Below, in pieces: positions 1-64,000 of a stretch of DNA of 64,000 bases. The DNA comes from Candidatus Ruthenibacterium avium (GTDB lineage Bacteria > Bacillota > Clostridia > Oscillospirales > Ruminococcaceae). A program made the position numbers and the translations under genes. The stretch lies in contig DWYA01000077.1 of NCBI GenBank assembly GCA_019118905.1, positions 4,956-68,955 on the forward strand. Direction: 5' to 3'. The notes beneath the pieces were generated by a model, which saw only the letters and a list, made by a program, of their open reading frames with translations, was not told the DNA's origin and did no database searches. How positions within the stretch are numbered: the stretch's first letter is position 1; each line of letters opens with the position of its first letter.

Positions 1-186
1 CAGGTGCTTTTGTGCGTCGTCGTGGTTGCGCGCCAGCCGCGAATAGACTGAATATTGCAGCATCATAAACCCGTCTTTCAGCAGCGCTTTGCGAAACTGG
101 GCATAGTCGCGGCGCAGTTTTTTGGTGGTAACAGGCAAATCGAAAAAAATCAGCACTCTCATCCAACGGTCACCCATCCTGCTCAT
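1..186 (-). CDS. cas2: CRISPR-associated endoribonuclease Cas2, 3' end cut by the window edge (not in the ORF track)
   Basis: My translation from ATG 186 (alternative starts 177 and 162) is MSRMGDRWMRVLIFFDLPVTTKKLRRDYAQFRKALLKDGFMMLQYSVYSRLARNHDDAQKHL, open to base 1. It has the Cas2 motifs FDLP and GF.MLQYSVY and overlaps the cas1 stop. Confidence 0.93.
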   Translation of the reverse strand, partial: MSRMGDRWMRVLIFFDLPVTTKKLRRDYAQFRKALLKDGFMMLQYSVYSRLARNHDDAQKHL

Positions 187-1090
187 CCTCAAAGCACGGG
201 TCACTGCGCAGCAGCTCCGGCAGGCGCAACAGCCCGGCGTCCTGCCCCTGCACGGCGGCGGTAAAGCTTTTTACATACCAGTCGATGGCGTAGCGCACCC
301 GCATTTTTTTATTCTCGAACCGGATAACATGGTTCACCAGTGCAATCAGGCTGCTGCGGTTCGATTTCGTCAGCGTTTCAAATAATTCGTCACAATGACT
401 GTCCACCCAGTAATCCACCAGCGGGCGCAGCGGCTCCATCAAATCGTCCGCCAAATTAAAGGCGTTGCCGCGCCCCATGTGATGGATGCCCAGCGCGCAG
501 TTGTAGCCGTATGCCGCCAGCGTTTTGCACACCGCCGAGCGCAAAATGGTGTAGCCGTAGTTCAAAGCGGCGTTGGTAACGTCGTCATCGCCGCGCGTAA
601 AGCCTGCGCCGAACAAGGCGCGGAAGTGGCGCTTTGCCGCCTGTGCTTCGCGGTTGCCCTTGTCGCCGGGCAGTACCGCGGCGGCGAGGGCTTCCAGCTC
701 CTGCACTTTTTCGGTTTTCACATGGCAAAAGCGCAGGGCGCGTGCCTGATTTGTAATTTTTGCCTGTACAATGCGCTGCCAAACCAAGTCTTTCCATTCC
801 TGCGTCCAAGCCATTTGCGCCGAAAGCACGGCAAGCGGCTGGTAGTGTGCATTCAGGGGAAGCAGCTGGGCGGTGGGCACATGGCTCTCGTCACAAAACA
901 AAATGTGAACGCCCGCCTGTGCCAGCGTGGTAAGCACCGCCACGCTAAGCATGGCGCGGCGGTTATCAATCACCACGGAATACAAATCGCCCACCGGCAC
1001 ACGCGCTTCCTGTTCCTCGGAACAGACATACAGCCAGTTGTTTTGCAGGGTTATTTTTTCGCCGGCTTGTACAATAAGGGTGCGCCACAT
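170..1090 (-). CDS. cas1: Type II CRISPR-associated integrase Cas1
   Basis: 306 aa with NREAQAA, N..LNYGY.ILR and GIHH...NAFNLADDLMEP.RP motifs, so catalytic E/H/D appear present. Lies between cas9 and cas2; the start overlaps the cas9 3' end by 40 bp. Confidence 0.96.
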   Translation of the reverse strand: MWRTLIVQAGEKITLQNNWLYVCSEEQEARVPVGDLYSVVIDNRRAMLSVAVLTTLAQAGVHILFCDESHVPTAQLLPLNAHYQPLAVLSAQMAWTQEWKDLVWQRIVQAKITNQARALRFCHVKTEKVQELEALAAAVLPGDKGNREAQAAKRHFRALFGAGFTRGDDDVTNAALNYGYTILRSAVCKTLAAYGYNCALGIHHMGRGNAFNLADDLMEPLRPLVDYWVDSHCDELFETLTKSNRSSLIALVNHVIRFENKKMRVRYAIDWYVKSFTAAVQGQDAGLLRLPELLRSDPCFEDEQDG

Positions 1091-4000
1091 GCCACTTCAC
1101 CTCCCAGCCTGCCCAGCAGCGACACGGCGTATTTGCGCACAGTGTCTTTTTTGCCGATGCTCATGGCTTTTTTTCCATCAAAGGGTGCATTGCCCATGAT
1201 ATAGCAAAGTCGATTTTCGTTGATATTAAACACCGACTTATAAAACCCGCGGTATTTTTCCTCGCCGTTGCTTTTTGTTACAACAACATATTCATATGGG
1301 AACAGGTACATCACATGTGCGGCATAGTCTGCCGGGGGCGGCGTTTGAAGCACCAGCTTTTTGCCCTCTCGCTTCACGGCTGCTTTCATAATGCCGCGCA
1401 TTTGCAGCTCGCCTTTCTCGCTGCGGTATAGCTCCACACACCAGTATTCGCGCACATCCAGCGCGGTTTTTCCGCTTTCGGGCGTTTCCTTATAATACGG
1501 GTTGCGCCACTCGTCGCCCGTCAGGGTCACTTTGCGCACAATTCTGCCTTTTTGGGTGACAAATTCCGTTTTGCCCTGTGCCTTTAAAATCTCGCCCAGC
1601 GGGTCGTCCTCTTTTTTGCGCGGCAGGGCAAACGCGGCTTCCAGCGATTCGCGCAGGTCGGTGTCATCGGTGCAAAGCTTGTCCAGCTCCTTGGCTTTCA
1701 GGCTCAGCACGTCGCGGCGCTTCATTTCTACCGCGCCTTCCGGCGTTTGCTTTATCAGCAGGGCGTTTTGCGAAGTGACGGCGCCGCGGCAGCGTGTGGA
1801 CGTTTTATAGCTCACCAGCGGCGGCGACAACCGCGCCACAAAAGCCTCGTCGTGGTAAAAGTTGCGCAGCTGGTTGTAGTAGCGCTCCAACAGTTCGGCG
1901 CGTGTGGGAACGGGCGGCACTTCCTCGCCGTCCTTTTTGGCTTGCTTGGCGCAAAGCTCGGCTTCTTTCCGTGCGGCGTCCACGTCAAAAAAGCGCACGT
2001 CTACCTCCAGCCCCAGCGCCGGGTGCAGGGCGGTGCAGCCGTCTTTGCGGCACAAAATTTCCGTCGAAACGCGACGCGGCATGTGGTAATGGTCTTCCAG
2101 CGCGTTGATGCACTTTTCCATCGTTTGGTAATATTCCGGTGTTTTCTGCTTGCCTGCGGCGTAGTACATGCGGTTTAAGCGCAGTTTGTTTTCCATCAGC
2201 ATGGAGGTGGCAGGTGTGATATGTGCGATGACAACGGCATCCACTGCGTGGTGCAGCTGGGTTTCCGTGCGGGTGGCGTCCTTTTCGTCTTTGCCCCACG
2301 TCTGTTTGTTCAGCCATTGCCGCCGCAGGGAGGAGGTAAGCTGGCCTTTAACACCAAACACGGGCGTGCTGCGCGCACCGGGGGCAAATTGCAGCGTTTC
2401 GCTTAAATAGCGCACCAGATATTTTGTAATATAGCGCGTGTCGTTTAAATTGCGCGATTTCCACTCGGAAAGCAGCTCGGTGTTGTCCAAATTGGGCAAG
2501 GTTAAGTAGCGGTAGGTGCGCTCAGAAATCTGCTTGTGTTTCAGCATGTCATTAGCACGCACACGCAGGCGGTCGCACGCGGCGGCATCCAGATACATTA
2601 AAGGCACGGTTTGCCCCTTGCGGCGGTTTTCGTCGGTATACACCAGCGCTTTATTGTGAATGGTATCGTCCAAAATCAGCGAAAACGGCACAATGTGATC
2701 CACCTCAAACTCCTGACGGCGTGGGTTCAGCGCGGTGACTTTATCAATGGGCTTGTCGGAATACAGGCAGTGCCAGCCCTGCCGCTCGCCCAGCCGATAG
2801 CGCAGGCGCATTTCGCCCGTGACAGCAGTTGGCTCAATGCCCAGCAGCGCGGCAACGGTTTCGGTGATTTGCTGGTTGTTTTTTTCGTTTTCTTTCTGAC
2901 GGTTGTCAATATTTTGGCGTTCTTCAAAGCTGTTGCCCACTTCGCTTGCCACCTCTACATTGATGGCGTAGGGTGCTCCATAGGCTTGGATGACGGCATT
3001 GATAATTTTTCGCGTTTCGTTCAAGCTGCGCATAACGACAGCATTTTTGGCAAATTCGGCATCAGGCGAAAAGGCGGGAAGCAAGCGGTGTGTGCCGCCC
3101 TTTGCCATAATGGGGGCGTTGTCGAGTTTTGACTGGAAATGGCCATACAGCTCGCCGCCTTCAAATGCCGCAATCGCACCCTTCATATATTTTTCCGAAA
3201 CGGCAGCCGTGCCGGAAAAATTTTGCCCGGCAAGCTTGCGGATGGCGGCTTCATTCAGTTCCGGCACAGCCCGCAGCGCCCGCAGGCGGCGGCGCGGGGT
3301 GTGGTTTTCGCACACAATTTTGCTGATGCGGTTTAACAACGTGTCGGGCGCGGTGTAGTCCTCGCCGATGGCAGAAAGCCAGTCAATGCCGCACTCGTCC
3401 AGCAGCTTTTTCATCGGCTTTAAAAACTTGAGACATTTGCCAAGCGTTTCCTGCTTTCCGCTTTCTTTGGCTGTGGGCATATTGACCCCGGTATCGAATT
3501 TTTTTGCCAGTTTGGTGACATCGTTTTTTTTCAGTTCGCCTTGTTCCAATGCTTTTTGCAGCAAAGCGCGTGCCAGCTCGGGGGCAAGCGTTACCTCACC
3601 CGTTTCCAAATTGGTGTAGCAATACTGAGAAAGTACGTTCACTAATGAGTAAATGTCGGCAAGGGGAGAAGCGCGGAAGGCGCACGGTTCATCCCGGTAA
3701 TACCGGCAGTTGCCCAGCGTGTCCAAAAAGCCTTTGTATTTGCGCATGGGGTCGCCCGCTGTGCCGGGGCCGTCCTCAAAGTCGCGCTGGTTCAGCAAGA
3801 TTTCCTCTAAAATTTCGGCGTTCGTCATGGGGCTGGCAAGCGGCTCTTTCCCGGCGCGTTTTTTGACTGCCGGGTTGGGCGCGAGTAAAATGGGGTAAGT
3901 TTCGCCTTGCTTTTGCAAAAGCATTTGCACCTCTTTGCGCAGCAGGTCACGCCCTACCAAGCAGCGCTCGGTTACATAAGGGTGGTTGAGGTAAGCGCGC

Positions 4001-4557
4001 TGTTCGCCACCGGTGGGGCAGGCAAAAGCGGCGTCACGCAAAAACATTTCGGCGGCGGTGCGGTAGCCGCCCTGCTCCATCAGTCGGTTGACGCGGCTGA
4101 TGCCCGCCAGCTCTTGCTCGGCTTCCTCTTTTTCGGCTTTTGTCATATCCTCGGTATCGGTTTCAAAATAGTCCTGATAACCGCGGTGATTGCTGATATG
4201 AATGAGGCATGCTGCCAGCTCGCACGGGGAAAGCGGTTCGTCCAAGCCTTTGACACGCAGAGAAAGCGGGTCGGGATGAGGAGCTTCAAAGTAGCGGGAA
4301 AGCTCGTCCAGCGTTAAAAGCCCCATGCGCTGCAAATGCTGCTTCACACGCATTTTGCGGTGACTGCGCCGCCGAGTAACGCGGCGGGCGGCACGCTGTG
4401 CGCGGCGCTCCTGATTTTTATTGCATTTATCTTTGGGATTTTCCGAGGAGTCGAACAGGCGCACGCCAAAATCTTCAATCCAGTGTTCCCCCTCATTTTG
4501 AACCACTGCCCAACCTACCGAGCCAATGCCAATATCTAAACCAAGCGTGTACTTCAT
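1051..4557 (-). CDS. cas9: Cas9, compact class (1168 aa); subtype II-C versus small II-A cannot be resolved in this window
   Basis: RuvC-I LGLDIGIGSVGWA, Arg-rich bridge helix RRAQRAARRVTRRR, RuvC-II NVEVASE, HNH EVDHIVP..HNKAL...NRRKG, RuvC-III HHAVDA. All catalytic residues appear intact. Confidence 0.97.
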   Translation of the reverse strand: MKYTLGLDIGIGSVGWAVVQNEGEHWIEDFGVRLFDSSENPKDKCNKNQERRAQRAARRVTRRRSHRKMRVKQHLQRMGLLTLDELSRYFEAPHPDPLSLRVKGLDEPLSPCELAACLIHISNHRGYQDYFETDTEDMTKAEKEEAEQELAGISRVNRLMEQGGYRTAAEMFLRDAAFACPTGGEQRAYLNHPYVTERCLVGRDLLRKEVQMLLQKQGETYPILLAPNPAVKKRAGKEPLASPMTNAEILEEILLNQRDFEDGPGTAGDPMRKYKGFLDTLGNCRYYRDEPCAFRASPLADIYSLVNVLSQYCYTNLETGEVTLAPELARALLQKALEQGELKKNDVTKLAKKFDTGVNMPTAKESGKQETLGKCLKFLKPMKKLLDECGIDWLSAIGEDYTAPDTLLNRISKIVCENHTPRRRLRALRAVPELNEAAIRKLAGQNFSGTAAVSEKYMKGAIAAFEGGELYGHFQSKLDNAPIMAKGGTHRLLPAFSPDAEFAKNAVVMRSLNETRKIINAVIQAYGAPYAINVEVASEVGNSFEERQNIDNRQKENEKNNQQITETVAALLGIEPTAVTGEMRLRYRLGERQGWHCLYSDKPIDKVTALNPRRQEFEVDHIVPFSLILDDTIHNKALVYTDENRRKGQTVPLMYLDAAACDRLRVRANDMLKHKQISERTYRYLTLPNLDNTELLSEWKSRNLNDTRYITKYLVRYLSETLQFAPGARSTPVFGVKGQLTSSLRRQWLNKQTWGKDEKDATRTETQLHHAVDAVVIAHITPATSMLMENKLRLNRMYYAAGKQKTPEYYQTMEKCINALEDHYHMPRRVSTEILCRKDGCTALHPALGLEVDVRFFDVDAARKEAELCAKQAKKDGEEVPPVPTRAELLERYYNQLRNFYHDEAFVARLSPPLVSYKTSTRCRGAVTSQNALLIKQTPEGAVEMKRRDVLSLKAKELDKLCTDDTDLRESLEAAFALPRKKEDDPLGEILKAQGKTEFVTQKGRIVRKVTLTGDEWRNPYYKETPESGKTALDVREYWCVELYRSEKGELQMRGIMKAAVKREGKKLVLQTPPPADYAAHVMYLFPYEYVVVTKSNGEEKYRGFYKSVFNINENRLCYIMGNAPFDGKKAMSIGKKDTVRKYAVSLLGRLGGEVACGAPLLYKPAKK

Positions 4558-4575
4558 GTTTTTTCATCCTTTCTG

Positions 4576-4604
4576 TTGACCTTTCCAAAGAAATACGATA
4601 TAAT
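4576..4604 (+). promoter_or_regulatory. Sigma70/SigA promoter, divergent from cas9, probably driving the tracrRNA
   Basis: TTGACC (4576-4581), 17 bp, TATAAT (4599-4604). Points into the anti-repeat/tracr sequence. Confidence 0.8.
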
Positions 4605-4626
4605 ACCCCTAGAGTTCAGATTATGA

Positions 4627-4699
4627 TGTGTCGGTTTATCTATATCCATCAGAGAAACTTATTTTGAAAACTGTGTCAGTTTATCAATATCCATCAGAG
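4627..4699. repeat. Two direct 28-bp copies (26/28 identical) of the CRISPR anti-repeat, 45 bp apart
   Basis: tgtgtcggtttatctatatccatcagag (4627-4654) versus tgtgtcagtttatcaatatccatcagag (4672-4699). Confidence 0.92.
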
Positions 4700-4799
4700 T
4701 TCTGAGATAAGGCCGTTGTGCCGAAGGGTATGGTGGTAACCCGGCTTTTGCCGAACCCACTTTTTTGTTGTTTTTTTGCCGCGCTTTGCGCGGCTTTTT
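4673..4799 (+). ncRNA. tracrRNA (anti-repeat, nexus, 3' hairpins); a longer form could start near 4611
   Basis: 36-nt anti-repeat at 4673-4708 (reverse complement ATCTCAGAACTCTGATGGATATTGATAAACTGACAC, resembling the S. aureus repeat start GTTTTAGTACTCTG). Followed by AAGGC-cgttgt-GCCG, like the St1/Sa/Nme nexus, then GGGT/ACCC and GGC-TTTT-GCC stems and U tracts. Confidence 0.82.
4778..4799 (+). terminator. Intrinsic terminator ending the tracrRNA
   Basis: gccgcgc-ttt-gcgcggc followed by TTTTT; U tract on the plus strand only. Confidence 0.75.
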
Positions 4800-4911
4800 C
4801 TTTTGCTCCTATTTTTTTAAAGGAAAATATTTCCTGTTTTATTATACCAAATGAATTGTACGATAAAAACACCTGCAAATAAAACAATCAAAATTTGTGC
4901 ATTTACAACAA

Positions 4912-4943
4912 AAACCGTGGATGTCGTTTGACATCCACGGTTT
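4912..4943 (-). terminator. Intrinsic terminator after the galE-nucleotidyltransferase-nahK operon
   Basis: 14-bp stem aaaccgtggatgtc/gacatccacggttt with T-rich flanks. Confidence 0.75.
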
Positions 4944-4986
4944 GTTTCTGCCGCATACGCCGGTGGGCGCTGCGGACGATATTTTT

Positions 4987-6099
4987 TTAATATTTTGCTG
5001 CGATGGCTTTCATCTGCTCCCAGCAGTTTTCCATGTCGCTTACCAGCTTGAACTGGGTGCGGCAGCGGTCGAGGTTCTGGCCTTCGCGGTGTACGCGGAA
5101 ATAGTGGTCACCCTCGAGATAGTCGGTGAGGAAGCGGATGCCGCATTCCAGCGTCATCAGCTTAGCGCCCCAAGGCAGATATTCTTTCTCTGCGGGGGTC
5201 AATGCATCACCAGCGGCTTCCATGAAGCCTTTGGTGTAGATTTCATACAGCTCAATGTCGAAGTTTACCTTAGACAGGTCTTTCTCGTCCTCTGCGCTGT
5301 GGTTGGCACCAAAGCGGATGGAGTCGCCGTAGTCATTCAGTGCAAGGCCGGGCATAACGGTGTCGAGGTCGATGACGCAAATGCCGGTGCCGGTGGCTTT
5401 ATCCATCAAGATATTGTTCAGCTTGGTGTCGTTGTGAGTAACACGCAAGGGAAGCTTGCCGGCCTCCAGCAAATCCATCAGCACAGCGCAGTCTTTTTCA
5501 CGCGCCAGCACGAAGTCGATTTCCGCCTGCACGTCTTTTGCACGGCCACATGCATCGGCATCCAATGCCTTTTTAAAGTTGGCAAAACGGTTGCGTGTAT
5601 CGTGGAACTTGGCAATCGTTTCGTGCAGGGTAGAAGCGTCATAGCCGGAAAGCAAGCGCTGGAAATGGCCGAACGCTTTAGCGCTCTCATAGAACTGCTC
5701 GGGCTTTTCTACACTTTGCAGGCACACGGTTCCCTCAATGAAGGGATACACGCGCCAGCAGCCGCCCTCACTGTCACGATAGAAGTTTTTGCCTTCCTTG
5801 GTGCGCAGAACCGTCATGGTTTCGCGTGCGGCATCGCCGCCGTTTTTCTCAATGATGCTGCGCAGGTAATCGGTAACGCCCACAATGTTTTCCATCAGGC
5901 CATCAGGATCGGTGAAGGTATTGGTGTTGATGCGCTGGAGAATGTAGCGCACACAGTCGCCTTCTTCATTTTGTGTATAAACACAAAACGTGTCGTTGAT
6001 ATGTCCTTTTCCGTAGCGCACTGCGCCGACGATTTCGCCGCCGAAATCAAAGCCGGTTAAGGCTTGGGACAGAGTTTCTTCCGCTTTGCAAAGTGCCAT
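4987..6099 (-). CDS. nahK: N-acetylhexosamine 1-kinase-like phosphotransferase (APH/choline kinase fold)
   Basis: HNDTKLNNIL and VIDLDTVMPG motifs; sits in a GH112 locus. Start moved to ATG 6099 (MALCKAE) because of the GGAGG RBS; the ORF track starts at 6162. Confidence 0.75.
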   Translation of the reverse strand: MALCKAEETLSQALTGFDFGGEIVGAVRYGKGHINDTFCVYTQNEEGDCVRYILQRINTNTFTDPDGLMENIVGVTDYLRSIIEKNGGDAARETMTVLRTKEGKNFYRDSEGGCWRVYPFIEGTVCLQSVEKPEQFYESAKAFGHFQRLLSGYDASTLHETIAKFHDTRNRFANFKKALDADACGRAKDVQAEIDFVLAREKDCAVLMDLLEAGKLPLRVTHNDTKLNNILMDKATGTGICVIDLDTVMPGLALNDYGDSIRFGANHSAEDEKDLSKVNFDIELYEIYTKGFMEAAGDALTPAEKEYLPWGAKLMTLECGIRFLTDYLEGDHYFRVHREGQNLDRCRTQFKLVSDMENCWEQMKAIAAKY

Positions 6100-6103
6100 T
6101 TGC

Positions 6104-7027
6104 TTATGCCTCCCACAAGTTGTCCGGGTACAATCCGGCTTTTGTTTTCTCCGCGATGGCATTTACCACAACGGGCTTATCCTCTTTGTAAGTAACGCCA
6201 TACCATTTGTCGCCGCTGCGCAGTACGCGGACGTCGGCTTTACCTTCTTCAATCAGCTGGCTGACCACACTGGGCAGGAAGTACTCGCCCTTCAGCGGAT
6301 TTTTCACCAATGCTTCATCGAGGAATTTGGCAAAACGAGCCTGAGTCTCTTTCACAAAGCTCTCAGTGAAGCCCCACAGGTTCATGGAAACGATGCTGTC
6401 CGGGGAAACGTCGGTCCAAGTTGCGCCGTCGTCCTCAGTGAAGTGGATGCCGCCCTCATAAGTCTCAATTTTGGTGCGCTCGGTAACGCTGGCCAAAGTG
6501 CCGTCGTTATTCTCTACGCACACGCCGCGGGCAACGCTGCCGTGCTCGGTAACGGTGTTCTTGAGCAGATAGCCCACCATGGCGTAGCTGTATTTCTCGC
6601 CGTCCTCGTGAGTGGACAGGTAGTTGTAAATTTCGCGGAATGCCTCGGGGCCATAGTAGTCGTCGGCGTTGATAACGGCAAACGGTGCGTCAATCACATC
6701 GCGTGCAGCCAAGATAGCGTGGCTGGTGCCCCAGGGTTTGGTGCGGCCTTCCGGCACGGTGTAGCCTGCGGGAAGGTCTTCCAGCTGCTGATAAGCATAG
6801 CGCACGTCCATGATTTTGGAAAGACGGTCGCCGATGGCTTCTTTAAAAGCGTCCTCAATTTCGTGCTTGATGATGAACACGACAGTTTCAAAACCGGCGC
6901 GGCGTGCGTCGAAAATGGAATAGTCGATGATGATTTGGCCGTGGTTGCCCACCGGGTCAATTTGTTTCAATCCACCGTAGCGGCTGCCCATACCGGCTGC
7001 CATAACAACAAGAATCGGTTTTTTCAT
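6104..7027 (-). CDS. Sugar-phosphate nucleotidyltransferase (NTP-transferase, GT-A fold)
   Basis: N-terminal LVVMAAGMGSRYGGLKQ signature; PWGT.HA and VINADDYYG motifs. Confidence 0.85.
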   Translation of the reverse strand: MKKPILVVMAAGMGSRYGGLKQIDPVGNHGQIIIDYSIFDARRAGFETVVFIIKHEIEDAFKEAIGDRLSKIMDVRYAYQQLEDLPAGYTVPEGRTKPWGTSHAILAARDVIDAPFAVINADDYYGPEAFREIYNYLSTHEDGEKYSYAMVGYLLKNTVTEHGSVARGVCVENNDGTLASVTERTKIETYEGGIHFTEDDGATWTDVSPDSIVSMNLWGFTESFVKETQARFAKFLDEALVKNPLKGEYFLPSVVSQLIEEGKADVRVLRSGDKWYGVTYKEDKPVVVNAIAEKTKAGLYPDNLWEA

Positions 7028-7115
7028 ACGATAACCTCCGCATATTACCAGCGGCAGTGCAAAGCAAAGTACACTGCCGCTCTATTACGATTGAAAATAG
7101 ATAGCGAGTAACGGC

Positions 7116-8135
7116 TCAGCCTTTGTAGCCGTTGGGGTTCATGCTCTGCCATTTGTAGCTGGATGCGCACATCTCGTCGATGCCGTACTCAGCTTCCCAG
7201 CCCAGCTCTTCACGCGCTTTTGTAGGGTCGGCGTAGCACTCGGCAATATCGCCGGGACGGCGCGGGTCGATCACATAGGGCAGCTCTTTGCCGCAGGCTT
7301 TGGAGTATGCCTTGATGACATCCAAAACGCTGTAACCGTGGCCGGTGCCCAGGTTGCAGATGAACAGGCCGCAGTTGGTGGACAGCTTTTTCAGGGCTGC
7401 AACGTGGCCGCGAGCCAAATCAACAACATGGATATAGTCGCGCACGCCGGTGCCGTCGGGGGTGGGGTAGTCGTTGCCGAACACATGTACCTCTTTCAGC
7501 TTGCCGACAGCCACTTTTGCAATGTACGGCACGAGGTTGTTGGGAATGCCGTTGGGGTCCTCGCCAATCAGGCCGCTCTCATGTGCGCCAATCGGGTTGA
7601 AGTAACGCAGCAGGGCAACGTTCATGGTGGGGTCTGCCTTGCAGATATCCTTGAGCATATTTTCGTTCATGACCTTGGTAGCGCCGTACGGGTTTGTGGT
7701 AGCGCCAACAGGGAAGTCCTCACGGATGGGTACGCTGGCGGGGTCGCCGTACACCGTAGCGGAGGAGGAGAACACAAAGTTCTTCACGCCGTATTTTTTC
7801 ATGGCGTTCAGCACGTTCAATGCGCTGATGAGGTTGTTGCTGTAATATTCCAGCGGCTTCTGCACGCTTTCGCCCACGGCCTTGTAAGCGGCAAAGTGGA
7901 TGACCGCGTCAATTTCAGGATGGTCAGCAAACAGCTTGTCAACCGCAGGCTGGTCGCAAAGGTCGATGTTGATAAAGGGAACAGGCTTTCCGGCGATTTG
8001 CTCCACACGGTGCAGCGCTTCTTCACAGGAGTTGTAAAGGTTATCCGCTACGAGAATCTCATATCCGGCTTTCATCAACTCAATGCAGGTGTGGCTGCCG
8101 ATGTAGCCGGCGCCGCCGCTTACTAAAATAGACAT
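7116..8135 (-). CDS. galE: UDP-glucose/UDP-GlcNAc 4-epimerase
   Basis: GGAGYIGSH, FSSSATVYG, YGATK (YxxxK), LRYFNP.GAH and RDYIHV.DLA motifs. Confidence 0.95.
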   Translation of the reverse strand: MSILVSGGAGYIGSHTCIELMKAGYEILVADNLYNSCEEALHRVEQIAGKPVPFINIDLCDQPAVDKLFADHPEIDAVIHFAAYKAVGESVQKPLEYYSNNLISALNVLNAMKKYGVKNFVFSSSATVYGDPASVPIREDFPVGATTNPYGATKVMNENMLKDICKADPTMNVALLRYFNPIGAHESGLIGEDPNGIPNNLVPYIAKVAVGKLKEVHVFGNDYPTPDGTGVRDYIHVVDLARGHVAALKKLSTNCGLFICNLGTGHGYSVLDVIKAYSKACGKELPYVIDPRRPGDIAECYADPTKAREELGWEAEYGIDEMCASSYKWQSMNPNGYKG

Positions 8136-8302
8136 AGTGCATCATGCTCCTTTGCGTTGTTTCGTGTATAACGTCACGAACGAGATTTGCGTTCGTGCTC
8201 TTTCATTGTTTATTTTAAGAGTTTCTGCGCGATTATAAAATAGATTTTTTCGTATAATATTTGCACAATTATCCCCTAGGTGTCTAATCGTCCGCAAGAT
8301 GT

Positions 8303-9211
8303 TCAAAGATGTTCACTTTCCGGCGCTTTACCAGACAAACCTTTTACCGACGATGCATACTCTGACGGTGTCATGCCGGTAGTTTTTTTGAAGTGGCGGG
8401 AAAAATAATGAATCGAGGAATAACCCAGCATAGAGGCAATTTCGGTAAAATTATAGCATCCTTCGCGGATTTTTTCTTTTGCCGCTTCGATTTTCAGCTG
8501 CCCGAAATACTCCATCGCGCCCCCGCCGGTGCGCTCGCGGAAAATTTTCTGCAAATAGCTGCGGCCCACCAGATTATCGCGGCAGATGTCGGCAAGCGTC
8601 AGCTTGCGGGAAAGGTTATCCTGCAAATAACGTGTCATGGAGGCGATAAAATCCTGCTGGTTATGCTCACGCATCATCGTTCCAGAGCGCTCGGTTTGCA
8701 GCGAGCCGGCACGGCGCACCAGACGCACAAGCAGCTGCTCCAGCGCACAGGCAATCAGCTGCTCTGCGCCGAAGGAAGCGTTTTCGCGGCGTTCAAGCCG
8801 AAGCATTTGAGGGTCGCCCAAATTAGAAGAGAAGGCGGCAGATGCTTCGGTGACAATGGAAGCCAAAAGCGCGCGTCCGCTGTCGCCCAGCGATTCGATG
8901 CGCTCTTCAAAAAAGCGCATATGTTCACTGCGGCACACAAAGCCTACCACCACCAGATTGGGTGCGGTGCCGCCGCAAGAGCAAACGCTGTGAAATTCGC
9001 CCGGCTTGTGAAAAATAATCTGCCCTTTTTGCAGAATGTGCTGGCACTCTCCGGCACAAACGGATACCTCTCCTTTATCTACATATAAAAATTCCCAAAA
9101 GTTGTGGCTTTCCCCTTCAAAAGAATAAGTGCTGGTATACTCAAAATAGTGGATGGAAATAATTTCATCCACCACGAACGGCTTTTGCAGCTGAATGGTT
9201 TCATAGCCCAA
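8303..9211 (-). CDS. AraC family regulator (N-terminal cupin, C-terminal double HTH)
   Basis: GESHNFWEFLYVDKG cupin; EIASMLGYSSIHYFSRHFKK.TGMTPSEY. Confidence 0.9.
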   Translation of the reverse strand: MGYETIQLQKPFVVDEIISIHYFEYTSTYSFEGESHNFWEFLYVDKGEVSVCAGECQHILQKGQIIFHKPGEFHSVCSCGGTAPNLVVVGFVCRSEHMRFFEERIESLGDSGRALLASIVTEASAAFSSNLGDPQMLRLERRENASFGAEQLIACALEQLLVRLVRRAGSLQTERSGTMMREHNQQDFIASMTRYLQDNLSRKLTLADICRDNLVGRSYLQKIFRERTGGGAMEYFGQLKIEAAKEKIREGCYNFTEIASMLGYSSIHYFSRHFKKTTGMTPSEYASSVKGLSGKAPESEHL

Positions 9212-9264
9212 GGGTAAGAACCTCCTCTTTGTGTTGCATAGGCGGCGAAAAAGGCTGCCGTGTG

Positions 9265-10143
9265 TTATTTTCCGTCGTCTTGCACGTGTTCACGCGCGAG
9301 GCGGCATTGCTTACGGTATTCCATGGGGCTTTGCGCGGTCAGCCGGCGAAAGCTTTGGGAAAAATAGCTTGGCGAAGAAAAGCCCAAAAGATGAGAAATT
9401 TGGGACAGGGAGTAGTCGGTGTTTTCCAAAAGGTACTTGCTTTCTCGAATGCGGCGTTCAATTAAGTAGTTAATGGGGGAGATGCCGTATTCTTTGTTAA
9501 ACGCATGAACCAGATAATACTTATTGACGTGCGCAATATCCGCCAGCAAATTTAAGGTAATGGCTTCAGCGAAATGCTCATCAATATAGCGCCGGGCGGC
9601 GGCGCATTCCTTATTGGTACGCCGTGTGGGCTCCAGCTGCATGGTAAAATGGGTGTGACGCAAAATCAGTGTGAGCAGTACCTCTAAAAGATGCTGACAC
9701 ACATCTTCCCAGCCGCGGGGATGATCTTCCGCTTCCTTTAAAAGCGTGCGCAGGAAAAAGATAATTTCGTTGCGGTCTTCGCGATAGTTTAAGATGGCAT
9801 GGTCTTTATTTTGGGTTCCAAAGCTGAAATCCAGCCCGTCAATGCCTAAAACGATGTATTCCAGCGGATTGCTGGTAATACTGGACTCGGTGTGCTCGAT
9901 ATTCGGGTTCACAATTACCATGTCGTCGCTTCCGACAGGGATAACTTGGTCTTTCATGCGAAACTCACCAATGCCGCGCATACAGTAAAACAGCTCGGTG
10001 CATGGGTGACTGTGCAGAGTGCTGTGCCAATCTGTGCTGAAGTGGGCTTCCGTGACATATAAAAGCCGTGCGCCGCTGAGATTGTTTCCGGTACGGTTTC
10101 TTCCGGAGGGTTTATCGCCGATGTCATATCTGCTGTTGCTCAT
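9265..10143 (-). CDS. AraC family regulator (N-terminal cupin)
   Basis: HSHPCTELFY cupin; LGFSSPSYFSQSFRR...SPMEYR. Confidence 0.9.
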   Translation of the reverse strand: MSNSRYDIGDKPSGRNRTGNNLSGARLLYVTEAHFSTDWHSTLHSHPCTELFYCMRGIGEFRMKDQVIPVGSDDMVIVNPNIEHTESSITSNPLEYIVLGIDGLDFSFGTQNKDHAILNYREDRNEIIFFLRTLLKEAEDHPRGWEDVCQHLLEVLLTLILRHTHFTMQLEPTRRTNKECAAARRYIDEHFAEAITLNLLADIAHVNKYYLVHAFNKEYGISPINYLIERRIRESKYLLENTDYSLSQISHLLGFSSPSYFSQSFRRLTAQSPMEYRKQCRLAREHVQDDGK

Positions 10144-10288
10144 GGTGAACCTCCTCGTCGCTTGTGCACGCTGTCATATATTTTTGCGTTGGCAAAAGTT
10201 TTTTTGAGCTTGTCGTGCAAAAAATCTGTGTTATTTTTATGTTCTGCTGAGGAATTAACAACATCTTTATATTTTGGATGTTGATTTC

Positions 10289-10317
10289 ATTATAAGTGTA
10301 AAAAAGGTTGAATACAA
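10289..10317 (-). promoter_or_regulatory. SigA promoter for the AraC pair
   Basis: On the minus strand TTGTAT (10312-10317), 17 bp, TATAAT (10289-10294). Confidence 0.65.
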
Positions 10318-10789
10318 GGACAAAAAAGCTTAAATGGAGCAATGTTTCGTCTTTTTTCGTTTATAAGGCCTGTTTTTTCCAGCTTGTACGAAGAAGCGCT
10401 TGGTTTTTTAGCAAATAGAACCAAAAAAGAATCTCATTTCAGGAGGTTAAAAGTTATCAAACAGTCATAAAATTTGTCAAATATTGCTTTAATGGAAAAA
10501 TATAGCTATATAGCAAAAATATTGTGAGCAATATTTATTAAATTATAAATCCGGTTAATTAACGAAAGACGAAGAGATAAAGTAATTTTTGTAAAATAAC
10601 TTGCATAATGTACACATAATAGCTTAGATGTTTGATATAATTTTGGATGAAAAAAGGATATAAAGTGAAAATAACCAGAAAAAAACACATTGTTTTGTGC
10701 ATTTATCTATAAAAAGACGCAAATTCGGTTCTTTTTTGAAGAAAATGACCATCAAAACAATATTTATAAATTTAAAAGCAACAAATCTC

Positions 10790-10817
10790 TTGCATTAAAT
10801 TTCAAAAAAGCTATACT
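10790..10817 (+). promoter_or_regulatory. SigA promoter for the ABC-GH112 operon
   Basis: TTGCAT, 16 bp, TATACT, about 100 bp before the binding-protein ATG. Confidence 0.55.
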
Positions 10818-10916
10818 GGAAGCATAGGGCAGACAACCGGCAAACGTGTGGAGCAATTCGGAAGCCGGGACGTCTGCACGGGTTATTTCATTTCACAATT
10901 ATAGGAGGTTTGTTTT

Positions 10917-12302
10917 ATGAAAAAGGCAATCAGTACTGTACTGGCCTTGGGCATGAGCTTGTCGATGCTGACAGCTTGCGGCGGGGCGACATCATCTTCC
11001 ACCGCAGCTTCCACAGCGGCTTCCGAGAGCACGGCAGCTTCTACTTCCACTTCTGCGGCAGCAACCGGCACCGGTGACTATGCCGGCCAGACGCTGAAGG
11101 TAGCGGCTATCGAGACCGCTTACGGCGCAGAGATGTGGCAGCAAATTGCCGATGGCTTTGAGGCAAAAACGGGCGCTACCGTTGAGCTGACCACCGACAA
11201 AAACCTGGAGGACGTGATCGATCCCCAGATGAAGGCAGGCAACTTCTACGACGTAGTTCACCTGGCAGCAGGCCGTGAGAAGGCTTTGCCGGAGACCATG
11301 CTGAAAGAGAATGCCATCGAGGAAGTAACCGACGTTCTGAGCATGAACGTTCTGGGCGAGGATATCACCGTTGGTGAGAAAATCATCCCCGGCTTCACCG
11401 GCAACCTGACCACCAACCCCTATGGCGATGACCGCGTATTCATGATGCCGATGTTCTACGGCCCCTGCGGCTTGTTCTACAACAAGGCAAACTTCACTGA
11501 AGGCGGCGGCGATCTGGAGCTGCCCACCACTTGGGACGAGTTCTTTGCTCTGGCTGACCAGACTGACATTCCCCTGTTCACCTATCCGGTAGCTGGCTAC
11601 CTCGACGCTTTCACCTATGCTTTGATTGCAGAGATTGGCGGCCAGGACTTCTTCAACAAGGCTTTGCAGTATGACGAGACTGTTTGGAGCAGCCCCGAGA
11701 TGGACAAAATGTTCGAAATCCTGGGCAAGCTGGCTGAGAACACCAACGACGCTACCACTGGCTATGCAAACAACGACAACTTCACCAAGAACCAGCAGAT
11801 GATCCTCGACAACGAGGCCCTCTTCATGCCGAACGGCAACTGGGTAATCGGTGAGATGGCTGACGCTCCTCGTGCAGAAGGCTTCGAGTGGGGCTTCATG
11901 GCTCTGCCCGCAATTGAAGAGGGCGGCGACCGTTACAGCTACACCTTCTTTGAGCAGAGCTGGATTCCGGCCGGCGCAGAGAACAAAGAGCTGGCAAAAG
12001 TGTTCCTGACCTATCTGTACAGCGATGAGGCAGCTGAAATCTTTGCAGCTTCCGGTGCAGTTCAGCCCATCACCGGCATGACCGATAAGCTCAGCGACGA
12101 CAACAAAGTTTATTACAGCGTATACGACAACGGTGCAAAAGCTGCTATCGGTACCTTCGCAACCACAACTCCTGTGGAAGGCGTGAACATCAAAGAGGAC
12201 GTTTGCTTCACCATGGATAGTGTTGTAAACGGCACCAAGACTGTTGACGACTGGAAAGCAGCAGTACAGGCTTCTTGTGCAGCATTGCGTGAGGCAATGT
12301 AA
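10917..12302 (+). CDS. Carbohydrate ABC transporter substrate-binding lipoprotein (probably GNB/LNB)
   Basis: Lipobox LTAC, S/T/A-rich linker, family-1 binding-protein motif ALFMPNGNWV; substrate inferred from the adjacent GH112. Confidence 0.88.
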   Translation: MKKAISTVLALGMSLSMLTACGGATSSSTAASTAASESTAASTSTSAAATGTGDYAGQTLKVAAIETAYGAEMWQQIADGFEAKTGATVELTTDKNLEDVIDPQMKAGNFYDVVHLAAGREKALPETMLKENAIEEVTDVLSMNVLGEDITVGEKIIPGFTGNLTTNPYGDDRVFMMPMFYGPCGLFYNKANFTEGGGDLELPTTWDEFFALADQTDIPLFTYPVAGYLDAFTYALIAEIGGQDFFNKALQYDETVWSSPEMDKMFEILGKLAENTNDATTGYANNDNFTKNQQMILDNEALFMPNGNWVIGEMADAPRAEGFEWGFMALPAIEEGGDRYSYTFFEQSWIPAGAENKELAKVFLTYLYSDEAAEIFAASGAVQPITGMTDKLSDDNKVYYSVYDNGAKAAIGTFATTTPVEGVNIKEDVCFTMDSVVNGTKTVDDWKAAVQASCAALREAM

Positions 12303-12427
12303 AAAAGTTTCATCAGGATGCTTGAAAGATAATCTGTGAGAAAGCATCCATCACGACAAAGGCGAACCGATTCAAACAAGGATGGCACCGTCTGGTGTCT
12401 GCCGCGTAGGAGATAAGGTAAACCAAG

Positions 12428-12468
12428 GCGGTGAGTGAAAGGCGATGCTTTTTGCTCACCGCTTTTTA
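12428..12468 (+). terminator. Intercistronic hairpin plus U tract after the binding-protein gene (partial terminator or stabiliser)
   Basis: gcggtgag...ctcaccgc followed by ttttt. The position is typical for producing excess binding protein. Confidence 0.55.
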
Positions 12469-12489
12469 AATCGAAATGGAGATGGTACA

Positions 12490-13383
12490 ATGCAAAAGAA
12501 TAAGGCGCGTAGCCGGTTTATCGTAGCCTGCGTGGCTCCGGCAACCATTTTGGCATTTATTTTTCTTGTGGTTCCTACGTTCAACGTGTTCCGCATGTCC
12601 CTGTTTAAATGGGGCGGATACTCCCCCAATCAAACTTTTGTGGCGTTTGATAACTTTGTAACGCTGTTCAAAGACGAAAACTTCTACCGCGCATGCCGCA
12701 ACAGCATCTTGCTGATTGTGGTGGTAACGGTGATTACCATTGTGTTTGCACTGCTCTTTGCGTTTATCTTAACACGCGAAAAGCTGAAGGGACAGAACAT
12801 TTTCCGCATTATTTTCTATATTCCGAACATTCTTTCCGTCGTTGTTATCAGCGCAATTTTCAGCGCTATTTACGACGTGAACCGCGGCCTTCTGAACAAC
12901 CTGCTCAGCATTTTCGGCATTGGAACCGAAAGCCCCATTGCATGGCTGGGCGACCAAAAGATTGTTATTTACAGCTTGGTTGGCGCAATGGTTTGGCAGG
13001 CAATTGGCTACTACATGGTTATGTACATGGCTTCTATGTCCGCGATTCCCGAAAGCTTGTATGAAAGCGCTAACTTGGAAGGCGCTTCCCGTATGACCCA
13101 ATTCTTCCAGATCACCTTGCCGTTAATCTGGACGAATATCCGTACCACGCTGACCTTCTTTATTATTTCTAACATCAACATGAGCTTCCTGTTTGTAAAA
13201 GCAATGACAGGCGGCGGCCCGGACGGCGCGTCCGAGGTATTCCTCAGCTACATGTATAAGCAAGCGTATACCAACTCCACTTACGGCTACGGCATGGCTG
13301 TTGGCGTTGTGGTGTTCAGCTTCTCGTTTGCACTGGCGGCCATTGTGAACCGTGTGACCAAGCGCGAGCCGCTGGAATTCTAA
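12490..13383 (+). CDS. Carbohydrate ABC permease (MalF type)
   Basis: Six TM segments and the EAA loop LYESANLEGA. ATG 12490 follows a GGAG RBS. Confidence 0.92.
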   Translation: MQKNKARSRFIVACVAPATILAFIFLVVPTFNVFRMSLFKWGGYSPNQTFVAFDNFVTLFKDENFYRACRNSILLIVVVTVITIVFALLFAFILTREKLKGQNIFRIIFYIPNILSVVVISAIFSAIYDVNRGLLNNLLSIFGIGTESPIAWLGDQKIVIYSLVGAMVWQAIGYYMVMYMASMSAIPESLYESANLEGASRMTQFFQITLPLIWTNIRTTLTFFIISNINMSFLFVKAMTGGGPDGASEVFLSYMYKQAYTNSTYGYGMAVGVVVFSFSFALAAIVNRVTKREPLEF

Positions 13384-13392
13384 GGAAGGACG

Positions 13393-14295
13393 GTGTATGT
13401 GAGAATGAATCAAAAAATCGCAGGCACGAAAACAAGTATTGTGCCGAAGGTTATCATCTATATTTTACTGATTTTACTGCTGATTTCCATTGTAGTTCCT
13501 GTGGCTTGGGTGTTTATGGCATCCATTAAGCAGAACACGGAATTTTATGGCAACCCGTTTGCACTGCCGCAGGGCGTTTACCTGCAAAACTTTGTCGATG
13601 CGTGGACAAAGGCACGCATGGGCGATTACTTCTTCTATTCCGTTGTGATTACTGCATTGTCGCTGTTGATCCTGCTTTTGGTTGCGCTGCCGGCCTCTTA
13701 TGTGCTCAGCCGCTATCGCTTCTGGGGCAGCAAGGTGTTGAATACCTGCTTCATGGCCGGTTTGTTCATCAACGTCAGCTACATTGTAGTTCCCATCTTC
13801 TTGATGTTTGTTTCCGGTGACAAAATTGCCAAGAGCATGTTCGGCACCACATTTTTCTTGAACAATCCGTTTGTGGTTGCTGTTGTGTTGGCCTCCACCA
13901 CGCTTCCGTTTACCATTTACTTACTCAGCGGCTATTTGGCCACTTTGCCGAAGGATTATGAGGAAGCAGCTTATGTGGACGGCGCAGGCTACTTCACCAC
14001 GATGGTTCGCATCATCCTGCCGATGGCAAAGCCCAGCATTATCACGGTTATTTTGTTCGAGTTCTTGGCTTACTGGAACGAGTACATCATTTCCATGACC
14101 ATGCTGACCGACCCCAACGGCGTACGCACGCTGCCGGTTGGTTTGCTGAACCTCATGAAGGCACAGAACGCGAAAGCAGAGTACGGCCAGATGTACGCCG
14201 GCATGGTGATGGTAATGCTTCCCACGTTGATTTTGTACATGTGCGTACAAAAGAAACTGACACAAGGCATGACCTTGGGCGGCCTGAAGGGTTAA
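13393..14295 (+). CDS. Carbohydrate ABC permease (MalG type); alternative start 13405
   Basis: EAA loop YEEAAYVDGA; C-terminal LPTLILY..VQKKL..GMTLGGLKG. Confidence 0.92.
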   Translation: MYVRMNQKIAGTKTSIVPKVIIYILLILLLISIVVPVAWVFMASIKQNTEFYGNPFALPQGVYLQNFVDAWTKARMGDYFFYSVVITALSLLILLLVALPASYVLSRYRFWGSKVLNTCFMAGLFINVSYIVVPIFLMFVSGDKIAKSMFGTTFFLNNPFVVAVVLASTTLPFTIYLLSGYLATLPKDYEEAAYVDGAGYFTTMVRIILPMAKPSIITVILFEFLAYWNEYIISMTMLTDPNGVRTLPVGLLNLMKAQNAKAEYGQMYAGMVMVMLPTLILYMCVQKKLTQGMTLGGLKG

Positions 14296-14310
14296 GGAGG
14301 CGAACAAGCA

Positions 14311-14514
14311 ATGAATGAATACACAAAGAAAAAGCTGACCGTTGCCGCAGGCGTTGTGGCGCTGCTGGTATGCATTGGGCTCGTTATTTTCGGCCATAGC
14401 TACGGCTTTTCTGGAGAATTGTCCAAGGGCATTTCCGGCCTTGGCATCGAGCTGCTGGGTTTGGCAGGTATTTTAGTGCTGCTGTACCTCTATAACAAAC
14501 CTTTTACAAAATAA
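14311..14514 (+). CDS. Small two-TM membrane protein (DUF6903-like, from memory)
   Basis: 67 aa, strong GGAGG RBS, two hydrophobic helices, located in the operon between the permease and GH112. Confidence 0.7.
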   Translation: MNEYTKKKLTVAAGVVALLVCIGLVIFGHSYGFSGELSKGISGLGIELLGLAGILVLLYLYNKPFTK

Positions 14515-14639
14515 GCTGGCGCTGAAAGGCGCTTTTCACACAAAATAAACAGGCTTTGTACCTCGATGCACAATAGGTGCAAAGCCTGTTTATGTGTGTC
14601 AAAAACCATCTGAAATTAAAATATGAAGGAGTAACCGCA

Positions 14640-16805
14640 ATGAGCGATTTGACCAAAGGGCGCGTAACCATTCCGACCAACCTCGATGTCGTTCCCGAAA
14701 CCATTGATATTTTGAAGCGCTGGGGCGCTGACGCAATCCGCGACTGCGACGGAACCGAGTTCCCCGAGGAGCTGACACAGGTAGGCGCTAAGATTTATTC
14801 TACCTATTACACCACCCGTAAGGATAATGCATGGGCAAAGGCAAACCCGGATGAGGTGCAGCAGTGCTACATCATGACCGGTTTCTATACGGCAACCGGC
14901 GGCAAGCTGGAGATTCCCCTGATGAAGGGCATTTCCGACGAGCTGATGGAAGTGAACACCCGCGACGACATCAAACGCTGGTGGGAAGTTGTCGACCGTA
15001 CAACAGGTGAAGTTGTCTCCACCGACGCATGGTGCTACAACAAAGAGACCGGCTGTGTCGAAATTGCCGAGCCGAAGGAGTTCCACGATTATACCGTCAG
15101 CTTCTTGGCTTACTTGATTTGGGACCCCGTGCATATGTACAATGCGGTGACCAATAACTGGCGGAACTTTGAGCATCAAATTACGTTCGACGTGCGTCAG
15201 CCGAAAACCCACAAGTTCACGATGGAGCGTCTGCGCAAGTTTATTGCCGATCATCCCTATGTCAACGTGATTCGCTACACCACGTTCTTCCATCAGTTCA
15301 CCCTGATGTTCGACGAGCTCAAGCGCGAAAAATATGTAGACTGGTACGGCTATTCTGCTTCCGTTTCGCCATACATTTTGGAGCAGTTTGAGAAGGAAGT
15401 CGGCTACAAATTCCGCCCCGAGTTCATCATTGACCAGGGCTACTACAACAACCAGTATCGTGTACCTTCTAAAGAGTTTAAAGACTTTATGGCCTTCCAG
15501 CGCCGTGAGGTAGCAAAGCTGGCCAAAGAGATGGTAGACATCACCCATGAGCTGGGCAAAGAGGCCATGATGTTCCTCGGCGACCACTTCATCGGCACCG
15601 AGCCGTTTATGGACGAGTTCAAAACCATCGGTTTGGATGCTGTCGTAGGCAGCGTGGGCAACGGTTCCACCCTGCGTTTGATCAGCGATATCCCCGGCGT
15701 AAAATACACCGAGGGCCGCTTCCTGCCGTACTTCTTCCCCGATACCTTCCACGAGGGCGGCGACCCTGTGAAAGAGGGCAAGGAGAACTGGGTAACTGCT
15801 CGCCGCGCAATTCTGCGTAAGCCGATTGACCGTATCGGATACGGCGGCTACCTGAAGCTGGCTTTGGAATTCCCCGAGTTTATTGATTACATCGAGAGCG
15901 TTTGCAACGAGTTCCGCGTGCTGTATGAAAACATCAAGGGCACTACACCGTATTGCGTCAAGACCGTGGCTGTTCTGAACAGCTGGGGTAAGTGCCGCAG
16001 CTGGGGCTGCCACATGGTACACCATGCACTGTATCAAAAGCAGAATTACAGCTATGCAGGCATTATCGAAGCTCTGTCCGGCGCTCCGTTTGATGTGAAG
16101 TTCATCAGCTTTGACGACATCAAAGAGAATCCGTCTATTCTGGACGAGATTGATGTCATCATCAACGTGGGCGACGGCGATACTGCACACACCGGCGGTG
16201 CTGTTTGGGAGGATGCTGAAATCTCCAGCGCCATTAAAGCATTCGTACACAATGGCGGCGGCTTCATCGGCGTTGGTGAGCCGGCTGGCCACCAGTATGA
16301 GGGCCGTTACTTGCAGTTGGCCGGCGTGATGGGCGTAGAGAAAGAAACCGGCTTCACGCTCAACTACGACAAGTACAACTGGGATGAGCACAAAGATCAT
16401 TTTATCCTGGCCGACACCACGAAAGAGGTCGATTTCGGCGAGGGCAAAAAGTCGATCTATGCCCTCGAGGGCGCTCAGATTCTCGTGCAGCGCGAGAAAG
16501 AAGTACAGATGGCCGTCAACGAGTTCGGCAAAGGCCGCAGCGTTTATATCAGCGGTTTGCCTTACAGCTTTGAAAACAGCCGTATTCTGTACCGTGCAAT
16601 CCTGTGGTCCACTCACGATGAAGAAGAGCTGCACAAGTGGTTCTCCTCCAACTTCAACGTGGAAGTACATGCCTATGTAAAGAACGGCAAATACTGCGTA
16701 GTAAACAATACTTATGAACCCCAGCACACCACTGTGTATAAAGGCGACGGCAGCAGCTTTGAGCTGGACATGGAAGCCAACGAAATCAAGTGGTATGAGA
16801 TCTAA
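14640..16805 (+). CDS. gnpA: 1,3-beta-galactosyl-N-acetylhexosamine phosphorylase (GH112)
   Basis: GRVT.PT, WGADAIRDCDGT, FLGDH.IGTEP, GRFLPYFFPD and RIGYGGY motifs. ATG 14640 follows an AAGGAG RBS (721 aa). Confidence 0.95.
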   Translation: MSDLTKGRVTIPTNLDVVPETIDILKRWGADAIRDCDGTEFPEELTQVGAKIYSTYYTTRKDNAWAKANPDEVQQCYIMTGFYTATGGKLEIPLMKGISDELMEVNTRDDIKRWWEVVDRTTGEVVSTDAWCYNKETGCVEIAEPKEFHDYTVSFLAYLIWDPVHMYNAVTNNWRNFEHQITFDVRQPKTHKFTMERLRKFIADHPYVNVIRYTTFFHQFTLMFDELKREKYVDWYGYSASVSPYILEQFEKEVGYKFRPEFIIDQGYYNNQYRVPSKEFKDFMAFQRREVAKLAKEMVDITHELGKEAMMFLGDHFIGTEPFMDEFKTIGLDAVVGSVGNGSTLRLISDIPGVKYTEGRFLPYFFPDTFHEGGDPVKEGKENWVTARRAILRKPIDRIGYGGYLKLALEFPEFIDYIESVCNEFRVLYENIKGTTPYCVKTVAVLNSWGKCRSWGCHMVHHALYQKQNYSYAGIIEALSGAPFDVKFISFDDIKENPSILDEIDVIINVGDGDTAHTGGAVWEDAEISSAIKAFVHNGGGFIGVGEPAGHQYEGRYLQLAGVMGVEKETGFTLNYDKYNWDEHKDHFILADTTKEVDFGEGKKSIYALEGAQILVQREKEVQMAVNEFGKGRSVYISGLPYSFENSRILYRAILWSTHDEEELHKWFSSNFNVEVHAYVKNGKYCVVNNTYEPQHTTVYKGDGSSFELDMEANEIKWYEI

Positions 16806-16840
16806 TAAAAGCCAATTGTTTCGGTCAAAGAACATTGGTG

Positions 16841-16877
16841 AATCCGCTCTGCATATTTTGCGCAGAGCGGATTTTTT
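16841..16877 (+). terminator. Intrinsic terminator after gnpA
   Basis: aatccgctctgc/gcagagcggatt stem plus T tract. Confidence 0.8.
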
Positions 16878-16910
16878 ATGCCTTAAAACAACTTTTGGGT
16901 GTAAAATTGC

Positions 16911-16939
16911 TTTACAAAAACAACTTTTAGTAGTAAAAT
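16911..16939 (+). promoter_or_regulatory. Promoter of the S24 repressor, with an operator candidate in the spacer
   Basis: TTTACA, 17 bp, TAAAAT; caacttttagtag at 16921-16933 and a weaker copy at 16889-16901. Confidence 0.65.
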
Positions 16940-16982
16940 GAAGAAAACAAACCGCTTTTGCAGAAAGCAGGACAAGGAGTGG

Positions 16983-17594
16983 ATGCCTGTGTTTGCACAG
17001 AGATTGAAAGAACTGCGCAAGCAAAACGGCCTTTCTCAGGCCAGTTTGGCGCAGCAGCTGGGAATGACTCAGCAGGCGGTCGGCAAGTGGGAGCGTGGAA
17101 CGGCAACTCCAGACCCGCAAACCATTGCAAAATTGGCGGAAATTTTCAATGTGCCGAGCGATGTATTATTGGGGCTGGATGCAGGCAGTATTCGGCCTTA
17201 TTCATCCGGGCAGGAATTTCTGGTACCGATTTTGGGTACTGTACGTGCCGGATATGGGTTATTTGCCGAACAGGAGGAACTGGGCCGAGAGTATGCGCGC
17301 GTCAAGGACCCAGAAAGCTACTTTTATTTAGAAGTCAAAGGGGACAGCATGGAGCCGCGTATCTGTGAAGGTGATTTAGCTTTAGTCCATCGACAAAATA
17401 CGCTAAATTCCGGCGACTTAGGTGTGGTAGTATTTGGAGAAGGCGAGGGAACCTTGAAGAAATATGTCATCAAGGGCGACACGGTTGTGTTGCAGCCCTT
17501 TAACCCCGCTTACCCACCCCAGATTTTGACTGGTGAGGATTTAAACTCATTATTTATTGCCGGAAAAGTAGTGCAGACCATTCGACGCTGGTAA
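16983..17594 (+). CDS. CI/LexA-like repressor: XRE HTH plus peptidase S24
   Basis: RLKELRK..GLSQ..LA..LG.TQQAVGKWE HTH; Ala-Gly cleavage site in VRAG; catalytic Ser in GDSM and Lys in TLKK. ATG 16983 follows an AAGGAG RBS. Confidence 0.9.
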   Translation: MPVFAQRLKELRKQNGLSQASLAQQLGMTQQAVGKWERGTATPDPQTIAKLAEIFNVPSDVLLGLDAGSIRPYSSGQEFLVPILGTVRAGYGLFAEQEELGREYARVKDPESYFYLEVKGDSMEPRICEGDLALVHRQNTLNSGDLGVVVFGEGEGTLKKYVIKGDTVVLQPFNPAYPPQILTGEDLNSLFIAGKVVQTIRRW

Positions 17595-17595
17595 A

Positions 17596-17633
17596 AATAA
17601 CTATTAGTATAAATTATTATACTAATAGTTATT
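17596..17633. repeat. Perfect 17-bp AT-rich inverted repeat with a 4-nt spacer
   Basis: aataactattagtataa (17596-17612), atta, ttatactaatagttatt (17617-17633). Confidence 0.92.
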
Positions 17634-17677
17634 ACACAAGACGGCGAAACGGCAATCACGAAACGGGGGACGGGATC

Positions 17678-19015
17678 ATGGATTTGATGCAAAAGCTGAA
17701 TATTTTGGCCGACAGTGCGAAATATGATGTGGCCTGTACCTCGTCCGGGGTACAGCGCAAGGGCAATGGCTCCGGGATCGGGAGCACGGCGGCACAGGGC
17801 ATTTGCCATGCTTTTTCTGCGGATGGACGCTGCATTAGTCTATTAAAGGTGCTTTTAACAAATTTTTGTGTGTACGACTGTAAATACTGCGTCAACCGTC
17901 GTTCACGCGATGTGCCGCGCGCCGCGTTTTCACCCAAAGAATTGGCTGAACTCACCATCGAATTTTATCGCCGCAATTACATCGAAGGTCTTTTCTTGTC
18001 CAGTGCAGTTTGCGGCAGTGCGGACAATACCATGGAGCGTATGATTGAAGTGCTGCGGCTGCTGCGGGAAGAATACGGCTTTCGCGGTTATATTCACGCC
18101 AAAACCATTCCCGGCGCCAGTGCCGCGCTGATCGAGAGAATGGGGCTGTTAGCAGACCGCTTGAGCGTTAACATCGAACTGCCAAGCGAAGAAAGCCTGC
18201 GCCGTTTGGCGCCCGAAAAGACAAAGGCGGGTATTTTGGCGCCCATGAAGCAAGTGCGCATTGGAATTTTAGAAAATCAAACCGACTTGGTTCGATATCG
18301 CCATGCGCCGCAGTTTGCGCCCGCAGGTCAAAGCACACAGATGATTGTGGGGGCAAGCGGGGAAAGCGACCGCCAAATTTTACGTTTGACGCAGGGCTTG
18401 TACAATCGCTATCAGCTCAAGCGAGTCTTTTTTTCCGCCTATATCCCCGTGGTACAGGATGCAGCACTGCCCGATGCGCAAACACCACCGCCGCTTTTGC
18501 GCGAACATCGGCTGTATCAGGCGGATTGGCTGCTTCGCTTTTATGGGTTCCATGCAGATGAATTGCTGGATGAACAGCAGCAAAACTTTGAACCTTACTT
18601 AGATCCAAAATGTAGTTGGGCACTGCGCCATTTGGAAGAATTTCCGGTGGATGTCAACAAATGTACTTATGAGCAGCTTTTGCGCGTGCCGGGTATCGGG
18701 GTAAAAAGCGCGCGCAGGATTTGCACTGCACGTCGGGCAGGGCGTTTGTCTATGCTGGACTTGAAGCGCTTAGGCGTTGTGCTCAAGCGCGCCCAGCACT
18801 TTATTATTTGTTCTGATTTTGGGCTGCGTCGTTTTGCCGCGAGGCCCAACCAAAGCCAAATTGTACACGCCTTGCTGGACCCACAGGCGTTTCATTTCGG
18901 CTATGAACAGCTTTCCATGTTTTCACCGGAGGAAGGGGTGCAAAGCCCCAACAAGCAAGTATGGATTGCAGAGAAAAGGGGGGAGGCAGCAGAATGCCTT
19001 TTGCGTCAGATATAA
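17678..19015 (+). CDS. Putative DNA modification/repair radical SAM protein with HhH (TIGR03916-like)
   Basis: KLNILADSAKYDVACTSSG N-terminus, CxxxCxxC (CVYDCKYC), RLHRLYQADWLLRFYGF-like segment and HhH LLRVPGIG. Confidence 0.88.
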   Translation: MDLMQKLNILADSAKYDVACTSSGVQRKGNGSGIGSTAAQGICHAFSADGRCISLLKVLLTNFCVYDCKYCVNRRSRDVPRAAFSPKELAELTIEFYRRNYIEGLFLSSAVCGSADNTMERMIEVLRLLREEYGFRGYIHAKTIPGASAALIERMGLLADRLSVNIELPSEESLRRLAPEKTKAGILAPMKQVRIGILENQTDLVRYRHAPQFAPAGQSTQMIVGASGESDRQILRLTQGLYNRYQLKRVFFSAYIPVVQDAALPDAQTPPPLLREHRLYQADWLLRFYGFHADELLDEQQQNFEPYLDPKCSWALRHLEEFPVDVNKCTYEQLLRVPGIGVKSARRICTARRAGRLSMLDLKRLGVVLKRAQHFIICSDFGLRRFAARPNQSQIVHALLDPQAFHFGYEQLSMFSPEEGVQSPNKQVWIAEKRGEAAECLLRQI

Positions 19016-19821
19016 GATATTTGTATGATGGAAGCTTTGAAGGCTTTCTGTCTTGCGTATTTGATGCAGTTTACAGCAGAACCGTTCCCGTGGACATGTG
19101 CGAACAGTCGATTGCACAGCCAAGCTTTTATCAAGATATGTGGGTTTCTACGGATTTGGAACATGCACAGCGTGTTTATGATTCCATCCCCAAAAAGATT
19201 TGCCCAGATGCTGCCGAATTGGTGCGTGATGCATTTTGCAGCTGTGTTCCACAAAAGGAATTGCTGATTTTTCGCTTTTTAATTTTTGGCTATCGTTACG
19301 GCAAACAAGTATACTACATGAGAAGCCATGCACGAGTGGCGCCTTTGTATGAAGCACAGCGCCATTTGCATAACGAGGCGCACTTGCTGCAAGGTTTTGT
19401 TCGCTTTACCGACACAGGCAGAGCGCTGGTGGCCAAAATTACGCCTAAAAATTTTGTTTTGCCTTATTTAGCGCCGCATTTTTGCGAGCGCTATGCCACA
19501 GAAGATTTTTTGATTTATGATGATACTCACGGTGTCGCCTTGATGTGGAAGCAGGGTGTGGGCAGTATGCTCCCCTTAGAGGCTCTTGAAATGCCGCCTG
19601 TGACGGAAAAAGAAGCGCAGATGCGCGCGCTGTGGAAAAGCTTTTATCAAACGATTGCAATTAAAGAGCGCGAAAACCCGGTATGCCGCCGCACCCACTG
19701 CCCAATGCGCTATTGGAGCAATATGACGGAGTTTTTGCCGGAAGTTCCTATTCATACGCCTCAGTCTCTTTCGGCGCCGCGTTCGGACTGGAATGAACAG
19801 CCGTGGATTGAATTGCCATAA
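18994..19821 (+). CDS. DUF4130/TIGR03915-like putative DNA metabolism protein
   Basis: YDGSFEGFLSCVF, EAHLLQGFVRF, HF..RY and LWK.FY..IAI.ER.NP..R....P.RYW motifs; coupled to the radical SAM gene. Confidence 0.82.
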   Translation: MPFASDIRYLYDGSFEGFLSCVFDAVYSRTVPVDMCEQSIAQPSFYQDMWVSTDLEHAQRVYDSIPKKICPDAAELVRDAFCSCVPQKELLIFRFLIFGYRYGKQVYYMRSHARVAPLYEAQRHLHNEAHLLQGFVRFTDTGRALVAKITPKNFVLPYLAPHFCERYATEDFLIYDDTHGVALMWKQGVGSMLPLEALEMPPVTEKEAQMRALWKSFYQTIAIKERENPVCRRTHCPMRYWSNMTEFLPEVPIHTPQSLSAPRSDWNEQPWIELP

Positions 19822-19873
19822 CATTCCCAAAGTTTGTGCGCAGCAAGTTTTAATACATATAAAATATACAAAG

Positions 19874-19913
19874 AAAAAGCTAGGAGAAAGCAGCCGCTTT
19901 CTCCTAGCTTTTT
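19874..19913. terminator. Bidirectional terminator between the convergent DUF4130 and MCP genes
   Basis: aaaaagctaggagaaagc/gctttctcctagcttttt. Confidence 0.85.
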
Positions 19914-19941
19914 TATGAGATACTGTCAAGCGAGGTAAATT

Positions 19942-22005
19942 TTATTCGTCATCTTCAATATGCAGACGGAATTGTGCAACCAATTTTTTCATCATACGCG
20001 CCTGGCCTGCAAGCTGTTCGCTGGCGGCGGCAGCTTCTTCGGCAGTTGCGGAGTTTGTTTGGATGACAGAAGAAATTTGATCAACGCCGATTGCCGTTTG
20101 CTGAACCTGTTTATCCTGCTCTTCCGAGTTTTGTACAACGTGGCTGGTTTGTTCTGCCACACGGTTCACGCCCTCAAATACACGGTGGAACGAAGCCGCG
20201 GTTTCATCGGCAATCGTTTTGCCGTTTTGGACGGCAACAAGCGCTTTTTCAATCAGCGTTGCCGTTGTTTTAGACGCTTCTGCCGATTTGCCGGCGAGAT
20301 TTCTCACTTCATCGGCAACGACGGCAAAGCCTTTTCCGGCCTGTCCGGCGCGTGCAGCCTCTACGGCGGCATTCAGCGCAAGAATATTGGTTTGGAATGC
20401 GATATCCTCAATGCTCTTGATGATTTTCTCAATTTCCAAAGAGCTTTGTGTAATTTCGTTCATTGCTTGGAGCATATGTTCCATTTTTTGGTCGCCGGAA
20501 CGAATCTCCGTGACTACGGCGGTCATTTCTTCATTGGCGCTTTCCAAGTGATGGGTGCTGCTGTTAATTTGCTCGGAAATCTGTGCCACCGTAGCGGTAA
20601 GCTGCTCTGCGCTGGCTGCCTGCTCGGTAGCGCCCTGTGCCTGAGACTGAGCACCGATAGAAACTTGCTCGGCGCCGGTGCTTACCTCATCCGCAGCAAC
20701 CACAACTTCATGCAGCGTTTGCGACAACAGCTTCTGAACGCGCAAAAGCTCATCTTTAACCCTAGAAAACTCGCCGGCATAGTCATGCTCCAGCGTGAAA
20801 TCGAGATTACCTTTACCGATTTCCAAAAGCACATCACAAATTTCGTCAATGTACTCCATGTAGGTTTTCAAGCGGGCAACAATACGAGAAATATTGTAGC
20901 CCAGCACGGCAACTTCATCGCTGCCAGTAACATCGACGTTGACATTCAATTCGCCCGCCGCAATCTTTCCGGCAACATGGGTCAGCTTGCGCACAGAACG
21001 TGTGATATTAAACCCAAACAGCGTTACAATCACGCCAAGAACGATGATGCAAGCGACAAAGCAAATCGTGATAGATAAAACGGTTTCACTGATATAGGAG
21101 TTGTACTCTGCCTGCGGAAGAATTCCTAACACAACGCCGCCAAACGCCTCTAAGTAATAAACAGAACCTTGATAGGCTTGGCCATCTCGGACATAAGAAA
21201 GGCTCTTTTGTGTTTCGTTGTTATTGATTGCCTGTGCAATATTTTCAGAATAATCCACTTCGGAGATGTTCTTTCCTACCAAAGAGGAATCGGGATGGAA
21301 AGCAATGGTTTTTGTCGGGTCAAACAAGGTGATATAACCGCTTTCACCGATTTTTACGGAAGAGAGTTCGTCAATGAGGCACGAAATGGAAACGTCCATT
21401 CCGACGATGGCTTTAATCGTACCGTTTTGAACAACCGGTGCGGCAACGGTGACAATGGTTTCGCCGCTGAGTGTATCCTCATAAGCACTGCTTACTGTGC
21501 ATTCGCCTGTGTTCATAATGGATTGATACCAATCGCGCTGGGATACGTCCTGCTTTTCGCTTCCATACAAGCTGCCGTCTGCAAAAAGCGTCTGCCCATT
21601 CTTGCTGATGTTGCACAGCCACGCACTGGAAATATTCGTGGTATCGGCATCCATTAAGCTTTTCAGCTCTTGTGTAGCTGCGGCAAACGACTCACTTTTT
21701 TCAAAGTCCTCGGTACTCCAGTCTTTCACGGCGTTAAAAAATACCTGAGAGCCGGAGTGCGCGCGCACCATGCCCAGAAACTCAGAGAAAAAGGCATCCA
21801 CCTGCCAGCCCGCACGATGTGTTTCTGCCGAAAGATAGTTGTCGTCCAAGTCTACTACCATCTTCTTCATGCTATTTGTAATCAAAGCCCCGGCGATCAG
21901 CAAAACGACCGCAAGAGGAAGCATAATACCGGCAATGAGCTTGACAAGGACACTGACTTTCACTTTAGTCACGCTCTTTTTATCAGCGCTTACTGTCGAT
22001 TTCAT
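19942..22005 (-). CDS. Methyl-accepting chemotaxis protein with dCache sensor and HAMP
   Basis: Two TMs; Cache motifs WYQ...SSAYED and IGESGY; signalling tip [32 protein letters not shown]. Confidence 0.95.
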
Positions 22006-22296
22006 CTTTCATCATTCCTTCCCATTTGATGATTGATAGTTGTGAGTCGACCTGAAAAAGTTTTATCCATCTAAAGTGTAAAAGATAGGTTCAAGTAACT
22101 CTAGTATAATTATATTTCCTTTTATGTAATGTTGAAATTGATTTTTTGGACAAAGAATGAAAAAATTTTGTGGTAAAAATGACTAATCCTACAAATAAAG
22201 GGCAATTAATATAAAAGTTTTTCATATAATACTGGATGTATTTGTTCCTTATGCCTAAAAGTTTGACAATTGAAAAAATTTTTTGCGACACAATGA

Positions 22297-22338
22297 AAGC
22301 AGGGTGTTATTGTATAAAAATACAATAACACCCTGCTT
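22297..22338. terminator. 19-bp perfect stem-loop downstream of the EAL-HDOD gene
   Basis: aagcagggtgttattgtat, aaaa, atacaataacaccctgctt; weak U tract. Confidence 0.6.
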
Positions 22339-22347
22339 GAGTGCAAA

Positions 22348-23610
22348 TTATTCTTTGTTTTCGTTTTCGTCGGTTTGTGCTGCACCGTCAAACGGCTCCA
22401 TCAAGCTGTTCCAAGTAGAGGTTACATAATCTACTGCTTCCAAATACTTGCGGGAAATCGTTTCCATGCTGAGGTTCAGCTCCTGTGCAATGCGTGTTAC
22501 ACGCGGCCACTCGCCTTGCTCGTAGGCGATGGTCAAACGGTACAGAGAACCGCACATGCCTTCTTTTTTCACAAGGCCGTTTTTCAGCTCGTCGGAAACC
22601 GGCAGCGATTTCAGTGCCTCTTCCAAAGTAACATCCAACAGACGATCCAAAATGGAGAACATACCCAGCATATAAGCCTCGCTGTATGCCAAGGGGAAAT
22701 CGGGGATTTCCTGAGACAGTGCCTGGCAGAACACAGCGCGCTGGAACGAAATTTTAATGATCTCGTCGGTGAAGTCACCCTCGCCGCCGAAGCTCAACAG
22801 ATAAATCCACTGACGCAGCTGGCCTAAGCCCAAAATGGTAAGCGCCTGCTTAATGTCTTTTACACGGTTGGGAATGGCGAAGTAAGCCGAGTTTACCATT
22901 TTCAGCAAAGAGAACGTAAGAGTAACGTCCATGCCGATCAGCTCTGCAATCTCCTCCAAGTCCGGCTCCTCGCGCGTAGCGGCAGCCATCAAGCGGAAGA
23001 AGTTCGACTGCAAGTGCTTGGGGTTTTTCTGGGCTTTGCTTTGAGCAATGTCCGCCACACTGGTGCCCTGCAAATAATCAAAGTGATTGCTTTCTGCCAA
23101 TGCGCGTGCCTCGGGAGTATCAATGTGATAGGCCGCAAGCTTCAAATTGAACTCTTTGGCAACAGAAAGATAAGTATCCAGCTTTTTCTGGGAAATGCCG
23201 TCGAAGTTGATTTTTAAAATATCAATCAGCGACAAAATGTTCATATAGCGGCTGTTGAACTGGAAGCCGGAAAGAGAAAGACGATACCCCTGTTTTTTAT
23301 AGCGCTGAAGCATCATACGCGCCACAGGATGAACCAGCACGCTGTCCTCCACTTGAATGACCAGCTTGTGAGGGTCAAACACGCGGGGAATATTCTGCAT
23401 CAGCAAATTGGGCGTAAAGCTCAAAAAGGCATCGCGCCCATCCAAGAACGAAGACTCATCCAATTGGTTAAAAAACTGCACAATGGCTTGTGCGGTATGG
23501 AAGTCATGCGGGCTGTCTACCGTTTGGCTGTTTTGAAAATAAAGCAGCTCATACGCAGCAATCTTTCCGTCCTTGCCGATAATCGGCTGGCGTGCAATAC
23601 AATTATCCAT
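22348..23610 (-). CDS. EAL-like plus HDOD domain protein (CdgJ type)
   Basis: IARQPI...AYELLY (ELL variant of EAL); HDOD segment I..DVTLTF.LLKMVNSAYF......IKQAL.ILG. Confidence 0.88.
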   Translation of the reverse strand: MDNCIARQPIIGKDGKIAAYELLYFQNSQTVDSPHDFHTAQAIVQFFNQLDESSFLDGRDAFLSFTPNLLMQNIPRVFDPHKLVIQVEDSVLVHPVARMMLQRYKKQGYRLSLSGFQFNSRYMNILSLIDILKINFDGISQKKLDTYLSVAKEFNLKLAAYHIDTPEARALAESNHFDYLQGTSVADIAQSKAQKNPKHLQSNFFRLMAAATREEPDLEEIAELIGMDVTLTFSLLKMVNSAYFAIPNRVKDIKQALTILGLGQLRQWIYLLSFGGEGDFTDEIIKISFQRAVFCQALSQEIPDFPLAYSEAYMLGMFSILDRLLDVTLEEALKSLPVSDELKNGLVKKEGMCGSLYRLTIAYEQGEWPRVTRIAQELNLSMETISRKYLEAVDYVTSTWNSLMEPFDGAAQTDENENKE

Positions 23611-23656
23611 ATTATTTCCTCCTTAATACAGTGCCCCGGCAAGGCCGGAGTGAGTA

Positions 23657-24025
23657 TTATGTTGACTGGGGTTCCTGCGCTTCGGGCGAAGGCTCGGCCG
23701 CAGCGGCAGGGGTAGGGGCAGGGGGCGGCTCACGGCGCACAGGCACAGGTGCCGGCGCCCCTTGCAGCTGAGAAGCTGTTTTTAAAATTTGCAGGTAAAT
23801 GGCAGCCACAAGCTCATACATATCACGAGGAATCGTGGTGCCGATTTCCAACATGCACAGCATCGAGGCAGCGCTGTCATCGCGATAAACGGGAATACCG
23901 CGCTGTTCGGCAATATCAATGATATTTTCCGCCACTTCGCCGTAACCCGAAGCAATCACAACGGGTGCAAGATCCTGCTCGGCGTTATACTTTAAGGCAA
24001 CCGCCTTTTTATCAAACTTTGACAT
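23657..24025 (-). CDS. FlhB C-terminal-domain-like protein (FlhX/YlqH type) with Pro-rich tail
   Basis: KAVALKY....APVVIASGYG.VAE.II..A...IPVY.D and L..LEIG..IP...YE.VA motifs. Confidence 0.88.
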   Translation of the reverse strand: MSKFDKKAVALKYNAEQDLAPVVIASGYGEVAENIIDIAEQRGIPVYRDDSAASMLCMLEIGTTIPRDMYELVAAIYLQILKTASQLQGAPAPVPVRREPPPAPTPAAAAEPSPEAQEPQST

Positions 24026-25622
24026 CAAGACCCATCCTTTTATACGGAAGCGATTTAAAGGCTTCCATCAGAGAACGCGGGCGCTCCAGCGCATCAAAAC
24101 GCATCGAGCCCGCACGGTAATCCATCGCGGTAAACATTTGGGCCAAGGGCTTGGACATTTGAGAAAACGTTGATTCAAGCCCGGGCGGACAGAACAGCTG
24201 GAAGTCGACAACGCGGTCTTTGTCGTGCACATAAACGTCTGCTTCAAAGCGGCCAACACCCTCGGAGTCAATGACCAGCAAGAAATGGACGCCTTTTCCG
24301 GCCCCCTTGGGCATGTCTTTTTCATCGCTGTCGGGGTTGACCCAGATTTCCGCGAATGCGCGGGAGCCCAGATGGTCTACCGGAATAATAAAGTGTAAAA
24401 GCGGTGTAAAGTTGCACGGCGAAGAAAGCAAGCTGTGCAGAATTTGCTCCACCTTTGCCTCGTCACCTGCGGAAAGTCGCTCGTTTGCCGCTTGAATGCC
24501 CAGCAGCTTTGTCAGCGTGTCCATTACGCGCGATGTGCCGTCTTTGAGCTCGGGATGAAAGCGACCCTCACGCAAACCGGCCAAAAAGCCGTCGATTAAA
24601 CCGGAAAACATACGGCGCTGCGGCCCGCTGAGATGCTGACGCAGGAAAAAAGCCGACTCGTGAAAATAATCCTCACTGGCGGTGTAACGCGAAAGGTTGT
24701 ACTTTAAAATAGACAGCACCTTATCCATTTTGGAGTTGTACAAAATGCTGGATTCCACATCGGACAAAAACGAGAGAATCTCACGCTTGAGAGCGGGGAA
24801 ATCCTCCACATTTTTCATGGTCTGCTTTCCCTCAGACGTTTCCACGGGCTTTTCCAGCGCTTGCTTTAAGGCTGAAAGTTCCTCGTCGGTGTGAGCCGTC
24901 TGAGCACCGCCCGCCATTTGTGCCGCTTGGCCGGACGCCATTTGCTTGGCCTGCTGCATGGCCTCGTTTAATGCAGAAGCACTTTGCTGACCCGCCTGAG
25001 GCGTTTCTTCCGCAAGCTGAGCAAGCAGGCGGTCAAGTTTGGCCGATAAATCCTTGCTGGAATGAAGCGATTTTTTCAAATACAGAAGGTTGTTGTAAAC
25101 CGCCCCTTGAATATCCTGCCGACAAAGCAAGCCGTTGGCCGCGCGCAGAAAATTGGCAATTGCAGCTTGCAGATCGCTGCGCGGTGCAGCCTTTTCGTTA
25201 ATCTGGCGCAAAAAATCGAACAGCTCACCGCGCAAAAGCGTGGCTGTTTCGCCCTGACGCATCATCTCGGGAGCAATTTCCTGCTCGTTCATCATCATGC
25301 CGCCGAACAATTGCTCAATTTCCGCCGTCATAGAGCGGTTATTGGCAGGAAGCAGCTTGAAAATTTCCTCCAAAAACGAAATGTTTTTCAGGTAGGAGGC
25401 GGCGACGGCAGGGTCTTTCAAAAGGCTTAAAAGCATTGCCGGCGCGCTGGAATTTTCAAGGCCGTTGTTGTGTTCCTGGCTTAGATTGGTTTGATTATGG
25501 GTTTGGATGACCTTTTCTGTGTTTTGAATATTTAATATGCCTGGAGCATCCGTAGGCATATTCGGCTGAACCGGTTGATTTTTATTGATGACCGGTGTCA
25601 TTACTTTCAGTAAATCTGCCAA
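24012..25622 (-). CDS. FliK-like hook-length control family protein
   Basis: Long low-complexity helical body with a C-terminal beta-rich domain; directly upstream of the FlhB-like gene. TTG 25622 follows an AAGGAG RBS. Confidence 0.55.
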   Translation of the reverse strand: MADLLKVMTPVINKNQPVQPNMPTDAPGILNIQNTEKVIQTHNQTNLSQEHNNGLENSSAPAMLLSLLKDPAVAASYLKNISFLEEIFKLLPANNRSMTAEIEQLFGGMMMNEQEIAPEMMRQGETATLLRGELFDFLRQINEKAAPRSDLQAAIANFLRAANGLLCRQDIQGAVYNNLLYLKKSLHSSKDLSAKLDRLLAQLAEETPQAGQQSASALNEAMQQAKQMASGQAAQMAGGAQTAHTDEELSALKQALEKPVETSEGKQTMKNVEDFPALKREILSFLSDVESSILYNSKMDKVLSILKYNLSRYTASEDYFHESAFFLRQHLSGPQRRMFSGLIDGFLAGLREGRFHPELKDGTSRVMDTLTKLLGIQAANERLSAGDEAKVEQILHSLLSSPCNFTPLLHFIIPVDHLGSRAFAEIWVNPDSDEKDMPKGAGKGVHFLLVIDSEGVGRFEADVYVHDKDRVVDFQLFCPPGLESTFSQMSKPLAQMFTAMDYRAGSMRFDALERPRSLMEAFKSLPYKRMGLDVKV

Positions 25623-25888
25623 TGCCGAATCTCCTTCACAAGTAAAATTGCCGCAAATATAGGTGCACACGCGCACCCTACATATAAGTTATCTCACAGA
25701 AAACCAAAATTTCAAGACTAAGCAGCACAAAAATCAATATTTTTTCCTTGACTGACGTCAAAGAAATCAAGAAAGTGAAAATATCTGCCCGTTAACAGTG
25801 CACACACGATATTGTGTTTGCCGTGCGGACAAGTGGGCAAAAAGCGCAAGTTTTGGCGTAAAGCGCTGCAAAAAAATTTACAAAAAAG

Positions 25889-25917
25889 TTGCTTTATACA
25901 TGGGTATGTAGTAAAAT
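25889..25917 (+). promoter_or_regulatory. SigA-like promoter about 530 bp upstream of cheA
   Basis: TTGCTT, 17 bp, TAAAAT. Confidence 0.55.
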
Positions 25918-26448
25918 AAAGCCTATAAGGCTTGGGGAATTGGTGTCTGTGCAGGCCCGAACAGCATGCAAAATAAGTGAATGAAACGCGGGGAACGCCA
26001 AGCGAAACATTCTCGCAGCATGCGCAGGGAAAAGCACAAATATGCACCCTGGCCAAGAGCGGCTTGTGCGTATGTTCGGCGCAGGACAGCCCGTGCTGTG
26101 AAAAAGCGTACAACTTTTTAACATGTCTTTCCCTTTGACAAACAGGGAAAGCTCCGGTGCGCCGCCGTTTGAAGCGGCGGGGGTTGCGCGCAAAAATACG
26201 CGGCATACAGGGCTGTTTTTTAGTCGATTGACAGTGTGCATAACCGCGACAACTGTCCGGCATACGGGTGAGGTGAAAATATAAAAATCGCCTGTCAAGG
26301 CTTGTATTTTCCTCAAACCGTGTGATAATAGAATTACGAGGTATTATCTGCTTACTGGCACTGAACAGGCCGGGGACGCCGGCGCTTTTTAAAAGCGATG
26401 CGTGCGGCCCGTTTGGGGTGTCAAATGAAATGAAGAGGGTGAATGTTT

Positions 26449-28566
26449 ATGAGCGAGATCGATTCCGGAATGGAATCCCTGGTGGAGGCATTTATTTACG
26501 AAACCAGTGGACTGTTAGACGAGCTGGATGAAATCCTGCTTGAGTCCGAAAAGGCAAAAAACATCAGCGAAGATAACATCAATATGATTTTCCGCATTAC
26601 TCACACAATCAAAGGTTCTGCGGCCATGCTGGAATTTGCGGAGATGTCTACGCTGGCGCATGCGGTGGAGGATGTTTTCTACATCATCCGTGAAGATCCT
26701 TCCAAATTGGATTTGGTGTTTGACGCTATTTTTGACTTGGTGTTCCAAACGTCTGATTTCCTGCGCAAAGAGATTGCGTCTTTGCAAACCTCCAGCTATA
26801 CGCCGGCAGATCCCAGCGCTTTGGTGGAGCAGCTGCATGAGCAAGCGGCTATCATGAAGGGCGAGGCCAGCGCACCGGCGCACGACCAGGAGGCACCTGC
26901 GGCGCAGGAAACAGCAGCTGCTGAGCCTGCACCTGAGGCAGCGGCACCGGCTGGTGACGGCGATGAGCTGCGTGTGCGCGTTCATTTTGACGATGGCTGC
27001 CAGATGGAAAATATGCGTGCCTTCATGCTGATTTCTCAGCTGAAAGGCTGCTGTACCAGCGTAACGTCTGTGCCGGCAAATCCTGAAACGGATGCATCGA
27101 CGAGCGCGGAAATTATCAAAAACGGTCTTTTGCTGATCTGCCGTCCGGCTGATTCTGAGGACGAGGTTATCAAAACGATTGAGGAGTCGCTCAATATTAA
27201 ATCGTATGAGGTTGAGGCTAACGTTCCGGCACAGGAAGCACAGCCCAAGAGCGCACCGGCCGCACAGCCCGCAGCGGAGGCAAAGCCCAGCGCTGCTGTT
27301 GAGAAGGCACCGGCAAAACCGGCCGCTTCTAAGCCGAGCGCGGCAGAGTCTGCCCAAAAGGGTACGCCGGCCGCTGCAAAAGTTGGCGTAAAGCAAAGCC
27401 TCATCAGCGTCAATCAGTCTAAGCTGGACCGTTTGATGGATTTGGTGGGCGAAATTGTAACTGCCGAGTCGATGGTTGCGCGTGACCCCGATTTGAACGG
27501 CCTGCGTTTGGACCACTTCACAAAGTCCATCCGTGAGCTGCGCAAGCTGACCGACGAATTGCAGGATGTTGTTATGAGCATCCGCATGGTGCCGCTGCAC
27601 GGCACGTTCCAGAAAATGTCCCGCATTGTGCGCGATATGGCCAAAAAGCTGGATAAGCAGGCAGAGCTGGTTACATACGGCGGCGATACTGAGGTGGATA
27701 AAACCATCAATGACGCCATTGCCGACCCGTTTATGCACATGATCCGCAACTCGATGGACCATGCCATTGAGCATCCCGATGAGCGTGTCAAGCTTGGAAA
27801 ACCGGCCATGGGTAAGATTACGCTGGCTGCACGCAATGTGGGTGGTGAAATTCACATTGATGTGGCGGATGACGGCTGCGGCTTGGATCCGAAAAAGATT
27901 TTGGCCAAAGCGCGCGAGAACGGCTTGCTGACAAAGCTGGAAAGCGAATATACGGACAAAGAAATTTTCCAGATGATTATGCTTCCGGGCTTCTCTACCA
28001 ACAAAGAGGTAACGGAGTATTCCGGCCGCGGCGTGGGTATGGACGTTGTGCGCAAAAACATTGAAAAAGTTGGCGGCAGCATTACCATTCACAGCGAGTA
28101 CGGCAAAGGTACAACCTTTACCATTAAGATTCCGCTGACGCTGGCAATTGTAGACGGTATGAACCTGGCAGTGGGCAACACCGTATTCACTTTGCCGATT
28201 ACTTCCATCAAGCAGTCGTTTAAGCCTACCGGCCCCGAGCAGATTATCCACAATGCAAACGGCACCGAGATGATTATGGTTCGCGGCGAGTGTTTGCCGA
28301 TTTTGCGTTTGCATAAGATGTATCAAATTGACGCAAAGCACTCCGACATTATGGACGGTATTTTGATTCAAGTGGAAAACAGCTCCTCGAGCGCCTGCAT
28401 CTTTGCGGATGAGCTGTTGGGCGAGTATCAAGTTGTGGTAAAGCCCTTCCCGACCTTCTTTAATAAGTACGACTTGAAGTCGCAGGGACTTTCGGGATGC
28501 AGCATCCTGGGCGACGGTACCGTCAGCCTGATTTTGGATGCCAATGCGTTGATCAACAATCTGTAA
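26449..28566 (+). CDS. cheA: Chemotaxis histidine kinase CheA
   Basis: Hpt FRITHTIKGSA, P2 domain, A/P-rich linkers, H.IRNS.DH, DDGCG, FSTN..VT..SGRGVGMDVV and a C-terminal CheW-like domain. Confidence 0.97.
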   Translation: MSEIDSGMESLVEAFIYETSGLLDELDEILLESEKAKNISEDNINMIFRITHTIKGSAAMLEFAEMSTLAHAVEDVFYIIREDPSKLDLVFDAIFDLVFQTSDFLRKEIASLQTSSYTPADPSALVEQLHEQAAIMKGEASAPAHDQEAPAAQETAAAEPAPEAAAPAGDGDELRVRVHFDDGCQMENMRAFMLISQLKGCCTSVTSVPANPETDASTSAEIIKNGLLLICRPADSEDEVIKTIEESLNIKSYEVEANVPAQEAQPKSAPAAQPAAEAKPSAAVEKAPAKPAASKPSAAESAQKGTPAAAKVGVKQSLISVNQSKLDRLMDLVGEIVTAESMVARDPDLNGLRLDHFTKSIRELRKLTDELQDVVMSIRMVPLHGTFQKMSRIVRDMAKKLDKQAELVTYGGDTEVDKTINDAIADPFMHMIRNSMDHAIEHPDERVKLGKPAMGKITLAARNVGGEIHIDVADDGCGLDPKKILAKARENGLLTKLESEYTDKEIFQMIMLPGFSTNKEVTEYSGRGVGMDVVRKNIEKVGGSITIHSEYGKGTTFTIKIPLTLAIVDGMNLAVGNTVFTLPITSIKQSFKPTGPEQIIHNANGTEMIMVRGECLPILRLHKMYQIDAKHSDIMDGILIQVENSSSSACIFADELLGEYQVVVKPFPTFFNKYDLKSQGLSGCSILGDGTVSLILDANALINNL

Positions 28567-28582
28567 TGAGGGAGGCAAACGT

Positions 28583-29071
28583 ATGGCGGAAGAACTTATG
28601 TTAAACGCAGAACAAAACAGTCACTCCGAGCTAGAGGGCCGTTATCTGCTGTTTTATATTCAAGACATGCTGTACAGCGTAGAGCTGCGGTATGTAATCG
28701 AAATTATTGCAGTGCAGACGGCAACCCATCTGCCCAATTTGCCTATCTATATCAAGGGAATTATCAACCTGCGCGGCAAGGTGATTCCGGTGATTGATAT
28801 GCGGTTGAAGCTGGGCTTGCCCGAGCGCGAATACGACGACAAAACGTGTATTGTTGTGATTGATATCAGCGATATTCACATTGGTTTGATTGTGGACAGC
28901 GTGTCTGAGGTTGTCACGATTTCCGAGTCGCAGATTTCCGACACACCTTCCGGCGATATTGCCGAAAAGTATATTTCGTCGGTTTCTACCCACACGGATG
29001 GCGGTACGATCTTAAACATTGACAGTGAAAAGCTGTTCATCAATGATTTTGGAACCATTGTGGCACAATGA
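28583..29071 (+). CDS. cheW: Chemotaxis coupling protein CheW
   Basis: IKGIINLRGKVIPVIDMR and GLIVDSVSEV motifs. Confidence 0.95.
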   Translation: MAEELMLNAEQNSHSELEGRYLLFYIQDMLYSVELRYVIEIIAVQTATHLPNLPIYIKGIINLRGKVIPVIDMRLKLGLPEREYDDKTCIVVIDISDIHIGLIVDSVSEVVTISESQISDTPSGDIAEKYISSVSTHTDGGTILNIDSEKLFINDFGTIVAQ

Positions 29072-29114
29072 TGCACACAGCTTTTAGCATCATACAGGAA
29101 AGGAGCTGCGTGAT

Positions 29115-29966
29115 ATGCCCATATTGATGGATACGCAGGGACTTATCAAGCTTACGGATAAAGAATTTAACGATTTGGTTGCATTTGTTTACAAAAAATA
29201 CGGTATCGATTTAAGCAGAAAGCGTCAGCTTATTGAGGGACGGCTGTCACACACGATTCGTGCAAAGGGAATGGCAAATTTTTCCCAGTACATGGAGCGG
29301 CTGTTTCATGACGGAAGCGGCGAGGAGATGCACCAGTTCTTAAATAAGATCACAACCAATCATTCTTATTTTGCACGTGAGAACGAGCATTTTGAGTTTT
29401 TGATGAAGGTGGCACTGCCGCAGCTTGAAAAGACAAGGCGGGGAGATTTGCGCATTTGGAGCGCGGGTTGCTCCGCCGGGCAGGAGGCTTACAATATTGC
29501 CATGGTAATGGATCAATATTTTGGGCCGCGTAAGCCTCAATGGGATACCACGATTTTAGCAACCGATATTTCTACCAATGTTTTAACAAAGGCAAGAGAG
29601 GGCATTTATCCTGCCGACAGCGTGAAAGGGCTGCCTGCCGCATGGAAAACAAAATACCTGCGGCAGCTTCCAAACGGTGATTATCAGGTGTGTGATAAAA
29701 TTCGCAAAGAGGTCGTATTCCGTATTTTTAACTTGATGGATCCCTTTGTTTACAAAAAACCGTTTGACATTATTTTCTGCAGAAACGTCATGATTTATTT
29801 TGACGCACAAACCACCAATCGAACCGTGGAAAAGTTCTATAATGCAACTGCTCCCGGAGGGTATCTCTTCATTGGTCATTCTGAAAGCGTTGACAGGGCA
29901 AGTTCTAAATATACCTACTTGATGCCTGCAATTTATCAAAAGCAGCCAAATAAAGGAGGACGTTGA
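29115..29966 (+). CDS. cheR: Chemotaxis methyltransferase CheR
   Basis: ITTNHSYFARE, RIWSAGCSAGQEAY and DIIFCRNVMIYF motifs. Confidence 0.96.
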   Translation: MPILMDTQGLIKLTDKEFNDLVAFVYKKYGIDLSRKRQLIEGRLSHTIRAKGMANFSQYMERLFHDGSGEEMHQFLNKITTNHSYFARENEHFEFLMKVALPQLEKTRRGDLRIWSAGCSAGQEAYNIAMVMDQYFGPRKPQWDTTILATDISTNVLTKAREGIYPADSVKGLPAAWKTKYLRQLPNGDYQVCDKIRKEVVFRIFNLMDPFVYKKPFDIIFCRNVMIYFDAQTTNRTVEKFYNATAPGGYLFIGHSESVDRASSKYTYLMPAIYQKQPNKGGR

Positions 29967-31018
29967 AGATGAATCAGCCTGTACGGGTTCTGGTGGTGGA
30001 TGATTCGATTCTGTTTCGCACAAAGCTTCGCATGAGCCTTTCGGAAGATCCTTCGCTGTCGGTTGTCGGCAGCGCAATGGATCCCGAGGACGCCATGCGC
30101 AAAATAGAGCAGCTGAAGCCGGATGTTATTACGCTGGACGTGGAAATGCCGAAGATGAACGGCATCGAGTTTTTAAAGAAACTGATGCCCATTAAGCCGA
30201 TTCCCGTTATCGTTGTGACATCGCTTCCCATGAATGCTCTGGACGCTTTGGAAGCGGGCGCCGTTGACTTTGTCAACAAGCCTTCCGCCGATGCACCGGG
30301 CAGCGTGGACATCTTTTTGCAAAATTTGCGCAGCAAAGTAAAAATGGCTGCGCAGGCGAAGGTAAGGCGTCCGGGCGCTGTGGTGCGTCAGCCGTCTTTG
30401 GTGCAGCGCTTGGCGCCGCCCATTAAAGCTTCGCAGGATACACTGATTGCCATTGGTGCATCCACAGGCGGTACCGAGGCCATTATTGAAGTGGTGAAGA
30501 ATCTGCCGCCCACAACACCGGGCATCATTATCGTACAGCATATGCCGGCGAATTTTACGAATTTGTATGCACAGCGTTTGGACCGCATTTGCAAGATGTC
30601 GGTTAAGGAGGCGCAGGATATGGACCGAGTGATGACGGGCCATATCATTGTTGCGGCAGGCGACTACCATTTAACGCTGAAAAAAGACGGAAAAGGCTAT
30701 TATATCAGAAGCATGAAGGGCGAGCGCGTAAGCGGCCATTGCCCCTCTGTGGATGTGATGTTTGATTCTGTGGCGGATGTGGCGCGTGACAAAGCGATTG
30801 GCGTCATTTTAACCGGTATGGGTGCAGATGGCGCACGCGGATTGACAAAAATGCGCAAGGCCGGGGCCTATACCATTGGCCAAGACCGTGAGAGCTGTGT
30901 TGTTTACGGTATGCCCATGGAGGCTTACAAGATGGGCGGCGTTTGCAAACAGCTTCCGTTGGATCAAATCGGCGACGAGATTTTGTATTCTCTTTCCAAA
31001 AGTGCAAAAAGAGGCTGA
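29963..31018 (+). CDS. cheB: Chemotaxis methylesterase CheB (REC plus methylesterase)
   Basis: VLVVDDS, ITLDVEMP, IGASTGG, VQHMP, HCPSVD and LTGMGADGA motifs. Confidence 0.97.
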   Translation: MKMNQPVRVLVVDDSILFRTKLRMSLSEDPSLSVVGSAMDPEDAMRKIEQLKPDVITLDVEMPKMNGIEFLKKLMPIKPIPVIVVTSLPMNALDALEAGAVDFVNKPSADAPGSVDIFLQNLRSKVKMAAQAKVRRPGAVVRQPSLVQRLAPPIKASQDTLIAIGASTGGTEAIIEVVKNLPPTTPGIIIVQHMPANFTNLYAQRLDRICKMSVKEAQDMDRVMTGHIIVAAGDYHLTLKKDGKGYYIRSMKGERVSGHCPSVDVMFDSVADVARDKAIGVILTGMGADGARGLTKMRKAGAYTIGQDRESCVVYGMPMEAYKMGGVCKQLPLDQIGDEILYSLSKSAKRG

Positions 31019-31163
31019 TTTGGCTTCTGGCAGGAAAGAGATCGTCCAATAGCCTCAAAAAGGTAAAATTGCCTTTCAATTTGTTTTGAAGCAATGGTGC
31101 GTAAAAATTTTTAGGTGCTGCTGCTCCAAAAAATATGCAACGGATGTTGAACAAGAAAGGAGA

Positions 31164-31349
31164 ATGGCTATGGATATGAGCATTGCAAGTGCAAGCACAG
31201 CAATGGCACAAGTTGACGTGCTTCAGCAAACCTCGATTTCTTTGTTGAAAAAAACAATGGAAACACAGGAAGTGCAGGCACAGCAGCTGATGGAGATGCT
31301 GCCGCGCCAGGCTGCATCTTTTGGCCATCAGCTGGATGTTTACATCTAA
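31164..31349 (+). CDS. YjfB-family putative motility protein (61 aa)
   Basis: MDMSIASASTAMAQ..V.QQ.SISLLKK.ME...G..LDV; AAAGGAG RBS; follows cheB. Confidence 0.75.
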   Translation: MAMDMSIASASTAMAQVDVLQQTSISLLKKTMETQEVQAQQLMEMLPRQAASFGHQLDVYI

Positions 31350-31360
31350 CGTGCAGTAAT

Positions 31361-31407
31361 GCAAAAGCGCCGTGACGAGCGAATTTCGTTCGTCACGGCG
31401 CTTTTGC
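31361..31407. terminator. Bidirectional terminator
   Basis: gcaaaagcgccgtgacgagcgaa/ttcgttcgtcacggcgcttttgc. Confidence 0.8.
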
Positions 31408-31453
31408 GTGTTTCAACTTCAAGTTTGTCCAAGTAAATCAGAACTTGCCGATG

Positions 31454-31488
31454 AAAATACCGCCCGATTCTTGACCGGGCGGTATTTT
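31454..31488. terminator. Second hairpin terminator, downstream of the FtsX gene
   Basis: aaaataccgcccg/cgggcggtatttt. Confidence 0.7.
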
Positions 31489-31504
31489 TGGTTTGAATAA
31501 TCGG

Positions 31505-34500
31505 TCATTCAGGTGCTTTCATGCTTTCTACCATGTTGATGCGCTGCAATTTGCGGTGCATCACAAGATTGACCAAAACGCTGAAAGCAATTGTCAAAGC
31601 GGAACTGTACAAATAGCTCAAGGGCTTAATCGTTCGGCCAAACATCACGGCATCCACTTCCACGCTTTGGATGACAAAGATATGCAGGAAGATGCCGAAA
31701 ATCAGGCCAAAAAACGTGCCGATCACTGTTAATGCGGCCGATTCGCGGTAAACATAGGCCGAAACCTCTCGGTCAAAAAAGCCCAGCACCTTAATGGTGG
31801 CAATTTCCTTGGTACGCTCCGTAATATTGATGTTGATTAGGTTGTACAGCACCACAAAGGCAAGCATACCGGCTGAAAGAATGAGCACAACCACAATGAT
31901 ATTGATTTTTTCCAGCATGTTTTCAAAGCTGGCTTTTAAATCGCTGATAAAGCTTACCCCCGATACCGTTCCCGTGTTCAGTAAAGCCTCGCTCAATTGG
32001 TCGTGTACTTCTTGTGAGCTGTCCGCAGCACGAAGCACAATGGTATCAAAAGAGGGCTCGCTTCCAAAAGCGGCGCGATAGGTTTCGGCGGAAAGATAGA
32101 CGTAGTTTTGCACATAGTTTTCCGCAACGCCATCCACACGGAATTCAGCCTCTTTGCCGCTGCTGTTTGCCAAAGTAATGACATCGCCCGGCTTTGCGTC
32201 CATGCGTTCACTCATTTTTTCTGTAATGACAATGCCGCTTTCGCTGAAAGGAACAGGGCTTTGCGATAAGCGGTCTTTCAGCGTCACAAAGCTGTCAAAC
32301 AAAGCGGTATTTTCGGGAACAAATAAAGTAGTGCTGAATGTTTCGCCGTCAACGTCATTTTCGCTGTTTTCTTGGTGCACCAGTAAGTAGCTTTCTACTA
32401 ACTCACCATTGTTGAGGACATCGGAAAGAGAGTCTTCCACGCCTTTGTCGGCATCTTTTAAGGTAGTAGTTAAATCGTAGGTGAAAATGGAACCAAACTG
32501 CTGGTACACAATATCACTGATGGAGTCATGCAGGCCAAAGCCTGTCAGCAGCAGTCCGGTACAGCCTGCAATGCCAATGACCGTCATAAAAAAGCGCTTT
32601 TTATAGCGGAACAAGTTGCGCGCCGTTACCTTGTGCGTAAATTTCATGCGGTTCCAAACCGGTTTCACACGCTCCAGCAAAATGCGTTTTCCGGCTCGCG
32701 GTGCCTTGGGCAGCATCAAAGAACCGGCATTTTCCCGCAGCGTGGTAAGAGAAGCGTTCAGGGTTGCCGCCAACGTGGCAACGAGCGCCAGCCCGCAAGC
32801 CATTAAAGCATAGGGGGCATCAAACAAATAGTGCAGCGGCGGCAGGAGGTACATCATGGTGTAGGCGTTCCAGATGACCGTGGGGAACAGGTAAAGGCCA
32901 ACAGAAATGCCGATGACGCAGCCGGAGCCGGTGGCCGCAACGGCATAGAGCAGATATTTTTTCATAATATCAAAGCTGCTGTATCCAAGCGCCTTCATGG
33001 TTCCGATTTGCGTGCGTTCTTCTTCCACCATGCGCGTCATTGTGGTGAGCGACACCAATGCCGCAACCAAGAAGAAGAAAATGGGGAAGACACCGGCGAT
33101 GGCTTCTACCTTTTCCACATTGGAGGAGAAAGAGGCATAGCTGACATTTGTCGAACGAGTCAGCACATACCATTCCGGCACCTTCATTTCACTTAAAGCG
33201 CGTTCACCATCTTCCAACTGCTTGCGTGCGTCGTCGAGCTGTGCCTGTGCCTCCTCTTTGCTGGCCTGGTACTCGTTTTCGCCCTGCGCCAGCTCTTGCT
33301 TGGCGGCTTCCAGCTGTTCTTCTCCGTCTGCCACTTCGTTTTTCGAGTTTTCCAGCTTGGCCTCAGCGAGTTCCATTTGCAGCCGTGCCAGATCGGGCGC
33401 CAGATTCAATGAAGTTTCACCGGCAGCAAGCTGTGCTTCCGCGGCAGTAATTTGTGCCTTTGCTTGGGCAAGCTGTGCTTTGCCCTGTGCCAACTGCTGC
33501 TCACCCTGTTCAATCTTGGGCGTATTTTCTGCAATTTGCTGTTTGGCGCTTTCCAGCTGTGCCGAAGTATCATCCACTGTCTGCTGGGCGGCTATCAAAC
33601 CGTCCTGTGCCGCTTTTAAAGACGCCTTTGCTGCATCGGCTTGTATTTGTGCAGTAGAGGCAGCGGCTTCCAGCACGGCCAAGCGCTGCTTTTCGGCTTC
33701 ATAGGCCGCTCGTGCGCTGTCGCGCGCACTTAACAGCGGTGCTGCGGCAGTGGGGTCTTGCGCTGCCCATTCTGCTTCTGATAAATCGCCGCGGGCCGCA
33801 TCAACGGCAGCTTGTGCGTCTAAATAAGTTTGCTCCAGCGTGGCGAGCGGCGACGAAGCCAGCGCCGTATCATATTCTTTTTGCGCTGCATCCGCCGCGC
33901 TTTGCAGTGACGAAGCCTGCTGCTCCAATGCGGGGATCTGAGCTTGTGCGCTCGACAGCGCGCTTTGTGCGCGTGTGAGCATCGGCTCTAAAGTAGCAAC
34001 AAGCGTCTGCGCTTGTGCCAGCTGCTGCTTTGCATTGTTTAATTCCGTTTCTTTTTCGGCCAAAAGAGCGGCGTTTTCCTCATACTGCGCCTTGGCCTGC
34101 ACCAGCTGTGCCTTACCGGCACTGAGCTCCTCCGTTTTTTGGGTCAGCTCACCGCCGATGGAAGCCTGCGACTGCTCCAGCTCGGCCTCGCCCTGTTCAA
34201 TTTGCTCTTTGGCATCGTTTAAGAGGGCTTCATTATCGGCAATTTCCTGCCGCCCATCCTCCAGCTTTTGCTCGGCTTGTGCAAATTCCTCGTTGGCATC
34301 GCTGAGGGCGTCTTCGTACTCCTTACGCGCTTTTTCCAGTTCTTCCTGCGTTTGGGTGTAAACCTCGTTATAACGGATTTCGCACCGCTCTCCCGCGATG
34401 GCTTCCATGCGGGAAACGGTTTCCTCTACAAGACTTTCATAATCGTCCGTCAGACTGTTTTGTGCCGCAGCACCGCTGACCGTGACATAAATATCAGTGT

Positions 34501-35158
34501 ACGCTTCCAGTGCAAAGTTTTGCTCGCCGGTATAGACAATCATGGCGACGCTGCCGTTGCCTACCGTAGAACTTTCATTTTCAATGGAAAAGTAATAAGG
34601 CGACGTGACAATGCCGGTCACTTGATATTCCGTGCAGGAAAAATTGGTATCGGCATTGGGGCTGTCCGGCGAAATAGTCAGCGTTTCTCCCACTTGTACG
34701 GGTGCGCCCGTCAGCTCGTTGTTGATAATAACAACGCATTCGTTATCACGCACGGGTAAGCGGCCTTGCGCGACCTCCAGCCGGTTGAGATAGCCCACCG
34801 GTTCTTGAGCTTCAATTTGGTCCATGGGCAGGCTGTGAAAGCGCGTGACCAGCGTATCGCCGCCGGAGGTGTTTACGAGGGCATCGGCGCTGTAAGCGGG
34901 CATGATTTCTTCCACACCCTCCAACGCTTGAATGGCGTCGGCATCGTCTTGCGTCAGCGCAAGCGTACCCACCACGCGAATGTCGAACAAATGGCCTTCG
35001 TCAAAAAAGCGATCAGCCGAATAGCGCATGTCGGGCGTGGTGGTGAGCAGACCGGCAAAAAAGCCCGTTCCCAGCGCGACAATTGCCACAATGGCGGCAA
35101 AGCGGCTGAAAGAGCTTTTCACCGTGCGCAGGATATTTTTGCGATATGTTTTTTTCAC
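31505..35158 (-). CDS. FtsX/MacB-type ABC exporter permease with a long coiled-coil insertion
   Basis: Two FtsX domains (TTMTRMVEEERTQIGTMKALG; NINITERTKEIATIKVLG) and an A/Q/E-rich coiled coil. Confidence 0.9.
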   Translation of the reverse strand: MKKTYRKNILRTVKSSFSRFAAIVAIVALGTGFFAGLLTTTPDMRYSADRFFDEGHLFDIRVVGTLALTQDDADAIQALEGVEEIMPAYSADALVNTSGGDTLVTRFHSLPMDQIEAQEPVGYLNRLEVAQGRLPVRDNECVVIINNELTGAPVQVGETLTISPDSPNADTNFSCTEYQVTGIVTSPYYFSIENESSTVGNGSVAMIVYTGEQNFALEAYTDIYVTVSGAAAQNSLTDDYESLVEETVSRMEAIAGERCEIRYNEVYTQTQEELEKARKEYEDALSDANEEFAQAEQKLEDGRQEIADNEALLNDAKEQIEQGEAELEQSQASIGGELTQKTEELSAGKAQLVQAKAQYEENAALLAEKETELNNAKQQLAQAQTLVATLEPMLTRAQSALSSAQAQIPALEQQASSLQSAADAAQKEYDTALASSPLATLEQTYLDAQAAVDAARGDLSEAEWAAQDPTAAAPLLSARDSARAAYEAEKQRLAVLEAAASTAQIQADAAKASLKAAQDGLIAAQQTVDDTSAQLESAKQQIAENTPKIEQGEQQLAQGKAQLAQAKAQITAAEAQLAAGETSLNLAPDLARLQMELAEAKLENSKNEVADGEEQLEAAKQELAQGENEYQASKEEAQAQLDDARKQLEDGERALSEMKVPEWYVLTRSTNVSYASFSSNVEKVEAIAGVFPIFFFLVAALVSLTTMTRMVEEERTQIGTMKALGYSSFDIMKKYLLYAVAATGSGCVIGISVGLYLFPTVIWNAYTMMYLLPPLHYLFDAPYALMACGLALVATLAATLNASLTTLRENAGSLMLPKAPRAGKRILLERVKPVWNRMKFTHKVTARNLFRYKKRFFMTVIGIAGCTGLLLTGFGLHDSISDIVYQQFGSIFTYDLTTTLKDADKGVEDSLSDVLNNGELVESYLLVHQENSENDVDGETFSTTLFVPENTALFDSFVTLKDRLSQSPVPFSESGIVITEKMSERMDAKPGDVITLANSSGKEAEFRVDGVAENYVQNYVYLSAETYRAAFGSEPSFDTIVLRAADSSQEVHDQLSEALLNTGTVSGVSFISDLKASFENMLEKINIIVVVLILSAGMLAFVVLYNLININITERTKEIATIKVLGFFDREVSAYVYRESAALTVIGTFFGLIFGIFLHIFVIQSVEVDAVMFGRTIKPLSYLYSSALTIAFSVLVNLVMHRKLQRINMVESMKAPE

Positions 35159-35866
35159 TTACCACTCAATCCTTTCCACCGGGGTGGGGCAGGCGTTGAT
35201 TTCCATTGCCTGCACCGTACCGCTCCTGATATGGATTACCCGGTCCGCCATGGCGGTCAGCGCCGTGTTGTGCGTGATGACAATAACGGTTTTTCCGGTG
35301 CGGCGGCAGGTGTCCTGCAAAAGCTTGAGCACCTGCTTGCCCGTCACATAGTCCAATGCGCCGGTCGGTTCATCACACAGCAAAATTTTGGGGTTTTTGG
35401 CCAGTGCGCGCGCAATGGAAACGCGCTGCTGTTCGCCGCCGGAAAGCTGTGCGGGGAAATTGTCCAAACGATGCTCCAAGCCTATCTCACGCAGAACGGC
35501 AGCAGCATCCAGCGGGTCGCGGCAAATTTCGGACGCAAGCTCGACGTTTTCCAGTGCGGTCAAGTTCTGCACCAAGTTGTAAAACTGAAACACAAAACCC
35601 ACGTCATAGCGGCGGTATTGCGTCAGCTGGCGGTCATTGTAGGCGCTGATTTCATTTCCGTCCAGCAAAATTTTTCCTTCGTCGCACATGTCCATGCCGC
35701 CCAGCATGTTGAGCACTGTGGTTTTTCCCGCGCCCGAAGGCCCGACAATGATGCAGAACTCCCCTTGTTCAATCGTAAAGGAAACGTGGTCGGCTGCGGC
35801 AATACGCACACCGCCGTTTTGGTAATATTTACAAACGTTTTCAAACGTGACAAACGATGGCTGCAT
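35159..35866 (-). CDS. ABC transporter ATP-binding protein (LolD/MacB type)
   Basis: [17 protein letters not shown] and [11 protein letters not shown] motifs. Confidence 0.95.
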
Positions 35867-36082
35867 GAGTCAATCCTCCAATAATAGACAAAATCATCGG
35901 CTGCAAAAACCGATAATAATAAACGCAGTGTTGATTATTTTACTTGCTTTCTCTATTATAATGAAAAGAACAAAAAACGACAATCCGTAAAAAAGCGTAT
36001 TTTGCCGATAAATGAACAAATGATAAAAAAGGTGTCGATTAACAAAATGTGAAATTTTTGTAAAGCAACAGGAGGGCGTGAG

Positions 36083-36673
36083 ATGGAAAAAGTGGATGCA
36101 CGGGTGCAGAAAACAAAAAAACGGCTGTGTGATGCGCTGATTAGCCTCATGCAGGAAAAGCGGCTGGAGCATATTACGGTAAAAGAGCTGTGTGCCCGAA
36201 GCGGGTTAAACCGCGGAACGTTCTATCTGCACTATCAAAATGTATTTGAGCTGATGCAGGACGTGGAGCAAGGCTTGGAGGAGGGCTTTTCTCAAGTTCT
36301 GCTTCGTGCACCCATTGAGACGCTTTATGCAGGGGGGCAAAAACCGGTGCTGGATGACGTGTGCCGCTACTTTGAAGAACATGCGGCAGCGTGTCGGCTG
36401 TTTTTGTCCCGCGGAGAGCACACAGCGTTGGTAGAGCGTGTGAAGCGCGTGGTGCGTGAGCGCGCGTTGGCGCAGTGGCGGCTGATGTATGGCGAGGATC
36501 CCCGCTATGAGTATGCCTTTGCCTTTGTTGCTTCGGGCTGTATCGGAATGCTGACCCTTTGGCTGGAGCAGGACACGCCCTGCTCTGCCGAGGAAATGGC
36601 ACAGATGATGGAGGGCTTTATTGCAAAGGCGGCGGAGGCCATGGCGCCGCAAAGCGACCCGAAAACCCGTTGA
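36083..36673 (+). CDS. TetR/AcrR family regulator, divergent from the ABC exporter
   Basis: ITVKELC.RSGLNRGTFYLHY HTH. Confidence 0.92.
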   Translation: MEKVDARVQKTKKRLCDALISLMQEKRLEHITVKELCARSGLNRGTFYLHYQNVFELMQDVEQGLEEGFSQVLLRAPIETLYAGGQKPVLDDVCRYFEEHAAACRLFLSRGEHTALVERVKRVVRERALAQWRLMYGEDPRYEYAFAFVASGCIGMLTLWLEQDTPCSAEEMAQMMEGFIAKAAEAMAPQSDPKTR

Positions 36674-36703
36674 ACAGCCGCTTTGACCGGCGGGAGCTTT
36701 CCC

Positions 36704-36732
36704 TTGTACAAAAAAGCGCTTCGTGGTATAAT
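36704..36732 (+). promoter_or_regulatory. SigA promoter for the lipoprotein and two-component operon
   Basis: TTGTAC, 17 bp, TATAAT, with TG at the extended -10 position. Confidence 0.7.
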
Positions 36733-36813
36733 AGCCGCAAAGCGGCGAAAAAACGCCCTTCGGGGCGGTGTAAAACGGATCGTTTTCTCAAGCGCGCTGT
36801 GAGACAGGAGGCG

Positions 36814-38091
36814 TTGAACATCAAAAAAGGACGATTGATTTTCGTGCTGTGCATCGGGTGCCTTTTGATGCTGACCGCCTGCGGCGGCGTTTCTTTAACC
36901 GGGCAAAATGTGGAGGAGCTTTTGCGTGCGCCGCAGCTGAGCACCATGCAGAATGCCGTCCAAACGGCGCTGAACCACTATTTGGGGGAAACGCTGCAGC
37001 TGAAATATCCGCGCGGGGGTGAGGAAATGGCCCCGTTTTTGTTTGAGGATTTTGACGGCGACGGCGCGCAGGAGGCGGCTGTGCTGTACACGACGGAGGC
37101 CGGCGCCAAGACGGTGAATATTGCTGTTTTGGAGCAAGACGGCAGCGATTGGCTTGTGGCGTATAACTTGCCGGGTTTAGGCGCTGAAGTGGCGCAGGCG
37201 CAGGTGGTGACGTTAACAGAGGGTGGAAAGCAGCTTGTCATCGGTTATGCCAACGCCAATTTAACCGAAAAATATTTGGTGGCCTACGGCTATGCAGACG
37301 ACCAGCTGCATGTGATGACAACGCAGGCTTACGATGCCTACACTGCGCAGGATTTGTTTGACACCGGCCTTCAGCAGCTGCTGTTGGTGCCGCCGGCAAC
37401 ACAGCCCGGTGCGCTGAGTATGCAGGTGTATGACGGCAGCAGCGGCGAGGTAACGCTGCGGCAAACGCTGCTTTTGGATGAAAGACTGACGCGATGCACC
37501 GCTTTAGACGCCACGCAGTCCGGCCAGCGGCGAGGGATTGTCGTAAGCGCAGAGCTGAGCGCGGGCGGAACGGCCAATCAGGTGGTGTGCGCCGATGATG
37601 GTGCGCTGGTGCTTTGGCCGAAAGACCACCCGGAAGATGTGGTGCAAGCCTCGTCCCGCACCGACGAAGCGCTCACGGTGCGCGATTTGTGGCAGCGCGG
37701 CACACTGTATATTCCCTGCTTGCCCGGAAGCTTTTCTACGCAAAGTACCTCTCAGCGTTATTATGCAGTGGAGTGGCGCGATTATCTTTCCGACGGCAGC
37801 ACCGGGCAGTTTGGGATCTTTGACAGCACATCCGGCGTTTATGTGCGTGTTCCGCTGTATTGGAAGGGTGAAATTCAGCTTGAAGATGGTTTGGAAGAAA
37901 ACGTGTGGCGTATTTGTCAAAAGAGCACCGGCGAAACCTTAGTGGTTTTGCGCATTGGAACAAACGAAACGCCGCTTGGCGCCTATCAGATGCTGCGCAC
38001 AAAGGGCAGTGTTGCTGTTATGGCTTTATTCGGGGAAGGCTGCACTCCGTCGGAACGCAGCATCCTTCAAACCGGGATTCAATTCTTTTAA
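36814..38091 (+). CDS. Hypothetical lipoprotein with a DxDGDG (FG-GAP-like) motif
   Basis: TTG 36814 follows a GGAGG RBS; lipobox LTAC; FEDFDGDGAQE. Confidence 0.7.
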   Translation: MNIKKGRLIFVLCIGCLLMLTACGGVSLTGQNVEELLRAPQLSTMQNAVQTALNHYLGETLQLKYPRGGEEMAPFLFEDFDGDGAQEAAVLYTTEAGAKTVNIAVLEQDGSDWLVAYNLPGLGAEVAQAQVVTLTEGGKQLVIGYANANLTEKYLVAYGYADDQLHVMTTQAYDAYTAQDLFDTGLQQLLLVPPATQPGALSMQVYDGSSGEVTLRQTLLLDERLTRCTALDATQSGQRRGIVVSAELSAGGTANQVVCADDGALVLWPKDHPEDVVQASSRTDEALTVRDLWQRGTLYIPCLPGSFSTQSTSQRYYAVEWRDYLSDGSTGQFGIFDSTSGVYVRVPLYWKGEIQLEDGLEENVWRICQKSTGETLVVLRIGTNETPLGAYQMLRTKGSVAVMALFGEGCTPSERSILQTGIQFF

Positions 38092-38186
38092 CGCTTGTTT
38101 TTCAGCGGCTTGCTGCGAAAGTAAGCTGTAATGGGAATCGCCGCGGGCTGCGGCGGATACAATGAACAGCAAAGGAGAAGCAAATC

Positions 38187-38879
38187 ATGCAAAAGATATT
38201 GGTCGTTGAGGACGAGGAATCGATCCGCGAGGTATTGGTGCTCAATTTGCGCATGGCAGGCTATGAAGTGGCGGAAGCCGGCAGCGCGGAATCTGCCTTG
38301 AGCTTGTTTGAGTCGGGTGCCGTGTTTGACGCTGCGATTTTGGATATTATGCTTCCCGGCATGAACGGGTTTTCCCTTTGCGAAACCATCCGGCGGGAAC
38401 ATGCTGATATTGGTATTATCATGCTGAGTGCTAAGGCGATGGAGGCCGACAAAATTAAGGGCCTTTCCATTGGTGCAGACGATTATATGACAAAGCCGTT
38501 CAGCGTCAGCGAGCTTTTGGCGCGCGTAGAGGCGCTGGTGCGCCGTGTTGCGCGTGTGAGCAATGAGCGGCAGGAGGATGGACGCATTGTCAGCGGTAAC
38601 TTTGTGCTGGACGAAAAAAGCCGTGTGCTGTATAAAAACGGTGTCCCCATTGATTTGACCCAAGTGGAGTTTCAAATTATGGAGCTGTTTTTCGCCAACC
38701 CCGGCGTCGCGCTGGTGCGCGAGAAAATTTTGGAGGGCGTTTGGGGCGAAAACTACTATGGCGATGTGAAAATTGTGGATGTGAACATCCGCCGTCTTCG
38801 CATGAAAGTGGAGGACGAGCCGTCCAGCCCCAAGCATATTCTGACCGTGTGGGGTTACGGTTACCGCTGGAACGCATAA
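38187..38879 (+). CDS. OmpR-family response regulator
   Basis: LVVEDE, LDIMLPG, GADDYMTKPF and winged helix ILTVWGYGY. Confidence 0.95.
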   Translation: MQKILVVEDEESIREVLVLNLRMAGYEVAEAGSAESALSLFESGAVFDAAILDIMLPGMNGFSLCETIRREHADIGIIMLSAKAMEADKIKGLSIGADDYMTKPFSVSELLARVEALVRRVARVSNERQEDGRIVSGNFVLDEKSRVLYKNGVPIDLTQVEFQIMELFFANPGVALVREKILEGVWGENYYGDVKIVDVNIRRLRMKVEDEPSSPKHILTVWGYGYRWNA

Positions 38880-38921
38880 CATTGCCCCGGCAAACGCAAA
38901 ACAGGCAAAGGAGGCCGCGCA

Positions 38922-40355
38922 TTGGATAGCATTACACGCCGCTGGGTGCGCGGCAGCTTATTGATTACCGTTTTGGTTTTGGTGTTTGCCGAGGCCATGT
39001 TTTTGTATTTTTCCATCAGCGGCTATTATGAAGGCGCGGCGCGCACTTTGCGCAGCCGCATTGACACGCTGATCACCCAGCTTTCCGTCAACGACGCTTC
39101 TACACCGCAAAGCCGTGAGCTGGTGCTGCGCCGTATGGTGGAGCAGTTTGCCGAGAAAGATAAGTTTGAGCTGATGCTGATTGACACGCAGGGACGCATC
39201 TCGGTGTCTACCGCGGGCTTTGCCGCCGATAAGGACACCCGCGCCGAGGATTTTGCACAGGCGCTGTTTGACAAGGAAGGCATCGGCCAGTCGATTTACC
39301 GTACTTCCAGCGGCGAGCGCGTGATGGCCATGAGCGCTATTTTGCCCTTTGCCTGCGGCGAAATTTTGTCGGTGCGGCTGGTGACCAGCATGGCGCTGAT
39401 TGATAAAACGCTTTTTTCCATGATTGCCGTCAGCCTTTTGGTGGCGGCGGCTGTGCTGGGCTTTACCCTGTGGTCGGGCCTGTTTTTTATTCGCAGTATT
39501 GTGCGCCCCATCGGCGTGATTGAGGCCAACGCGGCACGCATTGCCCGCGGCAATTTGGACGTGCGCATTGACAACAAATATGATGACGAGGTGGGCAAGC
39601 TGGCGAACGCCATCAACCGCATGGCGGGAGATTTGGAAAAGACCGAGCGCATGAAAAACGAATTTATTTCCTCGGTTTCGCACGAGCTGCGCACCCCGCT
39701 GACTTCCATTAAAGGCTGGGTGGAAACCATCCGCAGCACCAAAGACACGAGCGACCCCATTTTTCAGCGCGGTTTGCAGGTGATTGCCGGCGAAACTGAC
39801 CGTTTATATGAAATGGTGGAGGAGCTGCTGGACTTTTCCCGGATGCAAAGCGGGTTGGTTTTGAAGTGTCAAAAGCTGGATTTAGCCGCCGAGGTGAGCG
39901 ACGCGGTATTGGTGGTAGAGCAGCGCGCCGGTTTGGAGGGCGTTGCTTTGTCTTGGGAAGAACCGGCGGAGCCCGTTGTGGTCAGCGCCGACCCCGGACG
40001 GCTGCGGCAGGTGTTCGTGAATCTTTTGGATAACGCTTTAAAATACTCCGGCAAAGGCACTACCATTCGTTTGGAAATGCTGGAGGACGGCAGAAGCGTC
40101 TATGTGAATATCACAGATGAAGGCCCCGGCATTGCGCCCGAGGACTTGGAGCATGTGAAGATGAAATTTTACAAAGGCAAGGGGGCGGTGCGCGGAAGCG
40201 GCATCGGCCTTGCTGTGGTAGATGAAATTGTGCGCGCGCACGGGGGAACGTTTGATATTCAAAGTGAGCAGGGCAAAGGAACCACCGTGACGGTGCGTTT
40301 GCCGCTGGAAGGACGCGCACAAATTGCAAACGATGAAAGGACAAAACAAGTATGA
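38922..40355 (+). CDS. Sensor histidine kinase (HAMP, HisKA, HATPase)
   Basis: SSVSHELRTPLTSI, QVFVNLLDNA.KY, DEGPGI and GSGIGL motifs. Confidence 0.95.
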   Translation: MDSITRRWVRGSLLITVLVLVFAEAMFLYFSISGYYEGAARTLRSRIDTLITQLSVNDASTPQSRELVLRRMVEQFAEKDKFELMLIDTQGRISVSTAGFAADKDTRAEDFAQALFDKEGIGQSIYRTSSGERVMAMSAILPFACGEILSVRLVTSMALIDKTLFSMIAVSLLVAAAVLGFTLWSGLFFIRSIVRPIGVIEANAARIARGNLDVRIDNKYDDEVGKLANAINRMAGDLEKTERMKNEFISSVSHELRTPLTSIKGWVETIRSTKDTSDPIFQRGLQVIAGETDRLYEMVEELLDFSRMQSGLVLKCQKLDLAAEVSDAVLVVEQRAGLEGVALSWEEPAEPVVVSADPGRLRQVFVNLLDNALKYSGKGTTIRLEMLEDGRSVYVNITDEGPGIAPEDLEHVKMKFYKGKGAVRGSGIGLAVVDEIVRAHGGTFDIQSEQGKGTTVTVRLPLEGRAQIANDERTKQV

Positions 40356-41299
40356 AGCAGCGTTCGGGCGGCAATGCCGCCTTTAAAACAACCGTTGGCG
40401 GTCAAGCGCTGATGGAAGGTGTGATGATGCGCGGGCCGCACAAAATTGCTTATGCCGTGCGAAGCCCCGAGGGAAAAATTGTGACAGAGGTGGAGCCGGT
40501 AAAAAAGTATGCCTGGCAGAAAATTCCCTTTGTACGCGGCGTGGGAAGCTTTATCGAAAGCATGGTGAACGGCTATCGCTATTTGATGAAAAGCGCCGAT
40601 ATTGCTATGACGGAAGAAGAAAAGCAGGAGGAACAGCCCTCGCGCTTCGAGCTTTGGATGGAAAAGCATTTGGGCGAAAAAGGCTTTCAGGTTTTGATGA
40701 CGCTTTCCTCCGTGCTCGGCGCCGTGATTGCCATTGTGCTGTTTATGGTGGTGCCGACGTTCCTTGTCGGGCTTTTGAACAAGGTGGTAGACCTCGGCGG
40801 TTGGAAAACGCTGTTGGAAGGCATTGTGAAAATTGCGCTTTTGGTGGGATACATGGCGGCGGTCAGCCTTGTGCCGGACATTGCCCGCATGTTCCGCTAT
40901 CACGGCGCAGAACATAAAACGATTGCATGCTATGAACACGATTTGGAACTGACGGTGGAAAACGTGCGCCAGTGCAGCCGATTTCATCCCCGCTGCGGCA
41001 CCAGCTTTATTTTAATTATTTTGGTGGTTTCGGTGCTGCTGTTCAGCGTCATTCCCTGGTCAAGCCTGGGCTTGCGCATTGTGTATAAGATTTTGCTGCT
41101 GCCTGTCGTGATGGGCGTCAGCTACGAAATTTTAAAAATCTGCGGCAGATATGATAACCTTGTCACAAGGGCCATTTCTGCGCCCGGCCTGTGGCTCCAG
41201 CGCATTACGACGAAAGAGCCGGATGACAGCATGATTGAATGTGCGATTGCCGCTGTTAAGCCCGTTTTGCCCGAAGACAGACGCGAGGGCGAATGGTGA
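40352..41299 (+). CDS. DUF1385 family membrane protein
   Basis: VGGQALMEGVMMRGP, FRYHGAEHK, HPRCGTSF and LQRITTKEPD motifs. Confidence 0.88.
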   Translation: MKQRSGGNAAFKTTVGGQALMEGVMMRGPHKIAYAVRSPEGKIVTEVEPVKKYAWQKIPFVRGVGSFIESMVNGYRYLMKSADIAMTEEEKQEEQPSRFELWMEKHLGEKGFQVLMTLSSVLGAVIAIVLFMVVPTFLVGLLNKVVDLGGWKTLLEGIVKIALLVGYMAAVSLVPDIARMFRYHGAEHKTIACYEHDLELTVENVRQCSRFHPRCGTSFILIILVVSVLLFSVIPWSSLGLRIVYKILLLPVVMGVSYEILKICGRYDNLVTRAISAPGLWLQRITTKEPDDSMIECAIAAVKPVLPEDRREGEW

Positions 41300-42153
41300 C
41301 GGCGCGTGAACACGCCGCCCGTCTGCGTGCGGCGCTGGAACAGGCGGGGCTGGAAGATGCCGCGTTTGAAGCCGTTCAGCTGCTGGAAATTGTAGGGATA
41401 TCCGCCCGGCGCACGCCGGATGCGGTGCTTTCGCCGCGCCAAAGCGAACAGCTGGATCATTTGCTGGAACAGCGCCTTCGCCGCGTCCCCTTGCAGTATT
41501 TGGCAGGAGAATGGGACTTTTGGGATTTTACCGTTTGTGTTGGGGAAGGGGTGCTGATCCCGCGCCCGGATACCGAGCTGTGCGCGATGCTCACCGTAGA
41601 GAAAGCAGCTGCGGCGGGTGAAAACGCCTGTGTGCTCGATTTGTGCAGCGGAAGCGGTATCATTGCGCTGGCGGCGGCACTTCACTGCCAGAAAGCGAAG
41701 GTGACGGCTGTCGAGCTTTCCGACGCGGCGCTTCCTTACTTGCGGCGCAATAACGAGCGCCACGGCGAACGCTGCACCATTGTGCAGGCCGATGTGCTGG
41801 CGTGGCACGAAACGCAGCCGTCGGCGGCGTGGGATGTGATTGCCTCAAACCCGCCTTATGTAACGGAAGAAGAATATCAAGCGCTGGAACCGGAGCTGTT
41901 TTATGAGCCGAAAATGGCGCTGACTGCCCCCGAACAGGGGCTTGCCTTTTACCGGCGCATCATTCCGGCCTATCATCGCCTGTTAAAGCCGGGCGGCTGG
42001 ATGGTGCTGGAAATTGGCGAAACACAAGCGCCGGACGTTTGCGCCTTTTATGAGCAGGCGGGTTATGAGGATGTGCAGGTGCATCGGGATTTGGCTGGGC
42101 TGCCGCGTGTGGTGATGGCGCAAAAGCCGTCAACCGGCCACAGAACAGTATAG
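41293..42153 (+). CDS. prmC: Release factor glutamine methyltransferase
   Basis: PLQYLAG, VLIPRPDTE, LDLCSGSG and NPPY motifs. Confidence 0.93.
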   Translation: MVTAREHAARLRAALEQAGLEDAAFEAVQLLEIVGISARRTPDAVLSPRQSEQLDHLLEQRLRRVPLQYLAGEWDFWDFTVCVGEGVLIPRPDTELCAMLTVEKAAAAGENACVLDLCSGSGIIALAAALHCQKAKVTAVELSDAALPYLRRNNERHGERCTIVQADVLAWHETQPSAAWDVIASNPPYVTEEEYQALEPELFYEPKMALTAPEQGLAFYRRIIPAYHRLLKPGGWMVLEIGETQAPDVCAFYEQAGYEDVQVHRDLAGLPRVVMAQKPSTGHRTV

Positions 42154-42278
42154 GAAAAATTTTTTTTGAAAAATTTTATTGAAGGTGTTTTTATCGGACA
42201 TCTGATTCGGTACAATAGAAGTAAGAGAGCAAACATTTGTGCTTTGCTGATCAAGCAACAAACAGGAGGAACACAACT

Positions 42279-43466
42279 ATGGCTGAAAAGAAGCCCTTGC
42301 CGCCCGTAGAAAAGAAAGCGGGAAATGAAAAGAAAAATGCATTGGAAACCGCGCTTTCGCAAATTGAAAAGCAATTCGGAAAAGGCGCTGTGATGAAGCT
42401 GGGGCAAAACGTGACCATGCAGGTGGACGCCATCAGCACGGGCAGCCTGTCGCTGGACTTGGCGCTGGGCATCGGCGGCTTGCCGCGCGGCCGTGTGGTA
42501 GAGGTGTACGGCCCGGAATCTTCCGGTAAAACCACCTTGGCGCTGCACTGCATTGCCCAGGCGCAGAAAAACGGCGGCGAGGTTGCGTTTATCGATGTAG
42601 AACACGCGCTCGACCCCGTGTATGCCAAAGCGCTGGGCGTGGACATCGACTCTTTGCTGGTCAGCCAGCCGGATACCGGCGAGCAGGCGCTGGAAATTTG
42701 TGAAGCGCTGGTGCGTTCGGGCGCCATTGACGCCATCGTTATCGACTCCGTTGCCGCTATGGTTCCCCGCGCCGAAATTGAGGGCGAAATGGGCGATTCT
42801 CACGTCGGTTTGCAGGCGCGTTTGATGAGCCAGGCGCTCCGCAAGCTGACCAGCATCATCGGCAAAACCGGAACCGTTGCCATTTTCATCAACCAGCTGC
42901 GTGAAAAAGTGGGCGTGGTATATGGCAACCCCGAAGTAACCACGGGTGGCCGTGCTTTGAAGTATTACTCCTCTGTGCGCATTGATGTGCGCCGCGTGGA
43001 GGGTCTCAAGGATTCCAGTGGTGCATTTATCGGCAACCGCACCCGCGCCAAAGTGGTGAAAAACAAGGTGGCTCCCCCGTTTAAGGAAGCGGAATTTGAC
43101 ATCATGTTCGGTCAAGGCATTTCCAAGACAGGCGAGCTGGTGGATTTGGCGGTTAAGCTTGGCTTTATTCAAAAGAGCGGCGCGTGGTTCAGCTACGGTG
43201 AAACGCGCTTGGGTCAAGGCCGCGACAACACCAAGAATTATTTAGACGAGCATCCCGAGTTGTTTGCCGAGATTGAAACCTTGGTGCGTGAAAATGCCGA
43301 TAAGCTGTATGCCGGAAAGCCCAAGGCAAGCGGTAAGAAGGCCGCCAGCTTGGACGATGCCCCCGCAAAAACAGAACAGGCCGCCCCGGCAGAACCGGAA
43401 AAACCGGCGGAAAAGCCCGCCCGTGCACCCAAAGCCAACATTGATATTATGGTGGAGGATGAATGA
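42279..43466 (+). CDS. recA: Recombinase RecA with a Pro/Ala/Lys-rich C-terminal tail
   Basis: [20 protein letters not shown] and [11 protein letters not shown] motifs; ATG 42279 follows a GGAGG RBS. Confidence 0.98.
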
Positions 43467-44098
43467 GAATTTCCAAAATCACGCAGACGCGCCGAGGGCG
43501 CTTTGCGCTGTTTGATGAAAACGAGGAATTTCTCTTTTCCGTGGATGGGGAGACGCTGGTGCGTCACCATTTGGAAGAAGGAACGCTGCTGGAGCCTTAC
43601 CAGCTGAAAGAGGTTTTTTCCCAAAGTGAAACGCGCCGCGCCAAAGATCAGGCGCTGCGCTGGCTTTCCCTGCGCGCTTATGCATCGGGAGAGCTGTATG
43701 ACAAGCTGTGCCAAAAGTTTGACGAGCATTCTGCGGCGGCCGCCGTGGCGGAGATGAACCGGCTGGAGCTGCTCGATGACGAAGCCTATGCTGAACGGCG
43801 TGCTGCCTATCTTTGTCAAAAAGGAAAGTCGGCGCGTGAAATTGCCGCCGATTTGAGCCGCAAAGGGCTGCGCCGTGAGCTGATTCAGCAAGTGATGGAC
43901 GAGCTTGCGCCCGACGAAGGCGAACAGTGCTACCGTTTGGTGTGCAAAAGCTATTGGTCAAAGCTGCTCGCAGGACAAACCGACAAGGTCATGGCGGCTT
44001 TGGCAAGGCGCGGCTTTTCCTACGGGGAAGCAAGGCGTGCGGTGGAGCGCGCGCTGGAGGAGCAGAATCTCGACTGCGATGTTTTGGACGATGAATGA
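43463..44098 (+). CDS. recX: Regulatory protein RecX
   Basis: Coupled to recA; [24 protein letters not shown] and L.RRGFS motifs. Confidence 0.9.
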
Positions 44099-44112
44099 AA
44101 AGGAGCAAAACG

Positions 44113-45447
44113 ATGAAAATTGCCATTATTTCTTTGGGATGCCCCAAAAACCAAGCGGATGCCGATGTGATGGCGCATTCGCTGTTGGCGGCTGGGCACA
44201 CCACCACACCGGAGCTTTCCGAAGCCGACTGCATCATGGTGAACACCTGCGGCTTCATTGAAAGCGCCAAGCAGGAGGCCATTGAAAACATTTTAAAGGC
44301 GTGTGCCGGGAAAGAGGAAAACCCCAACTTGAAAGTGGTGGTAACGGGCTGTCTTGCCGAGCGCTACCGCCATGAAATTGTCACGGAAATCCCCGAAGTA
44401 GATGCTGTGGTGGGTATGGCATCCAACCAAAACATTGTAGATATCATCGAGCAGACTGTGCGCGGCAGTGAACAGCCCGTGGAGGCGTACGGCGCAAAAG
44501 AGGATTATGCCTTGGGCGGTGCGCGTGTGATTTCCACGCCGTCCCACTATGCCTATTTGAAAATTGCCGAAGGCTGCAACAATCGCTGCACCTACTGCGC
44601 CATTCCGCTGATTCGCGGCAATCTGCGCAGCCGCACCGTAGAGGATGTGGTAAAGGAAGCCGAGTTTTTGGCGCAGCAGGGTGTGAAGGAAATCATTTTG
44701 GTGGCGCAGGACTTGACGGCGTTTGGCCAAGACCGCGGCGCGGTGGAAATTGCGCCTTTGCTGGATGCACTCAACGCGGTAGAAGGCATTGAGTGGATTC
44801 GTCTGCTGTACGCTTATCCCGAGCGCATTACCGACGAGTTTATCGCGGCAATGGTGCGCAATGAAAAAGTGCTGCATTATTTGGATGTCCCCATCCAGCA
44901 CATTGACAGCGACGTGCTGCGCGCCATGAACCGCAAGGGCGACGAGCAAACCGTGCGCAGTGCGCTGGCTCGTTTGCGCAAGGCGATGCCTGACATCACC
45001 CTGCGCACGACGCTGATTGCGGGCTTCCCTGGCGAAACGGAACAGCAGTTTGAAAAACTGTGTGCCTTTGTGCGCGAGGAGCGCTTTGACCGTCTGGGCT
45101 GTTTTGCTTACAGCGAGGAGGAAGGTACACCGGCGGCGCAGATGGAGCAAATGCCTATGGAGGTGCGCGAGCAGCGCGCCGAGGCCGTCATGCGTGCACA
45201 GGCCGATGTAATGAACGAGCTGCAAGCGGCAAAAGTGGGCAGTGTGATGCAGGTGATTTGCGACGGCTACGACGATGAAAATGACCTGTATTTGTGCCGC
45301 AGCCGTGGGGATGCACCGGAAATTGATTCTGAGGTTTGCGTGGCAAGCGAGGAACCGCTTTATCCGGGTAATTTCTATACGGTTTGTATTAAAGATAGCG
45401 ATGTTTACGATTTGTACGGAGAATTGACAGAGGAGGCGCAGGCATGA
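44113..45447 (+). CDS. rimO: Ribosomal protein S12 methylthiotransferase
   Basis: SLGCPKN, NTCGFIESAKQE, KIAEGCNNRCTYCAIP and C-terminal TRAM APEIDS. Confidence 0.95.
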   Translation: MKIAIISLGCPKNQADADVMAHSLLAAGHTTTPELSEADCIMVNTCGFIESAKQEAIENILKACAGKEENPNLKVVVTGCLAERYRHEIVTEIPEVDAVVGMASNQNIVDIIEQTVRGSEQPVEAYGAKEDYALGGARVISTPSHYAYLKIAEGCNNRCTYCAIPLIRGNLRSRTVEDVVKEAEFLAQQGVKEIILVAQDLTAFGQDRGAVEIAPLLDALNAVEGIEWIRLLYAYPERITDEFIAAMVRNEKVLHYLDVPIQHIDSDVLRAMNRKGDEQTVRSALARLRKAMPDITLRTTLIAGFPGETEQQFEKLCAFVREERFDRLGCFAYSEEEGTPAAQMEQMPMEVREQRAEAVMRAQADVMNELQAAKVGSVMQVICDGYDDENDLYLCRSRGDAPEIDSEVCVASEEPLYPGNFYTVCIKDSDVYDLYGELTEEAQA

Positions 45448-46013
45448 ATCTTCCCAATAAATTGACAATGCTGCGCATTTTGCTGGTGCCGGTGTTTATG
45501 GTGCTGGCGGCGTATCACTGGATGCTGGCGGCTGGCGTGGTGTTTGCGCTGGCGAGCATTACCGACTTTTTGGACGGCGCCATTGCGCGCAAGTACCACT
45601 TAGTCACGGATTTCGGCAAATTTGCCGACCCGCTGGCCGATAAATTGCTGACGACAACGGCGTTTATTTACATGATTGTGGACGGCGTGTGCAGCCCTGT
45701 GGTTGTGGTGATTATTTTGGCGCGTGAATTTGCCGTTTCGGGCCTGCGCATGATTGCCGCCGGAGCGCCGGACGGAAAAGTCATTGCCGCCAACTGGTGG
45801 GGCAAGGTGAAAACCGTGCTGCAAATGCTGACGATTATTTTTTATTACTTCGCCGTCCCCATCGAGCAGATGACCGCCGGTGCGCCGGCACAAAGCGCCT
45901 TGCTGACGCAAACGGTTACTTATGTGCTGTGCTGGCTGGTGGCGGCTGTGACGCTCTTTTCCGGTGTGAAATACCTTTGGGATAACCGAACCTTTATCAA
46001 TACGGCGAAATAA
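45444..46013 (+). CDS. pgsA: CDP-diacylglycerol--glycerol-3-phosphate 3-phosphatidyltransferase
   Basis: MNLPNKLT.LR and TDFLDG.IARK...VTDFGKFADPLADK motifs. Confidence 0.95.
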   Translation: MNLPNKLTMLRILLVPVFMVLAAYHWMLAAGVVFALASITDFLDGAIARKYHLVTDFGKFADPLADKLLTTTAFIYMIVDGVCSPVVVVIILAREFAVSGLRMIAAGAPDGKVIAANWWGKVKTVLQMLTIIFYYFAVPIEQMTAGAPAQSALLTQTVTYVLCWLVAAVTLFSGVKYLWDNRTFINTAK

Positions 46014-46026
46014 AGCCTTGCAAAAT

Positions 46027-46084
46027 AAAACGCCCGCTGTTTCGTCTCAGTTTTGTCAACTGGGAAGAAACGGCGGGCGTTTTT
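46027..46084. terminator. Bidirectional terminator
   Basis: aaaacgcccgctgtttc/gaaacggcgggcgtttt between convergent genes. Confidence 0.75.
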
Positions 46085-46496
46085 ATGATGGTGTGCCGGT
46101 TTGCGTAGGCGTAGAATCCCGGCCGACAAGAAGGAATTTTTGCAGATAGCGAAGTGAAAAAAAGATGGGCAGACACAGCAAAAACCAGTAAAAACTAAAC
46201 AGCGGACAAATTTGCCCCCACAAATTCAAGGGGTAGGCGTAATAATCCCATACATTCCAGCCCAAAATGTGGTTGACGACAATGCCAACGCAAAGCTCAG
46301 CAGCTGTAATGACTGCCGCGCCCAGCAAGGCTTGCGCCCCGATGCGCCAGCCGGGAAAGCGTCGGGAAATGTGGCACAGCACCATCAAACACAGCCCTCC
46401 GAGCAGGGTCATGCTCCAGTGCGTATACCCCCGAACCAAAATTTCGATGAAGCTGTATCCGGCCGCCCCAATACAAAATTGAAATGAATATTTCAT
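46083..46496 (-). CDS. Small membrane protein, 'putative ABC transporter permease' (CmpB/DUF1113-like)
   Basis: IE...RG.THWSM...GG, ELC.G..VN..LGWNVWDY...P.N..GQIC motifs. Confidence 0.75.
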   Translation of the reverse strand: MKYSFQFCIGAAGYSFIEILVRGYTHWSMTLLGGLCLMVLCHISRRFPGWRIGAQALLGAAVITAAELCVGIVVNHILGWNVWDYYAYPLNLWGQICPLFSFYWFLLCLPIFFSLRYLQKFLLVGRDSTPTQTGTPS

Positions 46497-46539
46497 GCAA
46501 ATCACCCGACATTAGTATGAACGGGAAAAGACGTATTTA

Positions 46540-46568
46540 TTTACAAAAAAGTGTCAGTATGGTATAAT
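46540..46568 (+). promoter_or_regulatory. SigA promoter for the GT2-rml operon
   Basis: TTTACA, 17 bp, TATAAT, with extended TG. Confidence 0.7.
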
Positions 46569-46598
46569 CAAGGGAAATATGGGAGAAGGAGAATCGTT

Positions 46599-47375
46599 GT
46601 GGAGAAAACACCGGTTACGGCGGGAATCGTCACTTACAATGGGTACGAGGAGGCGGTGCAGGCGGCGCGCAGTGTTTTGCAGCACACGAAAGGTGTGGAT
46701 CTGCACCTGTTTTTAATCGACAATCATTCTCCCGATGGAACAGGCGAGCGTTTGCGCAATACGGACTTTGGCGAACATGCAACGGTGCTTTGCCTGGAGA
46801 AAAATATCGGCTTCGGCAGTGGACACAATCAAGTGCTGCCGCATTTGAACAGCCGGTATCATGCCGTCATCAATCCTGATATTGAATTAACCGAGGACAG
46901 CATTACCGCGCTTTGCGCGTGGATGGACGAGCATCCCGATGTGGTGATGGCAACGCCGCGTCTGCGCTTTCCCAGCGGGCAGGAGCAGTTTACCGCAAAA
47001 CGCCGCCCCACCTTTGCGGCGCTTTTGGCGCGTCAGGTTCCGCTGCCCTTTTTAAAAAAGGTGGAGCGTCACTATTTGATGCTGGACGAGGATTTATCCG
47101 TCCCGCGCGAAATTGACTTTTGCACGGGATGCTTTTTTGTCATGCGCAGCGATGTGTATGAAAAGATTGGCGGTTTTGACGAGGAATACTTCATGTATGT
47201 GGAGGATGCCGACATCACGCGCAAGGCGCAGGCCTACGGGAAAGTGATGTATGTGCCTGTCACCACGGTGACGCACGCTTGGCACCGCGATGCAAACCGC
47301 AAATGGAAAAACTTTTGGATGCAGGTGCATTCCATGTTCCGTTACTGGAAAAAATGGGGCTTTCGGCTGTTCTAA
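46599..47375 (+). CDS. Family 2 glycosyltransferase (WbbL-like, putative rhamnosyltransferase)
   Basis: IVTYN, IDNHS.D, N.GFG.GHN, INPD, TGCFF, GGFDE.YFMY.EDAD; upstream of the rml genes. Confidence 0.85.
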   Translation: MEKTPVTAGIVTYNGYEEAVQAARSVLQHTKGVDLHLFLIDNHSPDGTGERLRNTDFGEHATVLCLEKNIGFGSGHNQVLPHLNSRYHAVINPDIELTEDSITALCAWMDEHPDVVMATPRLRFPSGQEQFTAKRRPTFAALLARQVPLPFLKKVERHYLMLDEDLSVPREIDFCTGCFFVMRSDVYEKIGGFDEEYFMYVEDADITRKAQAYGKVMYVPVTTVTHAWHRDANRKWKNFWMQVHSMFRYWKKWGFRLF

Positions 47376-47480
47376 AAGCGGCGTTTTTGGCCGGATACAG
47401 CGCGAAAAGCATTTTTTGATATGGTAAGTGTGTGGGCGGTACTTAGCCCGTTGAAATATATTCGTATAAGGAGTTTTGAC

Positions 47481-48368
47481 ATGAAAGGGATTATTTTGGC
47501 CGGCGGCGCCGGAACAAGACTGTACCCCCTCACGATGGTGACGTCGAAGCAGCTGCTGCCTGTGTATGACAAGCCGATGATCTACTATCCGCTTTCCACG
47601 CTGATGCTGGCGGGGATTCAAGACATCTTGATTATCTCTACTCCGCAGGACACGCCGCGCTTTGAGGATTTGCTGGGTGACGGGAGTCAGTACGGCGTGC
47701 ATTTTTCCTACAAGGTGCAGCCCAGCCCGGACGGCTTGGCACAGGCATTTTTGCTGGGCGAGGAGTTCATTGGGGACGATTGCTGCGCCATGGTTTTGGG
47801 CGACAATATTTTCTACGGCAACGGTTTTTCGCGCATTTTGCGCAATGCGGTAGAAAACGCCGAGCAGCGCGGCCGTGCAACCGTATTCGGCTACTATGTC
47901 AACGACCCCGAGCGCTTCGGCATTGTCGAGTTTGACGCAAGCGGGAAAGTGATCAGCGTGGAGGAGAAGCCGCAAAACCCGAAGTCCAACTACGCCATCA
48001 CCGGCCTGTATTTCTACGACAAGCGCGTGGTGGAATTGGCAAAGCAAGTGAAGCCCTCCGCACGCGGAGAGCTGGAAATTACCACGCTCAACGACCTGTA
48101 TTTGCAGCAGGGCGATTTGGACGTGCAGCTGCTGGGACGCGGTTTTGCATGGCTGGACACCGGCACAATGGACAGCTTGGTAGATGCCGCTGATTTTGTG
48201 CGCATGGTGGAAAAACGCCAGGGCATTAAAATTTCCGCTCCCGAGGAGATTGCCTTCAAAAACGGCTGGATCACCAAAGAAAAATTGCTGGAAAGCGCCG
48301 AGCGCTACGGCAAAAGCCCCTACGGCCAGCACTTGCGCCGTGTGGCAGACGGCAAGCTGCGTTATTGA
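47481..48368 (+). CDS. rfbA: Glucose-1-phosphate thymidylyltransferase
   Basis: [17 protein letters not shown]...[17 protein letters not shown]. Confidence 0.97.
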
Positions 48369-48451
48369 GTGTTTTGACAAGGAGGGCTGCGCAAATTCCA
48401 GCGCGCCCCCCTTTTCCGTATCAAACACACGAAACCAATAGGAGTGTATCC

Positions 48452-49375
48452 ATGAAAATTTTGATTACCGGAGCGGCGGGACAGCTTGGCACCGAGCTGC
48501 GCCGCCAATTGGAGCAGGGCGCTTGCGCCCTTGGCGAAATTCCTGAAAAGCTGCGCCGTGCAACCGTGCTTTGCACCGATCTTGGCGTGGAAGGGATGCG
48601 CGAGCTGGACATTACCAATCGGCACGAGGTGGCGGCATTTGTGCGCCATCATCAACCCGATGTCATTATCTGCTGTGCGGCATATACCAACGTAGACGGC
48701 TGCGAAACCCACCGTGAGGACGCATTCCGTGTGAACGCGCTTGGCCCGCGCAACTTAGCGCTGGCAGCGGAAGAAATCGGCGCAAAGCTGATTCATGTTT
48801 CTACCGACTATGTGTTCAGCGGTGCCGATAACGGCGGCGTCCCGCTGGACGAAGCGTGCGGCACTTGCCCTGTCAGCGCCTATGGCCAGACCAAGCTGCT
48901 GGGTGAGGAGTATGTGCGTCAGTTCTGCAAACGCTCTTTTGTGGTGCGCACCGCTTGGCTGTACAGCTTGACGGGCAAAAACTTTGTGTTTACCATGATG
49001 AACGCGGGCAAAAAGTTCGGCAAGCTGACCGTTGTCAACGACCAGCTGGGCAACCCCACCAACGCCGAGGATTTGGCATATCACCTTTTGAAAATGGTGG
49101 TCAGCAAAGAGTATGGCGTTTATCACTGCACGGGCGAGGGCATTTGCTCGTGGTATGACTTTGCCGTTGAGATTATGCGCCTGTCGGGCGTTGAGGCCGA
49201 AGTTGCGCCCTGCACCAGCGAGGAATATGCCGCCGCCCATCCCGAGGCTGCACGCCGTCCCGCTTGGAGTGCGCTGGAAAACAGAATGCTCGCTTGCACC
49301 GTCGGCAATGAAATGCGTCCGTGGCGCGAAGCGCTGGAAAGCTTTTTCGAGCAGTGGCGCGCGCGTCAGCAATAA
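48452..49375 (+). CDS. rfbD: dTDP-4-dehydrorhamnose reductase
   Basis: GAAGQLG, AAYTNVDGCE, STDYVF, YGQTK and DQLGNPT motifs. Confidence 0.93.
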   Translation: MKILITGAAGQLGTELRRQLEQGACALGEIPEKLRRATVLCTDLGVEGMRELDITNRHEVAAFVRHHQPDVIICCAAYTNVDGCETHREDAFRVNALGPRNLALAAEEIGAKLIHVSTDYVFSGADNGGVPLDEACGTCPVSAYGQTKLLGEEYVRQFCKRSFVVRTAWLYSLTGKNFVFTMMNAGKKFGKLTVVNDQLGNPTNAEDLAYHLLKMVVSKEYGVYHCTGEGICSWYDFAVEIMRLSGVEAEVAPCTSEEYAAAHPEAARRPAWSALENRMLACTVGNEMRPWREALESFFEQWRARQQ

Positions 49376-49417
49376 AGCGAGCAAGCGAATACGAATGGAA
49401 TAAAGGAGAGTATCCTG

Positions 49418-50479
49418 ATGAAAAAATATTTGATTACCGGCTGCGCCGGCTTTATTGGTTCCAACTTTGTTTACTATATGCTGAAAAAGTATGACGATAT
49501 TTTGCTGGTAAACCTCGATAAGCTCACTTATGCCGGCAACCTGGAAAATCTCAAAGGCGTTGAGGGCGATTCCCGCCACGTCTTTGTGCAGGGCGATATT
49601 TGCGACCGTGCGCTGGTGACAAGCCTGTTTGAGAAGTACGACTTCGACTATGTGATTAACTTTGCGGCGGAAAGCCATGTCGACCGTTCCATCACCAACC
49701 CGGAAATCTTTGTGGAAACCAATGTGCTCGGCACGGTAAACTTGCTGCAATGCACCAAAAATGCGTGGCTGAAAGACGGCGTATGGGCCGAGGGCAAAAA
49801 ATATGTGCAGGTTTCTACTGACGAGGTATATGGCTCGCTGGGCGATGAGGGCTACTTCATGGAGACCACACCGCTGTGTCCGCACAGCCCGTATTCCTCC
49901 TCGAAGGCCAGCGCGGATATGTTTGTCATGGCGTTCCACGACACCTACGGCTTGCCCGTGAACATCACGCGCTGCTCCAACAACTACGGCCCGTATCAGT
50001 TCCCTGAAAAACTGATTCCGCTGATGATCAACAACGTCAAAAACCACAAGAAGCTGCCTGTTTACGGCGACGGCATGAACGTGCGCGACTGGCTGTATGT
50101 GGAAGACCACTGCAAGGCCATTGATATGGTGGCCGAGGGCGGCCGTGACGGCGAAGTGTACAACGTGGGCGGCCACAACGAGCGCCCCAATATCTTCATT
50201 GTCAAAACGATTATTGCACAGCTGCATGACCGTTTGAAGGATGACGGCATCAGCGAAGATTTGATTCAGTACGTTGCCGACCGTTTGGGCCATGACCGCC
50301 GCTATGGCATTGACCCGACCAAGATTAAGGACGAGCTGGGCTGGTATCCCGAAACGACCTTTGAGGTGGGCATTGTCAAAACCATCGACTGGTACTTGGA
50401 AAACCAGGAGTGGATGCAGCGCGTTACCTCCGGCGACTATATGAAGTACTACGAAGAAATGTACAAAAATAAAGCGTAA
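49418..50479 (+). CDS. rfbB: dTDP-glucose 4,6-dehydratase
   Basis: GCAGFIGSN, AAESHVDRS, STDEVYG, YSSSKAS and RCSNNYGP motifs. Confidence 0.96.
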   Translation: MKKYLITGCAGFIGSNFVYYMLKKYDDILLVNLDKLTYAGNLENLKGVEGDSRHVFVQGDICDRALVTSLFEKYDFDYVINFAAESHVDRSITNPEIFVETNVLGTVNLLQCTKNAWLKDGVWAEGKKYVQVSTDEVYGSLGDEGYFMETTPLCPHSPYSSSKASADMFVMAFHDTYGLPVNITRCSNNYGPYQFPEKLIPLMINNVKNHKKLPVYGDGMNVRDWLYVEDHCKAIDMVAEGGRDGEVYNVGGHNERPNIFIVKTIIAQLHDRLKDDGISEDLIQYVADRLGHDRRYGIDPTKIKDELGWYPETTFEVGIVKTIDWYLENQEWMQRVTSGDYMKYYEEMYKNKA

Positions 50480-50487
50480 GGCAAAAG

Positions 50488-50525
50488 AACAGCCGCCCTG
50501 TGCATGATGCACAGGGCGGCTGTTC
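50488..50525. terminator. Terminator hairpin after rfbB
   Basis: aacagccgccctgtgca/tgcacagggcggctgtt. Confidence 0.75.
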
Positions 50526-50686
50526 CAGTTTGTCGAAAAAGCTTTGCTTTTTCACAAACTGTGTCCCTATTTCAAATGGAAAAGAGGGCTAGCCCCCTTT
50601 TCCAAGCCTTTTTCCCCTTGCAGCTCAGGTTCTTTCTGAATCAGGCCGCAATTTTTCGAGAGTCTGCTTTTATAAGTTGCTGGGTT

Positions 50687-51877
50687 TTAAAGCATAGAAA
50701 TCACGCTGTACGCAAACGCGGCAATGACCGCGATGCGGTGAACCCATGGCTTTTGCAAAAAAGCAAAGGGGAACAGGTTTAAAACAATAATCGTGAGTGC
50801 AACGGGGTAAATCAGCGTCAGGATGGGCACGGAAATTTGAAGAATAAAGCCCAGCCCGAACACGGAAATCACGCACCCGGAAACGGTGAATACATTCAGC
50901 CATGCGGCAAAGGACAGGCGAGGAAATTCTTTGCTGAAAAACGAAGCGCAGCTGCTCAAAAGCCCGGTGCATACGTTAAAGCACGCCACAAGGAAAATGA
51001 CGGCCAGCAACACCGCACCCGCATTGCCGAAGAACAGGCGGCACAGCTCGGAAAGCACCACAGAACCATCGGACGCTTCGGGCAAAACAGCACTTGCGCG
51101 TGCGCCCACAATGGCCAGCATTCCGTATACAATGGTCAGCACTACACCCGCCAGCAAGCCGCTGATAGAAGTTTCTACGCGCAGCTGTTTGGCATCCTCC
51201 AAGCCAAAGTCCTGAATGTTTACGGCAATCAAAATGCCGAATACCATCGCCGCCAGCGCGTCCATGGTGTTGTAGCCCTCCACAAACCCGGCGGCAAACG
51301 GTGCGCCTGCATACGGTGGGCGGGCAGCGCCTGCTTCGGCAGGAAGAAGGAACATTCCGCCCGCGAACAGAACAACGACCAGCACCAGCAAAAGCGGCGT
51401 TAAAATTTTGCCTAAAATGTCTTTTAAGTGGGAGGGCCGCTTGGCAAAAAAGCGCGAGGCGGCAAAGAATATCACCGAGAACACAACCGCCAAAACCTGC
51501 TCTAACGTAAAAGGCCCGATAGAAACCGAGGCCGCAGAGGCAGCGGCAAAGCGCATCATGGAAAAGGCCATGCTCGCCGTGCGCGGAATCGCCAGCATCG
51601 GCCCGATACACAGGTAAATCATGAGGATAAACCACTTGGAAAACTGTGGGTGAACCTTGCTGCAAAGCCCGTCCATGCCGCCCGCCCGCGCCGTGGCAAC
51701 AATGCCCAAAACCGGGAACAAAACGGCGGTGGAAATCAGCCCCAAAAAGGCGGGTACGGCATCTGCCCCGGCACAGTAACCTGTAAACGGCGGGAAAATT
51801 AAGTTTCCCGCGCCGAAGAACATGGAAAATAGGGTAACTCCCATCAAAAGACGCTGACGAAAAGACAGGCGCTTCAT
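50687..51877 (-). CDS. brnQ: Branched-chain amino acid:cation symporter (LIVCS)
   Basis: LFSMFFGAGNLIFPP, GP..AIPRTA and GYNTMDALAA.VFG motifs. Confidence 0.92.
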   Translation of the reverse strand: MKRLSFRQRLLMGVTLFSMFFGAGNLIFPPFTGYCAGADAVPAFLGLISTAVLFPVLGIVATARAGGMDGLCSKVHPQFSKWFILMIYLCIGPMLAIPRTASMAFSMMRFAAASAASVSIGPFTLEQVLAVVFSVIFFAASRFFAKRPSHLKDILGKILTPLLLVLVVVLFAGGMFLLPAEAGAARPPYAGAPFAAGFVEGYNTMDALAAMVFGILIAVNIQDFGLEDAKQLRVETSISGLLAGVVLTIVYGMLAIVGARASAVLPEASDGSVVLSELCRLFFGNAGAVLLAVIFLVACFNVCTGLLSSCASFFSKEFPRLSFAAWLNVFTVSGCVISVFGLGFILQISVPILTLIYPVALTIIVLNLFPFAFLQKPWVHRIAVIAAFAYSVISML

Positions 51878-52449
51878 GCGTTTGCTTCCTCCTGTTTCTG
51901 AGCCGCCAAGTATTGCGCGGGGCCGTCCTCATACAGATTGTGTCCCTCGCTGTCAATGATGACGGTTAAAGGCATGTTTTCGACAGTCAACCGGCGCACG
52001 GCTTCACTGCCAAGGTCATCATAGCAAACGACTTCCGCCTGTTTGACGCACGACGCCATGACCGCGCCGGCACCGCCGATGGCGGCAAAGTAAACGGCCC
52101 CGCACTCTTTCATTGCTTCGACGACTTGGGCGCTGCGCGCACCCTTGCCAATCATGCCGATGACCCCTTGGCGCATCAGCGTGGGAGCATAAGCATCCAT
52201 GCGTCCGCTGGTGGTCGGCCCGCACGAGCCAATGACCTCTCCGGGGCGTGCCGGGGTAGGGCCTGCATAGTAGATGACGGCATTTTGCAAGTTCAGCGGA
52301 AGTGTTTCGCCGCGCTCCAGCGCTTCACAAAGACGCTTATGGGCAGCGTCGCGCGCGGTATAAATAGTGCCGGAAAGCAAAACGGTATCGCCGCTTTTCA
52401 ATTGCTGGGCTTGTGCGCTTGTCAGCGGTGTTGTCAAATGGTGTTGCAT
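51874..52449 (-). CDS. Class I fumarate hydratase/tartrate dehydratase, beta subunit
   Basis: LSGTIYTARDAAHKR, YAGPTP and GPTTSGRMD motifs. Confidence 0.92.
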   Translation of the reverse strand: MQHHLTTPLTSAQAQQLKSGDTVLLSGTIYTARDAAHKRLCEALERGETLPLNLQNAVIYYAGPTPARPGEVIGSCGPTTSGRMDAYAPTLMRQGVIGMIGKGARSAQVVEAMKECGAVYFAAIGGAGAVMASCVKQAEVVCYDDLGSEAVRRLTVENMPLTVIIDSEGHNLYEDGPAQYLAAQKQEEANA

Positions 52450-53288
52450 TATAAAACAGCCTCCTTGTGGCGCGTGACGTGGCAGCTGATATTGACCGCC
52501 ACGGGCATTCCCGCAATATGGGTGGGATAAGTTTCAATTTGCAGCCCCAGCGCCGTGGTTTTTCCGCCAAAGCCCTGTGCGCCGATGCCCAAAGCGTTGA
52601 TGCGTGTCAAAAGGGTTTGCTCCATTTCGGCATAATAGGGGTCGGGATGGTGTGTGTCCACGCCGCGCAGAAGTGCCCGTTTGGCCAGCATGGCGCACAG
52701 CTCAAAGGTGCCGCCAATGCCAACGCCTACCACAATCGGCGGGCAGGGGTTCGGCCCGGCGAGGCGCACGGTTTCAACAATAAAATCCATCACGCCCTCT
52801 TTGCCCTGTGCCGGTTTCAGCATGGCGATGCGGCTCATGTTTTCGCTGCCGAAGCCCTTGGGGGCAACGGTCAGGCGTACACGGTCGCCGGGCACAAGGC
52901 GTGTGTGAATGACAGCGGGCGTGTTGTCGCCTGTATTGCCGCGCCGGATGGGGTCAGCGACAACCGATTTGCGCAAAAATCCCTCGGTGTAGCCCTTCGC
53001 CACGCCGTCATGGACAGCCTGTTCAAAACTGCCCTCGATGAATACTTCTTGACCGATGTCCGCAAACACCACCGCCATGCCTGTATCTTGGCAAATGGGA
53101 AGGCCGGTTTCTTTGGCCACATCTAAGTTTTGGCAAATGGTGTCCAGCGCGGCTTTTGCCACCGGCCACGGCTCGGCGGCTCGGGCGTTCGTCAGCGCAT
53201 TTGTCATGTCGGGCGAAAGCGTGCGGTTCGCCTCAATGCACAGGCGCGCGATGGTATCGGTAATTTCGCGTGCGGTAATCGTTCTCAC
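52449..53288 (-). CDS. Class I fumarate hydratase/tartrate dehydratase, alpha subunit
   Basis: PICQDTG, KGFGSEN, NPCPP, THIAGMPVAVNISCH motifs. Confidence 0.92.
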   Translation of the reverse strand: MRTITAREITDTIARLCIEANRTLSPDMTNALTNARAAEPWPVAKAALDTICQNLDVAKETGLPICQDTGMAVVFADIGQEVFIEGSFEQAVHDGVAKGYTEGFLRKSVVADPIRRGNTGDNTPAVIHTRLVPGDRVRLTVAPKGFGSENMSRIAMLKPAQGKEGVMDFIVETVRLAGPNPCPPIVVGVGIGGTFELCAMLAKRALLRGVDTHHPDPYYAEMEQTLLTRINALGIGAQGFGGKTTALGLQIETYPTHIAGMPVAVNISCHVTRHKEAVL

Positions 53289-54460
53289 AGGCGCGCCACC
53301 CCCGTTTTCTGCGCCGCAGCTGCCACGGCATCAGCCACGGCATTTGCCACGCGCTCATCAAAAGCGCCGGGAATGATATAATCTTCGTTGCGTTCTTCGT
53401 CCGAAACTAAGTCGGCAATGGCGTAGGCCGCCGCTACTTTCATTTCGGTGTTGATGTCGCGGGCACGCACGCGCAAAGCCCCTTTAAACACGCCGGGGAA
53501 CGCCAGCACATTATTGATTTGGTTGGCAAAATCGCTGCGTCCTGTTCCCACGACACGCGCACCGGCAGCTTTGGCTTCATCGGGCGTAATTTCCGGCACG
53601 GGGTTTGCCATGGCAAAAATAATGGCATCCTTCGCCATTGTGCGCACCATGTCGGGGGTTAATGCGCCGCCCACGGAAACACCGATAAATACGTCGGCGC
53701 CTTTTACGGCATCCGCCAGCGTGCCGGTGAGGTGATCGGGGTTGGTGATGGTGCAAAGCATGGCTTTGTGGTCGGCAATGCCCACGCCGCGCTCGGCATA
53801 CAGAATGCCGTTTTCATCACAGGCGATGATGTGCTGCACGCCCGCGCTGCGCAGCATTTTAATAATTGCGGTTCCGGCTGCGCCCGGCCCGTTGAGTACA
53901 ACGCGAATATCGGAAAGCTCTTTTTTCACCACGCGCAGCGCACCCAGCAAAGCGGCCGTAACCACAATGGCGGTTCCGTGCTGGTCATCGTGGAATACGG
54001 GGATGTCCAGCTCGCGCTCCAGCTGCTCCTCGATGGCAAAGCAGGCCGGGGAAGCAATGTCCTCCAGGTTGATGCCGCCGAATACGGGGGCAATCAGCTT
54101 GACGGTGCGGATGATTTCCTCCGGGTCTTGCGTGTCCAAGCAGATGGGGAACGCATCCACGCCGCCGAACTCTTTCAACAAAATGGCCTTGCCCTCCATG
54201 ACGGGCTGAGAGGCCGCCGCGCCAATATTGCCAAGGCCCAAAACAGCCGTTCCGTTGGAAACAACGGCCACCATATTGCCTTTGCAGGTGTATTCATAGG
54301 CGGCGGCTGGGTTTTGCGCAATCTCGCGGCAGGGCTGTGCCACGCCGGGGGTGTACGCGGTGGAAAGGTCGTCGCGTGTTTTTACCGGCACTTTGCTGGT
54401 GACTTCCAGCTTGCCGTGATGCTTTGCGTGAAGATGTAATGCCTCTTTGTAGTAATCCAT
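53285..54460 (-). CDS. NAD(P)-dependent malic enzyme
   Basis: LSTAYTPGVA, GLGNIG, FGGINLEDI, FHDDQHGTA and NQINNVLAFPG motifs. Confidence 0.94.
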   Translation of the reverse strand: MDYYKEALHLHAKHHGKLEVTSKVPVKTRDDLSTAYTPGVAQPCREIAQNPAAAYEYTCKGNMVAVVSNGTAVLGLGNIGAAASQPVMEGKAILLKEFGGVDAFPICLDTQDPEEIIRTVKLIAPVFGGINLEDIASPACFAIEEQLERELDIPVFHDDQHGTAIVVTAALLGALRVVKKELSDIRVVLNGPGAAGTAIIKMLRSAGVQHIIACDENGILYAERGVGIADHKAMLCTITNPDHLTGTLADAVKGADVFIGVSVGGALTPDMVRTMAKDAIIFAMANPVPEITPDEAKAAGARVVGTGRSDFANQINNVLAFPGVFKGALRVRARDINTEMKVAAAYAIADLVSDEERNEDYIIPGAFDERVANAVADAVAAAAQKTGVARL

Positions 54461-54765
54461 TGGTCCATTCCTGCCTTTTTGTGCGCCCTGCCCGGCTGGG
54501 GGCTTTCTGAAAAGTCGAAATTTTCAGCTTTTTCTGCATGAACCGGTGTCTGCTGTGTTAAAAATGCTCGCAATCCACAAAGGATTTCTGCGCTTTTTGC
54601 CTTGCAGCCGTCGGGCTTATGCGAAAAATCTGTGCATTTCCTTGTTTTCAGAAATGCCCTAAAAAACCGGGCGAAAAGGGCGGTATTTTCACATGCTTGT
54701 GCAGTGCGCACAACGCCTTTTCATTAACAGTATAAAAGAAAATTTTTGCATTTTAAAGAGTGAAA

Positions 54766-54794
54766 TTGAATTTTTAGGGAAAATATGATATAAT
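54766..54794 (+). promoter_or_regulatory. SigA promoter for the foldase gene
   Basis: TTGAAT, 17 bp, TATAAT. Confidence 0.65.
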
Positions 54795-54896
54795 GCAATG
54801 GTTATGCGGCTTGCGCCGCGCCTGTTTAAGGGAAAACGAACCAATTTTTTAAAAACGCGCCTTCTGCCCGGGGCAGGAAGCGCCATGGAGGATACG

Positions 54897-56015
54897 ATGA
54901 AAAAAACGATTGCTTTTTTGGCCGCTCTCGTCATGATGGCGTCCGCATTGGCGGGCTGTGCAGGTACAGCAGCCTCCGGCTCTGCTTCCGGTTCTGCTTC
55001 GGCTTCCACCTCGGCATCTGCTTCGGCTTCTGAGGCGGCTCACGAGCCCGGCCTGTTTGTGGACGGCACAAAAGTGGAAAACACCGACCCCATTATGACC
55101 ATCGACGGCGAGGATGTCAGCCTGGACACCTACCGTTTTTACTATCTGCGCACGCTGGCTATGATGGGCGGTGCGGAAAGCGTGATTGCAATGGCCGGCG
55201 ATCAAACCGAGGAGCTGTATACCAACCTGCGCGATTCTGCCGCTCACAGCCTGAAGCTGGCGAAAGTTTACCGTGATTTTGCGGCGGAAAAGGGCGTAAC
55301 GGTGAGCGAGGATTTGCTCAAAGAGCTGGATAACAGCATTGCACAAGCCAAGGAGTCTTTGGGCGAGGAGGAATTCCAAAAGAGCCTGGAAGCCCAGTAC
55401 TTCAGCACGGAGGAGGAGTACCGCTCCTTTATGCAGGATATTCTCTTGCAGCAGCAGGTGCTCATTGACGTGTACGGCGATGAAATTTTGAACAACGTGA
55501 AAGAGAACTATGTGCATGTGCAGCACATTTTGATTCCGTTTGAAACGGAGGAAGCTTCCTCGGAGAGCACTTCTGCAAGCACGTCCGCAAGTGCGTCCGG
55601 CTCGGAGAGCACCGCCTCTGACGACCACAGCGCCGAGCTTGCAACCGCTCAGGAAGTGCTGGAAAAAGCGAAAAACGGCGATGATTTTGCCACATTGATG
55701 GCTGAATACAGCCAAGACCCCGGCCAGCCGGAGCAGGGCTATACCTTTACCAAAGGCTATATGGTGCAGGAGTTTGAAGATGCTTCCTATGCGCTGAAAG
55801 AGGGCGAAATCAGCGACATTGTGGAAACCGATTATGGTTACCACATCATCAAGCGTTTGCCGATTGACGAGGCCAACATCAAAGAGAATTTGCTGCAATA
55901 CGTTGACAGCAATATGGACACCATTCTGTCCACCGACTTGCAGCCTCTGATGGACAAGGTGAAGGTGGAGTACGGCGAGTACTACGATAAGATTGCTCCC
56001 GATACCCTTTATTAA
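54897..56015 (+). CDS. PrsA-like parvulin peptidyl-prolyl isomerase lipoprotein
   Basis: Lipobox LAGC; HVQHILI, YSQDPG, MVQEFE and [10 protein letters not shown] motifs; ATG 54897 follows a GGAGG RBS. Confidence 0.88.
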
Positions 56016-56205
56016 GTAAAAAGCAACGACTGCCGCTTGGTTTGCATGGTGCAAGCCGGGCGGCTGTTTTCTTTTGGATAAAAGAAACGGACGTTTCTGC
56101 AAAAAAGTGTGCGTTTTGTCAATGTACTTTTTCGGTGGTTTGTGCCATTATAAAAGGTAAATAACGCCGTCGAAGGCACGGCGCTGCCCTGTTGCAGAGA
56201 GGAGA

Positions 56206-57666
56206 ATGACCGAAATGAACAAGCGCCCGAATATTCTTTTGCTGATGGTGGACGAAATGCGCGGTGACTGCACCGGATATGCCGGGCATCCCGATGTAAA
56301 AACGCCCTACCTGGATTCTTTAGCCTCGCAGGGAATTGTGTTTCCCAATGCATATTCCTCTTGCCCCACTTGTGTGCCCGCCCGCGCGATTCTTCACACG
56401 GGTTTAAGCCAACGTCACACGGGAAAGGTGGGCTATCAAGACCGTGTCGATTGGAACTATGGCTGCACCATGGCCGGAGAACTGGCCAAAGCGGGCTATT
56501 ACACCGAATGTGTCGGAAAAATGCATGTGCATCCTTTGCGCAATTATTTGGGCTTTCACCATGTAGAGCTGCACGACGGTTATCTGCATGAGTATCGTTA
56601 TCCCAACGTGCCTTATTCCGAAAACCAGCTCGTCGCCGACGACTATTTCTACTGGCTGAAAAACGAAAAGGGCATTGAGTGTGACGTGACGGATACCGGC
56701 ATGGACTGCAACGGTTGGACGGCACGCCCGTGGCCGTATGAGGAAAAATATCATCCCACCAACTGGGTGGCATCCCGCACCATCGACTTTTTGCGCCGCC
56801 GCGACCCGCGTCAGCCGTTTTTCCTGATGGCCAGCTTTGTGCGTCCTCATGCGCCTTACGATGCACCTCAGCATTATTTTGATTTGTATGAAAACAAAAA
56901 CCTGCGTCCTCCTGTGCGCGGCGATTGGAACAACGAAGCGCTTTTGCAGGAAAAGGGCCGCATCTTTAACTCCTGCACCGGCCCGTCGGACCCCGAGCTG
57001 ATTCGTCAGCAGCAGGTGGGTTACTATGCTTGCATTACGCATATTGACCACCAAATCGGACGCATGATTCAGGCTTTGATTGAGCATCAGCTCATGGATG
57101 ATACCGTTATCCTGTTTACGTCCGACCACGGCGAGATGCTTTCCGACCACGGCTTCTGCCGCAAGTCTTTGCCGTACCGCGGCAGCGCGCATATTCCCAT
57201 GTTTTTGTCGGGCAGTGAAAAATACCTCGGCAAAGTCGGCGTAACGGATGATTCTCTGGTAGAACTGCGCGACGTGATGCCTACCTTGCTCGACTTGGCG
57301 GGCGCACCCATCCCGAAACATTTGGACGGTGAAAGTATGCTGCGTGGCGTAAAACGCACCTATCTGCACGGCGAGCACGCATTCTTCTTCCACAACTATT
57401 CCAGCCAGTTTATTGTCACAAAGCACGATAAATTCATTTGGTTCAATCAACGTGCTGAGTATCAATATTTCGATCTCGACAAAGACCCGTATGAAACCCA
57501 TAACGCCATCAACGATCCGCAGTATGCCGAGCGCATTGAGGAGCTGCGCCGTCTGTTGGCAAAAGAGCTCAAAGACTCCGAAGAAGGTTATTCCGACGGG
57601 GAACACCTCATTGAAGGACGCACCCCGCAAAACTGCCTGTCGAATGTAGAGCTTCCCAACTGTTAA
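56206..57666 (+). CDS. Cys-type (formylglycine) sulfatase, cytoplasmic
   Basis: PNILLLMVDEMR, CVPAR (CxPxR), GKMH, PHAP.D and FTSDHGE motifs; no signal peptide. Confidence 0.92.
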   Translation: MTEMNKRPNILLLMVDEMRGDCTGYAGHPDVKTPYLDSLASQGIVFPNAYSSCPTCVPARAILHTGLSQRHTGKVGYQDRVDWNYGCTMAGELAKAGYYTECVGKMHVHPLRNYLGFHHVELHDGYLHEYRYPNVPYSENQLVADDYFYWLKNEKGIECDVTDTGMDCNGWTARPWPYEEKYHPTNWVASRTIDFLRRRDPRQPFFLMASFVRPHAPYDAPQHYFDLYENKNLRPPVRGDWNNEALLQEKGRIFNSCTGPSDPELIRQQQVGYYACITHIDHQIGRMIQALIEHQLMDDTVILFTSDHGEMLSDHGFCRKSLPYRGSAHIPMFLSGSEKYLGKVGVTDDSLVELRDVMPTLLDLAGAPIPKHLDGESMLRGVKRTYLHGEHAFFFHNYSSQFIVTKHDKFIWFNQRAEYQYFDLDKDPYETHNAINDPQYAERIEELRRLLAKELKDSEEGYSDGEHLIEGRTPQNCLSNVELPNC

Positions 57667-57757
57667 ACAAAATTGTCCTTTCGGGTAAAAATGCCGCCCC
57701 TTTTTCTGTCCGTAAAAAGACAGAGAGGGGGCGGCTTTTTGCTGCGAAAAAGGATAT

Positions 57758-58915
57758 TTAAGCGCCGGAAAACAGCTGCGCCAGCGCTTGCGCGGCCATG
57801 CGTCCTGCGGCCAGCGCTTCGGAAAGTGTGTTGGCGTGGCCGCCAACCTCCAAAAGCAAACTGCCGGTGGAAAGATCTTGGTTATAATAGCGGTAATCAA
57901 ACAGCACCGGGCGAGTCAAACCGGGAAACATACCTTCCATTTGGGCCTGCCACGCGGCGGCAAAACGCAAATTTTGTTTGTAGTTGGGCAAATTTCCATC
58001 TTGGTCGGCACAGGAAATCAGCATCACCTGTGCGCTCTTTTCGCCGTTGATTGTAACGACAGGTTTCACGCGGGTGCCGTCGGCGCGCTGAATGGCGTCG
58101 CGGTGAACATCAATCACCACTTTAATGGAGGGGTATTGCTGTAAGTAGCTGCGCACAGTGGCGTTGCTTTTTTCGTAACTGCCGGTATAGCTGGGGTAAT
58201 CGTGCAGCGTTGTGTCGTGCAGCGTGTTGATACCGGCGGCGTTTAAAATATCAGTCATCTGCTGTCCTACGGCCACCATGTTTACAGCGGTGTCGGTAGT
58301 TCGGGCGGAAAACGCCGGGTCGGTGTAGCTGTGTTCGGCGCCTTCATAACATTCTGTTGCATGGGTGTGAACAATCAGCACTTGCGGCTCGGAAGAATTT
58401 TTTTCTACCGAAAACGGCAAGGGCTGCCCCACTTCGGCGGCAACTTCTGCATCCGGCAAACTGGTTGAGTTGCGAATGAGCGCTGTTCCGGTGGGGATAT
58501 ACCCGGTGCCCGCCGATGCCTGAAAATGCTGCTCTAAAAGCGGAACCATCCCTTGAGGAACGGCTTCCCCGGCAATCGGGGCGCGTGCCTCCAGCGGTTC
58601 ATCCGCAGAAACGGGAGCGGCGGCGCTTTCGGCGGCTGGTGCGCTGCTTTCTGCCGTCGGGGCGGGATTTTCCACGGGGGCTTGTACTTCTTCGGCGGGA
58701 ACGCTTTCCGTGGCGGCTGCCGCTGCGCTCTCTGCGCTGAAAAACTCTTGCGCCGTGCGCAGTGCCGCAACAGGAGACGCAAAAAATGCGCCTGTACCTG
58801 CAAGCACCAGCGGGGGAGAAACGCGCAGAAGCCCCGCAGATAAAAACACCGTGCACGACACGGCAAAAACAAACGATGCAAGGCGCACGAACGTGCGGCG
58901 GCGTTGTTTGTACAT
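57758..58915 (-). CDS. spoIIP: Stage II sporulation protein P
   Basis: N-terminal TM; VLIVHTHATE.Y, IDVHRD and YNQDL...SLLLEVG...N motifs. Confidence 0.92.
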   Translation of the reverse strand: MYKQRRRTFVRLASFVFAVSCTVFLSAGLLRVSPPLVLAGTGAFFASPVAALRTAQEFFSAESAAAAATESVPAEEVQAPVENPAPTAESSAPAAESAAAPVSADEPLEARAPIAGEAVPQGMVPLLEQHFQASAGTGYIPTGTALIRNSTSLPDAEVAAEVGQPLPFSVEKNSSEPQVLIVHTHATECYEGAEHSYTDPAFSARTTDTAVNMVAVGQQMTDILNAAGINTLHDTTLHDYPSYTGSYEKSNATVRSYLQQYPSIKVVIDVHRDAIQRADGTRVKPVVTINGEKSAQVMLISCADQDGNLPNYKQNLRFAAAWQAQMEGMFPGLTRPVLFDYRYYNQDLSTGSLLLEVGGHANTLSEALAAGRMAAQALAQLFSGA

Positions 58916-58934
58916 CCAAAATCACCTCGCAATA

Positions 58935-58963
58935 TGCTTATGATTTTGGACAGGCATTTAGAA
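58935..58963 (-). promoter_or_regulatory. Possible SigE promoter for spoIIP
   Basis: On the minus strand TTCTAAA, 14 bp, CATAAGCA. spoIIP is SigE-dependent in B. subtilis; consensus recalled, not computed. Confidence 0.4.
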
Positions 58964-59006
58964 CCCGTGCGGCAGGCTTTGCTGCTGTGTTTGCAACATC
59001 AAAATT

Positions 59007-60401
59007 TTATGAAGCACTGTGGTTCCACGCCAGCGAAAGGCGCTGTACCGCCGGGGGGATGGCATCATCGGCAAGACCCGCATAGCCCAGCACCACCTGT
59101 GCGCGTCTTGCGTGGGGCGTGTGTGCGTCATAGGACGAAAGGCTGCTGCACCGCACACTTTGCGCAGCTGCCGCTTGCACCAGCTGCTCCGCGTCCGGCC
59201 AGCCGGGCAGAGCCGCCAGCAAATGCAGCCCTGTGTGAGTGCCCTGCAAAGCGATATCGGGAAATGCGCCCCGCAGCGCATCAATCAACAAATCGCGGCG
59301 GCGGCGGTAGGCCAGACGCAGGCGGCGCAAATGGGCGGCAAACTGCCCGTTTTCCATCATTTGTGCCAGCGTGTGCTGTTCAAAGCGGCTGACCGTACAG
59401 GAATAAAAGCCAAATTCACTGTTCCAGCGCGGCACAAGCGTTTGGGGCAAAACGATATAGGCAATGCGAAACGCGGGTGCAAGGCTTTTGGAAAATGTGC
59501 CTACATAAATCACGCGCCCTGCTGCGTCCATACCCTGCAAGCTTGGCAGCGGCTTTGTATCAAAACGAAATTCGCTGTCGTAATCGTCCTCAATAATATA
59601 GCGCCCCGGCGCTTGGCCTGCCCAAGTCAATAGCTCATAGCGGCGGGCGGCGGGCATGGTTACTCCGGTGGGGAACTGATGGCTGGGCGTGATATACGCA
59701 ATCTGCGCTTCGCTTTCGCAAAGGTGCTGGACAGACATGCCCTGCGCGTCAAGCGATACAAAGCGCACGGCGGCCCCGTTGTTTTTCAAAATATGTGCGG
59801 TGCGCGGATAACCCGGGTTTTCCACTGCAAAACACGATCCGGAAAACAACCGCGCAAGCAGACCCAGTAAATATTCCATGCCCGCGCCCACCACCACTTG
59901 ATGTGCGCCGCACACCACCCCGCGATGTTCGCGCAAATGAGCGGCAATGGCGCGCCGAAGCACCTCGTCGCCCGAACGCTCGCCATGATTCAGCAGCTGC
60001 GGCTCTTGGGATAAAATGCTTTGGTGAATGCGCCGCCATGTTTTAAAAGGAAAAAGAGTGGTGTCAATGGAAGATGTGGTGAAATCGTATAAAAATTGCG
60101 GCGCGGGTGTGCTGACGGGCGGCTGTACGAGAGGAGCGGCCTTTGTTGTAACATTTAAAAGCTTACATACAGTAAACCCACTGCGTGGTGTTGATTGAAT
60201 GTATCCTTCGGCTGCCAGCATACCATACGCCGTGTCTACGGTATTTACACTTACGTCAAGGTCTGCCGCCAGCCGCCGTTTTCCGGGCAGCCGTTCGCCC
60301 GCTTGCAGCTGCCCGGTGCGGATTTGCTGCTGCAAAGCGGTGTAAAGTTGAAGATACAGCGGCGTTTTCCCACGCCGCAGCGAAAGCGTAAGTGTTTGCA
60401 T
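59007..60401 (-). CDS. MocR/GabR-family regulator (GntR HTH plus PLP aminotransferase domain)
   Basis: LPGKRRLAADL.VS.NTV..AY..L..EGY, TPSHQFP.G, EDDYDSEF and GTFSK motifs. Confidence 0.93.
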   Translation of the reverse strand: MQTLTLSLRRGKTPLYLQLYTALQQQIRTGQLQAGERLPGKRRLAADLDVSVNTVDTAYGMLAAEGYIQSTPRSGFTVCKLLNVTTKAAPLVQPPVSTPAPQFLYDFTTSSIDTTLFPFKTWRRIHQSILSQEPQLLNHGERSGDEVLRRAIAAHLREHRGVVCGAHQVVVGAGMEYLLGLLARLFSGSCFAVENPGYPRTAHILKNNGAAVRFVSLDAQGMSVQHLCESEAQIAYITPSHQFPTGVTMPAARRYELLTWAGQAPGRYIIEDDYDSEFRFDTKPLPSLQGMDAAGRVIYVGTFSKSLAPAFRIAYIVLPQTLVPRWNSEFGFYSCTVSRFEQHTLAQMMENGQFAAHLRRLRLAYRRRRDLLIDALRGAFPDIALQGTHTGLHLLAALPGWPDAEQLVQAAAAQSVRCSSLSSYDAHTPHARRAQVVLGYAGLADDAIPPAVQRLSLAWNHSAS

Positions 60402-60434
60402 AAAGCGTTCCCCTTTGCGGTCAAAAATCAGCTG

Positions 60435-60486
60435 AAACTGAACCCATAAAAATATTACAAACTGAATATTTTCTTGGAGTCAGTTT
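60435..60486. promoter_or_regulatory. Candidate MocR operator: two direct and one inverted AAACTGA
   Basis: AAACTGAA at 60435 and 60459, TCAGTTT at 60480, lying between the divergent MocR and ECF-S genes. Confidence 0.5.
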
Positions 60487-60556
60487 TTGGATACAATTAG
60501 GATAAATCAAGTGGCCGCACCTGTCAAGAGGAGCGGCAAGGGAAAGGGAGAGCCAT

Positions 60557-61120
60557 ATGAAACAACATGAAAAAGTAAAAAAGATTGCGGTGACGGGGCT
60601 GCTCAGCGCACTGGTATTTTTGTTCAGCTGGGTACAAATTCCCATTGGGGATGTGGCACGTCTGCATTTGGGCAATGTGTTCTGCGCACTGTTCGGCTTA
60701 CTGTTCGGGCCGCTGGTGGGCGGAATTGCCTCCGGTTTTGGCAGTATGCTGTTTGATTTTACAAACCCCGCTTATATTGCCGAAAGCTGGATCACCTTTA
60801 TCACAAAATTTGCCATTGGCTTTTTGGCGGGTGTGATTGCAAAGCGCAGTGCGGCAGGGCGTGCGGGCGTGCTGCGTGACACAGCGGCGGCAGGTGTTGG
60901 CTGTTTTGCGTATGTAGTGCTTTACTTGTTAAAATCCTTTATTATGATGGCTTGGGTGGAGGGCCAAGTGATGGAAGCTGTTTACACCCAGCTCATTACA
61001 AAAGGCATCACCTCGGCAGTGAATGCGCTGTGCGCGGTAGTATTTTCTGTGGTGTTGGCACAGGCAATGCGCCCGGCTTTGCGCCGCGCCCACTTGTGGC
61101 AGGAGTCTACCTTGCCTTGA
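60557..61120 (+). CDS. ECF transporter S component (probably vitamin B6 related)
   Basis: IP......HLGN, GGIASGFGSMLFD and TFITKF motifs; substrate inferred from the divergent MocR. Confidence 0.82.
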   Translation: MKQHEKVKKIAVTGLLSALVFLFSWVQIPIGDVARLHLGNVFCALFGLLFGPLVGGIASGFGSMLFDFTNPAYIAESWITFITKFAIGFLAGVIAKRSAAGRAGVLRDTAAAGVGCFAYVVLYLLKSFIMMAWVEGQVMEAVYTQLITKGITSAVNALCAVVFSVVLAQAMRPALRRAHLWQESTLP

Positions 61121-61141
61121 CTGCGTAAAACCAAATTTTAT

Positions 61142-61180
61142 AATAGACAGTGATTTTTTACTATCACTGTCTATTTTTTT
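61142..61180 (+). terminator. Intrinsic terminator after the ECF-S gene
   Basis: aatagacagtgat/atcactgtctatt plus T tract. Confidence 0.8.
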
Positions 61181-61295
61181 GTTGTCTTGCGCATAAATTG
61201 AAACTACGAGCAGGATTTTTATAAATTTTCCGACTTTGTTTGGTATAATAGGCAGAATACACGGGAATCCTGCCGGAAAGGGGAGAATATGCCAT

Positions 61296-62087
61296 ATGCT
61301 TTATGCCTTTTACAAAAAACGGCGAGAACGTTTGGAAAAGAAGCTGGAAGCTGTGAAAAAGCGCGAAGCCGCAGCATTGGCGCGAGAGCAGAAAAACGAT
61401 GAGGAACGACGCGAAAATTTAAAAGGGGTTCCGGGGCATTTTGCCCATGGGCTGAACTTTTATAAATATTTTTGGATTTTCTTTATTTGTTGTTTTTTAG
61501 GTGTAGTGATAGAAACCGTATTTTGTTTGGTAACCACCGGAAGGCTGATGCAGCGCACCGGCTTGGTGTGGGGGCCGTTTAACTTAATTTACGGCATTGG
61601 GGCAGTGCTGCTGACGGCGTGTTTACACCGCTTTGTTACCAAAAATGACCGCTGGTTATTTCTGGGCGGCGCAGTGCTGGGCGGTGCATTTGAATATTTT
61701 TGCAGCTGGCTGCAAGAAACGGTTACCGGAACCGTCAGCTGGGATTATTCCAATTATCCGCTGAATATCAATGGCCGTATCAATGCACTATATTGCTTGT
61801 TTTGGGGCATTTTGGCGCTTGTGTGGATTAAAGAGCTGTATCCGCGCTTAAATGGGTGGATTGAACGAAGTGTGTCAAACCGTTACGGCAAGGCCATCAC
61901 TTGGCTTCTGGTGGTGTTCATGCTTGCCAATAGTCTTGTCAGCGGTGCGGCAGTGATGCGCTGGCAGCAGCGCTATGACGGCGTACCGGCCACGCAGACA
62001 TGGCAGACCGCTATGGACGAAGCTTATCCCGATGACGTTCTTTCTAAAATTTATCCCAGCATGGTGCGCACAAAAAACAAAGTGTAA
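61296..62087 (+). CDS. 'Putative ABC transporter permease' (CmpB/DUF1113-like) with a charged N-terminus
   Basis: FFICCFLG..IE, GPF..IYG.G, EYF.S...E...G...WDYS....NINGR motifs. Confidence 0.78.
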   Translation: MLYAFYKKRRERLEKKLEAVKKREAAALAREQKNDEERRENLKGVPGHFAHGLNFYKYFWIFFICCFLGVVIETVFCLVTTGRLMQRTGLVWGPFNLIYGIGAVLLTACLHRFVTKNDRWLFLGGAVLGGAFEYFCSWLQETVTGTVSWDYSNYPLNINGRINALYCLFWGILALVWIKELYPRLNGWIERSVSNRYGKAITWLLVVFMLANSLVSGAAVMRWQQRYDGVPATQTWQTAMDEAYPDDVLSKIYPSMVRTKNKV

Positions 62088-62230
62088 AATATCAGCCGGA
62101 ATACTGGTTTTTTTGTAAAAAATCGTGTACAATAATTGAATGAGCGGCCAACAAGGCCGGAAAACCGCAAAAAAAGAAACGCAAAAGAGTGTTTAAAGCC
62201 ACGGGGCGGCCAAAGGGCTGCCCCTTAACA

Positions 62231-63775
62231 ATGAAGCATTTCGGGGGGAAAAGCTTGAAAAAAGAATCTTTTTTCGACACCATTACAGAAGGCTTGTGCG
62301 ATTTTTGGATTCGCGTGCAAAATAAAAGCAAGTTGGACATTGCCATTTTAATTGTGGGAATTTTGCTGGCCATCACCGTGTTTGCCATCTTAACGTTCTC
62401 GGTGCTTCAAGCTGTGGCGGGCAGCCCTGTCACAAACGACCAAATGGATATTATTGCCGCTGCGCCCAGCGCCAGTGAGGTGGCCGACAGCGGATATGAC
62501 CAAACCGCCGCCGTAATTGACAAGGAAGTGTTTGACGGTACCGTGCTGATTGAAGGAGAGGACGCGGGCCAGGATTATCTGGACGAAACGCTGTTTATCG
62601 GCGACTCCAATACCGTGCGCATGGTAACCCTTGGCCATGCGGCCGAAGAAAACACGCTTGCCGCCGTCAGCATGGGCATTCAGCATGTGCTGTCGTCTAA
62701 CTGCATGAATTTTCAGGGCTACGGTTATGTGTCGGTACCCACCGCAGTGGAGCTGATGCAGCCCAAGCGAATCATGATCACCTACGGCACAAATAACGCC
62801 TATTCCTCGCCGGACGACTTTATTGAATGGTATAAGGATGCTTTGAGCTATATCCGCGAAGCTTGGGACTACGCTGATATCATCATCAATGCGGTGCCGC
62901 CTGTGGCAAAAACGCGCAGCTATCCGCAAATTACCATGAAAACCATCGACGAGTTTAACCTCAAGCTGGCCGAGCTGGCAAAAGAAGAAGGATACTACTT
63001 TTTAAATTCCAGCGAGGCGCTGAAAGGCGACGACGGCTATGCTGTGCCGGGATATATGGAGCGTGACGGTATCCATTTGAGCGCGGAAGGCATGGATGTT
63101 TTGATGAAATATATCAGCACCCATCCGCTGGAAACCCAGGATCGCCGCCCCATGCCGCTGGATGATATTCCCAAACACATCCAAACCCCGGATACGTTCT
63201 TTAACCCGCCCGCGCCGTCCTCTGTACAGACGAGTGCATCGGCGGATAGTTCCGAGGACGTTTGCACCAACCATCAGTGGGGTGTGACGGATACGATGAC
63301 GGGCATACAGGTGTGCCAGATTTGCGGCGCGACCCAGCAAGACCCGACATGGACGGCACACACGCACACCTGGGGAGCTGTTAATCCGGCTACAAGCACA
63401 CAAACTTGTACTATTTGTGGAGCGACGCAACAGCATACGCATACATGGGGAGCAACCGACCCAACAACAGGTCAACGTATTTGTTCTACATGTGGTGCGG
63501 CTGGTAAAGATCCGAGTTGGATACCACCGGCACAAACAACACCGACTGTGCCACCGGCAGAAACAACGCCAACCACGCCACCGGCGGAAACAACGCCCAC
63601 TGTGCCGCCAGCGGAAACAACGCCAACCACACCGCCAGCGGAAACAACGCCAACCACACCGCCGGCGGAAACAACGCCAACTACACCGCCGGCGGAAACA
63701 ACGCCAACCACACCGCCGGCAGAAACAACACCAACCACTCCACCGGCTTCTACACCAACCGCTCCGGCGGCTTAA
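62231..63775 (+). CDS. Membrane-anchored SGNH/GDSL hydrolase with three Cys/His repeats and a Pro/Thr tail (start 62231 or TTG 62255)
   Basis: N-terminal TM; IGDSN, YGTNN and DGIH motifs; three H.W.x12.CxxCG units; eight PPAETTPTT-like repeats. Confidence 0.82.
   Translation: MKHFGGKSLKKESFFDTITEGLCDFWIRVQNKSKLDIAILIVGILLAITVFAILTFSVLQAVAGSPVTNDQMDIIAAAPSASEVADSGYDQTAAVIDKEVFDGTVLIEGEDAGQDYLDETLFIGDSNTVRMVTLGHAAEENTLAAVSMGIQHVLSSNCMNFQGYGYVSVPTAVELMQPKRIMITYGTNNAYSSPDDFIEWYKDALSYIREAWDYADIIINAVPPVAKTRSYPQITMKTIDEFNLKLAELAKEEGYYFLNSSEALKGDDGYAVPGYMERDGIHLSAEGMDVLMKYISTHPLETQDRRPMPLDDIPKHIQTPDTFFNPPAPSSVQTSASADSSEDVCTNHQWGVTDTMTGIQVCQICGATQQDPTWTAHTHTWGAVNPATSTQTCTICGATQQHTHTWGATDPTTGQRICSTCGAAGKDPSWIPPAQTTPTVPPAETTPTTPPAETTPTVPPAETTPTTPPAETTPTTPPAETTPTTPPAETTPTTPPAETTPTTPPASTPTAPAA
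63524..63739 (+). repeat. In-frame 27-bp tandem repeat, 8 full units plus a partial ninth
   Basis: Consensus ccgccggcggaaacaacgccaaccaca, encoding PPAETTPT(T/V). Confidence 0.95.
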
Positions 63776-63791
63776 AACACATGATGTGATT

Positions 63792-63843
63792 AAAATAACA
63801 GTTAGGAATAAACGAAAAGTTTATTTCTAACTGTTATTTTTTT
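63792..63843 (+). terminator. Long hairpin terminator after the SGNH gene
   Basis: aaaataacagttaggaataaac/gtttatttctaactgttatttt plus T tract. Confidence 0.75.
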
Positions 63844-64000
63844 ATTTCCGGCATTTTGTGAAAAATAGAGTATATGAAACAAAGGAATCTATTTTTGTTG
63901 TAATGTTTTCACAAAGTTTCTTTCAACCAAAGCGGAAAATGACAAAAGTATGGAAAATTTTTTAAAAAGGTAGTAAAATGTAATAAGCTTATAAAAAGGG

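Follow-up and report, generated by a model that had tools for sequence, protein, structure and literature searches.

Long tracrRNAs with the fold of a natural single guide are known to autorepress Cas9 by means of a short guide (bioRxiv 10.1101/2020.05.21.102756). In the S. pyogenes form, tracr-L, a crRNA mimic at the 5' end pairs with the lower stem, and the upper stem carries a dispensable extension of 79 nt (Workman et al., bioRxiv 10.1101/2020.05.21.102756). The tracr-L catalogue has been extended to type II-C systems, and some of the related phage vsgRNAs have no identifiable target (bioRxiv 10.64898/2026.06.01.729453). The scaRNAs are repeat-sense RNAs that bear a guide and pair with tracrRNA in trans (bioRxiv 10.1101/2023.03.03.530964).

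The locus described here lies at one end of the window, the whole stretch of 64,000 nucleotides that was analysed, from Candidatus Ruthenibacterium avium. As in S. pyogenes tracr-L, the tracrRNA gene is divergent from cas9 and its predicted transcript includes a long 5' extension. Near the 5' end, a predicted crRNA mimic likewise forms a cis helix with the anti-repeat's lower-stem strand, and a large extension takes the place of the upper-stem loop, so that crRNA pairing would open the fold. Compared with known tracr-L, the fold is retained in this clade but the guide is lost, and there is a second anti-repeat, which appears to co-evolve with the CRISPR repeat. Judged by predicted structures, the leader probably folds the tracrRNA shut as a guide-less single guide while displaying a second docking site for the repeat. 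By sequence comparison, the system spans a type II-C clade of gut Clostridia, made up of Ruthenibacterium, Faecalibacterium, and relatives in chicken, dog, and human gut data. The genes and the body of the tracrRNA are as follows.

1051-4557, minus strand: cas9, 1168 amino acids (NCBIfam TIGR01865, E 1e-168)
170-1090, after cas9: cas1, matching type II Cas1 TIGR03639
after cas1 and extending past the window edge: cas2, from the ORF list
about 3930-4760 of contig C55, immediately left of the window: CRISPR array
4673-4708, plus strand: the tracrRNA's true anti-repeat (AR2), which can pair with the array repeat
4709-4804, plus strand: 3' part of the tracrRNA, with nexus AAGGCC..GCC, hairpins, and terminators (from the sequence and a terminator scan)
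about 4762-4767, plus strand: first T-tract of the tracrRNA, in its 3' part
4778-4794, plus strand: second terminator hairpin of the tracrRNA, with its own T-tract

By gene content, the tracrRNA adjoins a cas9-cas1-cas2 set that lacks csn2 and cas4. The closest solved structures to this Cas9 are Cas9 chains of approximately 1,082-1,095 amino acids, the type II-C size range. In the crRNA sense, the array repeat is GTTTTGGTTCTCTGATGGATATTGATAAACTGATAC. It forms with 4673-4708 a G:U-rich lower stem of 7 bp, a UU/UU internal loop, and an upper stem of 27 bp (27/27 pairs). The original prediction held that a mismatch between 4673-4708 and the array repeat would count against it; the segment does match the real array repeat. 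The same 36 nt are 100% identical in a sister species, and the tracrRNA core GATAAGGC..GCCG.AGGGTATGGTGGTA is kept in orthologs. An Rfam scan of 4000-5400 returned sub-threshold noise with no match to a tracrRNA family, which is uninformative on tracrRNA status. Segment 4673-4708 is a genuine anti-repeat of a type II-C tracrRNA.

Upstream of the anti-repeat lie a promoter and a leader composed of three segments.

4576-4604, plus strand: tracrRNA promoter, with -35 TTGACC at 4576-4581, a 17-nt spacer, and -10 TATAAT at 4599-4604
4615-4628, plus strand: R5', a repeat-sense segment at the 5' extreme of the transcript, from minimum-energy folds
4628-4654, plus strand: copy 1, a second anti-repeat (GUGUCGGUUUAUCUAUAUCCAUCAGAG) predicted to form a hairpin whose loop is complementary to the repeat
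4655-4673, plus strand: linker, from minimum-energy folds and comparison across loci

The promoter had been picked out from the sequence at the start, and it scores 11/12 as a near-consensus TTGACC-17-TATAAT. From its position, the tracrRNA is predicted to start at A4611. All 15 orthologous loci keep TTGACA, a spacer of 16-17 nt, and TATAAT or TATACT, with spacer sequences that are not conserved; a purine stands at the seventh nucleotide past the -10 in 15/15, and a start there would put 3-4 nt ahead of R5'. A consensus-based scan for an internal promoter of a short tracrRNA found none on the plus strand of 4611-4672 or in two orthologs. Unstranded metatranscriptome contigs from orthologs stop at the first tracrRNA terminator, with adapter read-through in one; placed on the window, these runs are informative for the tracrRNA 3' end only. 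The runs that cover the window itself are metagenomic or of very low depth and give unstranded contigs only.

The leader had been expected to resemble a natural single guide, and this is borne out by the folds, though by other helices than those first proposed. In the minimum-energy folds, R5' pairs with the 3' half of the true anti-repeat (UUCAGA 4615-4620 with UCUGAG 4701-4706, and UGAUG 4624-4628 with CAUCA 4692-4696). The linker is predicted to act twice: AAACU (4655-4659) shuts the copy-1 hairpin, and UUGAAAACUG (4664-4673), a mimic of the repeat 3' end, pairs with CAGUUU.UCAA at 4677-4687. A triloop, UGU (4674-4676), lies between the linker and the 5' half of the true anti-repeat. The closed shape, with its R5':anti-repeat helix, is found in 14/15 independent minimum-energy folds, and the full three-helix topology in 12/13 folds of the first set. 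The stem between ATTTTG and UGAGAU that had been suggested is possible on paper, is absent from the minimum-energy fold, and is not conserved in orthologs; the covarying helices are instead 4615-4628 with 4692-4706 and 4664-4673 with 4677-4687.

Comparison across loci agrees with this fold. Among 15 distinct sequences, 94.4% of the R5':anti-repeat helix is paired and a double change at columns 6/103 turns U-A into C-G; the triloop-proximal helix is 95% paired with two double-change pairs. Overall, 85% of cells are paired against 36-56% with the partners slid, and six pairs have changed on both sides. In alignment A7, which was fitted to the structure so that its pair counts are inflated, the linker helix is 65% and the copy-1 hairpin 79% paired. 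The covariation score of 0.154, from few sequences that are related to one another, compares with 0.099 in shuffles and was matched by 0/500 of them. Across loci, changes in the linker go with those in the true anti-repeat rather than with those in copy 1. Thermodynamic z-scores were also considered as support for the window's own fold; they fail in this role, as the fold has no extra stability over dinucleotide shuffles (z = 0.15 and 0.02). Ortholog folds have z = -1.1 to -2.8.

A third anti-repeat remnant had been read at the start of the transcript. Its plus-strand match exists (AGAGTTCAGA at 4611-4620 against AGAGTTCTGA at 4696-4705), but as a direct repeat of 10 nt at 90% in two copies it is at chance level. 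Going by the sequences, 4615-4628 is better read as complementary to the true anti-repeat over its 3' half, with a single compensatory change.

The extra anti-repeat itself stands as first reported. The direct repeat between 4627-4654 and 4672-4699 is 26/28 identical with a period of 45 bp, and its presence in orthologous loci confirms it as a non-random, conserved part of the tracrRNA leader. In its predicted hairpin, 4633-4641 pairs with 4651-4659 around a loop of approximately 12 nt. Copy 1 of the window forms 26/27 pairs with the array repeat. Across 10 loci, which hold seven repeat variants between them, copy 1 and its cognate repeat form 25-27/27 pairs. Compensatory transversions are seen, where CUGAUAC to CUUAUAC in the repeat is matched by GUCAG to GUAAG in copy 1. 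At one locus (L056), copy 1 fits the repeat at positions where the true anti-repeat fails to. Where copy 1 departs internally from the repeat complement, the change is mostly A-to-G, which keeps G:U pairing on the tracrRNA strand only, and the copy-1 signature GUGU is conserved where the repeat complement has GUAU. It was also considered whether copy 1 is a direct-repeat relic overwritten from the array by gene conversion; this is disfavoured, as its own GUGU signature persists. A pattern that looks like selection for pairing could also come from concerted evolution, if the repeat, the anti-repeat, and copy 1 exchange sequence by gene conversion.

The copy-1 loop is predicted to be the easiest landing site for a repeat in most orthologs. 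Its probability of being unpaired is 0.62 in the window and 0.75-0.96 in most orthologs. In 5/8 loci, opening a 10-nt window costs 0.1-0.7 kcal at the copy-1 loop versus 1.6-4.1 kcal at the masked anti-repeat, and in those five the net binding energy of one repeat favours copy 1. In three loci, including the window, net binding of a repeat is still better at the true anti-repeat. Taken together, a closed, guide-less fold with a copy 1 that tracks the repeat is considered likely on the modelled structures.

The promoter-leader-tracrRNA layout is found upstream of cas9 at 15 distinct loci (20 in total), with Cas9 proteins 38-50% identical to that of the window. The common order is promoter, 9-10 nt, R5', copy 1, (GA)UAAAC, linker, anti-repeat, and nexus. 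The extra copy, whose absence in relatives would have marked a neutral duplication, is present at every orthologous locus examined; a neutral duplication is therefore refuted. A DNA search of 60 relatives found the locus in one sister species only, and an exact-pattern search of 400 genomes of the order gave no match outside the window's own genome. When the window is compared with the sister species, identity reaches 96.7% in the leader but 86.9% in cas9 and 88.5% in the intergenic stretch that comes next (binomial P = 0.018), which suggests that the leader is under purifying selection.

These comparisons bear on a relic explanation, in which the leader is a functionless remnant of a tracrRNA that originated by repeat/anti-repeat fusion, homogenised since by gene conversion. 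The leader is indeed a patchwork of repeat and anti-repeat fragments, and the window fold is thermodynamically unremarkable. However, order, spacing, and pairing are retained while Cas9 falls to 38% identity, in the closest pair the leader is better conserved than either cas9 or the intergenic DNA nearby, and the GUGU signature means that copy 1 was not simply overwritten by the repeat. A relic is thus regarded as quite improbable.

The leader is best explained, tentatively, as a crRNA-gated, self-masked long tracrRNA that varies the S. pyogenes tracr-L theme. Just one primary tracrRNA transcript is evident here, and under this proposal 4611-4671 would be its conserved and structured leader. 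The true anti-repeat 4673-4708 would be masked in cis by R5' (4615-4628) and the linker (4664-4673), which would close the RNA into a lower stem, a bulge, and a short upper stem with no guide. Copy 1 would be a hairpin within the upper-stem extension, its loop complementary to the CRISPR repeat. The closed form would hold the anti-repeat, plus any bound Cas9, inert. A pre-crRNA repeat could then dock at the exposed copy-1 loop, and a neighbouring repeat on the same pre-crRNA might, in a conjectural hand-over, invade the masked anti-repeat. RNase III would cleave the long duplexes and so remove the leader. With docking and invasion by neighbouring repeats, tracrRNA activity would be gated by genuine multi-repeat CRISPR transcripts. 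Taken by itself, a gating function of the leader is possible rather than probable. The stricter claim of a natural RNA switch, in which the masked anti-repeat is opened only by a multi-repeat pre-crRNA that docks first on the displayed copy 1, is rather doubtful.

Sequestration is a neighbouring explanation, in which the closed long tracrRNA binds Cas9 as a spacer-less sgRNA and parks it in an inert complex. Copy 1 would serve as a buffer or decoy that titrates repeats, and abundant crRNA would displace the cis strands to render Cas9 active. This account overlaps the gating model and differs in the role of copy 1. The closed scaffold, which has the lower stem, bulge, and nexus with an overhang of only 3-4 nt, is suited to such a complex, and copy 1 resembles a decoy in that it is predicted to outbind the masked anti-repeat for a repeat in 5/8 loci. 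The same has been proposed for phage vsgRNAs that are sgRNA-like without a promoter target (bioRxiv 10.64898/2026.06.01.729453). On the other hand, the consensus scan detected no separate promoter for a short tracrRNA, so the same molecule must also act as the working tracrRNA, and a decoy needs neither 27/27 complementarity nor placement in an accessible loop. As a whole, crRNA displacement included, sequestration is held to be unlikely.

The original prediction favoured a guide module of the tracr-L or scaRNA type, in which a short guide from the leader or from a minus-strand mini-array sends Cas9 to the cas9 promoter or to another gene as a repressor. The topology of the leader agrees with tracr-L, and tracr-L has recently been reported from type II-C (bioRxiv 10.64898/2026.06.01.729453). 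However, at all 15 loci the predicted transcript begins 3-4 nt ahead of the lower-stem mimic; these nucleotides are not conserved and are too few, so there is no guide. The 12 nt immediately upstream are occupied by the promoter itself. On the minus strand, the layout described, in which 36 repeat-like nt are followed by a gap of 17 nt and a copy truncated at its 5' end, is accurate in the literal sense. As a guide module it fails, as the copy-1 complement lacks the lower-stem GUUUUGG and the 17-nt gap is not conserved as a guide. The 2.27-Mb genome holds no more seed matches than expected by chance to the proposed guides (4641-4660 on the plus strand and 4622-4641 on the minus strand) or to the segment before the anti-repeat complement. 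Matches in the genome to a hypothetical guide from the cas9 5' UTR were also not above chance. With its 3-4-nt overhang and no genomic targets, the leader does not behave as a guide-carrying module, and the ATTTTG:UGAGAU stem on which its single-guide fold had relied is not conserved. Regulation of this type is very improbable. Autoregulation of Cas9 by the leader is possible, but not through an S. pyogenes-type guide against the cas9 promoter.

The anti-repeat copies can also be read as DNA on the cas9 strand, where two candidate promoter elements are found.

4620-4648, minus strand: candidate cas9 promoter in the leader, with TGGATA at 4648-4643, 17 nt, and CATAAT at 4625-4620 (score 9/12)
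4841-4849, minus (cas9) strand: perfect extended -10 TGGTATAAT, beyond the tracrRNA terminators

The first would start transcription at approximately 4613, face-to-face with the tracrRNA promoter, and its TGGATA-17-CATAAT is not conserved beyond the window's clade. An extended -10 like the second occurs once, 244-329 nt upstream of the cas9 ATG, in 12/15 loci. As a candidate cas9 promoter it would give a 5' UTR antisense to the tracrRNA; ortholog RNA contigs stop at the terminators.

Under a DNA-level explanation, copy 1 persists because it serves cas9 as a promoter, or as part of one, that derives from the repeat, and the cas9 and tracrRNA promoters face each other and hence compete in transcription. 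On the cas9 strand the anti-repeat copies read like the CRISPR repeat, with its extended -10-like TGATAAACT; this motif of the repeat is kept in the complement of at least one anti-repeat copy at 15/15 loci. The last T of the motif is lost from one copy through a recurrent A-to-G change (CAG to CGG or AGG) that keeps G:U pairing, but the pattern that both are never destroyed is not statistically significant in approximately eight lineages. The window's clade has lost the copy-1 motif, and there TGGATA-17-CATAAT spans copy 1 and R5'. One metatranscriptome contig that covers the beginning of cas9 ends at 4604, close to the predicted transcription start at 4613, though RNA contigs are unstranded and of low depth; those of orthologs are continuous from the tracrRNA 3' end via the tracrRNA promoter into cas9. 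Against this reading, a promoter would constrain approximately 9-12 nt, whereas the complementarity to the repeat extends over 27 nt and shows compensatory changes, and the other, perfect extended -10 lies beyond the tracrRNA gene in 12/15 loci. A promoter role for copy 1, with competing transcription from facing promoters, is improbable.

If gating by crRNA is correct, the locus shows how a tracrRNA stays inert until a real crRNA is present, bears on the avoidance of non-canonical guides and Cas9 toxicity, and offers a natural template for conditional guide RNAs. If the RNA switch holds, proofreading by two repeats would guard against stray host RNAs as guides and would couple Cas9 activation, and possibly cas9 transcription via the face-to-face promoters, to crRNA supply. 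If gating is false, the locus is still a clean example of the assembly of a tracr-L-type RNA from repeat and anti-repeat pieces.

Unlike S. pyogenes tracr-L, the leader has no guide of 11-13 nt (only 3-4 nt) and no promoter target, and no separate promoter for a short form was found here. The published tracr-L criterion is a match of at least 11 nt to the region upstream of cas9, and the leader has none. Its linker also mimics the upper-stem strand, and its extension holds a second anti-repeat that tracks the repeat; neither is a trait of tracr-L. Like phage vsgRNAs and RNA anti-CRISPRs (bioRxiv 10.64898/2026.06.01.729453), the leader is sgRNA-like and could occupy Cas9 without cleavage. Unlike vsgRNAs, it is host-encoded in a cas locus, is the precursor of a working tracrRNA, and carries an extra anti-repeat. 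The degenerate repeat-derived sequence beside cas9 in a type II locus recalls the F. novicida scaRNA and mini-arrays (Shmakov et al. 2023, bioRxiv 10.1101/2023.03.03.530964). In contrast to scaRNAs, copy 1 is anti-repeat-sense, lies on the tracrRNA itself, and has neither guide nor target.

Promoters embedded in the repeats of type II-C arrays were reportedly found in N. meningitidis and C. jejuni in 2013. The repeat here is similar in having an extended -10-like motif near its 3' end, and differs in that the candidate motif would drive cas9 and not crRNAs. Synthetic biology has engineered toehold-gated, or conditional, guide RNAs, in which a functional segment is masked by a strand that blocks it in cis until a trigger RNA opens it via an exposed toehold. 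By analogy, the leader would be a natural counterpart, in which the trigger is the CRISPR transcript and the toehold is the second anti-repeat.

The CRISPR-Cas gene set is cas9-cas1-cas2, without csn2 and without cas4. The cas1 gene is also inside the window, and cas2 is cut by its left edge. This gene content and the size of the closest solved Cas9 structures (chains of 1,082-1,095 aa) fit a type II-C system.

1051-4557, minus strand: cas9, 1168 aa
~C55:3930-4760 (C55 is the contig carrying the window, which spans C55:4956-68955 of a 2.27-Mb assembly): CRISPR array, directly left of the window

The array repeat is 36 nt and reads GTTTTGGTTCTCTGATGGATATTGATAAACTGATAC in crRNA sense. Comparison with it bears out the proposed anti-repeat: 4673-4708 (plus) makes 27/27 pairs with it in the upper stem and, past a UU/UU internal loop, a 7-bp lower stem rich in G:U. 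Judged from sequence, the tracrRNA, divergent from cas9, is genuine because this segment complements the array repeat and is followed by AAGGCC, then hairpins and T-tracts. The consensus promoter at 4576-4604 (TTGACC-17-TATAAT, 11/12) and the 26/28 direct repeat of 4627-4654 and 4672-4699, both claimed in the original prediction, are real. The extra anti-repeat (4628-4654) is here termed copy 1, the stretch between promoter and tracr core (4611-4671) the leader, and the repeat-sense segment 4615-4628 R5'.

Upstream of the CRISPR locus, the gene at 4987-6162 (minus) has only a weak CotS-family spore-coat kinase-like match (E 1e-5) and is ended by a strong terminator (4943-4912). Directly upstream of the array, between cas2 and the first repeat, lies a hairpin (~C55:4756-4800, crRNA sense) in which CCAAAAC pairs with GUUUUGG of the first repeat. 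It is conserved in orthologous loci fetched for comparison (L035:8740-8775, L054:6170-6210, L057:5600-5640), and its inner stem covaries across loci (CGCAAGA/UCUUGCG versus CACUGCAUA/UAUGUAGUG). This hairpin would hide the first repeat's lower-stem segment or serve as a cas2 terminator.

The sister species, a Candidatus Ruthenibacterium merdavium MAG with an 88% identical Cas9, has the same leader as the window.

Nucleotide identity to the sister species
cas9: 86.9%
intergenic DNA beyond the tracr gene: 88.5%
leader, 4611-4671: 96.7% (2 differences in 61, binomial P = 0.018)
true anti-repeat: 100%

Distant loci are stronger evidence of conservation than this pair. These were fetched for Cas9 homologues 38-50% identical to the window Cas9, and scanning metagenomes with a pattern gave more. 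Among the sources are Faecalibacterium sp. An192 and gut samples from chicken, dog, and human. One common layout is found upstream of cas9 in 20 loci, 15 of them distinct.

Common layout, in order
1: TTGACA, a 16-17 nt spacer, TATAAT or TATACT
2: 9-10 nt, unconserved
3: R5', CUUAGA...UGAUG
4: copy 1, the first anti-repeat copy
5: (GA)UAAAC
6: variable linker
7: true anti-repeat
8: nexus

The shared layout therefore indicates that the extra copy is not a recent neutral duplication, the outcome that the original prediction had named against itself. Among the window, L035, L038, and L053-L057, Cas9 is just 38-46% identical, while the CRISPR repeat agrees at 32-36 of 36 nt and the nexus is nearly unchanged, so conservation of the RNA parts far exceeds that of the protein. 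At L041:7700-7830, one or two degenerate repeats are all that is left of a decayed array, and the tracrRNA leader of this ortholog is intact, copy 1 included.

A purine occupies the seventh nucleotide after the -10 in 15/15 loci. With the transcript start predicted there, 3 nt (4 in the window) are left before R5', and the promoter itself sits upstream of these. Each predicted transcript was folded independently by minimum energy. The same topology appeared in 12/13 of the first folds, and the R5':anti-repeat helix in 14/15.

Predicted helices in the window
UUCAGA 4615-4620 with UCUGAG 4701-4706: lower-stem mimic
UGAUG 4624-4628 with CAUCA 4692-4696: start of the upper stem
4633-4641 with 4651-4659: copy-1 hairpin
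UUGAAAACUG 4664-4673 with CAGUUU.UCAA 4677-4687: linker with the 5' half of the anti-repeat, triloop 4674-4676

A U-A to C-G double change separates the orthologs (CUUAGA:UCUAAG) from the window clade ((C/U)UCAGA:UCUGAG). These folds and the double change bear on the third repeat remnant proposed originally. Its sequence similarity stands, and the remnant makes more sense as a complement to the anti-repeat's lower-stem strand. The apparent direct similarity arises because UCUAAGA almost equals its own reverse complement. Read as a direct repeat, the remnant is always mismatched at the central position, and just 7/15 nt are accounted for.

Changes in the linker go along with changes in the true anti-repeat, not with those in copy 1.

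Linker/anti-repeat pairs
window: AAACUG/CAGUUU
L038: ACCG/CGGU
L046, L053: AAGCUG/CAGCUU
L055: AAUUUAC/GUAAGUU

When the 20 loci were aligned with a covariance model, 85% of cells were paired, versus 36-56% with partners slid by 1-3 columns. Helix 1 was paired in 94%, the copy-1 hairpin in 79%, and the linker helix in 65%, and six pairs changed on both sides. The covariation score was 0.154 versus 0.099 in shuffles and was reached by 0/500 of them; these values come from a small set of related sequences and from an alignment that had been fitted to the structure. Selection for pairing is hard to separate from concerted evolution among three repeat-related sequences. The fold of the window itself is no stabler than shuffles (z = 0.15 and 0.02); ortholog folds reach z = -1.1 to -2.8.

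Copy 1 appears to behave as a working anti-repeat. In 10 loci with a readable array (seven repeat variants), it pairs with the upper-stem part of the cognate repeat at 25-27/27, and it beats the true anti-repeat in L038, L039, L042, L053, and L054 (27/27 versus 25-26). It tracks repeat changes, including transversions (repeat CUGAUAC to CUUAUAC, copy 1 GUCAG to GUAAG). In L056, copy 1 fits the repeat (GCUGAA with UUCAGC) but the true anti-repeat does not. Its other internal differences are mostly A-to-G, a change that preserves G:U pairing solely on the tracr strand. Copy 1 also has its own signature, GUGU versus GUAU in the repeat complement, and therefore is not simply overwritten by the array.

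The most likely reading is a self-masked, guide-less tracrRNA with copy 1 as a repeat landing site. The primary tracrRNA would be a guide-less single guide that masks itself, and copy 1 would be the exposed site where CRISPR repeats dock. After pre-crRNA docking there, a neighbouring repeat could invade the masked anti-repeat, and RNase III would then take off the leader. In the predicted ensemble, P(unpaired) of the copy-1 loop is 0.75-0.96 in most orthologs and 0.62 in the window, versus 0.1-0.5 for the same 12 nt within the masked anti-repeat. Opening a 10-nt window is computed to cost 0.1-0.7 kcal at copy 1 versus 1.6-4.1 kcal at the anti-repeat in 5/8 loci, and net predicted binding of one repeat is better at copy 1 in those five. 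In the window, the true anti-repeat stays the better predicted site. Alternatively, the closed RNA may mainly park Cas9, with copy 1 as a decoy.

The anti-repeat copies may instead matter as DNA. On the cas9 strand, each copy resembles the repeat, with an extended -10-like TGATAAACT, and in 15/15 loci this motif survives in one copy or both. In the other copy, CAG recurrently becomes CGG or AGG, an A-to-G change that removes the motif's last T and keeps RNA G:U pairing. The sites are 4633-4634 and 4678-4679 in the window, with equivalents in L035, L038, L041, L042, L051, and L057 (at least three lineages). In the window clade, copy 1 has lost the motif, and TGGATA-17-CATAAT (4648-4620) is present there instead. 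This candidate cas9 promoter (minus, predicted start ~4613) lies face-to-face with the tracr promoter (plus, predicted start ~4611) within 4576-4648. Because the polymerase footprints overlap, either tracrRNA or cas9 could initiate on one DNA copy, but not both. A metatranscriptome contig over the cas9 5' end stops at 4604 (low depth, unstranded). Beyond the tracr terminators, the cas9 strand of 12/15 loci has one perfect extended -10 (TGnTATAAT or TGnTATACT).

4841-4849, minus strand: perfect extended -10, with equivalents in 11 other loci, 244-329 nt upstream of the cas9 ATG

If it is used, the cas9 5' UTR would be antisense to the entire tracrRNA. Ortholog RNA contigs span the tracr terminator, tracr promoter, and cas9, and end short of this far element (unstranded, thin data).

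Four guide candidates were run against the whole genome: the two originally proposed, a hypothetical cas9-strand guide placed ahead of the anti-repeat complement, and the 12 nt upstream of R5'. No candidate, including the original two, had seed matches above chance. Consensus-based scans detected no internal promoter that could make a short tracrRNA. Full-text literature searches for Cas9 tracrRNAs with a duplicated or second anti-repeat gave a single match, on type V-K, and nothing relevant. Repeat-like elements and mini-arrays of type II loci have been counted in the literature, not dissected.

Natural single guides of the long tracrRNA (tracr-L) type are established in type II-A and lately also reported in II-C (bioRxiv 10.64898/2026.06.01.729453). 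Published examples always carry a guide aimed at the cas9 promoter. The operational criterion asks that at least 11 nt match the region upstream of cas9 (bioRxiv 10.64898/2026.06.01.729453), and the window leader has no such match. In S. pyogenes tracr-L, an 11-nt guide stands ahead of the helix between residues 14-19 and 113-118, and a 79-nt upper-stem extension is dispensable (Workman et al., bioRxiv 10.1101/2020.05.21.102756). The predicted fold of the window leader has the same topology, but 3-4 unconserved nt stand where tracr-L has its guide.

Follow-up and report, generated by a model that had tools for sequence, protein, structure and literature searches.

The window, the whole 64-kb stretch of DNA analyzed, contains a repressor gene, a radical-SAM gene and a DUF4130 gene in a row, flanked by genes for a lacto-N-biose phosphorylase and a methyl-accepting chemotaxis protein. 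The features of the locus are as follows, with O1 and O2 denoting putative operators.

16841..16880, + strand: intrinsic terminator at the end of the lacto-N-biose phosphorylase gene upstream (repeat 16841-16852 / 16862-16873, 100% complementary, then a T-run)
16888..16902, no strand: putative operator O2, ACAACTTTTGGGTGT, 9/10 to ACWAC-N5-GTWGT, centre 32 bp from the O1 centre
16911..16916, + strand: -35 hexamer TTTACA of the operon promoter (promoter scan)
16920..16934, no strand: putative main operator O1, ACAACTTTTAGTAGT, 10/10, occupying the promoter spacer and abutting the -10 hexamer
16934..16939, + strand: -10 hexamer TAAAAT of the operon promoter (promoter scan)
16974-16979: ribosome-binding site AAGGAG of the repressor gene, ahead of ATG 16983 / GTG 16989
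16983..17594, + strand: XRE-HTH / peptidase S24 repressor gene, 203 aa, with Ala89-Gly90, Ser122 and Lys159; alternative start GTG 16989
17596..17633, no strand: perfect palindrome/hairpin, 17-nt arms 17596-17612 / 17617-17633, 100% complementary, 4-nt loop
17678..19015, + strand: TIGR03916 radical-SAM gene (649.5 bits, cut-off 343.5; Pfam Radical_SAM and HHH_3)
18994..19821, + strand: DUF4130 / TIGR03915 gene, 275 aa (234.6 bits, cut-off 112.25; DUF4130 E 2.1e-46)
19874..19913, no strand assigned: terminator-like stem of 18 pairs, placed by the scan on the - strand as the end of the convergent chemotaxis gene

The terminator at 16841..16880 sets the 5' limit of the unit. The repressor open reading frame spans 16938-17594, and its first ATG, at 16938, falls in the -10 hexamer. 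Thus, the repressor most likely starts at ATG 16983 or at GTG 16989. The last 22 nt of the radical-SAM gene are shared with the start of the DUF4130 gene, an overlap suggestive of translational coupling. The reverse complement of the stem at 19874..19913 is also followed by a T-run, so the operon probably ends there too. The position of the repressor upstream of the TIGR03916/TIGR03915 pair is conserved; in approximately 21 of 31 orthologs the repressor gene immediately precedes the radical-SAM gene in the same orientation or lies no more than about 1.1 kb from it. Gaps as short as 36-65 bp between these two genes in orthologs argue for co-transcription. The repressor, radical-SAM and DUF4130 genes most likely form one operon, which would be inducible by DNA damage.

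The repressor and enzyme proteins

The repressor contains two Pfam domains, HTH_3 at residues 8-62 (E 2e-18) followed by Peptidase_S24 at residues 82-197 (E 4.6e-24). The winged-helix LexA_DNA_bind domain (PF01726) was not found at its N-terminus, which is HTH_3 instead. With the LexA model TIGR00498 the protein reaches 77.2 bits, below the cut-off of 110.95, and the match is confined to model positions 79-201, the S24 half. When aligned to T. maritima LexA and lambda cI, the protein has Ala89-Gly90 at their cleavage site and Ser122 (within GDSME) and Lys159 at their catalytic dyad, and these residues are common to at least 90% of 39 orthologs. An initial annotation of this DNA had described an intact Ala-Gly site and Ser/Lys dyad, and the alignment bears this out. 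The domains and residues support the identification of an autocleavable CI-like protein, which would cleave itself between Ala89 and Gly90. Its best PHROG match is phrog_4 (E 8.6e-49). Identity to genuine phage CI-like repressors is 34-36%, and the nearest true phage proteins do not exceed 36%. The same annotation saw a stand-alone CI-like repressor with no phage genes nearby; in agreement with this, the flanking genes are metabolic and chemotaxis genes, and the radical-SAM and DUF4130 proteins have no PHROG matches.

The radical-SAM protein carries the cysteine motif CxxxCxxC (C64-x3-C68-x2-C71). No UDG domain was found by Pfam in the DUF4130/TIGR03915 protein, nor was an error-prone polymerase observed at this locus. 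The radical SAM/DUF4130-UDG operon (COG4277 with a COG1573/DUF4130 partner) has already been published as a recurrent member of SOS regulons (PMC8565304). In addition, the radical-SAM and DUF4130 proteins are predicted in a 2026 preprint to form a tight complex with affinity for single-stranded nucleic acid (10.64898/2026.08.19.745780).

The putative operator and the intergenic palindrome

The operon promoter, TTTACA-N17-TAAAAT, has 10/12 matches in the promoter scan, and a TTTACA...TATAAT frame is seen again in orthologs. The putative operator is the 15-bp dyad ACWAC-N5-GTWGT. The initial annotation had instead proposed a 13-bp box with an ACT-WWW-AGT core, in one stronger and one weaker copy at the repressor promoter and in an inverted pair before the radical-SAM gene. 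All four boxes were found, and 17598-17610 reappears, exactly reverse-complemented, at 17619-17631. The 14/17 match of 16917-16933 to 17594-17610 and the spacings of 32 and 21 bp were also reproduced. The ACT-WWW-AGT core is the inner portion of the 15-bp dyad and shares its axis, and O1, between the -35 and -10 hexamers as had been proposed, encloses the 13-bp box at 16921-16933. The "weaker copy" at 16889-16901 is present, but over 16888-16902 it scores 9/10 to the family consensus, and it is kept as ACAACTTTTAGGTGT in a 93%-identical ortholog (L037).

The specificity assigned to ACT-WWW-AGT did not hold. The outer AC/GT of the box is invariant among orthologs, whereas the inner N5, including the T and A of ACT/AGT, is free to vary. 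ACTWWWAGT occurs three times in the window, each time within this locus (on average 0.78 times in shuffled sequence, with three attained in 5 of 100 shuffles). In the 2.27-Mb genome it is under-represented, with 13 copies, and it was rejected as the motif in favor of ACWAC-N5-GTWGT. The expectation that the motif would be conserved upstream of orthologs failed for ACT-WWW-AGT and held for the longer dyad. Boxes scoring at least 9/10 within 160 nt upstream are present at least once in 34 of 39 orthologous loci and at least twice in 28 of 39. In most orthologs a promoter-proximal site of at least 9/10 abuts a -10-like hexamer (TATAAT and variants). This comparison suggests that the repressor may autoregulate through a conserved dyad operator at its own promoter. 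The operator is also distinct from the Firmicutes GAAC-N4-GTTC box, as had been claimed, and no GAAC-N4-GTTC was found 5' of the repressor gene.

The two boxes before the radical-SAM gene belong to a larger palindrome, with 17-nt arms, than had been described. The palindrome begins 2 nt past the repressor stop codon and encloses both boxes. Each box scores 7/10 to the operator consensus, a score reached at about 1.1% of genome positions, and both are without the outer AC/GT bases. The only counterpart of this region is in the 93%-identical ortholog, where it is arranged differently, the corresponding position bearing a pair of dyad-like sites (AWTAC-GAATA-GTATT, 8/10); it is absent from all other orthologs. 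The reading of these boxes as an operator pair was therefore not upheld in its original form.

The palindrome could be a weak auxiliary operator pair or, equally, an RNA stem-loop between the two genes. The view that it is not an operator and acts in the operon transcript, as a leaky terminator, a processing site or a stabilizer setting the repressor:enzyme ratio, has in our estimation a little less than an even chance. Its start just after the stop codon and its RNA fold (-17.2 kcal/mol, z -7.2) speak for this view. The closest relative has a different sequence at that position and still keeps a 15-pair hairpin (z -3.3), and a gap hairpin with at least six T in the next ten bases is present in 7 of 18 other orthologs folded. 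However, no T-run or U-tract lies 3' of the window hairpin, no Rfam family matches the radical-SAM leader or the hairpin, and a perfect DNA palindrome of two dyad-symmetric units in an operator-like 5-N5-5 frame also fits a protein site. As a lineage-specific element, the palindrome would most likely work on the RNA, adjusting read-through or transcript stability between the two genes, or, alternatively, provide weak auxiliary binding of the repressor. A repeated mobile element was considered and rejected, as the palindrome is unique in the genome. In many orthologs a terminator-like hairpin with a T-run lies between the repressor and radical-SAM genes, which complicates a simple operon model.

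LexA and the other promoters with the box

No canonical LexA was found in this 98.3%-complete genome, where the best PF01726 match is 15.7 bits, nor in the genus-mate. A candidate canonical LexA on contig C84 (TIGR00498, 116 bits) was rejected. It is a second XRE/S24 protein facing a divergent HTH gene, a prophage-type repressor with its own repeated boxes of the CCCATTTTTGGGAT type. Across the family (201 genomes), the LexA DNA-binding domain is present in 5 of 32 with an ortholog of the repressor vs 121 of 169 without one (Fisher p = 3.4e-9, a test that counts genomes as independent and ignores kinship). Both regulators occur together in four or five genomes, so the repressor is not strictly a LexA replacement.

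The initial annotation had treated the locus as a stand-alone unit dedicated to its own cassette, a description that the lack of canonical LexA and the spread of the box do not fit. Exact ACAAC-N5-GTWGT has three copies in the genome, two of which fill promoter spacers, that of the repressor itself and that of uvrB. The uvrB promoter sits on another contig, with a box arrangement identical to that of the repressor promoter. No box of at least 9/10 was found within 400 nt of recA, which is also in the window (42279-43466), and none was found at recA of the genus-mate. Thus, the network is minimal in this genome, and "master regulator" would be an overstatement here. A relaxed search (9/10) gave 21 matches in AT-rich parts of the genome and no convincing further targets.

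In sister genera the box reaches further genes. Exact ACAAC-N5-GTTGT precedes recA in 12 of 20 ortholog-bearing relatives, plus one more, and in none of 13 LexA-bearing controls. It is also upstream of uvrB in three further genera. Unlinked radical-SAM genes carry the ACWAC-type box of the repressor in the LexA-less genomes G134, G165 and G002, whereas those in the LexA-bearing genomes G137 and G059 carry GAAC-N4-GTTC and that in G200 carries a near match, GAACAAATGTTT. A takeover of the role of LexA would be unusually legible here, because the radical-SAM gene bears either box, according to the repressor of the genome. Exact-box counts over 21 genomes are barely above those of a reversed-pattern control (66 vs 47), so the case rests on the location of the boxes and not on their number.

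In sister genera the repressor gene is also divergent from a small membrane-protein gene, whose promoter is a second one with a box in its spacer. Canonical Firmicutes LexA likewise faces a divergent division-inhibitor gene, as in B. subtilis lexA-yneA and S. aureus lexA-sosA. The repressor differs from canonical Firmicutes LexA in its XRE-type DNA-binding domain and in a box that is not GAAC-N4-GTTC. The small membrane-protein gene is absent from the window and from the genome (no significant tblastn match).

A probable substitute for LexA and rival explanations

The XRE/S24 repressor probably stands in for the missing LexA here, with the operon and uvrB under the control of ACWAC-N5-GTWGT. 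A repressor dimer would bind the 15-bp dyad. Bound to O1, in the spacer of the only good promoter, and to O2, 32 bp upstream, it would block RNA polymerase and so repress the operon of the repressor, radical-SAM (TIGR03916) and DUF4130 (TIGR03915) genes, with uvrB repressed as well. DNA damage would give rise to RecA filaments, these would stimulate the repressor to cut itself between Ala89 and Gly90 through Ser122/Lys159, and the promoters would open. The radical-SAM/DUF4130 pair would then work on DNA. We also favor, with somewhat more reserve, a wider reading in which this family is the working SOS repressor of LexA-less gut Ruminococcaceae-type Clostridia (Ruthenibacterium, Allofournierella, Anaerofilum and relatives). 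After the loss of LexA, the operators of recA, uvrB and radical-SAM/DUF4130 would have been rewritten from GAAC-N4-GTTC to ACWAC-N5-GTWGT, and the same box would stand before a candidate division-inhibitor gene. In the present genome the regulon would have shrunk to the repressor's own operon and uvrB, leaving recA outside, and the lineage-specific hairpin would be a second layer of control on the radical-SAM genes.

Three other explanations were weighed. The model of the initial annotation makes the repressor private to its cassette, acting through ACT-WWW-AGT at its own promoter and through the 21-bp-spaced pair beside a normal SOS response. The confinement of ACTWWWAGT in the window to this locus, the 14/17 agreement of the flanks and the two 8/10 sites before the radical-SAM gene of the 93%-identical ortholog are in its favor. 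We consider it unlikely, since the genome is without canonical LexA, the full 15-bp box is also in the uvrB promoter, and orthologs vary freely in N5 and never in the outer AC/GT. In addition, the boxes near the radical-SAM gene are without the outer bases, and in other orthologs the stretch between the two genes is free of boxes. It is quite improbable that RecA*-stimulated self-cleavage is insufficient on its own, the repressor depending on another protease, in the way that HdiR depends on Clp, or answering another stress. The conserved Ala-Gly site and Ser/Lys dyad and the classical SOS genes among the targets argue against this, although full derepression of HdiR does require Clp processing (PMC8565304) and recA does not belong to the regulon of this genome.

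Finally, the repressor could be what remains of a decayed prophage, its former immunity repressor, without any regulatory role in the host, and its boxes would be relics of phage operators. The phage-type family match, the 34-36% identity to real phage CI-like repressors and the identical ACAAC-N5-GTTGT boxes of prophage-like paralogs in sister genomes would suit such an origin. However, no phage genes flank the repressor, and orthologs with 51-68% identity occupy the radical-SAM locus in the majority of the 23 genera having both genes. The boxes lie on recA, uvrB and unlinked radical-SAM promoters, and the true prophage-type repressor of this genome has boxes of a different type. We regard a relic as very improbable.

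The DNA damage response controls prophage induction, mutagenesis and antibiotic tolerance. A literature search gave no description of a damage-response regulator in these gut anaerobes, which are a large group, and nothing relevant on the ACWAC-N5-GTWGT operator or the repressor clade. If the substitution for LexA is true, it adds another independent instance in which a phage-type repressor has assumed the role of LexA. A defined operator with a short target list would make regulons readable straight from genomes. The widespread radical-SAM/DUF4130 pair would gain another setting tightly linked to DNA damage, and cultured relatives exist for study.

The repressor is classed functionally with the LexA-substituting S24 repressors HdiR, the non-canonical LexA of Bacteroidetes and FddR; canonical LexA is absent (27 of the 32 ortholog-bearing genomes are without LexA), a dyad lies at its own promoter, and the box is found at the repair gene uvrB. 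The non-canonical LexA of Bacteroidetes (Sanchez-Osuna et al., NAR 2021, PMC8565304), with operators GGA-N5-TCC or CTAA-N5-TTAG, also combines a PF01381-type HTH with S24 and intact cleavage residues. In both cases canonical LexA is absent, autoregulation involves (here putatively) a dyad with an N5 spacer, and the regulon of repair genes includes the COG4277 radical SAM with its UDG/DUF4130 partner. The Bacteroidetes clade is confined to that phylum, and the present repressor differs in its host (Ruthenibacterium-like Clostridia of a Ruminococcaceae-type family, hence another phylum), in its operator, ACWAC-N5-GTWGT, in heading the radical-SAM operon and in the minimal regulon of this genome. 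HdiR of Lactococcus/Streptococcus is a phage-type S24 repressor of LexA-less Firmicutes that controls itself and a very small damage set (PMC8565304). Its set is a umuC-type mutagenesis cassette and Clp is needed, whereas the putative targets here are radical-SAM/DUF4130 and uvrB, with recA in sister genera. FddR of Francisella (PNAS Nexus 2026, PMC13148647) is a chromosomally kept phage repressor with a small DNA-damage network where LexA is missing, but it is confined to one gammaproteobacterial genus and has another repressor family and another motif. Like other SOS-regulated TIGR03916/TIGR03915 operons, the present one has two overlapping genes under a damage-type repressor; unlike them, it has a DUF4130 protein without UDG and includes its own repressor gene. 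Lambda cI and the phage 434 repressor share the domain order and catalytic residues (lambda cI alignment over residues 11-197) and two operators on the same helix face. The present repressor differs from these in having neither a cro partner nor a prophage, and its putative targets are host genes.

The repressor unit and its proposed operator

The genes for the repressor, the radical-SAM protein and its DUF4130 partner all lie on the + strand and are bracketed by two terminators, as identified by ORF and terminator scans of the window.

Features of the three-gene unit and its control region (window positions)
Repressor, 203 aa, + strand: XRE-type HTH (HTH_3), residues 8-62; peptidase S24, residues 82-197
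Radical-SAM protein, 445 aa, + strand: helix-hairpin-helix domain; TIGR03916 at 649 bits (cut-off 343)
DUF4130 protein, 275 aa, + strand: TIGR03915 at 235 bits (cut-off 112)
16911-16939, + strand: sole strong promoter in the promoter scan, TTTACA-N17-TAAAAT
16920-16934: main operator O1, ACAACTTTTAGTAGT, 10/10 to ACWAC-N5-GTWGT
16888-16902: upstream operator O2, 9/10 to ACWAC-N5-GTWGT, an extended form of the "weaker copy" of the initial annotation

The start listed for the repressor, ATG 16938, falls within the -10 hexamer of the promoter, and translation probably begins at ATG 16983, which follows the RBS AAGGAG. The initial annotation had described an intact Ala-Gly site and Ser/Lys dyad, and Ala89-Gly90, Ser122 and Lys159 do align to the residues that form the cleavage site and dyad in T. 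maritima LexA and lambda cI. These residues are common to at least 90% of 39 repressor orthologs. Its report that phage genes are absent nearby was also borne out, as Pfam and PHROG searches identified nothing phage-like among the genes around the unit, which neighbours lacto-N-biose phosphorylase and chemotaxis receptor genes.

Orthologs with 51-93% identity to the repressor were gathered from genomes of the host's taxonomic family as well as public genomes; among the hosts with a name are Ruthenibacterium, Allofournierella and Anaerofilum. Their upstream regions share a single architecture, in which the repressor promoter (TTTACA...TATAAT) holds ACWAC-N5-GTWGT in its spacer, abutting the -10. 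Most genera have a second, divergent promoter (TTGACA...TATTAT), also with a copy of the box in its spacer, and a half-site box, ACAACTTTTTTTA, sits between the two promoters. Of 39 non-redundant loci, 34 have one or more sites with a score of at least 9/10 within 160 nt upstream of the repressor, and 28 have a minimum of two. Among these sites, operator positions 1, 2 and 15 are invariant, position 14 varies once and the central five differ freely from site to site. Domain content, catalytic residues, the geometry of promoter and box and its conservation are direct observations from sequence data, as are the co-occurrence pattern and the operator swap described below.

The four boxes of the initial annotation were all found where it had placed them, its 14/17 flank match and its spacings of 32 and 21 bp are correct, and the three copies of its ACTWWWAGT core in the 64-kb window all lie inside the reported region. 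Its main box, 13 bp long, is O1 minus one base at either end and shares the dyad axis. Thus, the site was right, but the ACT/AGT specificity was not.

By sequence, the repressor is a CI/434-type protein (phrog_4) and shares no more than 36% identity with true phage homologs. It is not a canonical LexA, as it lacks both the winged helix and a GAAC-N4-GTTC box, and it falls outside the Bacteroidetes non-canonical LexA clade, from which it differs in operator and phylum. Its mode of working may nevertheless be likened to that of HdiR, the Bacteroidetes non-canonical LexA and Francisella FddR (PMC8565304, PMC13148647). A repressor dimer would bind ACWAC-N5-GTWGT and, once bound, occlude the promoter; RecA* would stimulate self-cleavage of the repressor, and DNA damage would induce the target genes, with the repressor, radical-SAM and DUF4130 genes presumably co-transcribed. 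A literature search returned no publication on this repressor clade or operator motif. In addition, an ortholog with 58% identity is encoded on MT839076.1, a 4.6-kb human-faeces contig that carries the label 'Bacteriophage sp.' and probably comes from a bacterium.

Absence of LexA and extent of the predicted regulon

The best match to LexA_DNA_bind in this genome, which is 98% complete, scored only 15.7 bits. Among 201 sampled family genomes, the LexA DNA-binding domain occurs in 5 of 32 with a repressor ortholog versus 121 of 169 without one (Fisher p = 3.4e-9, a value not corrected for phylogeny). The sole TIGR00498 match above the cut-off in this genome is a second XRE/S24 protein on another contig, C84, which was ruled out as LexA and assigned to the prophage type because an HTH gene lies divergently next to its own gene and its repeated boxes are of another kind. 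This protein (C84:39438-40034, outside the window) is 37% identical to the window's repressor and is probably a prophage immunity switch of different specificity; the HTH gene that faces it is cro-like, and its boxes, three in number, are of the CCCATTTTTGGGAT type.

The most informative comparison is the operator swap at radical-SAM genes located apart from the repressor, where the promoter box matches whichever repressor that genome holds.

Promoter boxes of unlinked radical-SAM genes in sampled genomes
G002, LexA-less: ACAACTGTTGGTTGT, abutting TATAAT
G165, LexA-less: ACAACTTAAAGTAGT
G134, LexA-less: ACAACTATTGGTTGT
G137, LexA-bearing: GAACATATGTTC
G059, LexA-bearing: GAACATACGTTC
G200, LexA-bearing: GAACAAATGTTT, near match only

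Because the box follows the repressor, these promoter sequences point to the radical-SAM/DUF4130 pair as the constant member of the damage regulon and to the regulator as interchangeable. SOS control of this pair in several phyla has already been published (PMC8565304).

ACAAC-N5-GTWGT occurs three times in this genome: as O1, once within a coding sequence, and once in the uvrB promoter, where TTTACAACTTAAAGTAG fills the spacer between TTGATT and TAAAAT. In 21 ortholog-carrying genomes, 45 of 66 exact ACAAC-N5-GTTGT sites fell in five recurring contexts.

Recurring contexts of exact ACAAC-N5-GTTGT
Repressor locus: 26 of 66 sites
Upstream of recA, usually overlapping the -35: 12 of 66
Upstream of uvrB: 3 of 66
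Upstream of an unlinked radical-SAM gene: 1 of 66
Beside paralogous prophage-type repressors: 3 of 66

Most repressor-bearing sister genera have a perfect box at recA, and none of 13 LexA-bearing control genomes has one. No ACWAC-N5-GTWGT box lies in the 400 nt upstream of the window's recA (42279-43466), and the recA of a genus-mate likewise has none; in this genus, recA seems to have dropped out of the regulon or never to have entered it. The regulon in this genome would thus be small, comprising the repressor's own operon and uvrB. The initial annotation had made the repressor private to its cassette, which does not hold given the missing LexA and the boxes at uvrB and at relatives' recA; its observation is confirmed and its interpretation partly supported.

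Two exact boxes 30 bp apart in a complete genome (L109, G099:C1:1682323-1682367) lie between the gene for a 420-aa coiled-coil-like protein and a small ORF, and mark a candidate unannotated regulon member. Also, three prophage-like repressor paralogs with 30-38% identity in sister genomes (L137 in G134, L138 in G192, L139 in G149) have exact ACAAC-N5-GTTGT boxes in their divergent control regions. These phages either share the host repressor's specificity or plug into the host damage switch.

The interval before the radical-SAM gene

The initial annotation also placed an operator pair before the radical-SAM gene. Both of its boxes sit inside a longer perfect palindrome, in which a 4-nt loop separates 17-nt arms (17596-17612 and 17617-17633) and which may be a weak auxiliary operator. 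Three points argue against a clear operator role: the arms match the consensus at only 7/10 each, a score shared by about 1.1% of genome positions; they are without the invariant bases at the outer ends of the dyad; and nothing similar occurs in orthologs except the 93%-identical one. Other observations suggest that the palindrome has some function. The 93%-identical ortholog carries two AWTAC-GAATA-GTATT units (8/10) in tandem, spaced 18 bp, and in both the window and this ortholog a hairpin of 15-17 pairs starts directly after the stop codon (z -7.2 and -3.3, respectively). Of 18 other orthologs in which the interval from repressor to radical-SAM gene was folded, 7 have a hairpin there with at least six T in the next ten bases. 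This hairpin is often so close to the radical-SAM start codon (within 30 nt) that a separate promoter would not fit. The window's hairpin is followed by no T-run and would be at most a leaky terminator, and no Rfam family matches the structured element. Given the weak arms, the gap hairpins and the lack of promoter room, the sequences favour a single operon that is read from the O1/O2 promoter and in which a structured element separates the genes for the repressor and the radical-SAM protein.

At six loci in relatives (L008, L009, L011, L013, L031, L048), the final ~60 nt before the radical-SAM start codon contain a GC-rich hairpin followed by a conserved CTTTTTT-RYRCC-TTTTTTG, immediately 5' of the radical-SAM RBS. 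The combination is found across genera, even with another gene between the repressor and radical-SAM genes. It has no Rfam match and may be a conditional terminator or leader. A histidine-phosphatase gene (RHGxTxWN, phosphoglycerate-mutase-like) is inserted between the two genes in Allofournierella and relatives (L008/L040, L009/L041, L011, L015, L039), and L039 has a HIT-like gene there as well; both may be additional operon members.

The divergent gene of sister genera

The window's copy is a reduced version of the system, because its recA has no box and a small divergent membrane-protein gene is absent from this genome. In sister genera (L009, L012, L017, L021, L024, L032, L047 and others), this gene of about 80-110 aa lies on the opposite strand, about 100-450 nt upstream of the repressor, with a box in its promoter spacer. 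Two membrane helices are predicted in its hydrophobic product, which also has a G/A-x-E-G loop motif and a basic tail. Very often the last two residues of this tail are Ala-Ala (RAA, HAA, QAA), resembling a protease tag. Since the layout recalls lexA-yneA and lexA-sosA, the product may by analogy be a damage-induced division inhibitor.
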